NCBI GenBank assembly: GCA_009103225.1
Contig: RHPI01000638.1
Coordinates: forward strand, 1-64,000
Source of the DNA: Chlorokybus atmophyticus
Taxonomy: Eukaryota; Plantae; Mesostigma and Chlorokybus algae
DNA length: 64,000 bases
Reading direction: 5' to 3'
Part shown: one piece after another, positions 1 through 64,000 of the stretch
Layout of the letters: each line of letters starts with the position of its first letter
How positions within the stretch are numbered: the stretch's first letter is position 1
Position numbers and translations under genes: made by a program
The notes under the pieces: generated by a model
What the model saw: the letters and a program-made list of their open reading frames with translations, nothing else
The model's database searches: none
Told to the model about the DNA's origin: nothing

Positions 1-5
1 AGATT

Positions 6-1820
6 GTGGTGAGCAGAGAAGTCGTGTTCCACGAAGGCTCATCACAAGTTGAAGCTGAAGAAGGTTTCTACCCTCAAGATGAAGAAGACAAAGCACAACC
101 TGAAGAGCTTTCAAGCAAAGAAGAGGTTGAAGGCGAGGCATCAGTCATCAATAAAGAGCAGAGCTCATCTGTAGCAGGCGAGAAGCAGAAGCAGCAGGAG
201 CAAGCTCGACGCTACCCAGTGAGGGAAAGACAAGCACCTGACTTCTACAAGGCACACATCGCTAGTGTGCACAATGACGAGAGTGAAGAACCAAGCACCT
301 ACGAGGAGGCATTGCGAGCACCAGATGCAGAACAATGGCAGCGAGCTATGGATGATGAGATTGCATCACTCCATGCCAACAACACATGGGTGTTGGAGAA
401 GCCCCCGCAAGGTGTGAAGCCCATTCCGGTCAAGTGGGTGTTCAAGGTGAAGCGTGATGGTCAAGGCAACATCGAGCGCTACAAGGCAAGGTTGGTGGCA
501 AAGGGATTTTTGCAACAAGAAGGTGTGGATTTTAATGAAGTGTTTGCACCTGCAAGTAAGCATGCAACCTTCCGCACATTGATCGCCATGGTTGCTGCTG
601 AAGACCTCGAGTGTCACCACCTTGATGTGAAGACTGCTTTCCTTTACGGAGAGCTGGAGGAAGAGATCTACACCAAGCAACCACCAGGCTACGCAGAAGG
701 GGAGCCAGGCATGGCTTGCAAGTTGATCAAGGCTTTGTATGGGCTGCGACAAGCACCACGTGTGTGGCACATTCGCCTCACGAAAGAGTTGGAGAAACTC
801 GGCTACAAAGCATCCTCAGCGGATCCGGGGCTCTTCATCCATGAAGAGAAGAAGGTTTACTTGCTCGTGTATGTGGACGACATCATCGTCACGGCCAAGC
901 AAGTTGAAGACCTGAAGCAAACGAAGCACGGATTGCAGCAAGCATTCGCAGTACGCGACCTTGGAGAGGTCAAGTTATTTCTTGGCATGGTGATAGAGCG
1001 TGACAGAGCAGCACGCACAATCAAGATCAGCCAAGAGCAGATGGTGAAGCAACTTGTCACCAAGTTCGGACTCAACGAAGCAAAGACCAAGTCTACTCCA
1101 TTGGCACTCGGCACCAACCTCGTCAAAGCGAAAGATGAGGAAGTACTCGACAAGGCTCAGTATCCCTATGGTGAGCTTGTTGGGAGTATGCTCTACCTAG
1201 CAGTGTGCACAAGACCCGACATCGCACATGCAGTTGGAGTGCTTGCGCGCTACATGTCTGCACCAAGCATGGAGCACTGGCGTGCAGCGAAGGGAGTATT
1301 GCGCTACGTGGCTGGAAGCGCAAGTGTTGGCATCAAGTTTGGTTGCGGAAGCACAGAGATGGAGGGCTACTGCGACGCAGACTTTGCAGGCGACCTCGAC
1401 AGCAGGAGGTCCACTACGGCTTACGTATTTAAGTTGAATGGAGGCGTGGTAAGCTGGAACAGTAGGCTACAACCTACAACAGCAGCATCTACTTCGGAAG
1501 CGGAGTACATGGCAGCATCGGCTGCAGTGAAGGAGGCGTTATGGCTTCGCAAGCTGATGGCAGATCTGGAGCACCCGATGGCGTGTATCACGATCAACTG
1601 CGACAACCAAGGCGCCATCAAGTTGCTGAAGCACCCCATTGCCTCGACAAGGACAAAGCACATTGATGTCATGCATCACTTTGTGCGAGACAGAGTCACA
1701 CGCAAGGAGGTTGAGTTCCAATATTGCAATACGGAAGACATGCTCGCGAACTTCATGACGAAGCCACTGTCACCGCTGAAGTTCAAGGCATGTTGCAAGG
1801 GACTCGGCATATGTGCTTAG
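6..1820 (+). CDS. Copia polyprotein C-terminal part: reverse transcriptase and RNase H (open frame)
   Basis: Motifs EPSTYEEAL, KWVFKVK, RYKARLVAKGF, LDVKTAFLYG, LYGLRQAPR, YVDDII, YCDADFAGD..RRSTT, EAEYMA, CDNQGAI, RTKHIDV. Confidence 0.95.
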   Translation: MVSREVVFHEGSSQVEAEEGFYPQDEEDKAQPEELSSKEEVEGEASVINKEQSSSVAGEKQKQQEQARRYPVRERQAPDFYKAHIASVHNDESEEPSTYEEALRAPDAEQWQRAMDDEIASLHANNTWVLEKPPQGVKPIPVKWVFKVKRDGQGNIERYKARLVAKGFLQQEGVDFNEVFAPASKHATFRTLIAMVAAEDLECHHLDVKTAFLYGELEEEIYTKQPPGYAEGEPGMACKLIKALYGLRQAPRVWHIRLTKELEKLGYKASSADPGLFIHEEKKVYLLVYVDDIIVTAKQVEDLKQTKHGLQQAFAVRDLGEVKLFLGMVIERDRAARTIKISQEQMVKQLVTKFGLNEAKTKSTPLALGTNLVKAKDEEVLDKAQYPYGELVGSMLYLAVCTRPDIAHAVGVLARYMSAPSMEHWRAAKGVLRYVAGSASVGIKFGCGSTEMEGYCDADFAGDLDSRRSTTAYVFKLNGGVVSWNSRLQPTTAASTSEAEYMAASAAVKEALWLRKLMADLEHPMACITINCDNQGAIKLLKHPIASTRTKHIDVMHHFVRDRVTRKEVEFQYCNTEDMLANFMTKPLSPLKFKACCKGLGICA

Positions 1821-1865
1821 GTGAAAGAAGACCAAGCGTTGGAGGCCAAGCTGCCCGCGTGGGAG

Positions 1866-2267
1866 TGTTGAAGATATTCCTACATCCGGTCAGCCTGCCT
1901 TGCATACAAGAGAGAAGAGAAGGGACCTCGATGGGAGGACCTCGAAGACTCCGGACATAAAGGTCCTGGCGCGGACTGCAGAGAAGAGTCCTAGGAGAAT
2001 CGTCATATCTCCTAGAATACTTAGTCTTATAGGACGTGGCATAGCTTGTTACAAAGCTTATCAAGTTAGCTACGTGGCGCATCTTACAGCGTAGGATATG
2101 GTTCAGTATATTCGACGCTGTTGCATGTAGACCAGCAGTGTGTACAAACTGTGTACTGACTGGCGGGTATATAACCCCGCGGTCTGTTGGTAATAAATCG
2201 GGAAGTGTGTTGCCTTCTCCTGTGTGTCATTGCTTGCCCTCTTCACTTGCATGCTTGCTTCTCAACA
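1866..2267 (+). repeat. 3' LTR of copia A (402 bp)
   Basis: Starts TGTTGA directly after the PPT and ends TCAACA. Shares blocks with the LTRs at 28872-29194/16345-16481 (minus strand) and 35385-35902. Confidence 0.85.
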
Positions 2268-5200
2268 CAGGGTTGCAATTGACGCCATCAGCACGACAGA
2301 GCAAGCGACAAAGAGGGGATAGGCGCTGGAGCAGCAGAGCGACAATTGTCACAAAAAAGCAGTACGAGCACCAGAGACAGGCAGCTGCTAACCAAGACAT
2401 AGGCTTAAGCCTCCAAGATACCCGTTGGTCCGTCGCTCCCGCTTCTCCCAGCCGCGCTTCCCCGCCGCGCCCCGCCCCGCCACCCGCCGCCGCCGCCGCC
2501 GCCGTCGTTTACAAGCCAAGTCAAGGCAATGGGCGAAGGCAATGTTGTCATTGCAGCTGCTCTCTTGCTTCTGTAGTGGTACATCGTCGACGACCGTGCA
2601 TGGCAACGACAGTATCAAGCACGGATGTCGGCGTAGCCCTGAGATATACAGCGGCCCGCTAGTGGCAGCGGCGCAGTTGATCGCCGATGTGCTCGGTGCT
2701 ATGGGTCGGTGGTCGATGCTCACGCCCAAAACCACAGCTCGCTGCCGATTTGCCAACCAAGCGCGCATGTGCGTACCTGCAGAGGTCCAGCTTGTCCAGT
2801 TTGCAAGCCAAGTCAAATTGTTGATTTGGAATGGTTGTCATCTCAGTCAGCTGGTGTCAGCATTGTTGGGGGTTGGCGAACAGTCATAAGATTGGTTGTT
2901 GTTGCACTGCAGTTAAGGGTTACAATGTCACCCACACCTGTGGCGTGTCGAGTGTGTGATTGGGATGAGACACCGGCATGAAGTGCTGACACACGCATGT
3001 CAGCACTTCATGCCGGTGGCTTGCATGCTTGAAGCCTGCTGAGGTGGTGGGCGGGGGGCGTTGTTGGTGTGATGACCGCTGCACCTTGCTGCGACGCGTG
3101 CGCTCACGTACATACACATGGGCTAATGCATTTCCATGTGCATGTGCACGTCGTGTCATGGCATGAAGTAACAGAAGGTGCACACTAACATGGCATGGTC
3201 AGCATGTGTTTCTGGTGAAAACTTCTTGACATACGCATGCACACGCGCAGAACTATAAACCACCACTTCAACTGCTGCTTTACAACTTGCAGGATCGGTG
3301 GTAATCTCACATCGTGACGATGATGTTGACAATCACATGCATGAGGTTGACCAACACTTGGCATGATAAGTCGCATCAAGCGTGGTGATTTGCCTTATCA
3401 TTTCCCCCTCGCTTACGCCATTGAGCACACAGTGAATGCAGCTCAAATGAACCCGCCCAACACTCTAGCAACAACATCCACCAGTTCATCTCACAGCCTA
3501 CTTTCAGCCCCGCGAAAGACATTGAGCGCGTGTAACAGTATCTTAATGATCCTCGCTTTGAGCGGGGGAAGCGAGCTTAAAGGTCGCCTGCCTCTCAGAT
3601 AGCTCACTCTTACCCCGAGCATGCAAGCCTCGCAGATGGATACGAGGTCTACGTTGCCAGGTGAATAAGCTCATGCTCTGTGCACGCACACACATGCACG
3701 CTAGTACGCACATGCATCCGTGCGCGCGCACACACTGGGTCTGTTAAGCAGGCCTAGGTATTAAGTGCATTTCGGTTGCCAAGTAAGTGTATGTAGCAGC
3801 AGCTGCTACATACAAGCTTACTGGCGGCTACGCCTACATCGTGTGTACATACGTGTTCATGGTGACGGTAACTGCATGTGTAACGGGAGCAATAGTATTG
3901 GGGACATTATTGCGACCTAAATAAGCTACACAAGCTTCGTTTGTGTTAATAAGTATACTTATTTACTTATTCACACCTTGATAATATTGTAATGATAATA
4001 TTGTATATATAAGTCCCAACGGGTGTAGGACCGCCTGTTCAAGCCTATTTAAGGTCGCATATTATATATGCGACCATTATAGCCAGCTATCGCAATAGGT
4101 ATCTTACTGTTAGGTCCCTTATCGTTAGGTATCTGAGCTTTAATTGGCTCACGCTAAATTTCTAACGGTTACCCTATCTGTAGGGTTGTTATTTTGGAGT
4201 TAAGTTTGATATCAAGACACATATGTCTGATAAACTCTTGATATAAAAGGTCCCATCAACTGATGAGACCTCATTCAGTCCTCTGCCACAGCGTCATGCT
4301 GCCGGCGGCTTGACAGGCTTGTCGTTGGCGGTGTGGGTGTTAGGGTAGAGGATTGAAGGGTTGTTGGCGGCGACGCCGGCATCTGTTACATTGGTATCCA
4401 GGAGCTGGGGGGTGACGTGAGGACTTGTATTCGGCGGCGACCTGCTTCGAAAGCTGCTGGAATTCCGGCCAATTGAAAGGCGGCAGCGGCAGCTTTTCAA
4501 TCGTCCACGTGCCCTCAAGTTTAAGTTTGCTTCCCTGCGCTACCTCAACATCTCAAAGGCCATTAAAGAGGCGGCGTGCGAGGTACCCCCGTACACATCT
4601 TGCCTGCTTGCCAGTGCACGTGTGTGTGGGTCTTCATAGGCTCTCAAGCTCAGCAGTGACTGCTTGCCAGTGCATGCGTGTCACACATCACTATTGTCAT
4701 TGTGTGTTTGCCAGTGCATGCGGGTTGTGGCTTGCCAGTGTATTTCATTACTGCTCGTCACAGACCGCACTATCATTAGGTCGAGTTGCACTTCATTACT
4801 TGCAGTGATTGCTTGTTACATCATTGTATCAATGCTTGTCACAAGCACAGTGATTGCCAGCAATGATTGTTCCAAGCGCAGTGATCAATACCGTGATTGC
4901 AACTGACTTTCTAATCACTGCCTTCACTGCCCATCAATGTACATCTCCGGCCATCACTGCGACTCACCTCTGTATTATTGGCTATACGCCAAGTATGTAG
5001 GTCCAAACTCCGGCTGTTCCTAACCTCTCCCCCTCTGCCTCAGTGCTGGAGGTCGGGACTTGGTTGGGAGTCCTAACTGAGGACAGTTTGAAGGTAAGAT
5101 TAGGACATTCTGGTCTCACATTTGGAAAGTCCCAACAACTCCCCCTCTGCCTCAGTGCTGGAGATCGAGACTGTGTTTTGGACAATCTTGAGTCAGGACA

Positions 5201-5773
5201 ATCTGGTCCCATTCAGACCTAAAATCTCTTTGCTGACATTGCAGATCCAACCTCTCCTATTCTGAGACTGGCTTGAAACCAACGACAGTTATTGTGACCG
5301 TGTCGTTGAACCTGGTCCTTTGGTGAGGTTCTCACCATTCCATTTTGCCTGCTTTGCAGACAAATGGCGGAAAAGTCGGTGCCCACCTCACAGGGGGAAA
5401 GCTTAGAACAGGAGCAACTTTCCCGTGAAGAGGAATTTCCATCCATGAAAGATATTCCAAATTTGGATGATGCACCTAATGAGTCTCAAGCTGCCAAAGC
5501 TGTGGATGCTTCAGTGGATAATAGACCAGCTTCTATATTCCCCGAATAATCTATTGCATGACACGGCAAGACTTAATGGACCATGTCCTTGGCACCTATG
5601 ATCAGGATCCTCGTGAGGCAATTGTCTCACTCATGAACTTTCTCTTCTTTATGGCAGAAAAAGTCTCAAAGCTCACCACCGTGATGGGGCGAGATTGGGA
5701 GGGGCAGATGGGTGAAGGCAAACGAGTTCTGCAACATGATTGAACGCCATCAACGTGCTGACAGCGTACCACC

Positions 5774-7238
5774 CACCGGTAGAAATGGCCCCCCGACAGT
5801 TCGGTCTTGCCCACAACTTAAATGGAGATCCAGCTATAACTTACTTAGGGATCCATATGCAAGCAGCGTATCGATTTTTGCACTTTTTCCTGCTGCAGCC
5901 AAAACTTAGTTTGGTATCCAGCTGCCATTAAGCTCAAGTAGTTGGTGTGCATCAAGTTCGCTATCCGTCTTTTCTTTCCTACTTCAATTTTATTAATGGC
6001 CATATTCTATACTAAGTTTTGGTTAGACCATATTATGGGGATTGATCTTAATGCGTAATCTCACCAGAAATGTTATGGCCGCAGTTCGCTGCAAAAAGCG
6101 AAAACCGTCGTAACACCGGGCATTTTGCGTCTCCATTGCCGGGGTTGGAACCTGCGTGGACGAGTCTGTCGGGTTGATATGCAACAACCTAACGACCTTA
6201 GCACTGAATGACTAGACTACGACGACAAAAGGCAAGGTGAGGTGTGTTTGCTATGTAAAGTGTTTAACTACTTGCTCCATTAATTGTTCTTCTCGCCAGC
6301 TGTATTGCATTCATGTATAAACATGTGTCCCGCGACACATGCACCACGGTTGCATACAACAGAACTACACTGTACACTGTACCGGTAAACAGTTTTGACA
6401 TGTGTTTACAGTTTTTAACTATATTATGTATATACATATTGGTCATGATAAAAAGACTAAAATATATTACATATGTATACATTACGAAATACTGTAGACA
6501 CCTTGATCAATAATTTATTAATATTAAACAGTTGAGCACCGGTAGGTGTTTTAACACAAGTTGTTGGTCTGCGGGTGGCGTGGGGTTTGAACCTGGGTTA
6601 GCGACGCTAAGCACCCTATCACAGCGTTAGAGCAGGGCAGGCTGTTGCCATAAACTGCCTCTGTCACCTACCACTGGCACGTTGCGCCGGTGCGTTATTA
6701 ATTAATAGATTGGTCAATGACCACTGCTCATAGTATGCTGCGTCATTATTAAGGCAAGTACCAGGTAGGCCTTTATGATCAGGTGGCAAGTAAGTTCAGG
6801 CGGTTGTAATAGTGCGGTGTAGCGACCGACGTGACAACTTTATGACTGCTAAATCCATGCATTAATGATGGAACCAATCACGGTCGCAACAGTAATTCGT
6901 CTCGGCCATTGTTTTGACCTAAATGCGTTGTAATGTAACCTTTGTGGCCCCAACGGCGTCAGAGAAGTGGTCAATATTTTGATAGACATTCGTACATGTC
7001 TTTGTCACGACCGTGGTTGTTAACAATCGTAACGCGCGGTCATCAACATTGTTAGGGATTTGGTACAAATTAAGCGATCGGCTGATGGCCGCTCGTGACA
7101 GGTTTTAACTTATATAGGGATCTAGCTATAAATAGTATAAATAGTTAGGGATCTTGCGAATCGCTAACAAACTTGGCACTGAATCTCTAATAAAGTTAAG
7201 GATCCAGCCTAATTTGTCGAAACCCATTTCTACCGATG
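5774..7238. mobile_element. Non-autonomous CACTA/EnSpm-like element, copy 1 (1465 bp)
   Basis: 15-bp TIR CACCGGTAGAAATGG / CCATTTCTACCGATG and a 3-bp TSD ACC (5771-5773, 7239-7241). Related copy at 33404-34895. Confidence 0.85.
6129..6226 (-). other. Degenerate tRNA-like (Glu/Asp-like) Pol III cassette inside MITE copy 1
   Basis: Minus strand reads GTCGTCGTAGTCTAG (A-box-like) ... GCAGGTTCCAACCCCGGCAATGGAGAC (B-box-like). Longer than a mature tRNA. Confidence 0.45.
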
Positions 7239-8181
7239 ACCTGTTCAGGTTTTTGCTCGTCCTGCCGGGTTTAATCCCAAAAAGCATGCCATTTTCGACT
7301 GGTTCGTGAAGCTACGACACTACAACAATTCCCTTCGCATATCTGAGGAGGGGAAGTTGAGGGTTGCTGAGTTGCTGATTCCGGATGATGCTCTCTCAGA
7401 GTGGCATCGCCGTAAGCAGCGCGACACGATTACTACACGATCCTCGAGCGGGAAGTGAGCCATTTCTGCGCTTTTATGGAACAGCGCTACGGCGGCACCG
7501 GCCCGCTCAACAAGCTCGCAACCAACTTTACAACCTGCGACAGAATGGCCGTGCTATCCATCAATACAAAGCATTTCCAATCATGTGTCACCAAATCAAT
7601 GCTGGCAAGTTGCCAATCAGTAATGCTGATGAGTTGGACATGTGCAAGCGTGGCCTCGATATTGATCTGTTGAAGTTAGTGGCCATCACTCAGCCAACGG
7701 GCACAGAGTGGACAGCAGATGAGCTTCCCCAACTGATGAACGTGGTGACGGCTGTGGATAGTGTGACGAGGGGTGTGCAAACCGCACAAACTTTGCCTCA
7801 AAAGCGTCCCGCTATCGACTCTGCCAAGCCACATCCGGGCTTTAAGGTTCCCAAGCGTGTGCATCCTCAGGCTAGTCCTGCTGGTCCCTCTTCCGCTGCG
7901 AAGCCGGTTGTGACTTGCAAGAAGTCAGCGCACACTAAGGCTAACTGCTTTGCGAAGAAGAACAAGCAATCCAAGCAGCAAAAGAAGGACAGTAAATAGG
8001 AGCTGTTCGTGATGAGTAGCATGTTACACAGTGATACATTAAACTCTGTACTTTGTAATAAAGTTTTTGCTTTGTGTGCTATTTCAGATGTGTGGATCGA
8101 TGTGAGCGACCCCGTTGTTTCTAATGCGCGTGGTTGTATTCTCATCAATGTGCCAGTTTCTGAGTTGTTGTTTGCCATTAA

Positions 8182-11100
8182 CACTATGATGGTAACTGTA
8201 CTAGTTTTGGTACTTGTACTCTTTTTAGTACAAAAGATCGCCCTTTTTTGGCCGCGACATATCTCATGAACTAGGCTACCGTTGGAACATTGGCTTATAT
8301 CGAGCTGTAGCAAACTTCACGTAGCACATCGTAAAAATAGTTTCAGATTTTTGAATTAAGCAGCATAAAAGTTGAAACTTTTACAAGTGGCACCATCTGC
8401 GCACAAAACGCCTTGATTTTGAGACTTTCAAGGCTGTTTAGGGCCAAATTAAGATTACGAAAGGTTGTGAGTTGTGAGCGAGAATCGGCAGTAAAGTTGG
8501 CTAACGACAGCAAATGGCGGCTACCACCTGTGGCACTGTGGCGACCATGGCGAGGAGGGCGGCGGGAGGCGTGGCGGGAGAGGCTGCGGCGGCGGCAAGT
8601 GGGGCTGAAAATGGTGTGGGGGGTAGGTCTCATGGTTGGGTAGGTCGTAGACTCAAAGTTCCTGCCACGTATTGGTCCGTAGTATGGGCCAAAGCAAAGT
8701 TTGGGACTGCTTGGCAGTCCACCACGCTAGATGGTGAGGTGGTTGGGTTCAAGCAGGGGGCACGAGTGGACAAGGATAGATGGGAGTGTAGTTGGGCTTA
8801 TGACAACTCAGGTACACTGCTGAAGGCAGTAGTTATTGAGCAATACCTCGTGCAAGATTAAGTGAGCGAGCCATTGACGATGCGCACGTCGAGCATAACA
8901 AAACTCTCGCTGCCTCACATGATGCGCGAGGAGGTGTAGCAGCGGCAGAGCGCAATGAGGAGGAGCTGCTTGCAATGGGGGCACCTCCTGAGAGTGAGGA
9001 GGAGGAGGAGGAGGAGGAGGAGGAGAGCGAAGAAGACGATGAGAGTGAGGAGGAGGATACGCAGGCAGGGGTAGGATGTAGAGGTAGGGGTGGAGGCAGA
9101 GGTAGGGGAGGAGGCAGCAGAGGACGTGGCAGTCAGCGCGATGTCCAACCCATCACTAGCACGCGGCGAGGTCGCGGGCGTCCCCCTCGCAGGGGGGGCG
9201 CGGATGTGGGCGTGTAAGAGTGCGGACTTCTCTTCGCCAGCCCCTCGACTCAGAAGATGAGGTCACTGGCGTGTCGGGGTCAAGCACTGATGAGGAGGAA
9301 ACACTGCAAGGTGTGTGCACGTAAACCAAGCATGGGGTAGCATGGTGACATTCAAGTTATCAACACATGTGTATGCATGTGTATGCATGTGTATGCTGCA
9401 GACATAAGTGTTACAAGTAATGGTGTGAATGGTGACGCTAATCCTCGTGCGGTGCGGTGGTGAGTGGGAGGGGAACATGAGTGCATGTCATGGCTTGAGC
9501 CTGCCACATTCATTGGTCACGTTGGTCCTGCCATTCCGGCATGTACCCTCAAGGAATCCGTTGCAGATGTTGCTTCTCTTCATCCCACTTGCTTTATGGA
9601 ATCACGCCATCGTGCAAACAAACCTTTACGCTAGTGCACCATGCAGTTTCTGATCCTGATGGTGGGCGTCAATGGGTGCCTGTCACTCGTCAAGAGTTGT
9701 TGCGTTGGGTTGGCTTGACACTTGCCATGTCGTGCCACACATTGAATGACATGCAATCATATTGGCGCACTGGTCTGATGGGGGCAGTCACATTTCCTAA
9801 CCTTGGTTGGTTCATGAGTATGGTACGCTATCAGCAAATAAAACGCTACTTTCACTTGAATGACAATAGTCAAAGGCCTACCGGTCACACGACAAGTGAC
9901 TATAAGCTATGGCATATACTACCCATCATAAACACATTGCGACAAACTTTCAGGCGGCATTACAAGCCTGGTAAAAATGTTACTATTGATGAGCGCACTA
10001 TTCCCATACATAATTGAATGTGTCTTGTCGCATTTATAATCCTAGCAAGCTTTACAAGTTTGGTATTGAGATTTTTCAAGCTTGTGACTCCAAGACCTAC
10101 TATTGCTATGACTTTATTGATTATGAGAAATGCCCACGGCCCGAGCTTCACACTTATGTGGTACAACAACTAGTAGCTTCAATGCCGTATGCTCATCATC
10201 ATTTCGCACTTGATCGTGGATTTACCTCACCTAAGCTACTATTATGGTTGAGAGCACAAGGGCATAGCGGTACGAGTACTATTGTAGCTAATTGAGTTGG
10301 GTACCCATCACAAATGATCACACTAGACAACCGAGATGAACAAGGTGACTATAGATGTGCTGTTGCCCCCAGTGATGGCCTAATTGCAGTGTGTTGGAAG
10401 GACAAAAAGCCAGTCTTTTTTCTCTCCACATGTCATGGTGTTGCACGCGGCATTGTGTCTCGCATGCAATTTAATGGTAGAAGGGCAGAGGTAGCCGCTC
10501 CCGACTGTGCAGTTGTTTACAACCAGCACAAGGACGATGTCGAGCAGTACAACAAGTATTGTCTCATGACCAACTACTCCATTCAGAAACAGTCCAAGTC
10601 TATCAAGTGGCACCGCGCTTGGTGGGGTTTAGTTGATGGTGCAGTGGCTAACATGTGGGTGTTTTGCACATGCCAATCCCACATACACGCGCATGGAGTT
10701 TGTGCTGGAGCTGCAAGAGCAATTGGTGCACAACACGCTGCACTCTAGACCTATCGGTGAAGTACTCTTGAGGTACTATGCATCTGCAAGCTTGTGTGCA
10801 TGTCACTTGTGCTTGACGTCTTTGCATCTGCAATTGCAAAGTTGACATCTTTGCATTGATGTGGTAGGGAGCTTTGCAGTTGCACACATGCAATAGCAAA
10901 GGTGACGTCTTTGCATATGCATGTGCTCAGTTGGGCACATACGCTTGTTATTGTTGTTGTCGTTGTTGTTGCTGCATATTGTTGTTGTTGTTGTAGATGG
11001 TTTCTATCAACGCCTAACAAGGTTGTCCTTTCAAACAGGCAGCATATGCTTGTTGTCGTTGTAGCTGTCGCTGTTTGATTGCTGTAAACGCCTAACAAGG

Positions 11101-11601
11101 TTGTCCTCTTAATCAGGCAACAGGCTGCATTCATAGACCCGCAAGGGAGGTTTGGGGGCGGCCATTTCATTGACAAGCACCCATCTGCAAGGCAACAATG
11201 GTGCCTGGTGTGTGCTGCAGTTGCACGCAGCACTGTTCCTCTTCCAGGCGACCCGCACACCAGAGGCAAGAAGACTACCTACTGGTGTCAGCGTTGCAAC
11301 GTTCATCTGTGCAAGCGCGATTGCTTCCAGCGCTTTCACACTAATAGGATCAGCCGCATGGCGGCGCTGCTAACGCAGCGGCCGCCATAGCCAGGTGATC
11401 TTCTGCTTCGGCGGTTGCCTCTAGCGGCGGCGGCGTGGGCGACGTGGCTGGTGGTGGTGTTGGGGTAGGGGATTAGGGGGAGGAGGGAGCACCCCCTCTC
11501 CTTACAGACAGGAACATTACCACTTCAGGTAATTTTTGACAAAATCGCAACCAATCACAGCATTCCAACGTTGGCAACTTTTGATGGTTGATCAGTATTA
11601 C
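8182..11601 (+). mobile_element. piggyBac-like DNA transposon inserted in the gypsy element (ends inferred)
   Basis: Contains a piggyBac transposase. Joining TTAA 8178-8181 to TTAA 11602-11605 restores an in-frame gypsy reading ELLFAIKWRFEGQCMGASCTSLIDTGA. TIRs are not recognisable. Confidence 0.6.
8514..11373 (+). pseudogene. piggyBac transposase (DDE_Tnp_1_7-like) with acidic/RGG N-terminus and C-terminal Cys-rich domain; frameshifted
   Basis: Motifs MSMVRYQQIKRYFHL, NVTIDE (9988), KFGIEIFQACDS, FALDRGFTSPKL (10212), YNQHKDDVE, and CQRCNVHLCKRDCFQRFH at about 11285-11340. Confidence 0.85.
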
Positions 11602-11606
11602 TTAAG

Positions 11607-13430
11607 TGGCGTTTTGAGGGTCAGTGTATGGGTGCTTCGTGCACATCATTAATTGACACAGGTGCAAACCACAATTTGGTGGAACACGCTTGGGTGAAAA
11701 GAAATAACATCACATTCACACCAGTCGCATCGTATGTACGAGCAGCTGCTTCTACTCTTAATGCTTTATGAGAAGTGATAGGACGCTTTGTTATTGCCGG
11801 TTGTAAAACACATACCACATTTATTGTGGTGAACATTGGGATTCCCGGTGTTAACTTTGTGTTAGGTGAAATGTGGCAAACCGAAGCAAGTATGCTACTT
11901 AATGCTCAAAATGGCACGTGCACTTTGAGGAGGGGGAAACGATCTTTCACCTTGAAAGTGGCACATGTGGTACATGATAACAAGCATACTACTCCACTTC
12001 TCTCCGCTATGCAACTTAAGCGTTGCATGCACAAACGAGAGGAAATGTACTTGTTACACTTACATGAGGTAACAACACCCAAAAACGATGGTGTACAAGA
12101 CCCCGTTGTGCAATCACTTACACAGCAGTATGCTGGTGTTTTTCAGGAAGAACTCCATGAGCTCCCTCCTGATAAAAACATTCACCACACCATCCCACTC
12201 GAAGAGGGAGCTAAGCCACCATGGCGTCCTATTTATAGGCTAAGTCCTTTAGAGCATGCGGAAATGGAAAAGCAGCTAAAGGAGTTGCTCGATAAAGGTT
12301 TGATTACCAAGAGTATCTCCCCATTTGGTGCACCCATTCTATTCGTGCCTAAAAAGAATGACAAGTTGCGTATGTGTGTGGATTATCGGACTTCAAATAA
12401 GGTGATTGTAAACAACAGGTACCCTTTGTCCAGAATTGATGATTTGTTTGATAGATTGTCGGGTGCAACAGTGTTTAGCACACTGGATCTGACAAGTGGT
12501 TATCATTAAATCAGGATTCCTCCTGAGGATGTGCAAAAGACAGCTTTTCGTACACCTATGGGGCATTTTGAGTATAAAGTGTTGCCCTTTGAGTTAACGA
12601 ACGCACCCACAACGTTTTAGGCAGCTATGAATGTTGTGTTTGTGGATGAGCTGTATCACTTTGTGCTCGTATCTGGATGATATTATTGTATATAGCAATA
12701 CCCGAGAGGAACACCATAAGCATTTGCAAACGGTGTCGTCAAAGTTGCAAACACAAGTTCTATGCCAATCTGTCCAAATGCAACTTTGCACAAGAAGAAC
12801 TTCCCTTTCTAGGACATGTGATTGGCAGAGACGGGTTGAAGCCTGGATTCCACAAGGTGTCGGTAGTCAAAGACTGGCCACCACCAAAAGATGTGCATCA
12901 ATTACGAGCCTTTCTAGGCTTGGCCAATTACTTCCGCAAGTTCATGCGAGGGTATTTGACTATGGCCAATGCATTAACATCTCTACAAAGTAAAGTTGTC
13001 AAATTTGGATGGACGGAAGCACATAAGAATGCCTTTTCATGCATCAAAGATGCATTGACATTGGCATCCGTGTTAGCTTTTCCAGATCCCACCAAAACCT
13101 TTTGTGATGGTCAGTGATGCATCCACCATAGGATGTGGTGCAGTTTTGCTTCAAGGCGACAAGCCGTGTGTCTATGAAAGCAAAAAATTCAACCCTGCCG
13201 AGCGTAATTACACAATCACCGAACAGGAATTACTCGGTGTTGTGCATGCGTTACGCACTTGGCGCTACTATTCAGGAGGGGTGGAATTCTCATTAATTAC
13301 GGATCACAATCCTCTTACCTTCTTTCACACGCAACAAAACCTATCCCGACGACAAGCCAGGTGGAATGAGTTCTTATCCCGTTTCACATTCACATGGCAG
13401 TATCGTCCGGACGCACATTAATTATCCATA
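11607..13430 (+). pseudogene. Gypsy pol: aspartic protease, RT and RNase H; stops and frameshifts; integrase absent
   Basis: Motifs [81 protein letters not shown]. Confidence 0.9.
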
Positions 13431-14312
13431 CCTAAGCAATCCAGGCACGACATCTACTATACAAGGCATGCATACAAGTGATACCCAACATAGCCCAACC
13501 ACAATCAGTCCAAGCAGCACAAACCGAGTGTTAAAAATCCGACAATTTTATAACTGACTCAGTAAACCCCGTCGAATTTAGCAGAATAAGACCAATCGAT
13601 CTGTACTCCACATCAAGTCCACCGCAACGGCGACCATTGCAAGGGTGCTCTCGTTGTGCGCTGAGGTCCTCAGCAGGAAGGCCGTGTACACTCTACTACT
13701 AGAGAGTGACACACTCGCAATTTGTCTGTCAAATCTTGCAATGGGGGTGCCCTGTATCCCGTTTTCATTTGTGTTCGTACACGTGAATGACACGATGTCA
13801 CCTGACTTTGTGTTGTAATCAGGCTAGTAGAGCTAGTGCAACAAGAGAGACCAGACGAGAGCAACACAAGCAAGCATGTGTGTGCGGCATTAAGATATGG
13901 CAGTCTAACATGGAATAACCTACATTATTATCAGACCAAGGTTTAGTACATAGCAAAAGCACCTCTAGAGTCGCCTAGTGGCGGGCTAACAGCTATCTTT
14001 GGCGTCTAACTACCAAAACCGTCGCCCAACTGCCATAACCGTTAAATCAACCGACTCTGACTGTCAGACCCGCCACACCGATTATAAAACCCATCAGATT
14101 AATTGTTAGACCTGCCAGTCTTGCCGCCCAGACTGTCAATATTGCCAGACCAGCCGTCAAGACCGCCAAGTGTAATATCTATCCTCAAGTCCAACCCCAA
14201 CAAACCGCTAAGTCATGTGTTTAGTCTCAAGTCCGACTTAAACCAGCACCATACAGCTCCTAATAGCACAATAACACAACAAGCTGACCAAACAGTTCCG
14301 AACTAAGTCCTT

Positions 14313-14984
14313 TGTTGGAGTTTAGGACCAGGTTTAGCCATCCTTAGACTCTAGTCAGCTTAGTCTAGCTAAGTGTTCGAGTTTAGGACCAGGTTTAGCC
14401 GTTCCTAGACTCCAGTCAGCTTAGTCTAGCTAAGTGTTGGAGTTCAGGACCAGATTTAACCGTCCTTAGACTCCAGTCAGCTTAGTCTAGCTAAGTGGTA
14501 GAGTTTAGGAGCAGGTTTAGCCGTCCTCGGACTCCAGTCAGCTTAGTCTAACTAAGTGTTGGAGTTTAGGACCAGGTTTAGCCGTCCTTAGACTCCGGTC
14601 AGCTTGGTCTAGCCAAGTACTCATAACTTTCGTACTTGGTAGACTCGAGTCCTGACCGTTTCGTTAGAAACCGTCAATTCTAACAGTTTAGGGTTAGGGT
14701 TAGACCGTTTAAGACTGTTTTTGGGTCTTATGCTGACTAGACCCGCCTTGTATACTATTTTGAGCTTGTAGTGTTGACCATTATTGAGTACAAAGGGACG
14801 CTCACACACGTTTAATATGGTTTAATTTGCTTGTACTTAAGTCTGGTGGCGGCGGAAGCCTTAGCCTGGGCGTGGTCTAGTCTGCACTTGCGTCTGGTCT
14901 GGCGTGGTCTAGTCTGATCTTTTTCTGCTTGCACAGACGGTTTGAGGGTGTTGTGTCTACGCTTAGGAAGCTTGCATCTCAACA
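14313..14984 (+). repeat. 5' LTR of copia C; first 310 bp or so are five tandem units of about 61 bp
   Basis: Unit consensus TGTTGGAGTTTAGGACCAGGTTTAGCCGTCCTTAGACTCCAGTCAGCTTAGTCTAGCTAAG. Homologous to 32385-33056. Confidence 0.95.
14688..14703 (+). repeat. (TTAGGG)2TTAG insertion present in the 5' LTR only
   Basis: 5' LTR reads TAACAGTTTAGGGTTAGGGTTAGACCGTT; 3' LTR reads TAACAGTTTCGACCGTT (32751-32767). Confidence 0.85.
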
Positions 14985-14998
14985 GGTTATGGGCCCAC
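14985..14998 (+). promoter_or_regulatory. Primer-binding site of the internal (half) initiator-tRNA-Met type
   Basis: GGTTATGGGCCCAC immediately after the LTR end, the PBS type known from Drosophila copia, Ty5 and Volvox Osser. Confidence 0.85.
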
Positions 14999-15160
14999 AT
15001 ACGCTGGGTTAAAAGCTTGTCTAGACATCTTGGCGGAAGTGTGCACTTTGGTAGCAAGGGTTATTTTTAGTATGCCGTTTGATGCTAGACTATGGAGGTC
15101 TGAGAGCTTAAAACTGCTGCTGTTTGCTAAAACTGCCAATTCTCAGCAGGGGGCTTTACT

Positions 15161-16344
15161 ATGACGACCAGCTACGACAAGGTGGTGATTGAGCCATTGG
15201 GAGATGACAACTACAACACATGGAGCAGCCGCATGAAGTGGTTGTTCGAGCACAAGAGCTTGTGGGACTTCGTGAACCCGGAGGAGGCTGACCCCCTACC
15301 CACAAGCCGAAGCGCTGTCTGGAAGCAAAACTCTAGGAAAGCACTTGCACTCATTACTTTGAACGTGAGAGAGTTCCATCTGGTGACAATAGATGCTTGC
15401 TCCACTGCTAGAGAGGCATGGGAGAAGTTGTCTGATTCTTTCAAGGCTAAGAACAATGTCAGGCGTGTCCAGCTTAGGCGTGATCTGAATGCTTTGAGGA
15501 AAGACTCAAGTGAACCTGTCACCAAGTACTTTGCAAGGGCAAGAGAGCTTTGGAAGGACGTTTTGGGCGTGGGCTGCCAGTTGCAGAAGCTGAGCTTGTT
15601 TGGGCTGTACTTTCTGGACTTCCAGACTTGCCAGAGTTTGACACCTTACGGTGTTGTAAGGTCTTGACACTGATCCCACGTTGGATGAGGTGATGCCAAG
15701 GCTACTTCAAGTTGAGCAAAGGCTGAAGAAGAAGGAGGAGGCTTGAGATGCAGTCGCTTTTGCTATTTCCAAGCATGGTTACAGCTCTACCCAGGTCAGG
15801 CGCTGGTTCTTCAGGCCAGAGCGGTTTATCAGGCCAGGGCGGTAAAAAGAAGAAGAAACGCAAGTGCAGCTACAATGGCAAGCTTGGGCATGATGTGGAG
15901 AAGTGTTGGAAGAAGCATGGAAAGCCAGGAGAGGGGCAAAACAAGGAGAAACCCGTGGCTTTCACTACCAGTGCTTCCATCCCGGTCCAGACCTGGGCTT
16001 TAGACTCGGGGGCTACTTCTCACATGACTACAAACAGGTTTGCCACCTGCCAGACCCTGGACAAGCCCATGTCGGCGGGGTTCGCATTGAAGGGAAGCGT
16101 GATGGCTTCTACTGGTCGGGGCAATGTCATCTTTAATTGCTAAGTTGAGGGGTCAACAAGGTAAGTGCAGCTTAAGGATGTTCTTTTTGTGCATGAGGTT
16201 GCTGCGAGTCTATTCTCAGTCAAGGCTGCTGCTCGTGCTGGTGCCAAGATTAAGTTTGAGGGAGTTAGAGGCTGCATATTGCTTGGTGGCGTGAAGCACC
16301 TTGAGGCTTTAAGTCAGGGAGGAGGTTTATACCTTGTTCGGAAA
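15161..16344 (+). pseudogene. Copia C gag, zinc knuckle and protease (frameshifted)
   Basis: Motifs NYNTWSSRMKWLFEHKSLWDFV, CSYNGKLGHDVEKCW, WALDSGATSHMT, LKDVLFV, GLYLVR. Confidence 0.9.
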
Positions 16345-16481
16345 TGTTAAGATTTGCATACTATGGATCATGCATGGAGTTGGTGCAAGCACAAGCACAC
16401 ACACTCTACTAGAGCATACACACAAGGCTGATGCAAAAAAGGCGGTCTAAGGATTACAACAAAGTCACACCGCGGGCTTTG
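16345..16481 (-). repeat. Distal part of the 3' LTR of inverted copia D (remainder at 28872-29194)
   Basis: Rejoined across the Sola insertion it reads GGCGGGTATACAAAGCCCGCGG on the minus strand, matching copia A LTR GGCGGGTATATAACCCCGCGG. Ends CTTAACA. Confidence 0.8.
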
Positions 16482-16981
16482 GCGTGCCGCACGATCCTGG
16501 GGGACAACTTGTGGACGAAACAGTTGTTTGCAAACGATGTATGATTCTTGTGTTTGCAGAAAACATCTACCACCTTGTTGGAAATTGTTTGCCAACAGTC
16601 GCGCAAACATGTTGCAAAAGCTTTGCCAACAGATGCACATTCAGGGCGCAGTTTCATGTGATTTACACGAAATTTGTAAAACGTGAAGTTGTAAAGACTT
16701 AGCCAACGGATGCACATAAAGGGTGCAGCTGCACATGTTAGATGAGGGTTGTTTGAATGTTGTACTCATCAAAACTTTGCCAACAGCAATGTTTCATATT
16801 TCATAATACCTGTCACAAACCGACACGACAACATGCTGTTGCTGCCTTAGTTGGTCAATGTTTGCCAACGGTGCGGAGGTCATATCAACAATTTGCAAAG
16901 CATCCAAGTCGACTGCTCGATTGTGTGACAGCCATCATTATGAGTGTTCATACCGGCTACTAAAGCACATTTAAGATCATC

Positions 16982-19960
16982 TCATGGTGCTTGTCGCGAA
17001 TTACAAAGACAGACTCTTTGATTTTTTTGCATGTCATCCTCGCTGAGATGCATCTCTCTTGCTTCTGCTCTCGACTTTCTTGAACCGTTGGAATCCGTGC
17101 TACGCACCTCAATAGGTTCACCTATATTCTGGCAGGCTTTTGTGGCTGGGGCGGTAGGAAACATAAGTACCTCCTGGGATATTTTGCCGCTGTCACAATA
17201 GAGTCATCAACTCTACGAAAGTAGACGCCTGTGACATATAGTGTGTCTGGAGGTATAATGACACCATAAGCGTCCGGCCTCGTCGACTTGGCTGTGCTTG
17301 TGGCCACTTGTTTGGTGCATTGTAAAACCCAATATGGTGCAGAGGCCTGATACTCATCTGAGCATTTATCAGCAGCTACCACAAATGTGTCTCCGACGCT
17401 TAAGGAGAGCGCCAACGCCTCTTGGTTTGTGAACAGCAACTGCACATGGCACATGTTATGACACTTACAAGCCGACGTACAGAAGTGTAGCACTCACATC
17501 TTGCTCAATCTCTTCTCCGTCTTCCTCACTTGCGATCAACTTTTGTCGCTGCCATTTGGGAACGTGAGACTTGTTAACATGGTGGTTGTAGTCTTCGTCT
17601 AGGCAGCTGCTGCAGAAGCACGAGAACCTTCGGAAAGTAAAGCGATCTACTTCTCCAGTTCCCTTCATGCATTGAAATTGCAGAGTGCCTGGCACTAAGC
17701 GATAGGAGTGCCCGGTTTTCTTGTGATCCACCTCTTCAAGTTTGACAAGATGCCCAAAACGTTTTTAAGCTTTTGCTTGCTCTTCACGGGCTGTATATGA
17801 TGACTCCGCTCCTCGGCTAAGCACCTTTTGCGCATAATGAACTGTTGTTTCGGCATCAAAATCGCAGCACCTTTTTCGCTAGCCCTATATAGGTGCCGTT
17901 TCAGTGTTCCTCCTTGACCATCATGTTCACCCTTGCCTTGACAAGGATAATGCCATTCCATATGTATCGTGTTGAACTCGTCTACTTCCGTGTCCATGGA
18001 CGCCAAGTACCCATCCGGGGCGCTGTACTGAGCAACTTGCGCGAAATGGTTGGCACATTTGTGCTGCACTGCACAGTTGTCACTCCAGCTGATGACCTTC
18101 TGCATGTCTACGCCTCTCTCTCTTTAGTCCCTGAGCAACCGCTTCATGCAATAGCGTACAAAGAAGGAGTCCTTTTTAAGATCATCGGATATCCAAAAGT
18201 GAACCTGCATAGTGATCAAATGCTGACACCCCTTCTTATCTGCTGGCAAAGTTTGACCAATACGCGGGTTTGCGAGCTCACCTCTTTGATGCGCACCGGC
18301 TGTTGTCTGTTGATGTCTCACCATCGACATGATCTTGAGCGTGACGATAGATGAGTTCCACCAAGATCGCCATTGAGCGGTTTGCAAAATGCTGCTGCAT
18401 GAGCTCGTTGCTTGGCTTGAAAGCATAGTTCCCAGAGAAGTCAATGATACCAACGATGGTGCCTTGACAAAAGGTTTGCAAGCACTGTCTCTGCTGCTCT
18501 GCTTGCCACTGCGACAAGAAGAAGTGGAGCTTAAAGTCCTTCAGCTGCTTCTGCAAGCGGCTGATAAATTCAATAAAGGTCATCAGCTGCTTGAGAAAAT
18601 CTACTCTTGCGTACTCTGTGGCTTCACCGTTCTTTGCTTTGCCTGGCTGCATGCGCTTTACGTAGAGCCTGGGTTGTAGCAGTTGATGCTTATCTGCTCG
18701 CTCTAACGGGCATGTTGGGAATCTAATCTAGCAGCAGTACAGCGATCTCCAGAAATACAGAGGTGATTGTAGTAAACGCCGTCCATTTCTTTCTTCTCGC
18801 AAGAAGTACAGTCGAGCAAGCCGGTAATTGACGAGCCCGACTTCGGTGATTTCAATAAATGGCACTTTGTATAGATACGACATCTGCAGCGGTGTCGGCA
18901 CGTGCAGTCTTTTTGGACCTACATGCTGTTACATCTTAAAGCGCATAATGACAACCCACACATGCATCGTAACTAGTCTTACGGGACACACAATGCATTG
19001 GCATCTGCATTTTACGTGCTTTCTCTGCCGGAAAGATAAACCCATCACAAGCTCCTTCATCTCAGTGTGCTGCGAACACACGCATACGTGCCGCACGTCG
19101 CGACCTCTTACATAGTACGGCTTGACCTTCTCGAAAACTCGTTGATGCACGTCGATATCTGAATTTTCAACTCGGAACTTGAGGTACAGTGCCGTTTGTG
19201 TAGTGCCTCCATAAAAAGGCTTGGTGACGTACTCGCCAGCTAGTCTTTTGCCGGTGGACGTACGCAGCAACATCTTATCACGCTTGCATGCAGACTCTCT
19301 GGTGTTCATGATCCAAAATTCTCCGATCTTTTTACATATCTCTGATGTCACCCTTTCTTTTCGTGCACGGCGCCCTCGAGTGCTCCAGTCGTATGTTGTT
19401 TTTAATAGAATCTATGACGGCGTATGTTGAGCACAGAAGCAACCTCGCAAACTCGTGCCGAAGAACCGTTGGCAAGTAATGATCTTGCTGCTTTTATTGT
19501 AACATTCCTTGCCGTCCTATGCGCATTGGAGCGGGAGCTCTTGACGCTGTTGTATGACGACTTGAACATGTTGGATATCGTTTTGTGCGCTGAAGCTTTT
19601 TTTACAATCTCCAAATAGCTATCTTGAGCGACGGCTGCTGCATTCTTTAGTTCTTTTATCCGGGATCTCAGAATGTTGGCTTTGATGGTGTCATCTCCTT
19701 GGCAGATTTGTTCGAGTACATCTTGCATTGCGGCAACTGACTGCTTGACTCGGTATCCCTTTGCTCTTTGTCGTCCTCCTTGAGATTGGGACCCATTATT
19801 CGCAGACCTGCCATGAGATGGCAAAATTATACCAACAACGCAGGCTGTAAAGGTGAGTGAAGGCGAAGCTTGCTGACCTAATTTGAGTTGGTTAAATTTT
19901 ACCAACAACACAGGCAATGAATGCAACAAGAGCCGTCGAGTCTTGCGCTGACACAATCAT
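16982..19960 (-). pseudogene. Sola2-like DDD transposase (multi-fragment, frameshifts, probable introns; 5' end uncertain)
   Basis: Motifs FEKVKPYYVR..VCVCSQH, IIDFSGNY (D about 18440), WISDDLKKD, ISWSDNCAVQHK (D about 18079), GKGEHDGQGGTLKR (D about 17920), RRFSCFCSSC. Confidence 0.8.
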
Positions 19961-22320
19961 CAGCACTCAAGTTGGCAGATTTCACCAGCAGCTACAAAGC
20001 TTTTCCCAGCTGCCAAGCTTAAACAAGCGTGCATCATCATTCTACGGTAAGCTCTATCATAGTTTTATGCTCCAGCCCGCGTAATTGCATCAATATTGAC
20101 AATATGGTCAAGCACTAGTTGTCAAAGCTTTCCCAACAATGATGTTGCTGATGGACACAAAACAAAGTGACATGGTCCATATTGGCATTATGCGTCATGA
20201 CCACTTTTGCCAACTCTGCAAGTTGTCAGCCAATGTTGTTGACAGACATAGCATGCAAGGCACAGTGCAACGCGACTGGTAGTGCCATACCTCTGGCTTT
20301 GGCTATGCACCACACCCAGCCGCCATGCGGCCGTTGTTGAACAACATCATATCTCCAGGCCCCTGCTTGTTGCCGCACCCCTCGACTCCTCAAATGTATA
20401 CGCAACCACTGCGCACAGCAATGCGTCACTATAGAGCACAGCATGCATCCGCACCACTTGCATTTGTGTTCAATAAAACCTGCACACATAGCAAATACAC
20501 ATGCCTACCTTAAACACTTTTCTACCTCACTCTTAACTGGCAATGAACACACAACTGGACCTGCCTACACGCTTCGTAGCATGACGGCACAGCAGCGGAT
20601 GTGCACGTTATACGCAAACCAAGCTTGGTACCAGTTGAACAGCAGCAACTGGGCATCTCTACATGTGCTTCGTATGTGGATCCTAGCATTCACATTGCTT
20701 AGCTGGACCTGCCTACACGCAGCATGATATGCAGCATGAAAGCTGATCCAAGCAGTGCTTACCAGCTCTGCGCTAGCTCCCTTAGCCGCCTAGCCAGCAG
20801 CCAGCATTGTAGCGCCACCGCTCACATTGTAACTAAGCAAAGGAGAAACGCGCTACTCTAGTTTTGCACAGAGGACCCAGCTGACCCGCCCCCGCCGCCG
20901 CCCTGGCCGCCACGCCCGCCGTCGCCGTAGTCGCAGTGTGTGCATGCAAGCAGTAGCATGCAGGCAGAAGCTCAGCTAAGCTCCGAAGCTGCTGGTAGCA
21001 TGCATAAGTAATTGATGTTTTGCTTTAAAATGTTAATATTTACATAATAATATATGAGGTTTACAATGCAAAGCCCCGTAAGACAATGTGCATGCGTAAC
21101 GATATGCCTAAAACTAATCTTCAATAACTTGTCATGTTACGTAGCGGAGGGCACTTGTAATTGCAAAGCTCCGTAAGACAATATGCATGCGAATCGTTAT
21201 GCCAAAAGTGAATTGTGATGTTGAAGTTGATTTATTTACGGGATAATCAATGACCGTATCACATGTCTCTAAGAGAGCGTGTAAGGTAAGCCAGGACAAG
21301 CCAAGACAAGAGAGACAATGGGACGAGACATCCACTGACAACCGCGCTAGCAACATTAATGTTTGAGTGACCGTTAGTGATTGCTCCCCACATCACCGTT
21401 ACACAACTCAAGAGTCATCAATAAAATTAATGCAATGCATTGTAACGTTCATATATGTAAACTTACGTAAATTTGAAACAATTGGCACGTTTTGTTTGTG
21501 TAACCATCTGATTGTTAGCTTGGTTTTACATCTACGCATCACCTTGCAATTGATGTGGTAATATTTGCAATGTTCACTCGAAAATGCTTATCGCATAAAG
21601 TATCGTAAGTGCGCGTCGACATGCTACGAGTATATATACATGTGTCAATCATGACACCCATGATGTGTTGTGGTTCTCATGCTTGCATACGCATAAACAA
21701 GCTCGATGAAAGCATGCACAACACAAGCTTGCGGTAATGTCTACTGTAATTGATACACACACAATGCGCATATGCAATTGCGTCTTGTTATTACATCACA
21801 TATAAACATGCACCACACCATCTTGATAGGTACATGGCATCCATTGATGTGATGTTCACATCCATGTTACAATTGTCAATCACTATGTTGTAAGCAACAC
21901 ATGCAAATAAGACTATAAACGTATGCTATAAACATATGTGTATGCCTACAACCAAATAATTGCGTAACAACTTTACGCGTGGTTAATCGTTGGGTATGTT
22001 TATGCCTAAGCATTTGCTTGAATGTTATCAACATATGATGTATATTGGGACTTATTACTATTGTACTTACTCGCATGTGTCCACAACTGATTGATGTGTA
22101 GCATTGCTACACTCACTAAGTGGTTTATGCTATGCAGCATCATCATGAGCTTAACAAGCTTAACCCTAAAACTACGAGTTGTTGTAGGGCTCACGGAGCT
22201 CGGCAAACCCTAATGTTAGACCGACAATACCTAGGAGCAAGGGCGAGCAGCAGCGCTGAGGGCAGGGGTGAGGGCGGCGAGGGCGATGGCACGGCGGCGA
22301 GGTGCGGGCGGTGAACAACG

Positions 22321-25300
22321 ATGGGGCGATCCAAGCGAAACGCCTTGAAGGACAGCCAGAAGGACAGCCAGGCCAGCGAGAAGACGGCCACAAAAAGGCA
22401 AGTTTTTAAGCTGTGAGTGCATGTTAAGAATCAGAAACAACACGAACACGAACATGCATGTTGAGAACGAGAAACAACACGAACACAAACATGCATGTTG
22501 CTGCTGGCAACCCTGCAGCAACATGCAAGTCCGTTGCTGCTTGACAACTTGTTGTATTGTTGTACTGATTGCAGCACAGTTGCAATCAATTGCAATCAGT
22601 TGCAATAGTTCGTTGCTACTTGCAACTGTGCTGCAATCACCACAATAAGTTGCCAGGTAGCGACGAACCTGCGTGCTGCAGAGTTGCCAGCAGCAACACG
22701 CATGTTCGTTGCTACTTGCAACTGTGCTGCAATCACCACGACAAGTTGCCAAGTAGCAACGAACATGCGTGTTGCAACACGCATGTTCGTTGCTGCTTGA
22801 CAACTTGCATGTTGTGTGTGTTTTGTACATGTTGTCGCAAGCATGCAGTACGCGCAATTGATTCTTGAATAGATTGTCTCCTTGTCTGCTTGTCTTTCTC
22901 ACAATGACAATGACTAACGTTTTGTGGCTCTGCAGAAAGATAAGGGCGAGCGAAAACAAACGCAAAGCGGAGGCGAGCAGCAGCCGTGCCGAGGATGCCA
23001 AGAAGAAGCGGGGAGCCTCTATATAAGTACCGAACTGCTGCATTGCTGCTGGCAACATCAGTTGCATCAGTTGCATTGCTGCATCAGTTGCATTGCTGCA
23101 TCAGTTGCATTACTGTTTGCGTTGCTGTTGCATTGCTGCTGGGCTACCGCTGGTCTACTAAACTTGTTGTAAGCATCTTCCGCACCAACACTAGTGCTTG
23201 GTACAGAAACTATTTTTATATCGAGACGCTGTACTCTGTTGGTGGCAGCCAGCAGGGCTGTAGGTCTTGCCTATTGGCTAAATTCTGCCAACAAGCTGTA
23301 GCAGCTAGCGTTGATGTGGGTCTGTCTTCTCTTGCCTGTTGGCCAAATTTTGCAAACAAGCCGTAGCAGCAAGCAGAGATGTGGGTCTGCCTGCTCTTGC
23401 TTGTTGACCAAACAACAAGCTGTAGGTCTTGCTGCTAGTGCAATAGCCCCACTGTAAACAGCAGCTGTTAAACATCTATCATTTACGCAGTCCTCCACAA
23501 AAGTCGCGACCCCTTGAAAGGGTCTCTGACAATGACGACGACGAGGACAGGCAAGACGATATAGACACTAAAAGTAACCCCTCTGAATCGGAGGATGAGC
23601 CCGATGTTGATCAGTACGATGAGCTCAATGAGGAGGATAAAGCCTTAAAAACAGGAGAATACCACTGTGAGTTTGTTTCTCTATGCGTCTTGCAGAAATG
23701 CTCAACAATTGCTTGACAGTGTGATGTCATGGCAGGGAATACAATACACATTAAAAATGGCAGCTTTTGGAAAAGATTTCAAGAACTTGAAGACTTCGTG
23801 AGCTGTTTAAAGGAGCAGCTCAAAAATTACATAACTTGTATAAGTGGGAAGTTGTCAAAGACGAGACATTGATAAAAAACAAACAGAAGATTGTGCTCTA
23901 ATTTTTAACAATGACAAAAAAGGTATGTAGATGTCAAACTGAGATCGTTTTACCCTCTGAATTGTAGCAAGCAAGTGCTGGTGCAGAACGACCTTGAATT
24001 CCAATACCGTCTCATCTACGCATGGTCTTTTGTACCAAAAGAAGTGCGAGCGCTGGTCATTCCAGCATACATGTATATGTATATATATGCAACAAACCCA
24101 GACGACGAGTTTCTCACTGATCGCAAAGCCTTCATGTTCGACCTGCCCGTCAACAAAGCCCATTAGACACCATTAGGGACAAAGCTGGTCTGTCTTAAAA
24201 ACGGCAAAGATCTGTGTGACATAATGGTCAAAGACGTCGCCAGGGCTAAGAATCCACCGTCGCTCATCAATCTGTACGAGTCTTTGCAAGGTGCAACCTT
24301 TATCGATCGTTGAGCCCACAACAACAAACAATGTGCAACTATTATTCGCAACATTGTATATATGTTGCAGGCATGACAGCAGAGACGCTCGGCTTAAAAG
24401 CTGATCCCTCTCAGCTGCCGTCGCCAAACAAACGCAACAAGGGCAAAACACCAAAGACTGATATGGTCATCCCTGCGGATACGGAGGGTGCAGCAGGTAT
24501 GCAAGCATTGGTTTTTATATATGCAATGCCTGCCTACATTCATCGTGTTGATCAAATTTTACCAACTGTGCAGGCGATGCTCTGCCAATACAACTGCCAC
24601 CCCTGTTCTCAAACGTTGATACACATACGTATAAAATTAGCCCGTCAAAATTGCGCCAAGCTGAGGGAGCTCATCAAGCGCGCAAAATTGGAAAAAAAGC
24701 AGGTTGACTTATCTGCAACAGGCCATGAGAAGTGGCTTCAGCAAAGAGCACAAGCCATGGCTTCTGCTAGCATATAGAAACGACAAAAGACGAGAAATGC
24801 CAGTCAAAGAGCAGTATTTCAATAAGTATCACATCGACCGCGCAAATGACTTCACTTATGAAGTGCTCGGCGGCAACCACTCCTTTATCGTCAAGTCCAA
24901 GCTAGCCCAGGAGCAGCCAGATAATGAGTGGCTGCAATTTGAGTGGTGTGAGGTATGACAGCGTTCAACTCATTGCGCATAACCATAAAAAGCACGCTGA
25001 TTGTGTCAATATGTCATTACAACAGGTAGTGTCCGGGCTCAACGACGAGCAGGCCCACCTGTACGCTAGACAGCACAACGAGCAAGACGACCACAAAAAG
25101 CCGCCCACTTTTTTAACAAAAGTCGCCACCTTCCGTGACAAAGACTTCGCGCGTGGCAGCCCCGCCAATTGGCTTGCAAGCCAAAAGTCGGGCCTGGCTC
25201 AAACAAGTACTCAGATAATTGGAAAGCTTGCATGTTAGATCTGGCCTTGCTCATGGACAACGTAATCAAGTGGAAGGGCAGAAACTACAAATTCATCTTT

Positions 25301-28283
25301 AGAGAGTACAGGCCTGAAATCGCGTAAGTCTGCACTAACTATCTTTATAAATATTTTGCAGTGTCGGATACCAATGTTAATGTTAATCAACCTACGCAGG
25401 CTGGCTGTCAAACTGCCATCAACTGAGCAGGAGTATGAACGCTTCTTCCAAGTCCTTGATGATGTTGACGACATCATCAAGCCATTGCCTCGCCATACCT
25501 TTGAGCTGTTTACTCATTCGTCTGGAGAGCAGATCACGAAGGTGCTGGACGACATTAAAACTAGCATAATTGATGTTAGCGTGCACCGAAAGTCAAGCCC
25601 TATGTGCTGAATGTGCAGCGCAAAAAGCGCTTTGTGTCATATTTGGCATGTAAAACTATACCTGGCGAAGTGTTTGGAACATCTGGGTAAGTATGCATTG
25701 CATCGACTGTATACCAGACATGAATGACGGCAATACTGACAGTGTGAGCAATGTCATTAGGTCTGAAAGTCGCTTAGAGGCCCAGGCGCCAGAGTTGTAT
25801 GCTGCACAAAACCAGCTGTTTGAGACTCTTCTCAAAGGTGGCCATAACCTCTTCTTCAAGCAGCTCATGAACGTCAAAGCTGACTCGGAATCCAAGCACT
25901 CTGTAAAGCTTCTGCACATCCCATTTGCCATCGTAGACAAAGTCTGCCAGCTTGGCAAAACACCTCTCCCAGAGCCCCGTCAGGTCGGCGACCTCCTCGG
26001 CGCCGTAAGTATGCCCTTGTGAGTAGAAGCTGTGTTGCTAAACTTTTGCCAACATGTGTTCAACGCAGACATGCAGTGTCTCAACAGTTGCGCAGGTGCT
26101 TCCCTGTGCACGCTGGTTGCAATTGCCCTCAGCAGTTCCACGCCATCAAGCAAAGATGCGTACCGCATTTTCAGTCAGTGCAGAAGTTTCTTCAACAGCT
26201 GCACGATAAGGACTGCCCTTCCTTCCCTCTCGTGTTCTTTGATATTCCCTTCAAGGAAGACGAAGACCGCGACAAAGGCTTCAACATTGATGAGTTTCAG
26301 GAGATGATCGATGCACTGTGCCGTCATCATGGTGAACTAAGGTGGTGGACGCTTGTAGCCTTTGTGCCTTTGCAACACTCGAGTGCATGCAAGACTATCT
26401 TGAAAAACTCCGACGCATTCGTCGTTGAGTATACCAGCTACACGCACGCAGCTACAAGTAAGTACAGCCTGTCTTGTTTCTGCCTCTTTGTAATATTTCA
26501 CAATTGACAAACTCCACTTTGCAGAGATGCAAGTGTTTTTTGGCATATACAAAAACCAAGCGCGGACTGAGCCAGTCATCATCTCGCTGTACAATTAGAT
26601 TAATGACTCTTTGAAGGTCACTAATCTCATGACCTGGTTTAAGCTGCGTAAGCAGGATCACTTGGTCTGGCATGATCCCTCACGTCCCAGATTTTGCCAG
26701 CTAGGACCATATGAGGAAGAGTCGCCAAGCGTGGATGAGCTGAAGTCCCCCCCAGAAGATGCCAACAATGACGATACGGATGAGGGCGAGATAGAAGATA
26801 ACACTCTGGCAGTCGTAGCTGCCACGCTGCCTGAAGTTGACTTTTTTAAAGGCATAACCATTGCAACCACTGGAGCTGTAAAGCGGTGATGGCTTAAAAA
26901 GTTCTTAAGTGTTGAAGGTCAGCCACCTATCTGCTGGCAGCAAAGGCTTTGCAGCACTTTGGCCGGAGACTTTCTACTTGCCAGAAACAATGATAGCGAA
27001 ATATGGGTGCTTGACCTCGGTGCTGGAGCGGGTGGGTTAACTGACGATGCGCTCAAGTTGGGCTACAGCATCTTTGCTATGGACGATGATTCTACCAGCA
27101 TGTGCCAGCTTGAGGACAGGTTCTACAGCTACCGCAATGAACTCAAGCACTATGTGAGTCATTCAATGTTGGTAAAGTTTTGCCAACAACGTCCTGCTGA
27201 ATGACTTGCCGAAGTCAGTACTATTTGACTCACTTGCCACACTTGCTGGTGCAGCAAGAAAAGCATAGCACGCTGCGCTCAGCTGCTGCTAAAGACAAAG
27301 CAGCTGCCACGGGTTAGAACCAAGGACGAGGTCGTGCAAGAGCGCCTGATGGCCTGTTTCTCAGCATGAAGTTTGGCGATGTCAGGCACATGGCGTTTCT
27401 TTTGCGTTTGGTGGCTCAACCAGGCATAGCTGCAATCATTAAAGACGTATAAGACATGCTGGAGGACATCAAGGAATACCGCGATAGGCGCCGCAACGAC
27501 ATTTAATCAAGTAAGAAGCAGTGTGCTACTACTGTGGTTCATACTACATCGCTAACTTTGCTTACTTGGCACAGTTGACAAGTTCAGTGAAGTGAGGGGC
27601 AGCATTATTGGACAGAACTATCTAAAGCTCGAGGCCAATCTGCAGTCGCCTGCAGATCCCGTTAATGGACAACTCACTCAATTGAAGTCCAACCCAAACT
27701 CCGCATCTCGGGCAGCTTCGCTCATCACAGATGGTCAGGGTGCCAACGACAAAGCCCAAGAAACTGCGCGCAACGTTCAGGAGACACCGCAAAAAGGTGC
27801 AGAGCCGGTGACGCAGGACACAGCAAAGAACCAGCCAGCTCCATTGCCAAAGCCAGTGGAAGTGCTAATGGCAGCAACATATTAGCACTGCGCAAGTCCT
27901 CTTTGCGACATTGAAGTAAAGTCGATAAAGTCGATTTTAAAGATCCAAGCCCAACGGTTTGCCGCCATGAAGGTTGTCTCCGCCGCTTGCACCACCTGTG
28001 CTTCACAGAGTATTCGGGCTCCAAAGAAGGCAGCAACGCCCGGTGCCCAGGCAAATGGGTTGAGGCCAAGAAGAACAATAAACTAAAGCAAAGCTGGGTG
28101 GATAAAGTTTGCAAGGCTGGCAAGCCCGAAGGCGCGCTGAATGTTTGGGGCTGTATCAAGTGCATAAACTACCGCGGCTGCAACGAGTGTTCGGGTCCTC
28201 TGGCATTGATTGATGGCCAGCTAGGAGACGCCAAGCCAGTAAGCATTAGACGTGAAGTGAGAGATGTACCCCCAAAAAATTAG
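22321..28283 (+). CDS. Transposon cargo gene: basic/acidic N-terminus, ParB/Srx-like domain, beta-class DNA amino-methyltransferase-like domain and PHD-like finger (multi-exon, carries stops and frameshifts)
   Basis: Start MGRSKRNALK (22321). ParB-like QARKI..LTYLQQAMRSGF..P..YEVLGGNHS..CEV|VSGLNDEQAHLYARQHN (24625-25080). Catalytic-like LVFFDIPF (26241). WQQR..WVLDLGAGAGG..ALKLGYSIFAMDDD SAM motif (27007). C-terminal C..C..CRHEGC..HHLC..C. Splice junctions visible. Confidence 0.7.
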
Positions 28284-28871
28284 ATGATGTGACGTGTAGT
28301 GGCAGTGAAAACAGTGCCCTTGTAGAAAGGCAGTTGCCCTGTGTATACAGCCTTGACACTGTATGTAGTGCGCACGTTGCCTTGTTGTGATATTGTCACT
28401 AAAGCCCAATGTTATGTGCACACCCTCATCTGCTTGTATAGGTAGCTGTTGGCAAATCTTTGCCATCAGTTAGAAGATCATGCCGCACAAGATCAAAAAA
28501 TCATGCGTTTTTTGAACTGCTTGTACACATAGCTATAAGCAAACCTTGGCCAACACAGATACAATTTCATTCTGATTTCACTACAAGGTAGGCTCAGCAA
28601 TGTGCATTTTAGTTGGCTTTACTTGGCCAACAACAGTCAGCCTTACACTTCCAACGCATTTTGAAAAAAAAAAAAGCTGCTAGGAGACACAACAACACTT
28701 GAGAGACAATGCTACATACCTTGCTGATTTCCTCGCTGCAACTTACTTTGGCACATAACAACTGATGTCAAGCGCTAAGCAAAGTAAAGTAGTTGTCTCG
28801 AGATCGATGTCAAAATTCATGATGTACGAACAACTCCGTCCATGAGTTGTCCCCCGGATCGTGCGACACGC

Positions 28872-29597
28872 TTTGTATACCCGCCAGTTCTGCACCCGTC
28901 TACTCTAGAAGTCACCACAACTTCTACACTCAACCGATTCCTGCGCTCTAAGTTGCACCACGTAGCTACTTTTAAAAGCTTTCCAACAAGCTATAACACG
29001 CGCCAAACAATGATGTAACAACCGAGCTACAACGTTTCTTCTACAGCGCCTGGAAGTCTTTAGACTCCGGACTCGACTCCGCGCCTGAAACAATTTCGAC
29101 TAAAGTCCTCGCCTGGACTTTTCTCGACTGGCACCTTCTCGCGGCTATTCTTATCCACAGGGCAAGCTGACCGGATACAAGAATATATTCAACACTCCCA
29201 TGCGGGCAGCTTGGCCTTTAACACCTCCAATGCCAACTCCTTGCGTACTTATGCGCGACGAACTCCCATGCCATCCTTTGCTCTTTCAACCATCTTGAAG
29301 ACACTTCCCGCACCTCTCATGAGCGCCTCCTTAAAGCTCTTCACTTGCACACCCTTGTTGCAACTCTCATGGTCATTTGCATGTGCTCCCACGTGCTCAC
29401 TCTTGGCAACGTCCTGCACAACACCACCACCATGCTCCTCCTTCTTGTCCTTGCTGATGGTAATGCCTGCTGCAGCTCCCACGGGCTCCGAGACTGCATC
29501 TTCAGCCTTCTTAACACCATTCGCAACCTCCACACGTGGATCACTCCACCACTCGTATGTGACGCGCTCTTGGTCACCATCACTTGAGCTCCCGAGG
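28872..29597 (-). mobile_element. Inverted copia D remnant: proximal 3' LTR (28872-29194), PPT and about 400 bp of internal sequence
   Basis: Minus strand GGCCAAGCTGCCCGCATGGGAG|TGTTGAATATATTC matches the copia A PPT/LTR junction. The internal piece encodes KSFKEAL...RAKDGMGV*. Confidence 0.85.
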
Positions 29598-29639
29598 TTA
29601 GGGTTAGGGTTAGAGTTAGGGTTAGGGTTAGGGTTAGGG
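29598..29639 (+). repeat. Interstitial telomeric array (TTAGGG)7 with one TTAGAG variant
   Basis: Directly read. Lies at the junction between the copia D remnant and the resumed copia C. Confidence 0.95.
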
Positions 29640-32368
29640 AAGACTTCAGTCCAAGCACTTGTTGCAGCATCCTTGGAGTCTGCTCAGCTCTGGCACAGGA
29701 GGTTTGGGCATTTGGGCTTTAATAACCTTGCGCGCTTGGTGAAGGAAGACATGTTGGAAGGCATAAAGTTTAGTCCTGAAGACTTCCAGGCTGAGAAAGG
29801 TGTCATGTGCAGTCTTTGTGTCCTGGGAAAGCAGACCAGCCTACCTTTTCCTACCTCTTCTCACGTGAGTACGCGTTGCTTGGAGCTGGTCCATATGGAT
29901 GTGTGCGGTCCCATGCCAGTGACATCCAAGAGCGGGAGCTTCAAGTACTTTGTCACTTTCTTGGATGACTTCAGCAAATTGTCCGTGGTCGTGCCTTTAG
30001 CCTTAAAGTCAAATGTGGCTACGACAGTTCTGGAGGTTTTTAAGCTTCTAGAGACCCAGACGGATTTGAAGGTTGCTGCAGTGCGCTCAGACCGTGGTGG
30101 AGAGTTTGTCAACACTCAGTTGAAGGACTATTATGCCAAGAGGGGGATTAGGCATTAAACTACAGCAACCTACACTCCGGAGCAGAACGGGAAGGCGGCG
30201 AGGCTTAACCGCACGCTTTGGAGAAGGTTCGGGCCATTCTGACTGATGCCAACATGGAGGACTGCATGTGGACGGACGCGTTGCTGGCTGCAAACTTTGT
30301 GCGCAACCGTTCACGCGTGCGTTTTGAAGCCAAGACTCCGTGAGAGCTATTCACGGGCGCAAGGCTTGATGTGAGCATGCTGAGGGTCTGTGTTCTATTG
30401 CCTTTGTCCACGTACCCAAGCAGCAACGACAAAAGCTAGTCAAAGGTAGCCGGCGCGGCGTGCTCGTGGGGTACGAGACTGGTTCTCAAGTGTGGAGGGT
30501 CTTGCTGGCTGAGACCAAGAAGGTTGTGGTGAGTCGTGATGTGACTTTTGCTGACGGAGGAGTAGGAGCTGAAATTTTAAGCGTCGACAACACCTTAGAT
30601 TGCGCTGAGCTTTCAGAACCGAGTCTAGACCAGGTTCCGGGCAATGTTTCATACCAGGTCTTAAGGTCTTCAGGCCAGTCTTCTCCAGCCCAATGCAACA
30701 AAAGCACTTCAGCTCCTGTCACCACTGAAGACCAACACCAGCACCATGAGTCTCAAGAGCAGGGGAGGAGGTATCCTTTGCGTGAGAAGGGGGAGTCGAA
30801 GAGATTGATCAACCAAGCCATGGCTGCATCGAAGGCACTTGTGGGCTTAAAGGAGCCTAGCACCTATGAGGAGGCGCTTGTAGGTGCTGATGCAGATCTC
30901 TGGAAGAAGGCAATGGATGAGGAGATTGCTTCTCTGCTAGCCAACCAGACCTGGAGGCTTGAGACTATCCGGTTGACAATACACCCATCCCGGTCAAGTG
31001 GGTCTACAAAATCAAGAAGGATGGGCAAGGCAACACTGAGCGTCACAAGGCGAGGCTTGTCGTGAAGGGCTTTCTCCAGCAGGAGGGCATTGACTTCAAT
31101 GAGGTCTTTGCTCCATAGCAAGCACACAATATTTCGCACCATGCTGGGTTTGGTGGTTGCTTAAGACCTAGAGCTGCACCATCTTGATCTTAAGACCGCG
31201 TTCCTCTACGGCGAGCTTTAAGAGAACATATTTGTGCAACCACCCAAGGGCTACCATGAGGAAGGTCCAGATATGGCATGCAAGCTTGTGAAGGCCTTGT
31301 ATGGTCTTAAGCAAGTTCCCAAGTTTGGCACATCCGCTTAAGCAAGGAGCTTAAGCTGCTGGGTTTTAGCCCCAGTACTGCAGACCCAAGACTTTTTATT
31401 ATGCAGAGCTACAGGTCTTGCTTTTAGTTTATGTTGATGACATCCTTGTTTCTGCTCTAGACTTAAAGGACTTGGAGGGAGTTAAGGCTGGCTTGAGCAA
31501 GGCCTTTGATGTCCGTAACCTTGGAGAGGCCAAGTACTTCTTGGGCATTGTCATTGACAGGGATAGGCGGTCTAAGATTGCCAAGATCAGCCAGGAGCAG
31601 ATGGTTTTCAGAATTGTGGACAAGTTTGGGCTGCAACAGGCCAAGGTTAAGGCTACACCCTTGGCGGTAGGAGTTAGACTTGTGAAGTCTGAAAGTGAGG
31701 CTGATTTGCTGGACAAGACTCAGTACCCCTACAGCACTTTGGTCGAGAGTCTTTTGTACTTGTCAGTCAGTACTAGGCCGGACATTTCCCATGAGTCTTA
31801 GCCAGGTACATGTCTGCGCCTACCATGGAGCATTGGAGGCTGCAAAGGCGTGCATGCGCTATGTGGCTGGGACTTTCAGTGTCGGCATTACTTTTGGTGA
31901 AGGACCAACAGGTCTGGAGGGCTACTGCGATGCAGACTACGTAGGAAACTTAAACTCCAGGAGATCTACCACGGGCTACACATTCTTGATGAATGGTGGA
32001 GTCATCAGCTGGAGCAGCAAGCTTCAGCCCAATGTTGCAGTGTCTACTGGAGAGGCGGCGTACATGGATGGATCCCAGGCAGTTAAGGAGGGGCAAGCTT
32101 GGTTGCGCAAGCTGGTTGCAGAATTGGGTCTAGACCAGACTGTGATTCCCATGCACAGCGACAATTAAGGGGCCATTCGGCTCGTGAAGCACCCTATTGC
32201 TTCAGTCAGATCTAAGCACGGTGATGTCATGCATCACTTTGTACGGGAGCACGTGGAGAGGTGGAGTTCTTCTATTGCAAGACCGAACACATGCTTGCAG
32301 ACTTTATGACAAAGGCTTTAACCCCTGCCAAGTTCAAGACATGCTGCATGGGTCTAGGAATCCATTAA
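29640..32368 (+). pseudogene. Copia C GAG-pre-integrase, integrase, RT and RNase H (many stops and frameshifts)
   Basis: Motifs LWHRRFGH, LELVHMDVCGP, FLDDFSK, RSDRGGEF, EPSTYEEAL, LVYVDDIL, YCDADY..RRSTTGY. Confidence 0.92.
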
Positions 32369-32384
32369 GCTGCCTGCGTGAGAG

Positions 32385-33056
32385 TGTTGGAGTTTAGAAC
32401 CAGGTTGAGCTGTCCTTAGACTCCAGACAGCTTAGTCTAGCTAAGTTGGAGTTTAAAATCAGGTTTAGCCGTCCTTGGACTCCAGTCAGCTTAGTCTAGC
32501 TACGTGTTGGAGTTTAGAACCAGGTTTAGCCGTTCTTACACTCTTGTCAGCTTGGTCTAGCTAAGTGTTGGAGTTTAGGACCAGGTTTAGCCGTTCTTAG
32601 ACTCCAGTCCGCTTAGTCTAGCTAAGTGTTGGAGTTCAGGACTAGGTTTAGCCGTCCTTAGACTCCAGTCAGCTTAGTCTAGCTAAGTACTCATGACTTT
32701 CGTACTAAGTAGGCTCCAGTCTTGACCGTTTCGTTAGAAACTGTTAATTCTAACAGTTTCGACCGTTGAAGACTGTTTTTGGGTCTTATGCTGACTAGAC
32801 CCGCCTTGTATACTATTTTGAGCTTGTATATCGAATTTTTGTAGTGTTGACCATTATTGGGTATAGGGGACGCCCACACACGTTTAATATGGTTCACTTT
32901 GCTTGTACTTAAGTCTGATGGCGGTGGAAGCCTTAGCCTGGGCGTCGTATGGACTGGTCTGGTCTGGCGTGGTCTAGTCTGGTATTTTTCTGCTTGCAGA
33001 GACGGTTTGAGGGTATTGTGTTGTGTGTCTACGCTTAGGAAGCTTGCATCTCAACA
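32385..33056 (+). repeat. 3' LTR of copia C with five units of about 61 bp
   Basis: Follows a PPT-like GCTGCCTGCGTGAGAG and is followed by the TSD TCCTT. Confidence 0.95.
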
Positions 33057-33403
33057 TCCTTGACCACTCCTTTGCAGCACTAGGTTGTCCTAAACTGTTC
33101 TAATGTCAACACTTTGTGTACGCTGCCTTTGTGTATGGCCATGGGGCTTGCAAAGTTCAAGTCCACAAACATGCGGAACACGTTTAAACGCCTCTCTACC
33201 ATAAAGGCATCCCCGCCGACGGCCACTCGCGCCGCCACTGCGGCGCGATGAAGCTTGTCTCGTGTTCGGGGGGGACATTCAGCCGGCCCCCATTGAACAG
33301 GCACGCTAGCAGCGTGTAGACACGTGGATTGAGCGCAGGTAGTCACTGAAGCCTTGCAACAAGAAGTTGACGTCGGTATGAGACCAGGCACGGATTGTCG
33401 AGT

Positions 33404-34895
33404 CACCAGTAAAAATGGCCCCCCAACAATTCGGCCTTGGCCACAAATTAATTGGAGATCCAGCTATAACTTAATTGGGGATCCATATGTAAGCAATATA
33501 TCCATTTTTGCACTCTTTGCGGCTGCAGCCACAACTTTGTTTGGTATCAAGCTGCTATTAAGGTCAACTAGCTGGTGTGCATTAACTTCGGTATCCGTCT
33601 TTTCTTGAACTTAATAATAGCCACATCCTAAACTAATTATTGGGTAGATCATGTATTAAGGAGATTAATCTTAATGCGTGATCTAACCAGAAATGTTATG
33701 GCCGCAGTGCGCGGCGAAAAACTAAAAGAGCCACAGCACACGGATTTTCGTGTCTCCATCGACGAGTTTCCAACCTGCGCGGCAGCACCTGTTGCTTAGC
33801 AAGCAAAACCATACGACCCAACAACCGACCAGGTAGACTACGACGACACGAGACACCCTACCCCGCTTTTGTAAAGAATATAAGCTATAACGGCTGCATC
33901 AAATTGTCTCACGTGCCGTAATGCATGCATCACGCATGCACCAACAGCTGCATACAACGGCACTACCGGTATATGTATAAATACATATCTATATATATAC
34001 ATATACATATACATCTATATATTGATATACATATATATATATACATTTGAATATATCTTTGAATATACATGTATACACCGCGATATTTACATATATACCA
34101 CTCGTATAAAAAAGATAAAGGTGAAGGTGGATTGTACCAATATAAAAGGTGACTTGGGGAGAGAGACTTTGTTCGACTTGCCGTTTTGTCCAATCACAGC
34201 GCGAGATAATTGGCAAATGTTTGCATTATGCGCCCTGCGTCACCTGCTGGCGCAAGGTTGGTTGCGGAGCTCTGGTCAAGTCTTTACATGGTTACCTCAT
34301 GTGCTACCACGGTTTACCAATTATACATGCAAGTCGCAGCCTTCTACTTGCTTGCCCCGCGGCCTGCTACTAGCAGGTCGCGGGGCAAGCCATCAATAGG
34401 CCGCGGGGTTGTTGAACCGGCAAATTGGCAATGATGTGGTCGTAATTATTATGGTTTGTAACAATGGAAGGATTGACCTTAGCGTTCCGAGTTGTTATGT
34501 ACGAAGTCTCGTATCGTTGATGGAACCGGTCACAATTTCAATGATGATGTGTACAGCTTTAGCATGCAACCTGAATGCATTATAATGTTATCGTCGAGTC
34601 CTAATTGCATTTGGGAGTTAAGACGCACTATTAACAAATTGGTCACAACCGTAATTGCGACTTATACAAGTCTTTCTCACGGCATGAACCCTTCATTACG
34701 TAAACACCGAATCTTTAACATTGTTAGGGATCCGGTACTTACAATCGTCACCGGCGGATTGCCGTTTGTGACAAGTCGCATTAAATTCCGGCTGCAGCTA
34801 CAACAAACTTTGCGAAATTTGCAAATATTGTCCGGCTTCGTCCATTACAAAGTTACGGATCCAACCTGATTGGCCGAAACCCATTTCTACCGGTG
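33404..34895. mobile_element. Non-autonomous CACTA/EnSpm-like element, copy 2 (1492 bp)
   Basis: TIR CACCAGTAAAAATGG / CCATTTCTACCGGTG and 3-bp TSD AGT. The left 450 bp or so align with copy 1. AT-rich core. Confidence 0.85.
33752..33847 (-). other. Degenerate tRNA-like cassette inside MITE copy 2
   Basis: Minus strand GTCGTCGTAGTCTACCTGG ... GCAGGTTGGAAACTCGTCGATGGAGAC, at the same position as in copy 1. Confidence 0.4.
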
Positions 34896-35384
34896 AGTTG
34901 GTGGAGTAATATGATGCTTTGCTTTTATTGCGGTTCAGGGAGCCGTTAATGTGGAGCAGGATATCCACGGGACCGTCACCTGCTTCGCATTGGAAGCTCA
35001 AATATGTCATACCTGACACACGCATGCACCGCATGCCATGCAGGCACGCATGGACGCTGTGTTGGCGTGTCATTGAGACATACACCGAAACGCCATTTTG
35101 TATCTCTTTCTCCCACAATGCCTATGCAAACAGACAGCATCGCTTAGATAAACGCCATTATCCACATGTTCGTTGTTATTATGATCTGCTTACAAGGGCT
35201 GCCGGCCACGGTGCAGCTGCTTCATGCTGACAAAGTCCTGCAGGGCCTTCTTCCCTTCAGGCGTGTGGCCTGTTGTGTACATTGTGTATGTGCGTACGTT
35301 TGATACGTATGCAACCTACTTACAAGAGTTACACATGTAGTGTGTCGATCCGTGTGCGTGCATGTGCCGGTGAGTGCGTGATTG

Positions 35385-35902
35385 TGTTAGAAGTTGGCTT
35401 GCATAGTTGCATTGTTGAGTGCATATTATGGACAAGTTCGGTCAGCTTGAAATGGCTAAGTCCTTGAGTGTACTACTGGTCATAGTATAAGGACTGATAT
35501 CGAGCAGCTGCGAGTCCAGTGGCCAATATTTGAACAGTGTGCAACGCGGAGTGCGAGCAAGCCCGAAGACTCCGGACTTGGCTGAGGCTGGTGCAGCCCA
35601 GAGCTCCAGAAGGAGGGCAAGAACTCCGAGTGTAGTTTGTCTTATGGCGCGTGGCATAGCTTATTCGGAAGCGTGTGAAGCTAGCTACATGGTATAACTA
35701 ATAGCGCTGCGTTTTGCTGAGTATAGTTTACGTGGTGCTTGCGAGAGTAAACGTTTATAGGGACTATCGGGGTACAAAAGCCGGTAAACTCATGGTAATC
35801 TAAGCTTGTTGTGCGTGCTTATGCTCATGGTTTAGCATGCGTGTGTGTATCGGTGTTTGCACCGGCTCCATGCATGTGTAGTTGTTTGTCCGAATCTCAA
35901 CA
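35385..35902 (+). repeat. Solo LTR related to copia A/D LTRs
   Basis: Bounded TGTTAG...TCAACA; shares CGAAGACTCCGGAC and CGTGGCATAGCTT with the LTR at 1866-2267. Flanks GATTG/ATTTG are only an imperfect TSD. Confidence 0.65.
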
Positions 35903-38207
35903 ATTTGCACACTGTGCGTGGGCGTATTGCTTGGACATGGACATGCAATACGCCCACGCATACATAAGGCTGTGCGTATGCACATCATGTGTCAAAACAC
36001 AGTACCGATGTAGTCGCCAGCCAGCAGGTGGTCCAAGTCCTTGACACTGCGCGTGCCAGCCCAACTAGCCAACGCAAGTCGCGCACATTGTCAATACAGC
36101 CTCCCGCCTGGGACACAACACGCAGCGTACTATTGAGTGTGCGGCTGGACACGCACACGCACACGCACACGCACACGCATACGCACACGCACACGCACAC
36201 GCACACACGCATGTACACACGCACGCATGCATACGCATCTCCCGCTTGCTATCGTCGGTCTCGCTCTGGTGACACTGAGCGATTCTGTTGTTGAGGATGA
36301 AGCCCATCATGGTTGTGGTTGTTGAAAGTGGCAAGAAGAGCGCACACACTCCAGGTGAACGGACTATTTCCTCGACATACTGCAGCTTGGCCAACTGATC
36401 ATGACAGCATGGGAGGGGGGGAGGTGGTGTGCGCGTTGTGGTGTCATGTCGCGCGTGCACGTGCTTATGCGTGTGTGCGCATGCCATGGTAGTACCCTAC
36501 TATGCCCAACCTTTGGCATCAACATTGGCATGGTCCAGCTGTTATGTTGTCTTGAGAGCCTCCGTGGGTGGGTTGGGGGGCGTGGAGGGGCACACCTTAC
36601 ACACAGAATGTAAGAAGTGGATAAATCAGTGGTGGCATCTATACAACAGTGGTGTGCGAGTGGGGTCCTGCCGCAACCACTCTTTCCGTTGCGCCACAAA
36701 CTTCGAGAAGCGCTTCGACAATGCACACGATTCTGAGAGCACGCGGAAACAGGAAGGGCGTTGGTGTGAAAGCAATTGACCGGTCGCACTTTCTGTGCGC
36801 AGCAACTTTATACACGCATGCATACTTAGTAGATGGGCAGTATCATTGCGTGCACGCTTTGGTGCCTTTGTGCCACCTGTTCGCAGCAACAGCCTACAGC
36901 CTAAGTGCTTGCATGTAGTTCTGCGCTCTTGTATGCGTGTCCACATGCCTGTATGTACCTGTGTGCGCATGTGTCTGCGTGGCTGTGTGCGTGTACACAC
37001 GCACGCACATGCATTCGCCATGTGCCAAGCATCACTCCAGCCATCTGTACGCATACATACACACGCACGCAGGCATGCACGCACGCACGGTTAAAGAGGG
37101 GTGCACGCACCCACCAGTCCATCATATTGCTGTTGCCTACCACCGTCCCCACTCCAGCATGCCATTGACTGGTGGTGTGACGAGTTCTGTGTCACCATGT
37201 AATCGACATCAACAACAAGAGCAACAACAACTCGACGACGACAATCAATGATGATAATTGTATTGTCGCAAGCAGCGCTGTATGCATGCTGGCATGCTAT
37301 AAACAACAAAATCAGCACTGGCTCAAGAACCACAGCACACACACACGTACATGGCACACCTCCCATGACACAAACTACATGCATGCACGCCAACGGCACA
37401 CATTCATGCACGTCTGCAGCACGTAGTAGTTGCATTAGGCCCCTTAGCTAGCACCCTCTGGCGCTGATAAGTAGTTCTAACGCTTTCCTTGCCTTTTGGC
37501 TCTGTTGCTTGCATGGGTAGTGACTCCGAGAATGCACATTGCATGTTGACGCACATGTGTGGCTTGCATGTATGGCACAGTTCAATAAATGCACGTAACA
37601 CCTCCCATCTTACCTCCACATGCATGCATGCACGTCGTCCACCATCACCCCTAGCCCAGCATGAGACACAGCATGACCCAAGGACGCACACTTATTGCTC
37701 TGCATCCGTTTGTGTGCCAGCATGTGAATCATGGACTCCCAGATGTCTGCAAGACGCAGGGGGCACGCTTGCATGCGGCTCTGCCCTCCAGACAGCTGGG
37801 AACCCATACTTCACACGCAGATACACGAACGCATGCTACACTGCACCCCTCCCTCCCCACCTTACCCCCCCACCACAAGGACAGTAACAGTCATCACATG
37901 GACTACCCCAAGCGACCAACAACGACGCCCACAACCACCACCACAACAACCCACACAACTGCCTCGAGAACCTACCCCTGCACCCAGCGCCCATCACCCT
38001 GCACACCTTCAACAACTCTTCTGACCACCAAACGCCCAGAAACAGTGCAGCAGCAGGAGATGGCCATTTTACCCATACCATACTTAGCGCCTTGGCGTAG
38101 TCACAGCAAGGGGCAATGCAGGGCGCTGAGCACTGAATATTGACGTGTGTTACCAGTTCGATTCATGTACATTGTCATACACATCCAACACCGTGTGTGG
38201 CCCTTCA

Positions 38208-39591
38208 TCAAGCAGCGGATATTGCGCCTTCCCGCTTCGACGACGCCTCTCGCGTGCCGATATCATCGACGTCCACCACCAGCGCGCATGCCCGGTATCC
38301 GTGTCGGTCGATGTCAGCGACATCGACGCTGCGGCGCCGATAACGATACAGGCCACCCGCCCTGCTCCCCTGCAGTGGCAGCGCATCACACGCAAGGAAG
38401 AAGTTGTCATCATTGATGCCGTTGTTGTTGTTGTCGACATCGACGTTGTCGTGCGCGACGACGACGGGGCGTGAGCGCTGTGAGCGCAGCATGCGGAAGC
38501 GGCTGGGGCGGGTCAGGCAGAGGCTGGTGAGGCAGGCGGCCAGCACGGAGGGGAGGAGGTGGAGCTGGTCTGTTGGTGCCAAGGACGAGTTGTGGGTGTG
38601 GATGATGTGTGTGTTTTGTGTGCGCGTATGCCCAGGAAAGCATTACGTACCACGCACACGCACACGCATACATACACACGCACCGCACAGCACGACGAGG
38701 ATGATGCTGGATCCCAGGGGCGTCCGCGTGACCGCGCAGCAGAGAGCCCCACCCACGCACATTGTTGCCAACACCTGTCATCACTGCTGCTGTTGCTGAT
38801 GATGCTTGTGATGGGGGTGATCACGTGATCATTGACGACAACTACACGCAATATGTGCGTGTGTAGTGTGCGTGCATGTCTATGGGTACCGGGTGCAGTG
38901 AGGGGATGAGGGCGTGGAGCGCCATGCCCGCAGCGGAGCCCGCCAGGAAGAAGGGAAAGATAAACCCGCCCCTGGGAAAGAAGTTTGTCAGGGGTGTCTC
39001 TCACTCATGCACCAACTCATCCAACACCCCCACCTGAACCCCCCGTGCTCCGCGAGGCTGATGGCCAGCAGCTTCCCGGCGCAGACGGCCGCGTTGGGCA
39101 GCCAGGTCGACTGGTCGTAAGATAACAACGGCTGCTTTGGCCAGATGTGGGGGAGGGGGGTGGCGCCGGCGTCGATCACGGACTGGACCTCTGTGTGAGT
39201 ATGTGTTTGTGTCGGCCTGATGGACTTCATGAACTCGCGCGCGTGCGCACGCATGAACGCACGCATTTGCACACATACACATGCGCACGCATTCACATAC
39301 GTGCACGCACGCACGCACGTTCACATGTGCCGTACCATACTCGCCCCACATGAAGGTCTGGGGCAGGAGGACCCCGAGTATGCCTATAGCGAGGCCGCTG
39401 AGGGTGGCTGCGGCTATGGTCGCTGCGGCGTGTTTGTCGTTGTGCTTGAGGCTCTGCCTCTCGTTGTTGCTGGTGGGAGAGGGAAGCGTGGCTTCGCTGT
39501 TGTTGTGCCTGTGTGCACCTTCACTGGAGTGCTGAGGGTACACATGCCCCAGAAGCCTGTGCATCTGCGGACACCCCCCGCGCATGCGCGC

Positions 39592-39661
<70 letters not shown>

Positions 39662-41396
39662 AGCCCCCACCTCTATGAACAATATTGCAAGCGCTGCGCC
39701 GACGACTCCAAGAGCCACGCCGATGAACATGTGCCCCACTGTCTGGCGGCCAAGGTCGCTGGGGAACTTCCAGATGCCTCTAAATACATGATATCATTAT
39801 TCTACAGGAGTGTCAATAACATACTGACACGCGCGCGCGCACGGGCACACGCACGCACACTCAGCCACACTGCACTTTGCACACACACGCACGCATGCCC
39901 TCCCCCCCACCCCANNNNNNNNNNNNNNNNNNNNNNNNNNNNNNNNNNNNNNNNNNNNNNNNNNNNNNNNNNNNNNNNNNNNNNNNNNNNNNNNNNNNNN
40001 NNNNNNNNNNNNNNNNNNNNNNNNNNNNNNNNNNNNNNNNNNNNNNNNNNNNNNNNNNNNNNNNNNNNNNNNNNNNNNNNNNNNNNNNNNNNNNNNNNNN
40101 NNNNNNNNNNNNNNNNNNNNNNNNNNNNNNNNNNNNNNNNNNNNNNNNNNNNNNNNNNNNNNNNNNNNNNNNNNNNNNNNNCCCCCCACACACATCCGCA
40201 CCCACCCCAGCTTGATCCCCATGACGGCGTGGTAGGCTGCGTCGCAGGCCGTTGCGCTCACCACCGCGTAGGTCATGCTCTCGTAGTACTCCAGGCCCAT
40301 GCGATGGGCGACCTGCTTGCATGCGTTGAGTTGTGTTGGTACAGGGTGATGACAACAAGATCAACATCAGCACCTCCAAGGCGAAGAGCGCGCCGCCGAG
40401 GAACACTCCGAAAAATGCCGCAAATCCACAGGCCTGGGGAAGATGAGAAGGTCATGGTTGGGGCCCCCACAGGTGCATGCGGTGCGTGCATCGACATGCG
40501 CACATTGTTGCATCGTGCGAGAATCGTGCAACCATTCACTCCACATTTTTCATGCGCTGTAGCCGAACGAAGTGCGCGCGCCCGTGTAGGTGCGTGGACT
40601 CACCATGCCACACAGCGTCGCGGTCCGCAGCACCCCCCTCCCTCCCTTCTGCCCCAACCACTTTGTGGCCACCCACCCGCCCACGATTGCGCACATCAGC
40701 ACGATCGGGGCCTCCGGTCCCAGGGAGCCGCCGCCGGTGATCGAAAGGAGAGAGACCAGGAGCATCGGGAGGAAATGTTGGGTGGGGACGTAGCCCTTCT
40801 CATGCAGGCACTCCACGATGAGCGGCAGGTTCCCCGGCTCGTCTGGCAGCAGCGCAAGCGCAACTCCAACAGAAAATCCTAGTAGTGTGGAAACCAGGGG
40901 CACGTAGAGGTGGTATAGGGGGTGAGGCTGGCCTTGTGTGAAAGGAAGGAGGAGACGAGTGGGCACGTACTCCCACACTATGTGGAGGCAGGACTCCAGG
41001 GCCACGTAGTACGCGCACGACACAAGCGCGCACAACACGCTGACGGGAGAGGGGGGAAGTGGAGATGATATTGGTTTGTTGTCTTGGGCTCAGCGAAGGT
41101 GCACCGACACATGCACGCGCGCATCGCAACACTCACCCGAGCACAAGCGCCAGGGTCAGGCTGGTTGCATGCACGCTGCGTGGCACAGGGATGCAGCGCA
41201 CGGCCTCCCTTAATCTCTGTGTTACGAACGATGTCACAGCACTGTTTGCGTCCCTGCCTCCGCCCACCTTCTGCCTCTCCCTCTCCCACTCCCTCTCCCT
41301 CTGCATATCCTCCTCGCCAGAATTGCAATTCTTCTTGCCCGCCTCCTCGTCGTCCCTGACCTCCTCCACCGCAGCCAACAAAGGCCGCCCATCCAT
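38208..41396 (-). CDS. CLC-family anion channel/H+ antiporter, bacterial-like (multi-exon; contains an N-gap)
   Basis: Motifs EPGNLP, LSITGGGSLGPEAP, AFFGVFLGGALFALE, GLEYYE, LLPQTFMWGE, KLLAISLAEHGGFR, LLPSVLAACLTS. Confidence 0.8.
39594..39657. repeat. (AG)n microsatellite in a CLC intron
   Basis: Directly read. Confidence 0.95.
39915..40180. other. Assembly gap (N run); further gaps at 54066-54213, 59857-60380 and 62990-63118
   Basis: N characters. Confidence 0.99.
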
Positions 41397-43801
41397 TATG
41401 AGGACAACGACAACAGCAATAACACAACCTGTACCCACAACACAACAACAGCCAGAGCAACAATGACACCAGCGATAGTGTCACTAACAACAACAACAAC
41501 AAGCACGACAACAGGTATGCGGCCGCGCATGCATCCAAGAGACAAAGCTGCAGGCACACGTGAGAGGAAAGTGCGGAAGTTGTGGAAAAGGTTAGTAGCA
41601 ACGTTTGAACTTCCAGAACCTCAGATACACCACTTTCACTTATGACTCATCAAGTCATGAGATACCGACGTAATGACCGCCTAGAGTTACGCCGGTACCT
41701 CAGATACCAGCACAGCGCCATGAAGATCACCGGCGGTGGCGGTGGCAGCCGGCAACGGCCTCCGGTGTATGATGACTCTTTGAGTCTACGACAAGATCAT
41801 CCTACACGCCCTCAAGTACTCGAGCCAGGTAGGCATGCCCAGTAGTCTAGACACAGGCACGCAATGGTTTTTTGTAAATGTTGGTGTTGCTAATGTGTTG
41901 CTGATGTTGTTGTTGTTGCTCTTGTTGTTGTCATGCACATATGCAATGGTCATGCACTGAATGCTGCCGCATGCGGCATACACATGTATAAAAATACATA
42001 TAAGTAATTTTTAACAACTTTTATATAAGTGTACATGCCGGCATATATACATGTACGTAGCTGTGCACATGTGAATGGTGTGTTGGTGGGTCGGGTGGCA
42101 GCCAATGGCAAGCTGGTGGACGTGGTGCCGCTGTTCCAGCTGGCGCTGGCGCTGACATAGGTGCAAGTGAGTGCGTGCGTGCGTGCGTGCGTGCGTGTGG
42201 CCTATATATGTATATATATATATACATATATTTACATAAATATATGTGTGTGTGTATATTTATGGCGCGTGCACGCCCACACCCATGCGTGCAAATGCAT
42301 ATGTGCATACAGGCATTAGGATGCGGAGCTGCACACTACTAATTGCGAGTGTCTTGTATACAGTCTCATGATATGGGTGGTAAGTGTTACCCGGCACCCT
42401 CCATTTGTGGTTGCTGTTCTGCCTTTACCGGGTACAAAGGTGAACACATTGCCTACACGTTCGGTAGAGTGGTTCTCACCACTAGGGCGAATATATATTA
42501 TATACATATTATTTGTCCGATATAATTACTGGAGAGGGAGACATGCACTTCTCGGTTGGTATCACTTAAGTACTGCACACACCCAAGCAGTTGAACTCCC
42601 ATGCAATCGTGCTGTCTTATGTCGCAACATAGTGGCTGAGAGTGATAAAGCCTTGCTTATTAGCCGTGACACTTGTTGTGCATGCGATTTGTTGTACACA
42701 CGTACACGTTAGATAACAAGGCTGGCAACCCTACACGACAGCAGACATAGTGTTATTCTTGGCAGTAGGTTACTCCCCGATATCCCCCTCTCTGCGTGCG
42801 TGCGTGCGTTCGAGCGTGCGTGCGTGGTTGGTGTTGAAGAGGCAAAGGTATTGGTGTTCGCGTTTGGCAGCTATTTCAGTTGATCAAGCCGTGTGCATTT
42901 GAAGCATATACGCACACATGCATGCATCGCACTAGTTGTTGGGGAATTGGCTTGCGGTATGACTACATGAAATGACATGTGCAATAATGTGTAAATCCAT
43001 TGTGCTTGCTCGTGCCGCTGTGGCACAAGAAACAACGCTTTTCAGGTAGCTGTCAACCTGCTTGGTGGCCCTCAACAGCTCGGAGTTGCACCCCCGCAGA
43101 ATGTGTCGTGATTGTTGTCTGGATTGTGAGTATGTGACAACAATGATTTAAATACACCATCTGAGTATTTCGGCCACCAACAACTAAGTATCATACACAT
43201 TCATAGCTGCAATGGCAACCGCAGAAGCGGTAGTGGTACGCACGCTTTGAGCAGTGCATACAAGTGCCCACATGGTTATCTGTCGCGCACACAACAAAAC
43301 AAGCAGTTCAACAGCAGCAACAGCAAAGCCTTCAAGGGCCTCAGAGCCAATCAGCACTCGTATCCCCTTCCACTCCCCTCTTCTTGCCACACCCACACAC
43401 ACTCTGATAATGTATGTATATACATGTGCCCTCTCCCTAGCTGGACGCACGCGTTGTGTCCTGCCGAACCTAGGACCTGTGTTATGTATTCAGTCGACAA
43501 GTACTTCGTACCTAGGCTTGACTAGTTCATCGCATGCACGAGTGATATTCCTATTCAGTCAAATGGGCGAACGGACCACAAACATCCCATCACCACCACC
43601 GCAACAACAACAAGTGCTTGTGTGGAAAATCGCCCGACCACTTCAACAAGCCACAAACATGTGTGGCTTATATGATCTCATACTGTGGCAATTTGCATCG
43701 TCATGTTGCTCGTAAGCGCATTTCAGTCGTGTGTCTTACACATGGCATCATCACCTGTTACAGTATTAGTTGAACCACGAGTTGATCCGATGCAAGCGCT
43801 C

Positions 43802-46730
<2,929 letters not shown>

Positions 46731-46999
46731 CTGAAACCAATAACCAATAAAGACTCACTCATTGCGCTCGCTTACAACATGCTCGCGTGGAACTCAAGTG
46801 ACACAAACAAACCTCCTTCGCGGTGGATGGGATGACAGGATCATCTGCAGACTGTTTCCTGCAACAGAGATATGTTTGATATGCGTTGATTGTTGAAAGT
46901 GTGACAGCGATGTTCTGCTTTGTGTTACTCACAGCGGTGATGTCTCTGAGGTTGTCTCATGGACAACGCTGTCATCTTGCAGAATCTGCACGCGCCTGT

Positions 47000-48062
47000 T
47001 GGCTCCCAACCGCTTCACAAGCTGCAACCAAGGACCTCATGTTGGTGAAGGATTGTCAAAAAGGAACGGGCATTGGCAAGGCATTATGTGTCCTGAGCTT
47101 GAGCTGGTGCAGTGTGCGTGTGGTGTTGGTATTTGGCATGCAATCTGCACGACGACACCTCCACGTTGGGTTTGCACGAGATGGCCCCGCCGTCTTGCGC
47201 GTATCTGGCGTCGCAGTCCACCTGTGTGTCCGCACCAACAAAGCGACACCGCAGCCGAGGCGCCGACTCTGCAGTGCCGCAACAATTGCCAACATGCCAT
47301 AAGTGTGTGCGCGAGGAGGCTGCCCGAGGCACCAGCAGGTGCCAGCGAAGAGCACTAGAATAGCGCTGCGGTCGTGTGCGTGTGCGAGTGCAGTGCACAC
47401 TGCGCGCACACGCGCATGCGTGTGCGCTCGCGCGCGTACGTGCGTGTGTGTGCTTGTGCGCGCACGTATGCTTGCCTGCATCGTTGACGACACCTTGCAG
47501 ACCCGTCGCGCAGCAGAACTCCAGCGGGCTCGCCTCCGTGGCTCTCTCCACACTACACAAGCCAACACAACAGTCAGTCAAACAGTGCAATGCGGCACGA
47601 TGATGGCGACCCCGCGACATTCGAGACATGAGACGCTCACCTGATCTCAGTGCTCCCGTGATCCTGCGCGTTTGCTGGTGAGCCGTCCCACGATGACGAC
47701 GCGCACATCACGCAGCTGTCCGACGCGCGCACGACTTCCATGGTTGCGCCTTCCTGCTGCAGCTCTCGCAGCACCTGCGATGTGGGTGATGACATTCCGT
47801 CCCTTTTGGGGGAGCGCGCACGCACGCACGCACACACAGACATAGTCACCTGCTCATCGGGCAGGCAAGAGACGGTCTTCTCGGAGTGACTGTACTCTGC
47901 CGGCACCTCCAGCGAGTTGGTTGCGGTGCGGAAGCGGCAGCGCAATGCGCCTGATCCCGCCTGCCCCGCGGCAAGATGGACAGCGCAGGTGACGACACCA
48001 AGCAGCTCCATGACAAGCAAGAACCAACCTCCCTGAGACACACAATCGGCGAGTCGTGGCAT
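47000..48062 (-). CDS. Putative small multi-exon gene of unknown function (possibly secreted)
   Basis: Hydrophobic leader and two similar LRCRF..V.C segments separated by repeat-rich intron-like sequence. Confidence 0.3.
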
Positions 48063-49059
48063 GGGGAATCATCCCCGTTGTTCTAAAAGTGGATAGACAC
48101 TATGTGATGATGATGCCAGATTGAAGCAGCAGTAGAGACTGGTGAAGCAGGCGGATCGGGCGGAGGGGAGATGTGTGCAATGCGATGTCGACATCTGACC
48201 AGCACTGACTGTGGATGATGAGTCTCTCCTCCTTAAACAGCTCAACAAACAGGCAAACAGCCATGCGCGACCGCAAGCAACCTACACACGTGTGACTGCA
48301 GCAATGCCCAGCCCCCGGATCCACCCTCTTTGTCCACACGAGACACCAGTCCACCACAGCTGCTACCACTTCTTGCACCGCCGCAGCTCTGCCGCCATGG
48401 GCACGCCCGACACCGCCGCCGCCGCCTGTTCTAGACTGTTTCGCACAGCAGTGTGCATGGCATGCCAGTCTACCCTGGATGTAGTGACCACGAATGTCTG
48501 GAGGTATTTTCTCATTACACGGAGGTGTCGTTCTTTCGATGTGACGGTCGGTCAGTATAATGCATTGATGTTATATAGTGACCGGATTGATTACCGGGTA
48601 GCAATAGTAAAGTCATCAAAGATACAGTAAGCAAGAATTGCATTCACCAAGTGCCGGACATCTTTATGTACTGACAATTGATTATTAGATCGAAGTGTCA
48701 TGCAACGACAACTGGTCACTATAACGCGGCTTGCAAACCCTGATCAGTGCATTTCATGCTTGTTGCCCTCTTTAGTGACGCTCCCTACTAGCACCGATTG
48801 TCCTTACAGGGAGTGCGATAGTCATTACAAAGGCGGAAATTTGCCTCGTGTAGAATCCTTAGTCAGTATTTTGCCAGTATATAAGAGGGTGTCGAAAGAA
48901 AGAGTGCGATTACAGCGAGGGTAGACTGTCTCTGACAGCATATGCGCTCGCGGCGCCAAAGTTGTCGATGTCGGCGACTTGAAGTGTTTGATATCGAGAC
49001 ATCGAGTGATGATCCAGTGAAGGCCGGGCGGCGGCAACGGCGGTGTCGTGTGCGTGAGG

Positions 49060-51297
49060 ATGGTGCGCGTGGCTGTCAATGGCTTCGGACGCATTGGACG
49101 ACTCGCATTCAGGAGAGGGTTCGGTGAGGCGCTGGGCACGATGCCAAGCATAACGTGTGCGCGTGCGTGCGTGCATGCGTGCGTGTCCTCCGTCCATCCA
49201 TCCAACCACTCCCTCCCTCATTCATTCATTTATCCATCCATTTATCCATCCATTTGCCCATTCCATTCAGCACTTGCTTGGTATACAATGCACCCGTTCA
49301 TTCACTCAATTGTCGAGTCATCCATTCAATCACTCATTCGTTCACTCAGATCTCCCTCTGCTGTCTATCTGTCCAGGCCTTCCCGGTCTTGATTTCGTTC
49401 TGATCAACGAGCACCCCGCAAAGCTCAAGACGGTGGCGTACCTGCTCAAGTACGACTCCGCCCACGGCACCTGGCACGACCATGACGTCAAGCAGCACCA
49501 GGACGGCGACGCCATCGTCGTCGACGGACAACGCGTCGCCGTCACCAACTCGCAGACGGTGCACGCTTGTATGCGTCTGATACTGTGCAATGCATGCGCT
49601 GCTGGCCCAAGGATGCGCATGACATCAATGTGCTCTGCTTGCTGGCCCGCATGAGTGCCCAAGTATGTCAAGCATGCATGCCGCTTCTCTGTCTACTGCA
49701 CGCAGTTGTACACGACTTCCAGCGAGGCTTGTGCACGCGTATACGCACGTGTTGGCACACAAGCTTGGCATGCGCATGCGACGACACGCAGTCATGCGCG
49801 CATGCGGTGTAGACATGGTGCTGAGGTGCTTTTCGGTGTCAGATTGAGGGCATTCCGCTGGAGGCGCACAAGATCGACCTGGTGCTCGACTGCACGGGAG
49901 TCTTTCTGACAGAGGCCGCACTGGCACCATACTTCACCAAGGGCGTGAAGAAGGTGAGGACAACACATGCGCACGGACGGGCATGCATCCACACACGCAC
50001 AACAGGGGGGACCACAACCTGATATGCTCGCACAGGTGCTTGTCTCTGCACCCGTCAAGGAAGCATCTGCGTTGAATATAGTCGTGGGCTGCAACGACCA
50101 CGACTACGATGCTTCAAAGCATAGGATTGTGACGGCGGCCTCCTGCACCACCAACAGTCTCGCGCCCGTCGTCAAGGTGGGTGGATGTGCGCTTGTTGTC
50201 TTGTGTTGTCTTAATGTTCTCAACCATCATGTGTTCTGCAGGTTATGCTGGAGAACTTTGGCATCAAGCACGGCGTGATCACAACCATCCACAACATCAC
50301 AAATACGCAACCAGGTGCCGTGGGGTGTGCTCTTGATGGCTAGTTGTGTCCCGGGTTACGCTCTCTCATGTGCTCAACATACGCATCACCGCGCAGTGGT
50401 TGATGCACCCATGGGCAAGAAGGACGACCTGCGAAGGTGAGTGCTTGTGCGCGCGTGCACAAGCCACCCAACGCAAATGAGTGCGTGATACTGCAACCAC
50501 CATTACTTGTAGGTGTCGGTCAGCTATGATGAACCTGTCTCCCACAAGCACAGGTGAGCCTTTGTACCCACCCATCGTGATGCTTAAACCTCACTGTTGG
50601 GTTGTTCTCATGGAGTGTTCATGTGCGCAGGCTCTGCCACAGCCATCTCATTGATATACCCACAATTGAAGGTGACACTGGGGCATGAGACGGGGTGCAC
50701 GTACGTGTATGTTGAGCACACAGCAATTACGTGTGTGTGTGTGTGTGTTCAGGGCAAGCTGCACGGCCTGGCGGTGCGCGTGCCGCTGCAGAACGCCTCC
50801 CTCACCGACTGCGTGTTTGAGGTGGAGCGCCCCACCACAGTGGAGGAAGTCAACGAGGCCATGAAGAAGGCCGCTGCAGATGGACGGCTGAAAGGTAAGG
50901 CGCACACACGCACACAGAGGTACATACACGCGCATGCACCCAACACGCACAAAGGGCACAAGGGCAAGCGTATTCGCGTGCATACAGGCTACATCAATGT
51001 GTAATACAGTATGCTGGTAGGTATTCTCGGTTACGAGGAGGAGCCGCTGGTGTCCACGGACTACATCAACGACCCGCGCTCTGGCATTGTGGACGCACTG
51101 TCCACCCTTGTTGTGGACGGCACGCTAGTCAAGCTGTATGTGTGGTACGACAACGAGTGGGGGTAAGCAAACCTGCATTACCAAGTGTAGTAACACAAGC
51201 AGATGGCTCAAAGCCACCATTTTTCGTGTGCAGGTACAGCTGCAGAATGATCGACATAGCCAAGAAGATGGCCGACTCAATGCAAGGAGCTTGTTAG
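49060..51297 (+). CDS. Glyceraldehyde-3-phosphate dehydrogenase, ArsJ-associated (bacterial Gap3-like) type, 11 exons, no transit peptide
   Basis: Motifs [84 protein letters not shown] introns. Confidence 0.95.
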
Positions 51298-53068
51298 TCA
51301 GCGGACATGATGTTGAGTTGACATTGCAATGCAAGCGGTGTGATGCAATTGCTATGGCGGTGGGCTTCACTTTGGGCGTTTGAGATTATTACGCATCACA
51401 AGAGATGCTTCAAGGATTTCTTAGCATGTAACATTCTTGATGCGCTAAAAGTCACTGCTGCGTAGTGAATGTTCATAAGAGGATGTGCGAGTGCGTGGAG
51501 GTCGGGTCGGGCATGCCCCTCCACGGTGCTGTGTCCTCCACCAAGATAATTCGCGTCCATCCCTATGCGTTTTGCCTGAGGCCCGCTGATCTTGGCAGCC
51601 CCCTGCACGACTTCAAGGCATTTCATCCATGATGTAAACAACAAGTGCTATATGATATCACTTGCATGACCCGAAGTTGATCTTGCTACGCGGTGATCAA
51701 GTAGCATTCATGACGGCATGATGGGCTGATCACTAGCCTCATGATATCCTTAGCAGTGTCTGCGTCACGATGTTACATTAACATGATCAGATGACGCACG
51801 CATGGTGTTCTCAGATAGTAAAAAGTATTAAAACTTTCTCATTTGATGCAACCACATGCGCTTTCCACAACATCTCAAAGCCGCTAAGCACAAAGCTGAA
51901 TATGATGATTAATGCAAACTGACTCCGCGGTTTATGCGAGGGTGGGTTATGTGACTGCTTTGTGTTAGTGATATTCAAGCTTAATTTTCGCAAGCCGTAC
52001 AGGCATAAGAAAGACTAAGTCTCCTCCTTGTGTTGCTCTCGCCACCGCAAGCGACCAATCCGATGCATCATTATTTGCAATTTGTAGCGCAATCTTCACG
52101 CATTATTGCGAAATGCACAAATCACATGTGATTGCCGTATCAAATAAGAAGTACACACGTCTGTTTTTTTATCACTACGTCCCTGATACATTGGCGCATA
52201 CCACCATCAATGGGGCTCGTATTGCAATCTGCGAGGGACATGCGCTTGATACATTGATACTGGCCTACAGCAGACAAAGCCTATATACAGATGTCTCATG
52301 TCTGACATGGGGATGGCGTAGCTCGCGTAGGCTTGTGCGAGTCGTACAGTCAAGGCCCTATAAATGGTAGCCTACAATTCTTCAAGGGGCCGATCCGACG
52401 GTATGCAGCGCGGACGCGAGGGTGGTCAGGAGTCAGCGACCTCTCTGCTTTTGTCCTTGGCGATTCCTGACCATATGGGCCTAGCAACCTCCGCGCCCAC
52501 CTCTGCGCGCCTCAGAACGAAGCACAGAGGGGAGTCCCCCCATCACGCTTGCACGTACAGCAGCGTGGCGTGTACGTCACACATGGTCACGTGTCCGTAC
52601 TTCCGCGGCCTATGCGAGATGCTCTTCGGTGAGCGAGTTTTGTCAGCTTGCTGACAGGACAGTACTGTACCAGGAGACGTCTTGTCAGCATACGGCATTG
52701 CCGCCCGTCGATAGCTCCGATTTGCCTTGTCGGCAAACGCCGCGTAGCGTTGCGCCGATATCCATTGCTATATGCGCGGATGTGTGTGTGTGTGCGTGCC
52801 TTGTATCTTTGTACCTGTATGCGTACCATCCCATAGGCGTACACGGCGGCGGCGGCGTAGAAGAACGAGGAGGATAAGGAGAAGGCGGCGCAGGCACGAT
52901 ATGGTCACCGTCAACATGGTTGGAGAGGGACTGGTCGCTTCTTCTCTCTGGGGTGAGGGATCAGAGATGTTGTGTCGTGTTTGCTGGTGTGCGACTGGGC
53001 GAGTTGAGGTTGTTGATGCTGTGTGCGCATGTGCATACGCAGGGCTGTGGAGCAGTGTTGCTGGATGC

Positions 53069-56000
53069 ATGCGCATGCAGTCGAGGTGCGGGGCATGGCT
53101 GACGCTTCTGCTGCTGGTGCTACTGATGAGTCCGGCGTTGGTGGCGGCGCAGCTCAACCAGGAGCAGTGGCCCGACACCTCCACGTGGCCAGACGTAAGA
53201 AAGTTGAATTCCGTCTGTATGACTGTCTGTCTGTCTGTCTATTAGCAGCAGCAGTTCGGGCGTTTCCTTGATATGTCTTGTTGTTTGTCTCTCTGGTGAT
53301 CCTTGCAACACTGAAGTCTTGCACACGAGTGTATAGTGGGGCAAAGCTGCTACTCTCCTGTTCATCCATGCAACCAGCTACACCCCCACCTCCCACCCAC
53401 CCAAACAACTATAGTTTTCTTTCTCGTTCTCTCTTCATCACTCTCCATCATCCCCCCCTCCCCCCCCCTCCCTTCTTCCCCACTGGGTTGCACGCATCTC
53501 AGCGCACTCACTCATCTGCAGTGCACAACACGTTGAGTTGTCACAGCATAAGCATTCCTTGTCCAGTGGACACTTACATCCCCATCCCAGGTCTCCGACA
53601 AGGCCCTTCATCTGAGCTCCCCTTTCTCCAGCGAGCAGGGCTGCTTTGCTCAGCTTGCGCGCTACTCGTTCACGGGGCCGGCGGGCCTCTCCACCGCAGC
53701 CTACAAGCCAGAAGTCGTCCCGGGCTCGAATCCGCAAGCCTGCCAGGGACCCTGGGCATCGGTCGTTGTCACGGCCAGGTTTCAGACGACAGATGTGGTG
53801 CCAGCCAAGGCGGTGTTCGGCGTCTGGATCAAGGGTAAGAGTTGGTCTATGATGGTGTGCAGCGATGCGTGTATCCGCATGCGTGCTGTTGCCCACGCTT
53901 GCACGCACGCGCAACTGCGCACATGCACATGCGTAAGCATGCATCCCCGCGTGAGGATGCACTCATACATGTGCCGATGCACATCCTCCCAGGCATGCAA
54001 GCACACACATGCGCGTGTATTCGTGCCTGACACCAGCACGCGTGCACCTTCACACCCGCCCCCCCNNNNNNNNNNNNNNNNNNNNNNNNNNNNNNNNNNN
54101 NNNNNNNNNNNNNNNNNNNNNNNNNNNNNNNNNNNNNNNNNNNNNNNNNNNNNNNNNNNNNNNNNNNNNNNNNNNNNNNNNNNNNNNNNNNNNNNNNNNN
54201 NNNNNNNNNNNNNAAAAGGCTTTTCATATCCCCCCCCCTCTTCTCGTTCAGTGATAATCATGTCTTTCTCGTGAGCAGGTGTGGATGTATTGCGAGGATA
54301 CTTTCCCGATGTTGCTGCAAACTCTCCACAAGGGTTGACTCAGCAAGTCTGGGTCATTGAGAAGGATATCACGCAGGTGATACTTGTATAAATGCATGCA
54401 ACTCATGGGAGTTGCGATGACAAGTGCTTGATAGTGACTAGTCTTAGACTCGCGCGTCCCTCATACAACCCCTTTTACAGTTTTCTTCTTTGCTGCGCAC
54501 GCCCGGCGGTTTAGCCAAAGCCGCCTTAGACTACACGCAGCCCGGTCCCAACCCCGCACAGGCGCCGTACCCGACAATCAACGTAACGGTGACCGCGTTG
54601 ATGTACTCCACATACACGTACAAGAACGCGGGCGCCCCCGCATCAGAGCCGATTCCCGCATCGGTGCTGCCGATATCGCGGTCTTCTCCGCCGACATCGA
54701 TGCCGTGGTACCCGCTCTATGCGCACACATCGCTCAATCGCAAGCTATCCCACATCCCACGCAATGCCGTGGCCGCCTATTTGGAGGTGCATGGCAGCCC
54801 TGCTGGTAGTATTGACGACTTGAGCTATGAGGCGGTTGCTACACAGCTCAAGGTGATGATAGACAACCGACCCGCGGGGTACGCATATGTGGGCTTTGGG
54901 TTTGGTGGGCCGCTTGATGTTGGGTACGTGCTCGATGTCACGCCCTTCGTTGGCACCCTCGTAGACGGCAAACTCCACAGCTTCACCATCAAGAACTCGC
55001 ATGACAATGTAAGTATCATGATCGGTCAGTACACACGCTTGTACACGCCTATCAATCGGCACGCAAGGGAACATATACACGTGCGCGCACTAACAGGCAT
55101 GCACATGCGTGCATGCACGCAGGCACATCTGTGAGCGTGCGTGCGCACACAGCTACACATGCGCAGGCGTGCACACATTATGTACGCACATGTACTGCCT
55201 GACATAACAGCGTGCTGATCGTGTATGCGTGTACACCTGCAGTACCTTCTTGTGGACGCGAACCTGTTGGTACACGTGGACGCGTCGCTGAGCGAGACGA
55301 GGGGGGAGCTGTTGGAAGCGACATCGGCGTTGCCGTTGCGTCCCGTCGACGGGACCAATCCGACTCCCTCGGACTTTTGCGCCGCCTACCCGGGATACGA
55401 AGAGTGCCAGTACCTCGTGGCCTCGGCACCTGTTGTCACGCGTGGATACATGGAGGTGAGCTACTCGGTGGTATTGGTATGCTGCTTACAGTGTGCAACC
55501 ACATGCCATGTGAGGGGCAGGCGGCTGCCAAGGTAGTTAACACACACTTGTACAAGGCAACATACGAGCACAGAGTGTGGTTTTCACATACCTGTAGCCA
55601 GTTACGGTTGTCCAAACTGCACTGACACCCTTGTGCTTATAGACATCCGATGGGACACGGGTGTTCACCAATGTCACTCAGACGGTGGATTATGTGTACT
55701 CTTACATGATCAATCCCGACAGCAGTTTCAACAACTATGAGGTTGGTTGCAAAATTGTCTGTTTTGCTGCAAGTGTACCAATAACTGGTGCATCAACACC
55801 TGAACCTCACTCTGTTGCAGCATTTGGCCACCATGCAAGAGAGCAGCAGCAGTCTAGGGGAAGAGGAGTCTGCGAGTGCAACCGCTGCAACATTCTTGTT
55901 GGATTACTACAACGAGCACGACCAAGGAGAAAACCAGCCTTGCTACACATACTTTAGCAAAACCACTTCCACTCTACAACAATCTACCAACGGGCTGCCG

Positions 56001-56311
56001 ACCGTGACACAACACCACCAAGTCATTGATGATGTAAGCGTTGGTCTTGTCATGCTAGCCTCTCTTATGTCATGCGTTGATGTGTCCAACTCTTGCTTGA
56101 TGCTTGTGTGCAGAGCACGTACGACTATGATACCATCAATTGCCCCCTCATGCAAGCGAGCTATCAAAATAATGGGCAGAGCAAAGAGTACATTGAGTAT
56201 GGCTTGGACGGGGTCCCGGTGGCGTGCTTTCAGTACAGCAAAGCGAGCAACCGGTCGTATCATGAGGATTGCTTGTTGGAAGTGACGCGGCAGACATGCT
56301 CGACAGCTTGA
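53069..56311 (+). CDS. Secreted PNGase-A-like (peptide:N-glycanase A family) protein, divergent, multi-exon
   Basis: Signal peptide (WLTLLLLVLLMSPALVAA), GVWIK|GVDVLRG, WVIEKDITQ|FSSLL, PRNAVAAYLEV, VMIDNRPAG, YVLDVTPFVGTLVDGKLHSFTI, VDANLLV. Confidence 0.65.
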
Positions 56312-59300
56312 GAGTTCATGTCCATAAGCAGCTCATGTACATGAATAAAGAAGTTGCCATAGCGGTCGGCTTCCTTCCCCACTACCAGAAACGAATAAAA
56401 TGGGGCTGGTTAGGTGGTACTAATACTATATGAGAGATGCACAAGCTGACTTTCTGTACACATATAGGAGGATCGTTGCCGCATGCATATTTATACATAT
56501 GTGATCGGGTGGGGGTTGCAAGTTGGTGCTGCCAGCCTAGCACTTGTGATGTTGTTGTGTACAGGGCTTGGGCTAGCCCATTTGCTTGCCACAATGGTGA
56601 TTGCGTTACAATTGTCATGGTGCACATATGTTGCCTGTGTATGTAACATGTACGCATCCCATTTTGCAGGTAGTTTGGCAGGGTTTACCTCAACTGCCAC
56701 TACCTGCTGCCCTGCCTTCTTGCACGCATATAGGTCCAGCTTCTTTGCTTTAAACCGTTAGCGTCTTTCTTGTAGAGAGTGTATGCGAGCGTGATTGTTG
56801 GTCGCTGCTGAATTGGTTGCCTTGCAAATATATTGGCCCCTTTGTTCCATTTGTGCCGCGCATGAGTTTATGCTACAGTGCAGGTAGGGGCGACAGGCTA
56901 CCGCTTCAATTGCTGCTGCGTCTTGCGCTATACATAGTCAAGCCCTTGTCTAGTGTAATTGTGGTAACTTTAGTAGTTAAGTGGGAGTTAGTTTGCATGC
57001 GCGTGCGGGTGTGCTGCGTGAGCGTCCATTATTATGCCCTACGGGTGTATAATTGATGTGCTTTTCGCTCGCCTATATGGTAATTAGGTTGTTCACATGT
57101 ATTGCATTGTAAAAAAGATGACATGCTCTTAAATCAACATCCGAATATCTCTTGATCATGTAATGTATGCACCACATGTAGCTTGCTTCTCAAGCAATTG
57201 TTATGCGAGTTATATACTGGTGGTTTCAATGTAAGGGCGTGCCACATACATGTTCCATATTGTCATAATGCGGATTAACATTGTACATGTCAACACAACA
57301 TTGACATGACTCACTGAGGTACCCAACCATCGGAATAGTCTTTTATACATAGCTAAACTTTTGTTTACAACTTAACAGGCAATCTGCATGAATGCCCAGC
57401 AAATCCTACATTAGGCTTTGTGATTGCATTGCATCTATATTTAATAAGTATAGGTTGCGTCATAACACTTTCTCATGTCAAATGAAAAATCATAATAACA
57501 TGGTTGCGATGGTGGGCCGATAATTTTTTAACAAGTCGTTTAGATCTTACGTATAATCACATTAAGGACTTGCTATCACCTCATCCATACTTGCAGTGTT
57601 CATCATTATCATCGTAGTGGAATAAAAAATGATATTCATTTTGTGGCCCACAACTCGATTGCAGAGATCTTACATTGTATGTACAGTCATGTAAGCCTAC
57701 TACACTTGAAACGGATGCGTTGCAACGTTTTTGCATCATCAACGCATGCACGCGCGCGTGTGTGTAAAGTAATAATGTAAAAAAAATAATAAAGGTAGTA
57801 TTAACATCACACGTATGTGAGATATGATGCTGAGCTTTCATTGCACCCATCTTACGTTGCATTTATTAGACGTTATCACTATGTTCTTGGCTATGATTAT
57901 ATTTCTTAACATTAATTAAGATGTGACAGATGCAAACTTGATAATGTTGTGGTTTTTTAAAAATAAGCAATAGCCATATATGTGAAATCGTGGTGCACTA
58001 TTTATATAACAATTTCGAATAAATTATTGAAACGTTTCATATAAAGCAGATTGACTTTTTGAATATACGATCATTACCCTCTTGATACATGTTGTTTGAC
58101 GCGTGACAAACCATTTCATAAAAGCAAACATTCCATTACCGCGATGTTCATAACGAATTTCACACCAACACAACTTACGTCATAAGCAAACTACAATCTA
58201 AAGTCGTATGTTGTCAACTACAATGGAACAATATTCTATGCTCATACTGTAGTGCCAAGGCTTCACGTATATTCCAAGACCTTCCTTCGGATTTACTACG
58301 TGTGCCGCCTCGTGGCCTGTGTTAGACATTATATTATATGCGCGCGACTGTTTGTCTATTTGCTTACCTTTAATACTGACGATCTACCGGCGCAACGAGC
58401 GCGCGATTCCACCACGTGTTTATTGCAGTTTGTTGAACTCCAGGCTGCTATTGCTCCATGGTACAGACTACATCCACAGAAAAGCGTTATTGGTTTATTT
58501 TAAAAACGTAAAGCACTGATCACATCTACAATACCGTAGTGACGGCAATCATAATGCATTCTTCAATGCACGTGGGCTCCATGTGCATTGACAGGAGCAG
58601 TTGGTCGGCTTTTTATATCAACGTGCTTTTTAAGCATATCTTGTATTACAAAGATTATAAGTTTTAAGCTGATTTACCACTTAAATTGCAATATATCACA
58701 GGTCGATTTATAACGACTTAACAAGATAATACACGACACAATTTGCTTTCAGTTGCCAACTTGACAATGCCATTACGTAAATCTACAATTACATTGTTGA
58801 GCCTTACGATGCTTTTATCACATATCAGCCTGAGTCCTCTTGACGACTTAATTTCTTAAGAAAAGACAGAGTCCACTTTGGGTTGCCAACTTTTAATTCA
58901 ATGCTATTGGGTACATCAACGCTTATAATAGACAATGCTTGTCAATCATTTGTGAATCGGGTTACAAGTCAATCATTTGACAATTTAAAATCATGGACTC
59001 TACTAGCCTCGCGCCAAAAATCCTCTTGTTAATTAAAATGATGATAATATTTCGTATTTACATTGCATAAAATAATATGATTTTAAATACTAGTACTATT
59101 TTTGTTGATATTTTCTATGATTGTTAAAATGTTTACAAAATTAAACTATCTTACAATTTGGGGATAGTGCATGCGTAAATACGCAAAAATGTATGGATTT
59201 AATGCATCCATGTCATGCAAAGAGCTTTTATGTTTATGTCTTACAAAAAAATGTAAATTCAAATTATACAACTTCACATTATATAGCGCAACAGTCAGCA

Positions 59301-60444
59301 ATGAATGTTTGAACATATTATAAAAGGCTTTTCATATCGCGATAATGGCTATTTTACTATCTTCATAACTTGTACCAATAAAGTACTAAAATCGGGCTCT
59401 TTTGGCTGCGAAATATCTTTGCATTCAGTATAGCAGTGCTTGCATCATAGTAATAGTTCTATTTAAGTAGAACAACGACATTGAATTCGTAATTTTTAGA
59501 CACTTGTGCTAGCATTTACGAATTACACAAGTAGCATGTTGGCTTCACATTTCGCCTTGAAGTTGTGAGTCTTACGCGCAATTTTGGCAGATCACTCAAG
59601 CGGCTGTATGGCGATCGCGGCCTGCCGCCGCGGCGCTGTCAGGAGTTTACCGCGGTCAAGTGACTAGGTAATTGACCGCGGTTGCAGATCTTGCCGGTTA
59701 GCTAACTGTGTCGGCAGTCCTCCCGAATTGTAGTTTTTCATTGTGAACAATTCAATCACTGCAATGGGCCTTAAATGCAAGTTGTGTGTACTCATTTAAG
59801 TACAGCTACCGGCCAGGCTAGTGTTAACGTAAGGGGGAGCCTCCCCCCCCCCCCCCNNNNNNNNNNNNNNNNNNNNNNNNNNNNNNNNNNNNNNNNNNNN
59901 NNNNNNNNNNNNNNNNNNNNNNNNNNNNNNNNNNNNNNNNNNNNNNNNNNNNNNNNNNNNNNNNNNNNNNNNNNNNNNNNNNNNNNNNNNNNNNNNNNNN
60001 NNNNNNNNNNNNNNNNNNNNNNNNNNNNNNNNNNNNNNNNNNNNNNNNNNNNNNNNNNNNNNNNNNNNNNNNNNNNNNNNNNNNNNNNNNNNNNNNNNNN
60101 NNNNNNNNNNNNNNNNNNNNNNNNNNNNNNNNNNNNNNNNNNNNNNNNNNNNNNNNNNNNNNNNNNNNNNNNNNNNNNNNNNNNNNNNNNNNNNNNNNNN
60201 NNNNNNNNNNNNNNNNNNNNNNNNNNNNNNNNNNNNNNNNNNNNNNNNNNNNNNNNNNNNNNNNNNNNNNNNNNNNNNNNNNNNNNNNNNNNNNNNNNNN
60301 NNNNNNNNNNNNNNNNNNNNNNNNNNNNNNNNNNNNNNNNNNNNNNNNNNNNNNNNNNNNNNNNNNNNNNNNNNNNNNNNTCTAGTTTTTTTTTTTTTTA
60401 TGATGTTTTTGATGTAGCCACTCTTGTATAATGTCACGTATGTT

Positions 60445-60720
60445 ACATTTCACATGGGGTTAGCAGCCCGTGCCAGTACTGACACAAACCGGTTGTGCTG
60501 CGGGACCTGCCTTTCGGGGCTAAACCCGAAAGGCCCGAAACTGGCACAGAACCGCTTTTGCCAGCAATGGATGCTACCTTACCTACAGGTAAATGGCATA
60601 AGCGGTTTGTGCCAGCACTGGAGTCAGAATTTGCAGCCGTTACTGGCACACAGCAGCTTCATGCCATGCTTGGTGCAAGCCTAGCTGTGCCAGCAATGGC
60701 GCATAAGACTTATGTGCCGT
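60445..60720. repeat. Remnant rich in GTGCCAG/CTGGCAC motifs with a 10-bp-stem hairpin (60509-60534); probable non-autonomous transposon fragment
   Basis: Repeated motif in both orientations; GCCTTTCGGG-GCTAAA-CCCGAAAGGC. Confidence 0.35.
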
Positions 60721-60959
60721 TAATATACGTAGAAATGATATGTATATTATGATATTGTATACGTAGAAATATCATATGCTCACACTAAATATTTTTTAAA
60801 TGCAATATGAGCATCACAAAATATAATCAAAAATTGTGCAAATTAGTAATGTGTGATTTGCGCTATACTTAGTCAACAACTAGCACTCTACCTACACATA
60901 ACACTAGCACCAGGTTTACCATTGCTTGCTGCCTTTGTTGCAACAACAACGTCGCAAAT

Positions 60960-62520
60960 TTTACACGGTGACTGTCAAGGGACTGAGGGACTGACGGGTG
61001 CCTGACCCTGCCTGACCCTACCTGGCGTAACGGATTGGTCCATAAAGGGACTTTTTAGGACGGCTGTTATTATCAAGCAACATATACCGACGGCAAGCGG
61101 TCGACCGATAAGTACAATCGACGGCGGCTTGTCTGTGACGGCAACACCGCACTTTAAGGTGACGGCCGATTGTCGGTCGTCCCACTTGCGCGATGGCGAC
61201 CTATCTGTATAGCAGATAAGTCACGTTTTGGTCACATACAATGACGGCCGACCGTCGGTTGTACCCTGACTGTCGAAAAGTATGCGCGACGGCCTGCCTA
61301 CTTTGGCAAGCCAGTCACCGTTAGTCTCTATCAGGTGACCTTATCGCGTTTATTAGGTGACGGCCGATCGCCGGTCGTGCACCTAACGCGGCGGCGACCT
61401 ACTTATTGTGTATCAAGTATGATAAGCAAGTGACCGCCAGTCTCTAAAGGTCGGCAAGTCAAGACGGTGGTACCAGTCGACAAGTCTAGACGCTGGTACA
61501 ATGCAGCCGCCGTACCATGTCAATGATACGAACAGTGCTATTGTTGCAATGGCACTATCGTACCATACTAATGGTACGATAGTGCCATTGCGACAATGGT
61601 ACTTTCGTACTATTATAATAATACGATAATGCCGTTGCGACAACGCGTTTGAATAACTTGGGCTGCTCAAGTTATTCAAGCGCTCAATGGCTTCAAGTTG
61701 AACAGAGCGATGTGGGCGGCGGCGGCGGCGGCGGCGACGGCAACGGCTAACAGCAGGTGAGCTTGGTTGCTGTCTGACGTTGTGCTACGCGCAACACCGC
61801 ATGCCATCTAACCACCATCCTTGCCTTAGGGCGGCCAGGCCAGGCCAGGCTAGGCAAGACCAGGCCAGGCGGCGGCGGAGAAGGAACGGCGGCGGCGGAG
61901 CTGGAGCGGGCGGTGTTGGAGCCGCAGCTCAGTACAAGGGTAGTACTAGCAGTAGTACCTAAGGTAGTAGTAGCAGTAGTGGTAGTGGTAGCAGTAGTGG
62001 TAGTCTAGTTGTACTAGTAGTAGTAGTAGTAGCTCAGTATATTACATTGGAATTTATTTATTTATTTATTTATTATTATTTGTCACGCATTCTTGCACAG
62101 CTGATGATGACAATCACGCGTGACACCTCATCATGATTGAGCGGTACCAGCAGGTACTTTTGAAGGTACACATCATTAAGGGTAGGTACCTTAAGGTACC
62201 TGACAATTTCGCTTAGTTAGCGTACAGTCGCCAGTACCTAACTGATAGGTACCGGTTAATTACTTGTTAGTTAGGTCAAGTACCCTTTGCTTAACTGTTG
62301 GGTACTTGATTGGTATCTAGTAATTAGGGTCAGTCCCTTTATGCAGACGGCCGCCAATGGTGACGGCCGTTATGCTCAGGTCCCTGTATCGAGATCGCCG
62401 GTAGACTGAAGGTCGACAGTCTAAATGAGTATCCTCAGGTGCACGGCCGTTGCTAATATCCAATCGGCCGGCAGGGGAATATTTTGCGACGAAACACTCT
62501 AGCTACGGCTCCCGACCCCA
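60960..62520. mobile_element. Probable non-autonomous DNA element with GACGGCC/GGTACC subterminal-type repeats; ends unresolved
   Basis: GACGGC(C) clusters at 61060-61380 and 62340-62460, around a GC-rich and then simple-sequence core. Confidence 0.3.
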
Positions 62521-62907
62521 GCGCCACCTCCTGTTGCAACCAACTGCAACCGCGTTGCACAGTTGCAGCTCCAGCTTTAGGCCCAATAAAAGAAGTGTCG
62601 CGCTGGCCTCCGCATACCCATAACCTGCTAGGCTGGGTCTGGGTCTAGCCTAGCTGGGTTTAGGTCTAGTTTAAGGTCTGCGGGGCTAGGTCTGCTGCAT
62701 TGCGTAAACCTGCAGTGATTGTGTGTGTAAATGAGACTGCATGCTTGGCATGAGTAAGCATGCACAAGAAACATAGTGTCTCACCCGCCTTGCGCGCGGT
62801 GCCCTTCGTGTCTATATAAGACAGCTGCACATGAACCACTCCATAACGGACATCGTTATGGACGTCGGTCGAGCCTGTTCCGAGGTGAGATTATAGCACT
62901 TAAGTCC

Positions 62908-62908
<1 letters not shown>

Positions 62909-62989
<81 letters not shown>
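62909..62989. repeat. (AG)n microsatellite running into a gap
   Basis: Directly read. Confidence 0.95.
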
Positions 62990-63312
62990 NNNNNNNNNNN
63001 NNNNNNNNNNNNNNNNNNNNNNNNNNNNNNNNNNNNNNNNNNNNNNNNNNNNNNNNNNNNNNNNNNNNNNNNNNNNNNNNNNNNNNNNNNNNNNNNNNNN
63101 NNNNNNNNNNNNNNNNNNGGTAGAGAGAGAGGTACCTGCCAGAGAGAGGTGCACTATGTCACGCTGGCGCATGGAATTCCTGCATTGGTCTCCACTAGCA
63201 CATCTTCTGTAAGGGATAGCGCAACACAAGGCACCCAACTTTAGAGTTGTACATGTAATAAACAGGCAAAGTGACAGGGCGTTAACACATTATCCACAAA
63301 GCTATGTTCATT

Positions 63313-63461
63313 GCGCATGCTAGCAGCCGGAAGCCAGTGCTTGTGCTTGGGGAGTCTGAATGCAGCATTGGCACATAAAGCCATGATGCGCATGCTAGCA
63401 GCCGGAAGCCAGTGCTTGTGCTTGGGGAGACTGAATGCAGCATTGGCACATAAAGCCATGA
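63313..63461. repeat. Tandem duplication of a 75-bp unit
   Basis: GCGCATGCTAGCAGCCGG...CATAAAGCCATGA at 63313 and 63388. Confidence 0.9.
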
Positions 63462-63506
63462 AAGCAAAGAAAGCCGTGAAGTGAAGACTTTAAAAGCTGG
63501 TAAATG

Positions 63507-63830
63507 CTAACTTAATGCTTTTGATGCAAGCATATCACTGTTAGTATGTTCGGGTTCTGCACAGCTGGCATGCAAAGTACAAACCGCAAGACTCATACAC
63601 AGCATGCACAATGGTAGAACCTGTTGAGGTAGAACTTCAGCACGCTTTTGCCCCGCTGAGGCGCGGGCTGAATGATCTCCACTCCGTGTCTCCACTCCTC
63701 CTATAACATCCCAGCAGGCCATCAAGTGCACACCCACTGTGGCCAAGCAGCATGCTGCAAAAAATGCAAGAAGCCTTACCTTGCGAAAGTTGAAGCCTGC
63801 TGCAGCTGCAGCCTTCTGCGTCATGGAGGC
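63507..63830 (-). CDS. Possible first exon of a type II membrane protein
   Basis: MTQKAAAAAGFNFRKVRLLAFFAACCLATVGVHLMA: short basic N-terminus plus a hydrophobic anchor. No family motif recognised. Confidence 0.25.
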   Translation of the reverse strand, partial: ASMTQKAAAAAGFNFRKVRLLAFFAACCLATVGVHLMACWDVIGGVETRSGDHSARASAGQKRAEVLPQQVLPLCMLCMSLAVCTLHASCAEPEHTNSDMLASKALS

Positions 63831-64000
63831 TTTAGCTCCATGTGGTAAGCTCTGTTCATGGAGAACATCACAACAACTGCATTCAGCTGTATGAAAAAGC
63901 AGGATGACAAGTGCAAACTCTGTCATGGTAGTATTAAGCAACGGCAAGGCCGACTGCAAGAGAACATGTGCATGGAAAAGCTCAGTACCGGTGAGGCTGC

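Follow-up and report, generated by a model that had tools for sequence, protein, structure and literature searches.

A Sola2-type transposon of Chlorokybus atmophyticus with a cargo gene for a putative ParB-like, methyltransferase-like and Cys/His finger protein

Does a cut-and-paste transposon of a green alga carry, next to its transposase, a gene whose product might modify the element's own DNA? The question is raised by positions 16482-28871 of a 64,000-nucleotide stretch of Chlorokybus atmophyticus DNA (contig RHPI01000638.1; the window), where a sequence-only reading had placed a Sola-type element with a head-to-head cargo gene. The architecture proposed for this locus, a Sola2 element whose cargo product combines predicted ParB-like, permuted amino-methyltransferase-like and Cys/His finger regions, holds up as far as tested.

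Element boundaries and transposase

The 12.4-kb element is a complete cut-and-paste transposon with a transposase and a many-exon cargo gene. The TIRs and 4-bp TSD claimed for it are borne out: an alignment of the two ends, which needs one gap, has 32 matches in 36 positions, and TTTG stands directly outside both. No second copy of the element was found within the window. Its main features are the following.

16478-16481, no strand: left TSD copy TTTG, directly outside the left TIR
16482-16517, plus strand: left TIR, 36 nt
17012-19793, minus strand: Sola2-type transposase gene, about 10 exons, at least 723 residues (stop-free exon chain and Sola2 blocks)
20139-23264, no strand: non-coding centre of the element, separating the two divergent genes (repeat content)
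23456-28280, plus strand: cargo gene, about 19 exons, about 1,050-1,100 residues (dynamic-programming chain on codon usage)
28837-28871, minus strand: right TIR, pairing with the left TIR
28872-28875, no strand: right TSD copy TTTG, directly outside the right TIR

The TIRs and the TSD are well preserved. Within the central non-coding region, inverted-repeat clusters lie at 22485-22807 and short tandem arrays at 22418-22500 and 23063-23115.

The minus-strand gene had been read as a Sola-type transposase, and the exon chain confirms this. Running from about 19793 to 17012 without stops, its 10 exons encode at least 723 residues and carry, all on the one chain, five Sola2 signature blocks that match, by inspection, those of Sola2_DFa-2 and Sola2_PPa-1 in the published order (PMC3627910 supplement). 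The block pairs, Sola2 first, are MDFKEN and IDFSGNY, VIYHR and LIYRH, FSDVLNH and ISDDLKKD, FWSD and SWSD, and HGKSDVD and GKGEHD. IIDFSGNY, ISWSDNC and CQGKGEHDG are the candidate catalytic blocks, and a Cys-rich region follows them at the C-terminus. No Pfam family reaches threshold on the transposase exons, and the Atlas neighbours (protein language model) are DUF7869 and the ISAzo13-like DDE fold. Published Sola2 transposases have 800-900 residues and share the ordered blocks (PMC3627910). The 4-bp TSD is likewise as in Sola2, although TTTG is not strictly A/T and the published TSDs are AT-rich (PMC3627910); the TIRs are short and imperfect as in Sola2, although longer (36 nt) than the 12-22 bp of the Sola2-Fanzor elements. 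The element is a Sola2-family DNA transposon, structurally complete and probably autonomous.

The cargo gene and its predicted regions

The cargo chain was obtained by dynamic programming scored on codon usage, with the exons between 24371 and 27153 curated by hand. These 12 exons give an uninterrupted 675 residues, with 11 hand-placed GT-AG introns of 44-83 nt over 2.8 kb. Because the introns give this unbroken frame, we interpret the apparent stops and frameshifts of the cargo as intronic. The gene is divergent from the transposase and multi-exon, as had been claimed, but is about 4.8 kb long and not 6 kb. The predicted protein comprises, in order, an acidic N-terminus, basic tracts, a ParB-like region, a helical middle region, a methyltransferase-like region, acidic and low-complexity linkers and a Cys/His finger. 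The NLS-like basic tracts noted earlier are indeed present, as PSPNKRNKGKTPK and RKKRF.

It is very improbable, in our judgement, that this frame is an artefact of introns placed too freely in a decayed pseudogene, with no functional protein coming from this copy. Such decay would fit the uncertainty of the start codon and of the stretch 27154-27575 in the exon model, the shortness of two introns (42-44 nt) and the weakness of some splice sites. However, 11 GT-AG introns of narrow size range suffice to clear the 2.8 kb of all stops and frameshifts, and both TIRs and TSD are well preserved. Pieces of paralogous contigs that are about 88% identical and cover parts of two cargo exons also seem, by eye, to preserve the reading frame as well as one acceptor. 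The predicted cargo protein has the following regions.

24574-25152, plus strand: ParB/Srx-like region in three exons, 24574-24628, 24703-24952 and 25026-25152 (hhalign and Atlas)
26088-26457, plus strand: exon with a motif IV-like strand and loop, PLVFFDIPF, then alternating helix and strand (beta-class profile, Atlas)
26525-26877, plus strand: short exon 26525-26574 and acidic linker exon 26656-26877, between the methyltransferase-like halves (splice model)
26941-27153, plus strand: exon with motifs I and II, VLDLGAGAGG ... IFAMDDD (motif pattern, profile)
27915-28239, plus strand: Cys/His finger ORF, PHD- or RING-like, C-x4-C-x4-H-x2-C ... W-x-C-x2-C

The ParB/Srx-like domain claimed for the cargo protein is backed by some comparisons but not by others. 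Aligned to ParB_N with hhalign, the region gives P 0.005 over boxes II and III (0 of 120 shuffles), and its Atlas neighbours are DUF3723, DUF6551, ParB_N and DGQHR-like, with scores of 0.89-0.93 for DUF6551, ParB_N and DGQHR. On the negative side, Pfam gives no match (PF02195), hmmsearch with a profile of 11 phage ParB_N domains does not outdo the reversed control (P 0.12), and the phage ParB_N profile does not rank the ParB-like ORFs at the top of the 903 ORF pieces in the window. The arginine of GxxR is also absent, since GGNHS aligns to GHgR with serine in its place; ParB-fold proteins need this arginine to bind nucleotides, and mutating it is reported to abolish NTP binding (PMC12704722). 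The assignment of 24574-25152 as a ParB/Srx-like module that has lost its nucleotide-binding arginine is thus weakly supported.

For the methyltransferase-like region, a beta-class N6_N4 profile was made that combines YhdJ and two of its homologues (P0106 and P0116) with 15 phage N6_N4 methyltransferases. Within the spliced 285-residue region the profile finds two collinear matches, motif IV (residues 42-82) and then motif I (residues 237-262), with P 2.6e-4 and one in 3000 shuffles reaching the score, a result to be read with the fact that the motif favoured by the profile is also the one by which the FFDIPF region was first chosen. The hhalign comparison with the beta class is collinear end to end over 229 columns (P 0.0018, 0 of 120 shuffles), and a PrmA control matches motif I only. 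Among the 903 ORF pieces, the FFDIPF ORF ranks first against the N-half of the beta-class profile (7.8 bits) and the motif I ORF, adjacent downstream, ranks third against the C-half; the motif IV match alone is not significant after correction for the 903 pieces (about 0.14-0.23). These ranks on adjoining ORFs favour a permuted, amino-methyltransferase-like order. The motif I exon is also the sole match among these pieces to a combined motif I and II pattern (0.005 expected), and no motif IV-like string occurs downstream of motif I in any frame. The Atlas neighbours of the FFDIPF exon, without GxGxG, are N6_N4_Mtase, MT-A70 and N6_Mtase, and the secondary-structure order of the region is compatible with a permuted Rossmann-type fold. 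Junctions within 26525-26877 are the least certain of the model, and four splice variants give an equal profile score.

Searches against known families gave a different picture. No Pfam family reaches threshold on any cargo exon, PF01555 has no match even at E up to 10 when searched as whole exons, and the FFDIPF exon has no homologue among 1.84 billion representative proteins or in the metagenome or viral contigs searched. Motif IV reads D-I-P-F and not (D/N/S)-P-P-(Y/F/W), the first proline being replaced; motif I is not DPFxGSGTT but of the generic class I form, and there is no HP.QKP helix motif. Of the HHpred/AlphaFold-type check suggested for the cargo protein, the hhalign part gave the collinear alignment above but the AlphaFold part no usable fold: single-sequence models reached pLDDT 48 (26088-26456, with meaningless Foldseek matches) and 45, and thus provide no fold evidence. 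The earlier claim of an amino-methyltransferase-like domain therefore finds weak support in profile score and ranks, but is matched neither by Pfam nor by a canonical motif IV. We consider the exon at 26088-26457 the putative N-terminal half, and that at 26941-27153 the putative C-terminal half, of one methyltransferase domain; a circularly permuted, beta-class-like form with DIPF ahead of motif I is weakly supported by these sequence comparisons.

Two other interpretations of this region were weighed. In the first, the domain would be an ordinary, unpermuted class I SAM enzyme with strands 3 to 7 downstream of motif I, and the upstream FFDIPF match would be due to chance. In its favour, motifs I and II have a generic class I form, the leading sub-threshold matches are PrmA and, for the motif I exon, RsmC and Methyltransf_25, the motif IV match fails the correction for 903 pieces, and the stretch 27154-27575, which is not confidently modelled, could hold up to about 80 residues. 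Between motif II and the low-complexity linker, however, the exon chain has room for no more than about 27-80 residues, mostly helical, and strands 3 to 7 would need more. The best N-half and third-best C-half scores also fall on neighbouring same-strand ORFs in the permuted order, and the Atlas neighbours of the FFDIPF exon are amino-methyltransferases, which makes the unpermuted form improbable.

In the second interpretation, the cargo is real and conserved, but the methyltransferase-like domain has no catalytic activity or has RNA or protein as its substrate, so that the cargo protein would serve the transposon as a DNA- and chromatin-binding adaptor. The non-canonical DIPF, the missing beta-class signatures HP.QKP and DPF, and the loss of the ParB GxxR arginine all point in this direction. 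Nevertheless, motif IV keeps its Asp and its aromatic residue, motif I is still glycine-rich and motif II has its acidic residue, and a residue other than proline at the second position of motif IV is tolerated elsewhere: the N6-adenine methyltransferases Erm and KsgA work with N(I/L)PY. A dead domain would have precedent, since probably inactive methyltransferase domains borne by transposons have been described (Iyer et al., PMC4738411), and the case would then resemble the inactive domains of DIRS1 elements. We regard this interpretation as unlikely but deserving of weight, and retain the permuted amino-methyltransferase-like domain as the preferred one.

At the C-terminus, a Cys/His cluster is present as had been claimed, but its identity as a PHD finger is less clear. 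The only Pfam match is to zf-RING-like, at E 0.003 and below the Pfam cutoff; compared with the C4HC3 pattern of PHD fingers, which has a Trp two residues ahead of Cys7, the first Cys pair was not located in the finger and the 50-residue spacer is long.

Palindromes and a proposed mechanism

A 22-bp palindrome, TGTTGGCAAA-NN-TTTGCCAACA, has eight matches at three or fewer mismatches, all inside the element, where 0.02 would be expected by chance. Its copies are found close to the left and right ends, ahead of each of the two genes and within two introns of the cargo gene.

16576-16631, no strand: two subterminal copies, 16576-16597 and 16610-16631 (pattern scan)
19887-20138, no strand: two copies upstream of the transposase 5' end, 19887-19907 (degenerate) and 20117-20138 (pattern scan)
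23265-23412, no strand: tandem repeat of 65-bp units (2.3 copies) shortly before the cargo gene; the palindrome stands in two of the units, at 23272 and 23337 (repeat scan)
26005-26087, plus strand: cargo intron with a copy at 26033-26054 (pattern scan and exon model)
27167-27188, no strand: copy in the intron after the motif I exon (pattern scan and exon model)
28447-28468, no strand: copy near the right end (pattern scan)

Subterminal repeats are common in cut-and-paste DNA transposons, and there is a considerable chance, if somewhat below even, that the palindromes are subterminal and internal binding sites of the transposase, unrelated to the cargo protein. The copies nearest the termini, within 95-130 bp on the left and about 400 bp on the right, fit this role. 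Six of the nine copies are, however, far from the ends, and the ParB accessory genes of red-algal giant transposons likewise adjoin inverted-repeat arrays. The two roles are in any case compatible with each other.

The best overall explanation, which we hold tentatively and just short of an even chance, is a Sola2 element whose ParB-like, permuted methyltransferase-like and finger cargo methylates the element's DNA. The cargo would be a family-level accessory gene beside the transposase. Its product would enter the nucleus and be brought to the element's own DNA, either through binding of the palindromes by the ParB-like and adjoining helical regions or through binding of chromatin by the finger. 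There it may methylate exocyclic amino groups in or near the element, giving 6mA or, less likely, 4mC, and this methylation may influence the element's transcription or silencing. The self-methylation (6mA or 4mC) guided by a chromatin reader that the sequence-only reading proposed is likewise an inference. A more specific version seems doubtful to us: a single polypeptide in which a degenerate ParB module reads the 22-bp palindromes, an orphan permuted methyltransferase of bacterial type deposits 6mA or 4mC and a PHD-like finger reads chromatin, that is, a self-addressed epigenetic writer assembled independently of the red-algal PAG genes and the retrotransposon DAMs.

Transposons with their own DNA- or chromatin-modifying enzymes show how host epigenetic control may be manipulated, and known cases include retrotransposons with Dam-like enzymes and the giant DNA transposons of red algae. 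If the proposed mechanism is true, the fused gene and palindromes of this Sola2 element would add another transposon superfamily and another algal lineage, and would offer a compact, testable system with a single protein and a single 22-bp site. Active genes carry 6mA as a mark in at least one chlorophyte, Chlamydomonas. Should the domain be inactive or not directed at DNA, the element would still be a well-bounded example of Sola2 cargo capture, of modest interest.

Relation to known systems

Large second genes are not new to Sola2. The view that Sola elements are usually described with a transposase only does not hold, as the Sola2-Fanzor1 chimeric elements of Dictyostelium fasciculatum and Polysphondylium pallidum, also brought to a total of 10-15 kb by a large second gene, have been published (Bao and Jurka 2013, PMC3627910). 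Their cargo is Fanzor/TnpB, whereas here it is a ParB-like, methyltransferase-like and zinc-finger gene in a green alga.

Among eukaryotic proteins, the chlorophyte-type Dam family of some chlorophytes and chytrids, which has an N-terminal ParB-type HTH (Iyer et al. 2016, PMC4738411), also pairs, by description, a ParB-derived DNA-binding part with an adenine methyltransferase. It is, however, a member of the unpermuted M.EcoKI/M.TaqI-like group, and its ParB part is the HTH, in contrast to the permuted-looking domain and the ParB N-terminal (Srx-like) region here; no role as transposon cargo is described for it. Retrotransposon-encoded, prokaryote-like DNA adenine methyltransferases (bioRxiv 10.64898/2026.05.21.726589) and the bdelloid N4CMT-chromodomain enzyme (PMC8885841) similarly tie a bacterial-type amino-methyltransferase to eukaryotic mobile elements and a chromatin-reader domain. 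Those enzymes are Dam-like or N4C, have clear homology and shown activity, and reside on retrotransposons or in a host gene, whereas here the carrier is a DNA transposon and the putative methyltransferase sequence an orphan.

The proposed mechanism would parallel two further systems. In phages and prophages, ParB_N is fused to N6_N4_Mtase (PMC12704722; PMC4738411), as in the Coprococcus phage NatCom_29765 methyltransferase (L018), where the N-terminal ParB domain precedes a methyltransferase that is permuted, motif IV coming before motif I. The predicted regions of the algal cargo protein have this order in common, but the protein differs in having some 250 residues more between the two modules, an acidic insertion within the methyltransferase-like region, the C-terminal finger, the many introns of its gene, the lack of the GxxR arginine and DIPF in place of DPPY. 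As the cargo falls under every Pfam threshold, common descent with the phage fusions is not shown.

The second parallel is with red algae, in which giant Plavaka, Mutator, Zisupton and Fanzor elements carry PAG2 (N6-adenine methylase and SET) and PAG3 (ParB and 2OG oxygenase), with the ParB gene adjoining inverted-repeat arrays (bioRxiv 10.1101/2025.02.11.637652). Together with Sola2-Fanzor1, this published ParB and N6-adenine methylase cargo means that the idea is not unprecedented; the suggestion of an undescribed combination stands in so far as this fusion and its Sola2 partner were not found in the published systems compared. By description, both are giant cut-and-paste transposons with ParB-type and adenine-methylase-type modules, here predicted ones, and in both repeats adjoin the accessory gene, represented here by the palindrome-bearing 65-bp units at 23265-23412 and the intron copies. 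SET and 2OG-oxygenase families, unlike in PAG2 and PAG3, were detected on none of the cargo exons. The proposed role, in which an element binds or modifies its own DNA or chromatin, would be the same, whereas here both modules and a zinc finger lie in one polypeptide, the transposase is of Sola2 type and the host is a green alga rather than a rhodophyte.

Boundaries, flanks and transposase of the element

The element boundaries are real and precise. An inverted-repeat search returned two adjoining arm pairs at the element ends, and when the two ends are aligned directly, the TIR spans 36 columns, of which 32 are identical, three mismatched and one a gap. The sequence-only reading had described a TIR-bounded element of 12.4 kb with a 4-bp TSD, and this 32/36 match, together with flanking TTTG on both sides, bears it out. 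The features discussed here are as follows.

Features of the element
16482-28871, the element, assigned to Sola2
16482-16517, left TIR, aligned directly with the reverse complement of 28837-28871 (right TIR)
16478-16481 and 28872-28875, TSD TTTG, directly outside both TIRs
about 19793 to 17012, minus strand, transposase gene
23456-28280, plus strand, cargo gene
24574-25152, plus strand, ParB-like region of the cargo
26088-26457, plus strand, FFDIPF exon (motif IV-like)
26941-27153, plus strand, motif I exon
27915-28239, plus strand, finger ORF

Neither a second copy of the element nor an empty insertion site was found within the window. In a search within the window, copia sequence is all that the right flank matches, in its 3' part: 28925-29217 aligns, in reverse orientation, with positions 1843-2110, downstream of the copia ORF that opens the window. 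The Sola2 element therefore adjoins, or sits inside, copia-derived sequence. An interstitial (TTAGGG)n run of ~7 units, one of them variant, lies at 29598-29639, a short way to the right of the element and within copia-like sequence. The copia-type reverse transcriptase/RNase H ORF itself (6-1820, 604 aa) is 84% identical to one JGI protein, and its nearest named relatives come from the chlorophytes Myrmecia bisecta, Tetradesmus, Chromochloris and Chlorella (51-57% identity), which hints at the host lineage. Elsewhere in the window, an ORF upstream of the element (11775-12509) carries gypsy-type protease and reverse-transcriptase motifs and is another retrotransposon fragment. A very long microsatellite at 45584-46220, translated as VRAC or THAR repeats, gives rise on either strand to spurious ORFs 200-330 aa long, and an assembly gap at about 39900-40200 leaves unknown bases, which the translation of ORF 39731-40882 shows as X.

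Judged by its conserved blocks, the minus-strand transposase is of Sola2 type, in agreement with the Sola-type enzyme first proposed. We compared the window with two authentic Sola2 transposase sequences that Bao and Jurka, 2013 (PMC3627910) give in their supplement, and five blocks match with their order kept; a Cys-containing region upstream of these blocks also corresponds to the published transposases.

Sola2 transposase blocks (published; window)
Block 1: MDFKEN; IDFSGNY
Block 2: SILGMVIYHR; MAILVELIYRH
Block 3: FSDVLNH; ISDDLKKD
Block 4: FFWSDGAKHFKS; ISWSDNCAVQHKC
Block 5: YHGKSDVD; CQGKGEHD

Pfam gives no match on the minus-strand ORF pieces, as expected given that no Pfam model exists for Sola (PMC5751038). 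In Atlas, a protein-language-model neighbour search, one transposase piece neighbours eukaryotic DUF7869 clusters, the models of which resemble ISAzo13-type DDE transposases. A codon-usage exon chainer assembles a stop-free gene of 10 exons and at least 723 aa. No relatives of one transposase exon were found in metagenome contigs, and a word-indexed protein search with a transposase exon returned no candidates.

Exon structure of the cargo gene

As raw ORFs, the cargo gene seems to be interrupted by frameshifts and, at 26596 and 26887, by in-frame stops. Inspection of the DNA allows 11 GT-AG introns to be placed (77, 74, 73, 62, 76, 44, 56, 83, 67, 81 and 63 nt), and the 12 exons that they separate, from 24371 to 27153, translate to an uninterrupted 675 aa, in line with the spliced gene proposed in the sequence-only reading. 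That stops and frameshifts break the cargo of this copy is rejected, since every one of them lies inside a GT-AG intron of typical size. The codon-usage chainer extends the frame to ~1,089 aa (23456 to 28277). This model combines hand curation with codon usage and is least certain at the start, at the junctions around 26458-26655 and in the stretch 27154-27575. Two candidate introns, 25575-25618 and 26575-26616, measure only 42-44 nt against 56-83 nt for the main class, so that the alga tolerates introns of this very small size unless both junctions are wrong.

Two of the sequencing runs compared contain the cargo gene. Both are DNA, and their contigs, of low depth, agree fully with the window; two further pieces that overlap cargo exons are about 88% identical. 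No splice joints or RNA for the gene were found in the runs compared, and no RNA run contains the gene.

Putative domains encoded by the cargo gene

The original observation holds for the anatomy of the element, and only weakly for the domain identities of the cargo. The proposed amino-methyltransferase-like domain was tested with a beta-class profile built from E. coli YhdJ, two of its homologues (P0106, P0116) and 15 phage N6_N4 methyltransferases with annotated records. Against the spliced 285-aa region, this profile gives two collinear matches, SFPLVFFDIPF on svDliitDpPY and VLDLGAGAGG on VlDpfmGSGtT, with a full-sequence P of 2.6e-4, a value that concerns a region originally chosen through the same motif (motif IV) that the profile scores. 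This score is reached once in 3000 global shuffles and once in 3000 local ones, and it is unchanged across splice variants; the class I control PrmA matches motif I only. An hhalign comparison with the same profile runs end to end over 229 columns (P 0.0018; 0/120 shuffles reach it); a narrow YhdJ-only profile is uninformative (P about 0.05). In a blind control that covered all 903 ORF pieces in the window, the N-half profile puts the FFDIPF ORF at the top (7.8 bits), and the C-half profile puts in third place the motif I ORF, which lies on the same strand 385 nt downstream; the motif I ORF is also the sole match to the classical motif I+II pattern (0.005 expected). The motif IV match alone is not significant once corrected for the 903 pieces.

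Against this collinearity, Pfam gives nothing above threshold for any ORF piece or curated exon, DIPF is a non-canonical motif IV, and an AlphaFold model of the single FFDIPF exon reaches pLDDT 48, with no meaningful Foldseek match. The motif I exon has only sub-threshold class I Pfam matches (e.g. Methyltransf_25, E 0.055), and PDB sequence searches with three exons return nothing significant (RsmC at E 0.08 for the motif I exon). No homologue of the FFDIPF exon was found among 1.84 billion representative proteins, where the search returned only two spurious repeat proteins, and no relatives were found in metagenome and viral contigs. Named Atlas neighbours of this exon, which is without the glycine-rich loop, are N6_N4_Mtase (30 of 100 hits), MT-A70 and N6_Mtase, with scores of only 0.79-0.87; a further neighbour is a cluster named site-specific DNA methyltransferase. 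We lean towards a permuted order for this region, with the motif IV-like part ahead of motif I as in beta-class N6_N4 methyltransferases, because no motif IV-like string was found downstream of motif I and the exon chain there would have too few residues for strands 3 to 7.

The ParB assignment has less support than the methyltransferase one. In support of the suggested ParB/Srx-like domain, hhalign places TYEVLGGNHSF ... NDEQAHLYARQHNE on the GHgR box and box III (P 0.005; 0/120 shuffles reach it), and the Atlas neighbours are DUF3723, DUF6551, ParB_N and a DGQHR-like model (0.89-0.95). However, the region has no Pfam or PDB match, and hmmsearch with 11 phage ParB_N domains, taken from genuine ParB_N + N6_N4_Mtase fusions such as L018 (architecture confirmed by Pfam), gives P 0.12, which does not improve on the reversed sequence. 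The ParB ORFs are not among the top ranks of the 903 pieces in the window, and the single-exon AlphaFold model has pLDDT 45. In place of the GxxR arginine the sequence has another residue; the ParB-fold proteins tested lose nucleotide binding when this arginine is mutated (PMC12704722). In the finger ORF, the Cys/His motifs are present as proposed (C-x4-C-x4-H-x2-C and later W-x-C-x2-C). They could plausibly form a PHD finger; the Pfam match is zf-RING-like at E 0.003, which falls below the cutoff.

Element-specific repeats and comparison with known systems

A 22-bp palindrome, TGTTGGCAAA-NN-TTTGCCAACA, occurs eight times at up to three mismatches, always inside the element (0.02 expected), and a further copy at 19887, the ninth, is more degenerate. 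Two copies are near the left end (95-130 bp away), and one is ~400 bp short of the right end. The others form a pair upstream of the transposase 5' end, a pair within a 65-bp tandem repeat that shortly precedes the cargo gene, and a pair in cargo introns. Distinct from this palindrome, a dense cluster of nested inverted repeats occupies the non-coding centre of the element (22485-22807), including a 26-nt pair without mismatches and, centred at 22774/22775, a palindrome of 33 nt. The element may mark itself by its own methylation, which is a reasonable inference.

The view that Sola elements are usually described with a transposase only needs correcting, since published Sola2 elements include some that are 10-15 kb long and have, besides 4-bp TSDs and TIRs of 12-22 bp, a large second gene, Fanzor1 (PMC3627910). 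Fusions of ParB_N with N6_N4_Mtase are common in phages (PMC12704722; PMC4738411), and a Dam family with a ParB HTH exists in chlorophytes and chytrids (PMC4738411). Giant Plavaka, Mutator and Zisupton elements of red algae carry an N6-adenine methylase + SET gene and, beside inverted-repeat arrays, a ParB + 2OG-oxygenase gene (bioRxiv 10.1101/2025.02.11.637652), and Dam-like enzymes are carried by retrotransposons (bioRxiv 10.64898/2026.05.21.726589). Given these published systems, a transposon with such cargo is not a new kind; what is new here, compared with them, is the Sola2 carrier, the single fused gene with a finger, and the orphan sequence.

Follow-up and report, generated by a model that had tools for sequence, protein, structure and literature searches.

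Does a 64,000-nucleotide stretch of the genome of the alga Chlorokybus atmophyticus (contig RHPI01000638.1, positions 1 to 64,000; hereafter, the window) encode a DNA amino-methyltransferase of the permuted beta class and, if so, in what kind of gene? A preliminary description of this DNA had placed a LVFFDIPF motif before WQQR and VLDLGAGAGG, with an acidic insert and an in-frame TGA between them, and had read the whole as a beta-class enzyme with a DIPF catalytic motif. The motifs, their order, the insert and the stop can all be read directly from the sequence. The explanation that we prefer, and to which we give about an even chance, is that the region is the passenger-gene part of a complete Sola2-like TIR transposon and encodes a permuted beta-type methyltransferase-like domain.

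The element that carries the gene

The gene lies within a DNA transposon that is bounded at both ends, and the main features of the element are the following:

16482..28871, no strand assigned: complete TIR DNA transposon of 12,390 bp, carrier of the cargo gene
16482-16502 and 28851-28871: TIRs of 21 nt each, with arms 90% complementary
16478-16481 and 28872-28875: target-site duplication TTTG, 4 bp, identical on the two flanks
17695-19956, minus strand: transposase-like ORF pieces
16577..28631, no strand assigned: twenty copies of a 20-bp palindrome, GTTGGCAAA-NN-TTTGCCAAC, confined to the element

Short TIRs and a 4-bp target-site duplication are what is expected of the Sola2 type, and both were found here (21 nt, and TTTG on both sides). 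No Pfam model matched the transposase-like ORF pieces, and the best explanation of the element, as judged from its ends, is a Sola2-like cut-and-paste TIR transposon of 12.4 kb in a green-algal genome. Twenty palindrome sites lie within the transposon and none in the remaining 51.6 kb of the window, while shuffled versions of the element gave a mean of 0.16 sites and a maximum of 2. These palindromes are candidate binding sites, and the protein that binds them could be the transposase or the ParB-like product of the cargo gene.

The cargo gene and its reading path

A spliced model of the cargo gene was built on the plus strand, and the part that concerns the methyltransferase question is made up of two exons and the intron between them:

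24373..27885, plus strand: spliced cargo gene model (ATG at 24373, 14 exons, 824 codons, stop at 27883-27885)
26088..26457, plus strand: DIPF exon in frame 0 (123 codons), which may supply the beta4-alphaD-beta5-alphaE-beta6 half of an amino-methyltransferase
26458..26524, plus strand: intron of 67 nt, canonical GTAAGT...TTGCAG, phase 1, leading from frame 0 to frame 1
26525..27153, plus strand: frame-1 exon, 209 codons, with MQVFFGIYK, TAG, LVWHDP, the acidic insert, region A, TGA and region B in that order
26527-26553, plus strand: MQVFFGIYK, within the frame-1 exon
26596-26598, plus strand: in-frame stop TAG
26662-26679, plus strand: LVWHDP, within the frame-1 exon
26710-26802, plus strand: acidic insert YEEESPSVDELKSPPEDANNDDTDEGEIEDN, within the frame-1 exon
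26887-26889, plus strand: in-frame stop TGA, within the frame-1 exon and inside region A
27915..28280, plus strand: Cys/His-rich zinc-finger-like open frame, frame 0, downstream of the gene model

The DIPF and VLDLGAGAGG motifs sit in different frames (0 and 1, respectively), and because the intron at 26458-26524 joins these frames, both motifs fall on one reading path. The beta-class reading had called for the two to be spliced into one frame, and they are, though the path is broken by two stops: the TGA noted before and the TAG, which the preliminary description did not mention. The coding signal in both exons exceeds chance. In its own frame the DIPF exon has no stop in 123 codons, against 4 and 6 in the other frames; over 26525-27153, the 209 codons of frame 1 include only two stops, where the alternative frames have 10 and 24.

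All 13 introns of the model are of the GT..AG type, and the model can be read without a stop only by allowing four very short ones, at 25207-25238 (32 nt), 25581-25618 (38 nt), 26575-26616 (42 nt) and 26878-26922 (45 nt). If these four are real, they would remove the two stops and two frame changes, and the gene would be intact and expressed as an active 824-residue enzyme. A stop-free GT..AG path of this kind does exist, and in the 45-nt intron both the donor (GTAAAG) and the acceptor (CAG) are good. Against it, the eight well-signalled introns of the gene measure 67–101 nt, donors are weak and acceptors are TAG or AAG in the 32-nt and 42-nt candidates, and the zinc-finger frame could not be connected with the rest of the gene. 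We consider an intact gene improbable. Given two in-frame stops in the domain and two more implausibly short introns upstream, a pseudogene is most likely, and this copy of the cargo gene is probably dead. A 262-nt intron of the model (27313-27574) also has a weak donor, GTTAGA. The zinc-finger-like frame matched a zf-RING-like model at E=0.0034, under the curated cut-off, and no phase-compatible GT..AG join between it and the gene model was located.

The DIPF exon as a motif IV candidate

Two features of the DIPF exon bear on its assignment:

26241-26252, plus strand: D-I-P-F within LVFFDIPF, frame 0
26415-26432, plus strand: AFVVEY

The permuted order, in which motif IV is N-terminal to motifs X, I and II, is present here, since DIPF begins at 26241 and the two SAM-motif candidates described below begin at 26836 and 27007. 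The tetrapeptide itself departs from the canonical (D/N/S)-P-P-(Y/F/W), as LVFFD-I-P-F has Ile for the first Pro, and the cargo gene contains neither a strict DPPY nor an HPxxKP (motif X) nor a DPFxGSGTT (motif I), region B reading LDLGAGAGG instead. When a beta-class motif-IV profile was run over all six frames of the window, the DIPF site ranked fifth among 209 hits, and on its own it is not significant; the weight that it has comes from the real SAM-binding motif that follows it in this gene.

A motif-IV profile built from 75 bacterial sequences of the YhdJ/CcrM type set its DPPY on DIPF and gave the exon 4.3 bits, a score equalled by 6 of 1000 shuffles and by one of 831 real-protein windows. 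The same placement was obtained with the CcrM-like subset (0 of 831 control windows scored as well), with the YhdJ-like subset (24 of 831), and with an independent profile of 11 phage enzymes (3 of 811), although the control-window fractions overstate the significance, because the site had been chosen for its motif. When the exons were tiled with hhalign, the DIPF exon covered template columns 16–104 and the next exon columns 96–281. The neighbours of the exon in the ESM Atlas included two Pfam families and no others, PF01555 (N6_N4_Mtase) and PF05063 (MT-A70), accompanied by a 'site-specific DNA-methyltransferase' cluster, with scores of 0.81–0.82 (0.81 for MT-A70) that make them a lead only. 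The DIPF exon and the motif I piece were also modelled apart with AlphaFold2 in single-sequence mode (pLDDT 47.9 and 47.7, respectively), and in the low-confidence model of the DIPF exon (pLDDT ~48) the order of helices and strands is compatible with beta4-alphaD-beta5-alphaE-beta6; Foldseek found no match with this model, and both models are too poor to yield a structure.

The N6_N4_Mtase model that had been suggested as a check, PF01555, matched none of the exon pieces even at E<=10, and at the same threshold the DIPF exon had no match in Pfam, NCBIfam or PHROGs. A PDB sequence search with it was likewise blank, phmmer against 1.84 billion representative proteins returned only two repeat-protein artefacts, and tblastn found no relatives in metagenome contigs (two scans), viral contigs or phage genomes. 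A full-length, home-made beta-class profile from the 75 sequences gave the DIPF segment −0.9 bits, which placed it 103rd among the 1210 segments of the window that received a score, and showed no enrichment over all 1968 six-frame segments of the window. A word search with YhdJ recovered close relatives only, of at least 68% identity.

No curated or large-scale search recognised the exon, and its motif ranks only fifth in the window, as would be expected if the gene held the remnant of an ordinary, non-permuted class I methyltransferase. The tetrapeptide DIPF would then have arisen by chance in a linker domain of no relation to the enzyme, and region B would be what remains of a PrmA/Erm/RsmC-like protein, its N-terminal half, after decay or deletion of the C-terminal half in this copy. 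Against such a remnant, three beta-class profiles and the language-model neighbours concur on the DIPF exon, and its secondary-structure order fits the strand 4–6 half of the fold.

Two candidates for the SAM-binding motif

Downstream of the acidic insert, the frame-1 exon contains two stretches that could supply motifs I and II:

26836..26922, plus strand: region A, VDFFKGITIATTGAVKR*WLKKFLSVEGQ, degenerate beta-class motif I-II candidate, broken by TGA
26935-26946, plus strand: WQQR, frame 1
27004-27036, plus strand: (W)VLDLGAGAGG, frame 1
27007..27090, plus strand: region B, VLDLGAGAGGLTDDALKLGYSIFAMDDD, class I SAM-binding motif I and the motif II acidic residue, with AMDDD ending at 27090

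Region B has the class I pattern hh(D/E)hGxGxG with an acidic residue about 18–20 residues further on, in the form VLDLGAGAGG..AMDDD. Among curated models, its matches were Erm (E=4e-4), KsgA (5e-3) and Methyltransf_25 (E=0.05), all under the curated cut-offs, and the PDB search pointed to RsmC and KsgA/Dim1. The language model placed it with class I fragments at a score of 0.95, and its similarity to PrmA was reached by one of 1000 shuffles. Its motifs (VLDLGAGAGGLT..ALKLG..AMDDD) align with motif I-II of PrmA, Erm/KsgA and RsmC, and ALKLG is identical in E. coli PrmA. On its sequence, region B qualifies as a genuine but generic class I SAM motif I-II of the PrmA/Erm/RsmC kind. E. coli PrmA itself scored 28.3 and 10.5 bits on the motif I-II sub-profiles, far higher than the cargo protein, which means that these sub-profiles are generic and cannot decide membership of the beta class.

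For region B, then, the similarity is entirely to RNA, protein or small-molecule enzymes, an outcome that the preliminary description had named as evidence against a DNA methyltransferase and that argues for the ordinary class I remnant. The known enzymes continue past motif II with strands 3–7, whereas the cargo protein has nothing comparable: 3' of motif I, neither Pfam nor a comparison with PrmA revealed anything like the C-terminal half of a canonical methyltransferase. The missing half was sought in frame 0 of 27255-27510, and this stretch was rejected, with three stops in 85 codons, no Pfam match and no similarity to PrmA. Within frame 0 of 27318-27449 (LFLSMKFGDV..LLRLVAQPGIAAIIKDV), there is a loose reminder of strand 3 and of the LkPGG strand 5. 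Taking both sides together, we consider a non-permuted remnant somewhat doubtful.

Region A resembles the beta-class arrangement DPFxGSGTT..LGRxfIGIE, for which it reads DFFKGITIATTG; a phage methylase, that of Sitara, has DFFSGSG at motif I. It was on region A, and not on region B, that the best beta-class motif I-II alignment fell when frame 1 was searched with X at the stops. With bacterial profiles, it scored 4.5–5.4 bits, a level reached by one of 1000 shuffles and 10 of 2706 controls, against 229 of 1863 controls for region B. The distance from the D of DIPF to the E of SVE is 202 aa, close to the family mode of 204–206, and collinear anchors can be drawn between the two motifs (FVVEY/IVWxY, MQVFFGIYK/YEPILxxK and LVWHDP/NVWDFP, with spacings counted by hand). 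These observations favor two modules in tandem: a degenerate full-length beta-class domain from DIPF to DFFKGITIATTGAVKR*WLKKFLSVE, in which both stops would be nonsense mutations, followed by a truncated class I module that starts at VLDLGAGAGG. A pairing of two methyltransferase domains is also found in the red-algal Plavaka PAG2 (bioRxiv 10.1101/2025.02.11.637652). The independent phage profile, however, was not significant on region A (230 of 2641 controls) and preferred region B, so that bacterial and phage profiles disagree on which region is the better candidate. Region A also lacks a glycine-rich loop, its scores amount to a few bits from a post hoc match, and the well-signalled 45-nt GTAAAG..CAG intron could excise half of it. 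A tandem arrangement is, in our view, unlikely. The SAM partner of DIPF would be either DFFKG..TTGAV..FLSVE, which is degenerate and of the beta type, or VLDLGAGAGG..AMDDD, which is clean and canonical.

Returning to the permuted beta-type domain that we prefer, the reading is partly supported. The motif order, the single spliced path, the lack of a canonical C-terminal half after motif I, the sub-profiles, the language-model neighbours and a natural DIPY in one phage enzyme argue for it, while Pfam, the strict signatures, the generic character of region B and the two stops do not, and the likeness to bacterial DNA adenine-N6/cytosine-N4 methylases is weak.

The N-terminal region

Upstream of the methyltransferase-like part, three exons show by eye a pattern that recalls the ParB/Srx proteins:

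24574..25206, plus strand: ParB/Srx-like region, exons 24574-24628, 24703-24952 and 25026-25206

The resemblance is one seen by eye only. YEVLGGNHS replaces the GxxR box (GGNHS at the box position), the exons had no match in Pfam, NCBIfam, PHROGs or a PDB sequence search, and a two-sequence phage ParB-N profile was not significant on this region; neither the ParBc-type profile match nor the GxxR box expected of ParB/Srx members was found.

A possible role for the cargo protein

On the preferred reading, the cargo protein would consist of a ParB/Srx-like N-terminus, known as a pattern only, a helical linker, the methyltransferase-like domain and a tail rich in Cys and His. Within the domain, the order would be the strand-4 D-I-P-F with the alpha/beta units that follow it, the variable acidic insert and SAM motif I-II. 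In an intact copy, the N-terminal module might bind the 20-bp palindromes across the element, and the methyltransferase might add a methyl group to an exocyclic amino group of the element's own DNA; as to the target base, the sequence does not distinguish 6mA from 4mC. At its most specific, the proposal is that intact Sola2-like copies in this early-diverging streptophyte alga encode a self-targeting 6mA/4mC writer, in which a ParB-like module reads the ~20 palindromes and delivers a strongly diverged, DIPF-type permuted methyltransferase, and the mark alters how the host treats the element. We regard this full scheme as distinctly improbable.

Transposons with a passenger protein that both binds and methylates DNA could write epigenetic marks on themselves. 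Such self-marking has been raised for giant transposons of brown, red and green algae and, to our knowledge, has never been put to the test. The present locus would add a Sola2-type example from a streptophyte genome. It has an unusual D-I-P-F and, as a candidate binding site, a 20-bp palindrome confined to the element, and if an intact copy were active, 6mA or 4mC could arise by this route in the plant lineage. With this copy broken and its family membership unproven, the value of the locus is as a lead to intact copies.

Comparison with known systems

Passenger genes of the ParB-like and methylase kind have already been described in algal transposons, and accessory genes that combine ParB-like and N4C/N6A methylase domains are published for algal Sola elements (PMC12477816; also PMC4738411 and bioRxiv 10.1101/2025.02.11.637652). 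In Ectocarpus, for example, the giant transposon Sola1-1_Ec32 encodes an accessory protein of 1104 aa with ParB-like DNA-binding and N4C/N6A DNA methyltransferase domains (PMC12477816). The two elements are alike in belonging to the Sola superfamily of TIR transposons, in carrying the passenger gene on the strand opposite to the transposase, in the order of a ParB-like N-terminus and then a methyltransferase, and in the proposed role of binding the DNA of the element itself and modifying it. The Chlorokybus element, likened here by description, differs in being Sola2-like, with a 4-bp target-site duplication and a length of 12.4 kb, and in its streptophyte host. Its methyltransferase part stays below every Pfam threshold, combines DIPF and an acidic insert with a SAM motif of the canonical class I kind, and is broken by stops.

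Eukaryotic 4mC writers of bacterial origin are also known as host genes, namely, N4CMT of bdelloid rotifers (PMC8885841, PMC10406627) and the N4 methyltransferases of Marchantia sperm (bioRxiv 10.1101/2021.02.12.428880). These are beta-type amino-methyltransferases that act in eukaryotic chromatin and are fused to chromatin-reading modules. Unlike these clear and active enzymes of the PF01555 type, the Chlorokybus gene is borne by a transposon, its membership is unproven and the copy is broken.

With the PF01555 beta-class enzymes themselves (the YhdJ, CcrM, M.RsrI and M.PvuII type), the cargo protein shares the position of motif IV before motif I, a helix and a hydrophobic strand ahead of D-x-P-aromatic, and a matching spacing between motif IV and region A. 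It differs from them in having DIPF for DPPY, in lacking HPxxKP and DPFxGSGTT, and in profile scores of just 3–6 bits, with Pfam and phmmer blank. Some phage methylases, those of Wolbachia phage WO and Streptococcus phage Javan320, are fused to a ParB-like N-terminus, as may be the case in the cargo protein. Finally, the putative methylase orf18 of Lactococcus phage Tuc2009 (AAD37103.1) is a beta-class family member, annotated but uncharacterised, whose motif IV naturally reads DIPY (in LVIADIPYNLG) and so provides a precedent for Ile in second place. Unlike the cargo protein, it is a phage enzyme, 252 aa long, in which HPTQKP is normal and motif I reads DPCMGSGST.

Coding path of the cargo gene

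The cargo (passenger) gene is a heavily spliced gene within a complete terminal inverted repeat (TIR) transposon at 16482–28871. On direct reading, the motifs, the acidic insert and the in-frame TGA listed in the preliminary description were all present, together with a second in-frame stop absent from it.

Features of the cargo gene
24373, plus strand: start codon ATG
26241–26252, plus strand: D-I-P-F of LVFFDIPF, frame 0
26458–26524, plus strand: canonical 67-nt intron, phase 1 (GTAAGT...TTGCAG), joining frame 0 to frame 1
26596–26598, plus strand: second in-frame stop, TAG
26710–26802, plus strand: acidic insert
26836–26922, plus strand: region A, a degenerate beta-class motif I–II candidate, VDFFKGITIATTGAVKR*WLKKFLSVEGQ, spanning the TGA
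26887–26889, plus strand: in-frame TGA
26935–26946, plus strand: WQQR, frame 1
27007–27036, plus strand: VLDLGAGAGG, frame 1, opening region B, which continues to ...AMDDD and ends at 27090

DIPF and VLDLGAGAGG lie in different frames, and they are spliced into one path by the 67-nt intron. The DIPF exon (26088–26457) contains no stop in its reading frame, against four and six in the other two, and the following exon (26525–27153) has stops at 2 of 209 codons in frame 1, where the alternative frames have 10 and 24. Because the intron connects the frames and stops are scarce in both, the two exons are, or were, one coding path.

The eight well-signalled introns of the gene are 67–101 nt long, with the consensus GT(A/G)(A/T)G(T/C)/CAG. 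Exon joins were scripted for stop counting alone, and the read-through was scored with X at stops. Since a stop-free path of 824 codons requires four additional, very short introns (32, 38, 42 and 45 nt), two of them poorly signalled, and since no phase-compatible join of the Cys/His-rich frame at 27915–28280 to the cargo gene was found, we take this copy to be disabled, with at least two lesions and probably four.

The DIPF exon and motif IV

The preliminary description had read the region as a permuted beta-class amino-methyltransferase, with motif IV (here DIPF) ahead of motif I. Searches of Pfam, NCBIfam and PHROGs with the cut-off relaxed to E≤10 matched no piece of the gene to N6_N4_Mtase (PF01555) or ParBc, and the ParB-like assignment of the gene is putative, drawn from its pattern alone. 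By phmmer against 1.84 billion representatives, the DIPF exon returned two repeat-protein artefacts and nothing else, and scans of metagenomes, viral contigs and phages revealed no relatives; by these comparisons it is an orphan. Its only language-model neighbors with a Pfam family were PF01555 and MT-A70, and a "site-specific DNA-methyltransferase" cluster was a further neighbor; as the scores were just 0.81–0.82, these are treated as a lead only.

Profiles were built from 75 bacterial YhdJ/CcrM-type genes and, separately, from 11 phage enzymes. The full-length beta-class profile gave no signal; the motif IV sub-profile aligned DPPY on DIPF in every case.

Scores of motif IV profiles at the DIPF site
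Bacterial, all 75: 4.3 bits, reached by 6 of 1000 shuffles and 1 of 831 real-protein windows
CcrM-like subset: 5.6 bits, reached by 0 of 831 controls
YhdJ-like subset: 1.7 bits, reached by 24 of 831 controls
Phage set: 3.3 bits, reached by 3 of 811 controls

With hhalign, the DIPF exon fell on template columns 16–104 and the next exon on columns 96–281. The site, originally picked for its motif, ranks only fifth of 209 six-frame motif IV hits in the window; a fair significance, which we estimate at roughly 1 in 100, is that of a top-five hit on the correct reading path that is followed closely by a real SAM site. The top sub-profile hit in the window (5.8 bits, 28053–28163) falls within this gene's Cys/His-rich frame and is probably a composition effect. 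AlphaFold2 models of each exon alone had pLDDT values of 47.9 and 47.7, too low for use, and Foldseek gave no match with the DIPF exon model; the order of helices and strands in that model fits strand 4, helix D, strand 5, helix E and strand 6, to which we attach little weight.

Natural replacement of DPPY occurs in a beta-class methylase, orf18 of Lactococcus phage Tuc2009 (L088:1489–2247, in that phage's sequence), which has DIPY (LVIADIPYNLG); motif I of Paenibacillus phage Sitara (L090) reads DFFSGSG.

The SAM-binding motif

The motif I piece matched only generic class I enzymes, each below curated cut-offs (Erm, E=4e-4; KsgA; Methyltransf_25, E=0.05). A PDB search gave RsmC and Dim1, and the language-model score to Methyltransf_23/11/25, PrmA and MTS fragments was 0.95. 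Region B shares an identical ALKLG with E. coli PrmA, an equal score being reached in 1 of 1000 shuffles. By the criterion set in the preliminary description, this half resembles the site of an RNA or protein methyltransferase; motif I–II, however, is the generic part of all class I enzymes.

When stops were read through, the bacterial profiles placed motif I–II on region A, not on VLDLGAGAGG: the score of region A was reached by 1 of 1000 shuffles and 10 of 2706 controls, and that of region B by 229 of 1863. From the D of DIPF to the E of SVE there are 202 residues (family mode, 204–206). The phage profile favored region B (0 of 1818) over region A (230 of 2641). These C-terminal profiles are generic, since E. 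coli PrmA scores 28.3 and 10.5 bits on them. Region B may complete the permuted domain; alternatively, region A may be the end of a degenerate beta-class domain, with region B opening a second, truncated module; nothing similar to a canonical C-terminal half was found downstream of region B. Motif IV is first in both readings.

The beta-class interpretation is partly supported: the motif order and the alignment of DPPY on DIPF favor it, and the lack of a curated match and the generic SAM site weigh against it. The best reading, to which we give about an even chance, is that the passenger gene, probably dead in this copy, encodes a domain resembling a permuted amino-methyltransferase of beta type. 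The main rival, which we consider less likely, is that DIPF arose by chance beside what is left of an ordinary class I enzyme. As had been stated, the target base cannot be read from the motifs, nor can DNA as the target be read from the data.

The transposon and its surroundings

The TIRs of the element are 21 nt long and 90% complementary, and a 4-bp duplication, TTTG, borders both ends, which fits a Sola2-like element. The minus strand of the element holds transposase-like ORF pieces, which no Pfam model matches. A 20-bp palindrome, GTTGGCAAA-NN-TTTGCCAAC, occurs at 20 sites in the element (16577–28631; ≤4 mismatches in 18) and at none in the remaining 51.6 kb, the mean in element shuffles being 0.16 and the maximum 2. 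The sites cluster at both element ends and between the two genes (16577–16869, 19817–20137, 23273–23357 and 28448–28631), with single sites including 24547, 26034 and 27168 in cargo-gene introns. They may be binding sites of the transposase or of a ParB-like cargo protein. Dense inverted and tandem repeat arrays lie between the two divergent genes (22418–22813 and 23265–23412), including a 37-nt ×2.2 repeat, several 26–38-nt palindromes and a 65-nt ×2.3 repeat that holds the 20-bp palindrome; both genes may use this region for regulation or binding.

Genes of this kind are already known from algal transposons and phages. In Sola1-1_Ec32 of Ectocarpus, a gene opposite the transposase encodes 1104 aa with ParB-like and N4C/N6A DNA methyltransferase parts (PMC12477816); Plavaka elements of red algae contain a ParB-oxygenase gene adjoining inverted-repeat arrays, and also an N6-methylase-SET gene (bioRxiv 10.1101/2025.02.11.637652); and phages commonly have ParB fused to a methylase (PMC12704722, PMC4738411). 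Unlike these, the cargo gene here sits in a Sola2-like frame, has DIPF together with a SAM site that is clean and canonical, and has diverged beyond the reach of every curated model.

ORFs of retroelements, some of them Copia-type, were observed at 6–1820, 11775–12509 and 29211–32250, with an RVT_1 match, and repeats D8 and D10 tie 420–1690 to 30984–32248; the transposon therefore sits amid retrotransposon copies. Two 299-nt stretches (family D5; 38363–38661 and 44466–44764), 6.1 kb apart, are 100% identical, with no explanation within the window. A (CGCA)n-type microsatellite with an 8-nt register runs for several hundred bases in a high-GC stretch (45457–46300). GAPDH exons were found in the ORFs at 49157–49654 and 50597–51004 (Gp_dh_N, 1e-8; Gp_dh_C, 3e-17); as these lie ~1 kb apart, host-gene introns look much longer than those of the cargo gene.
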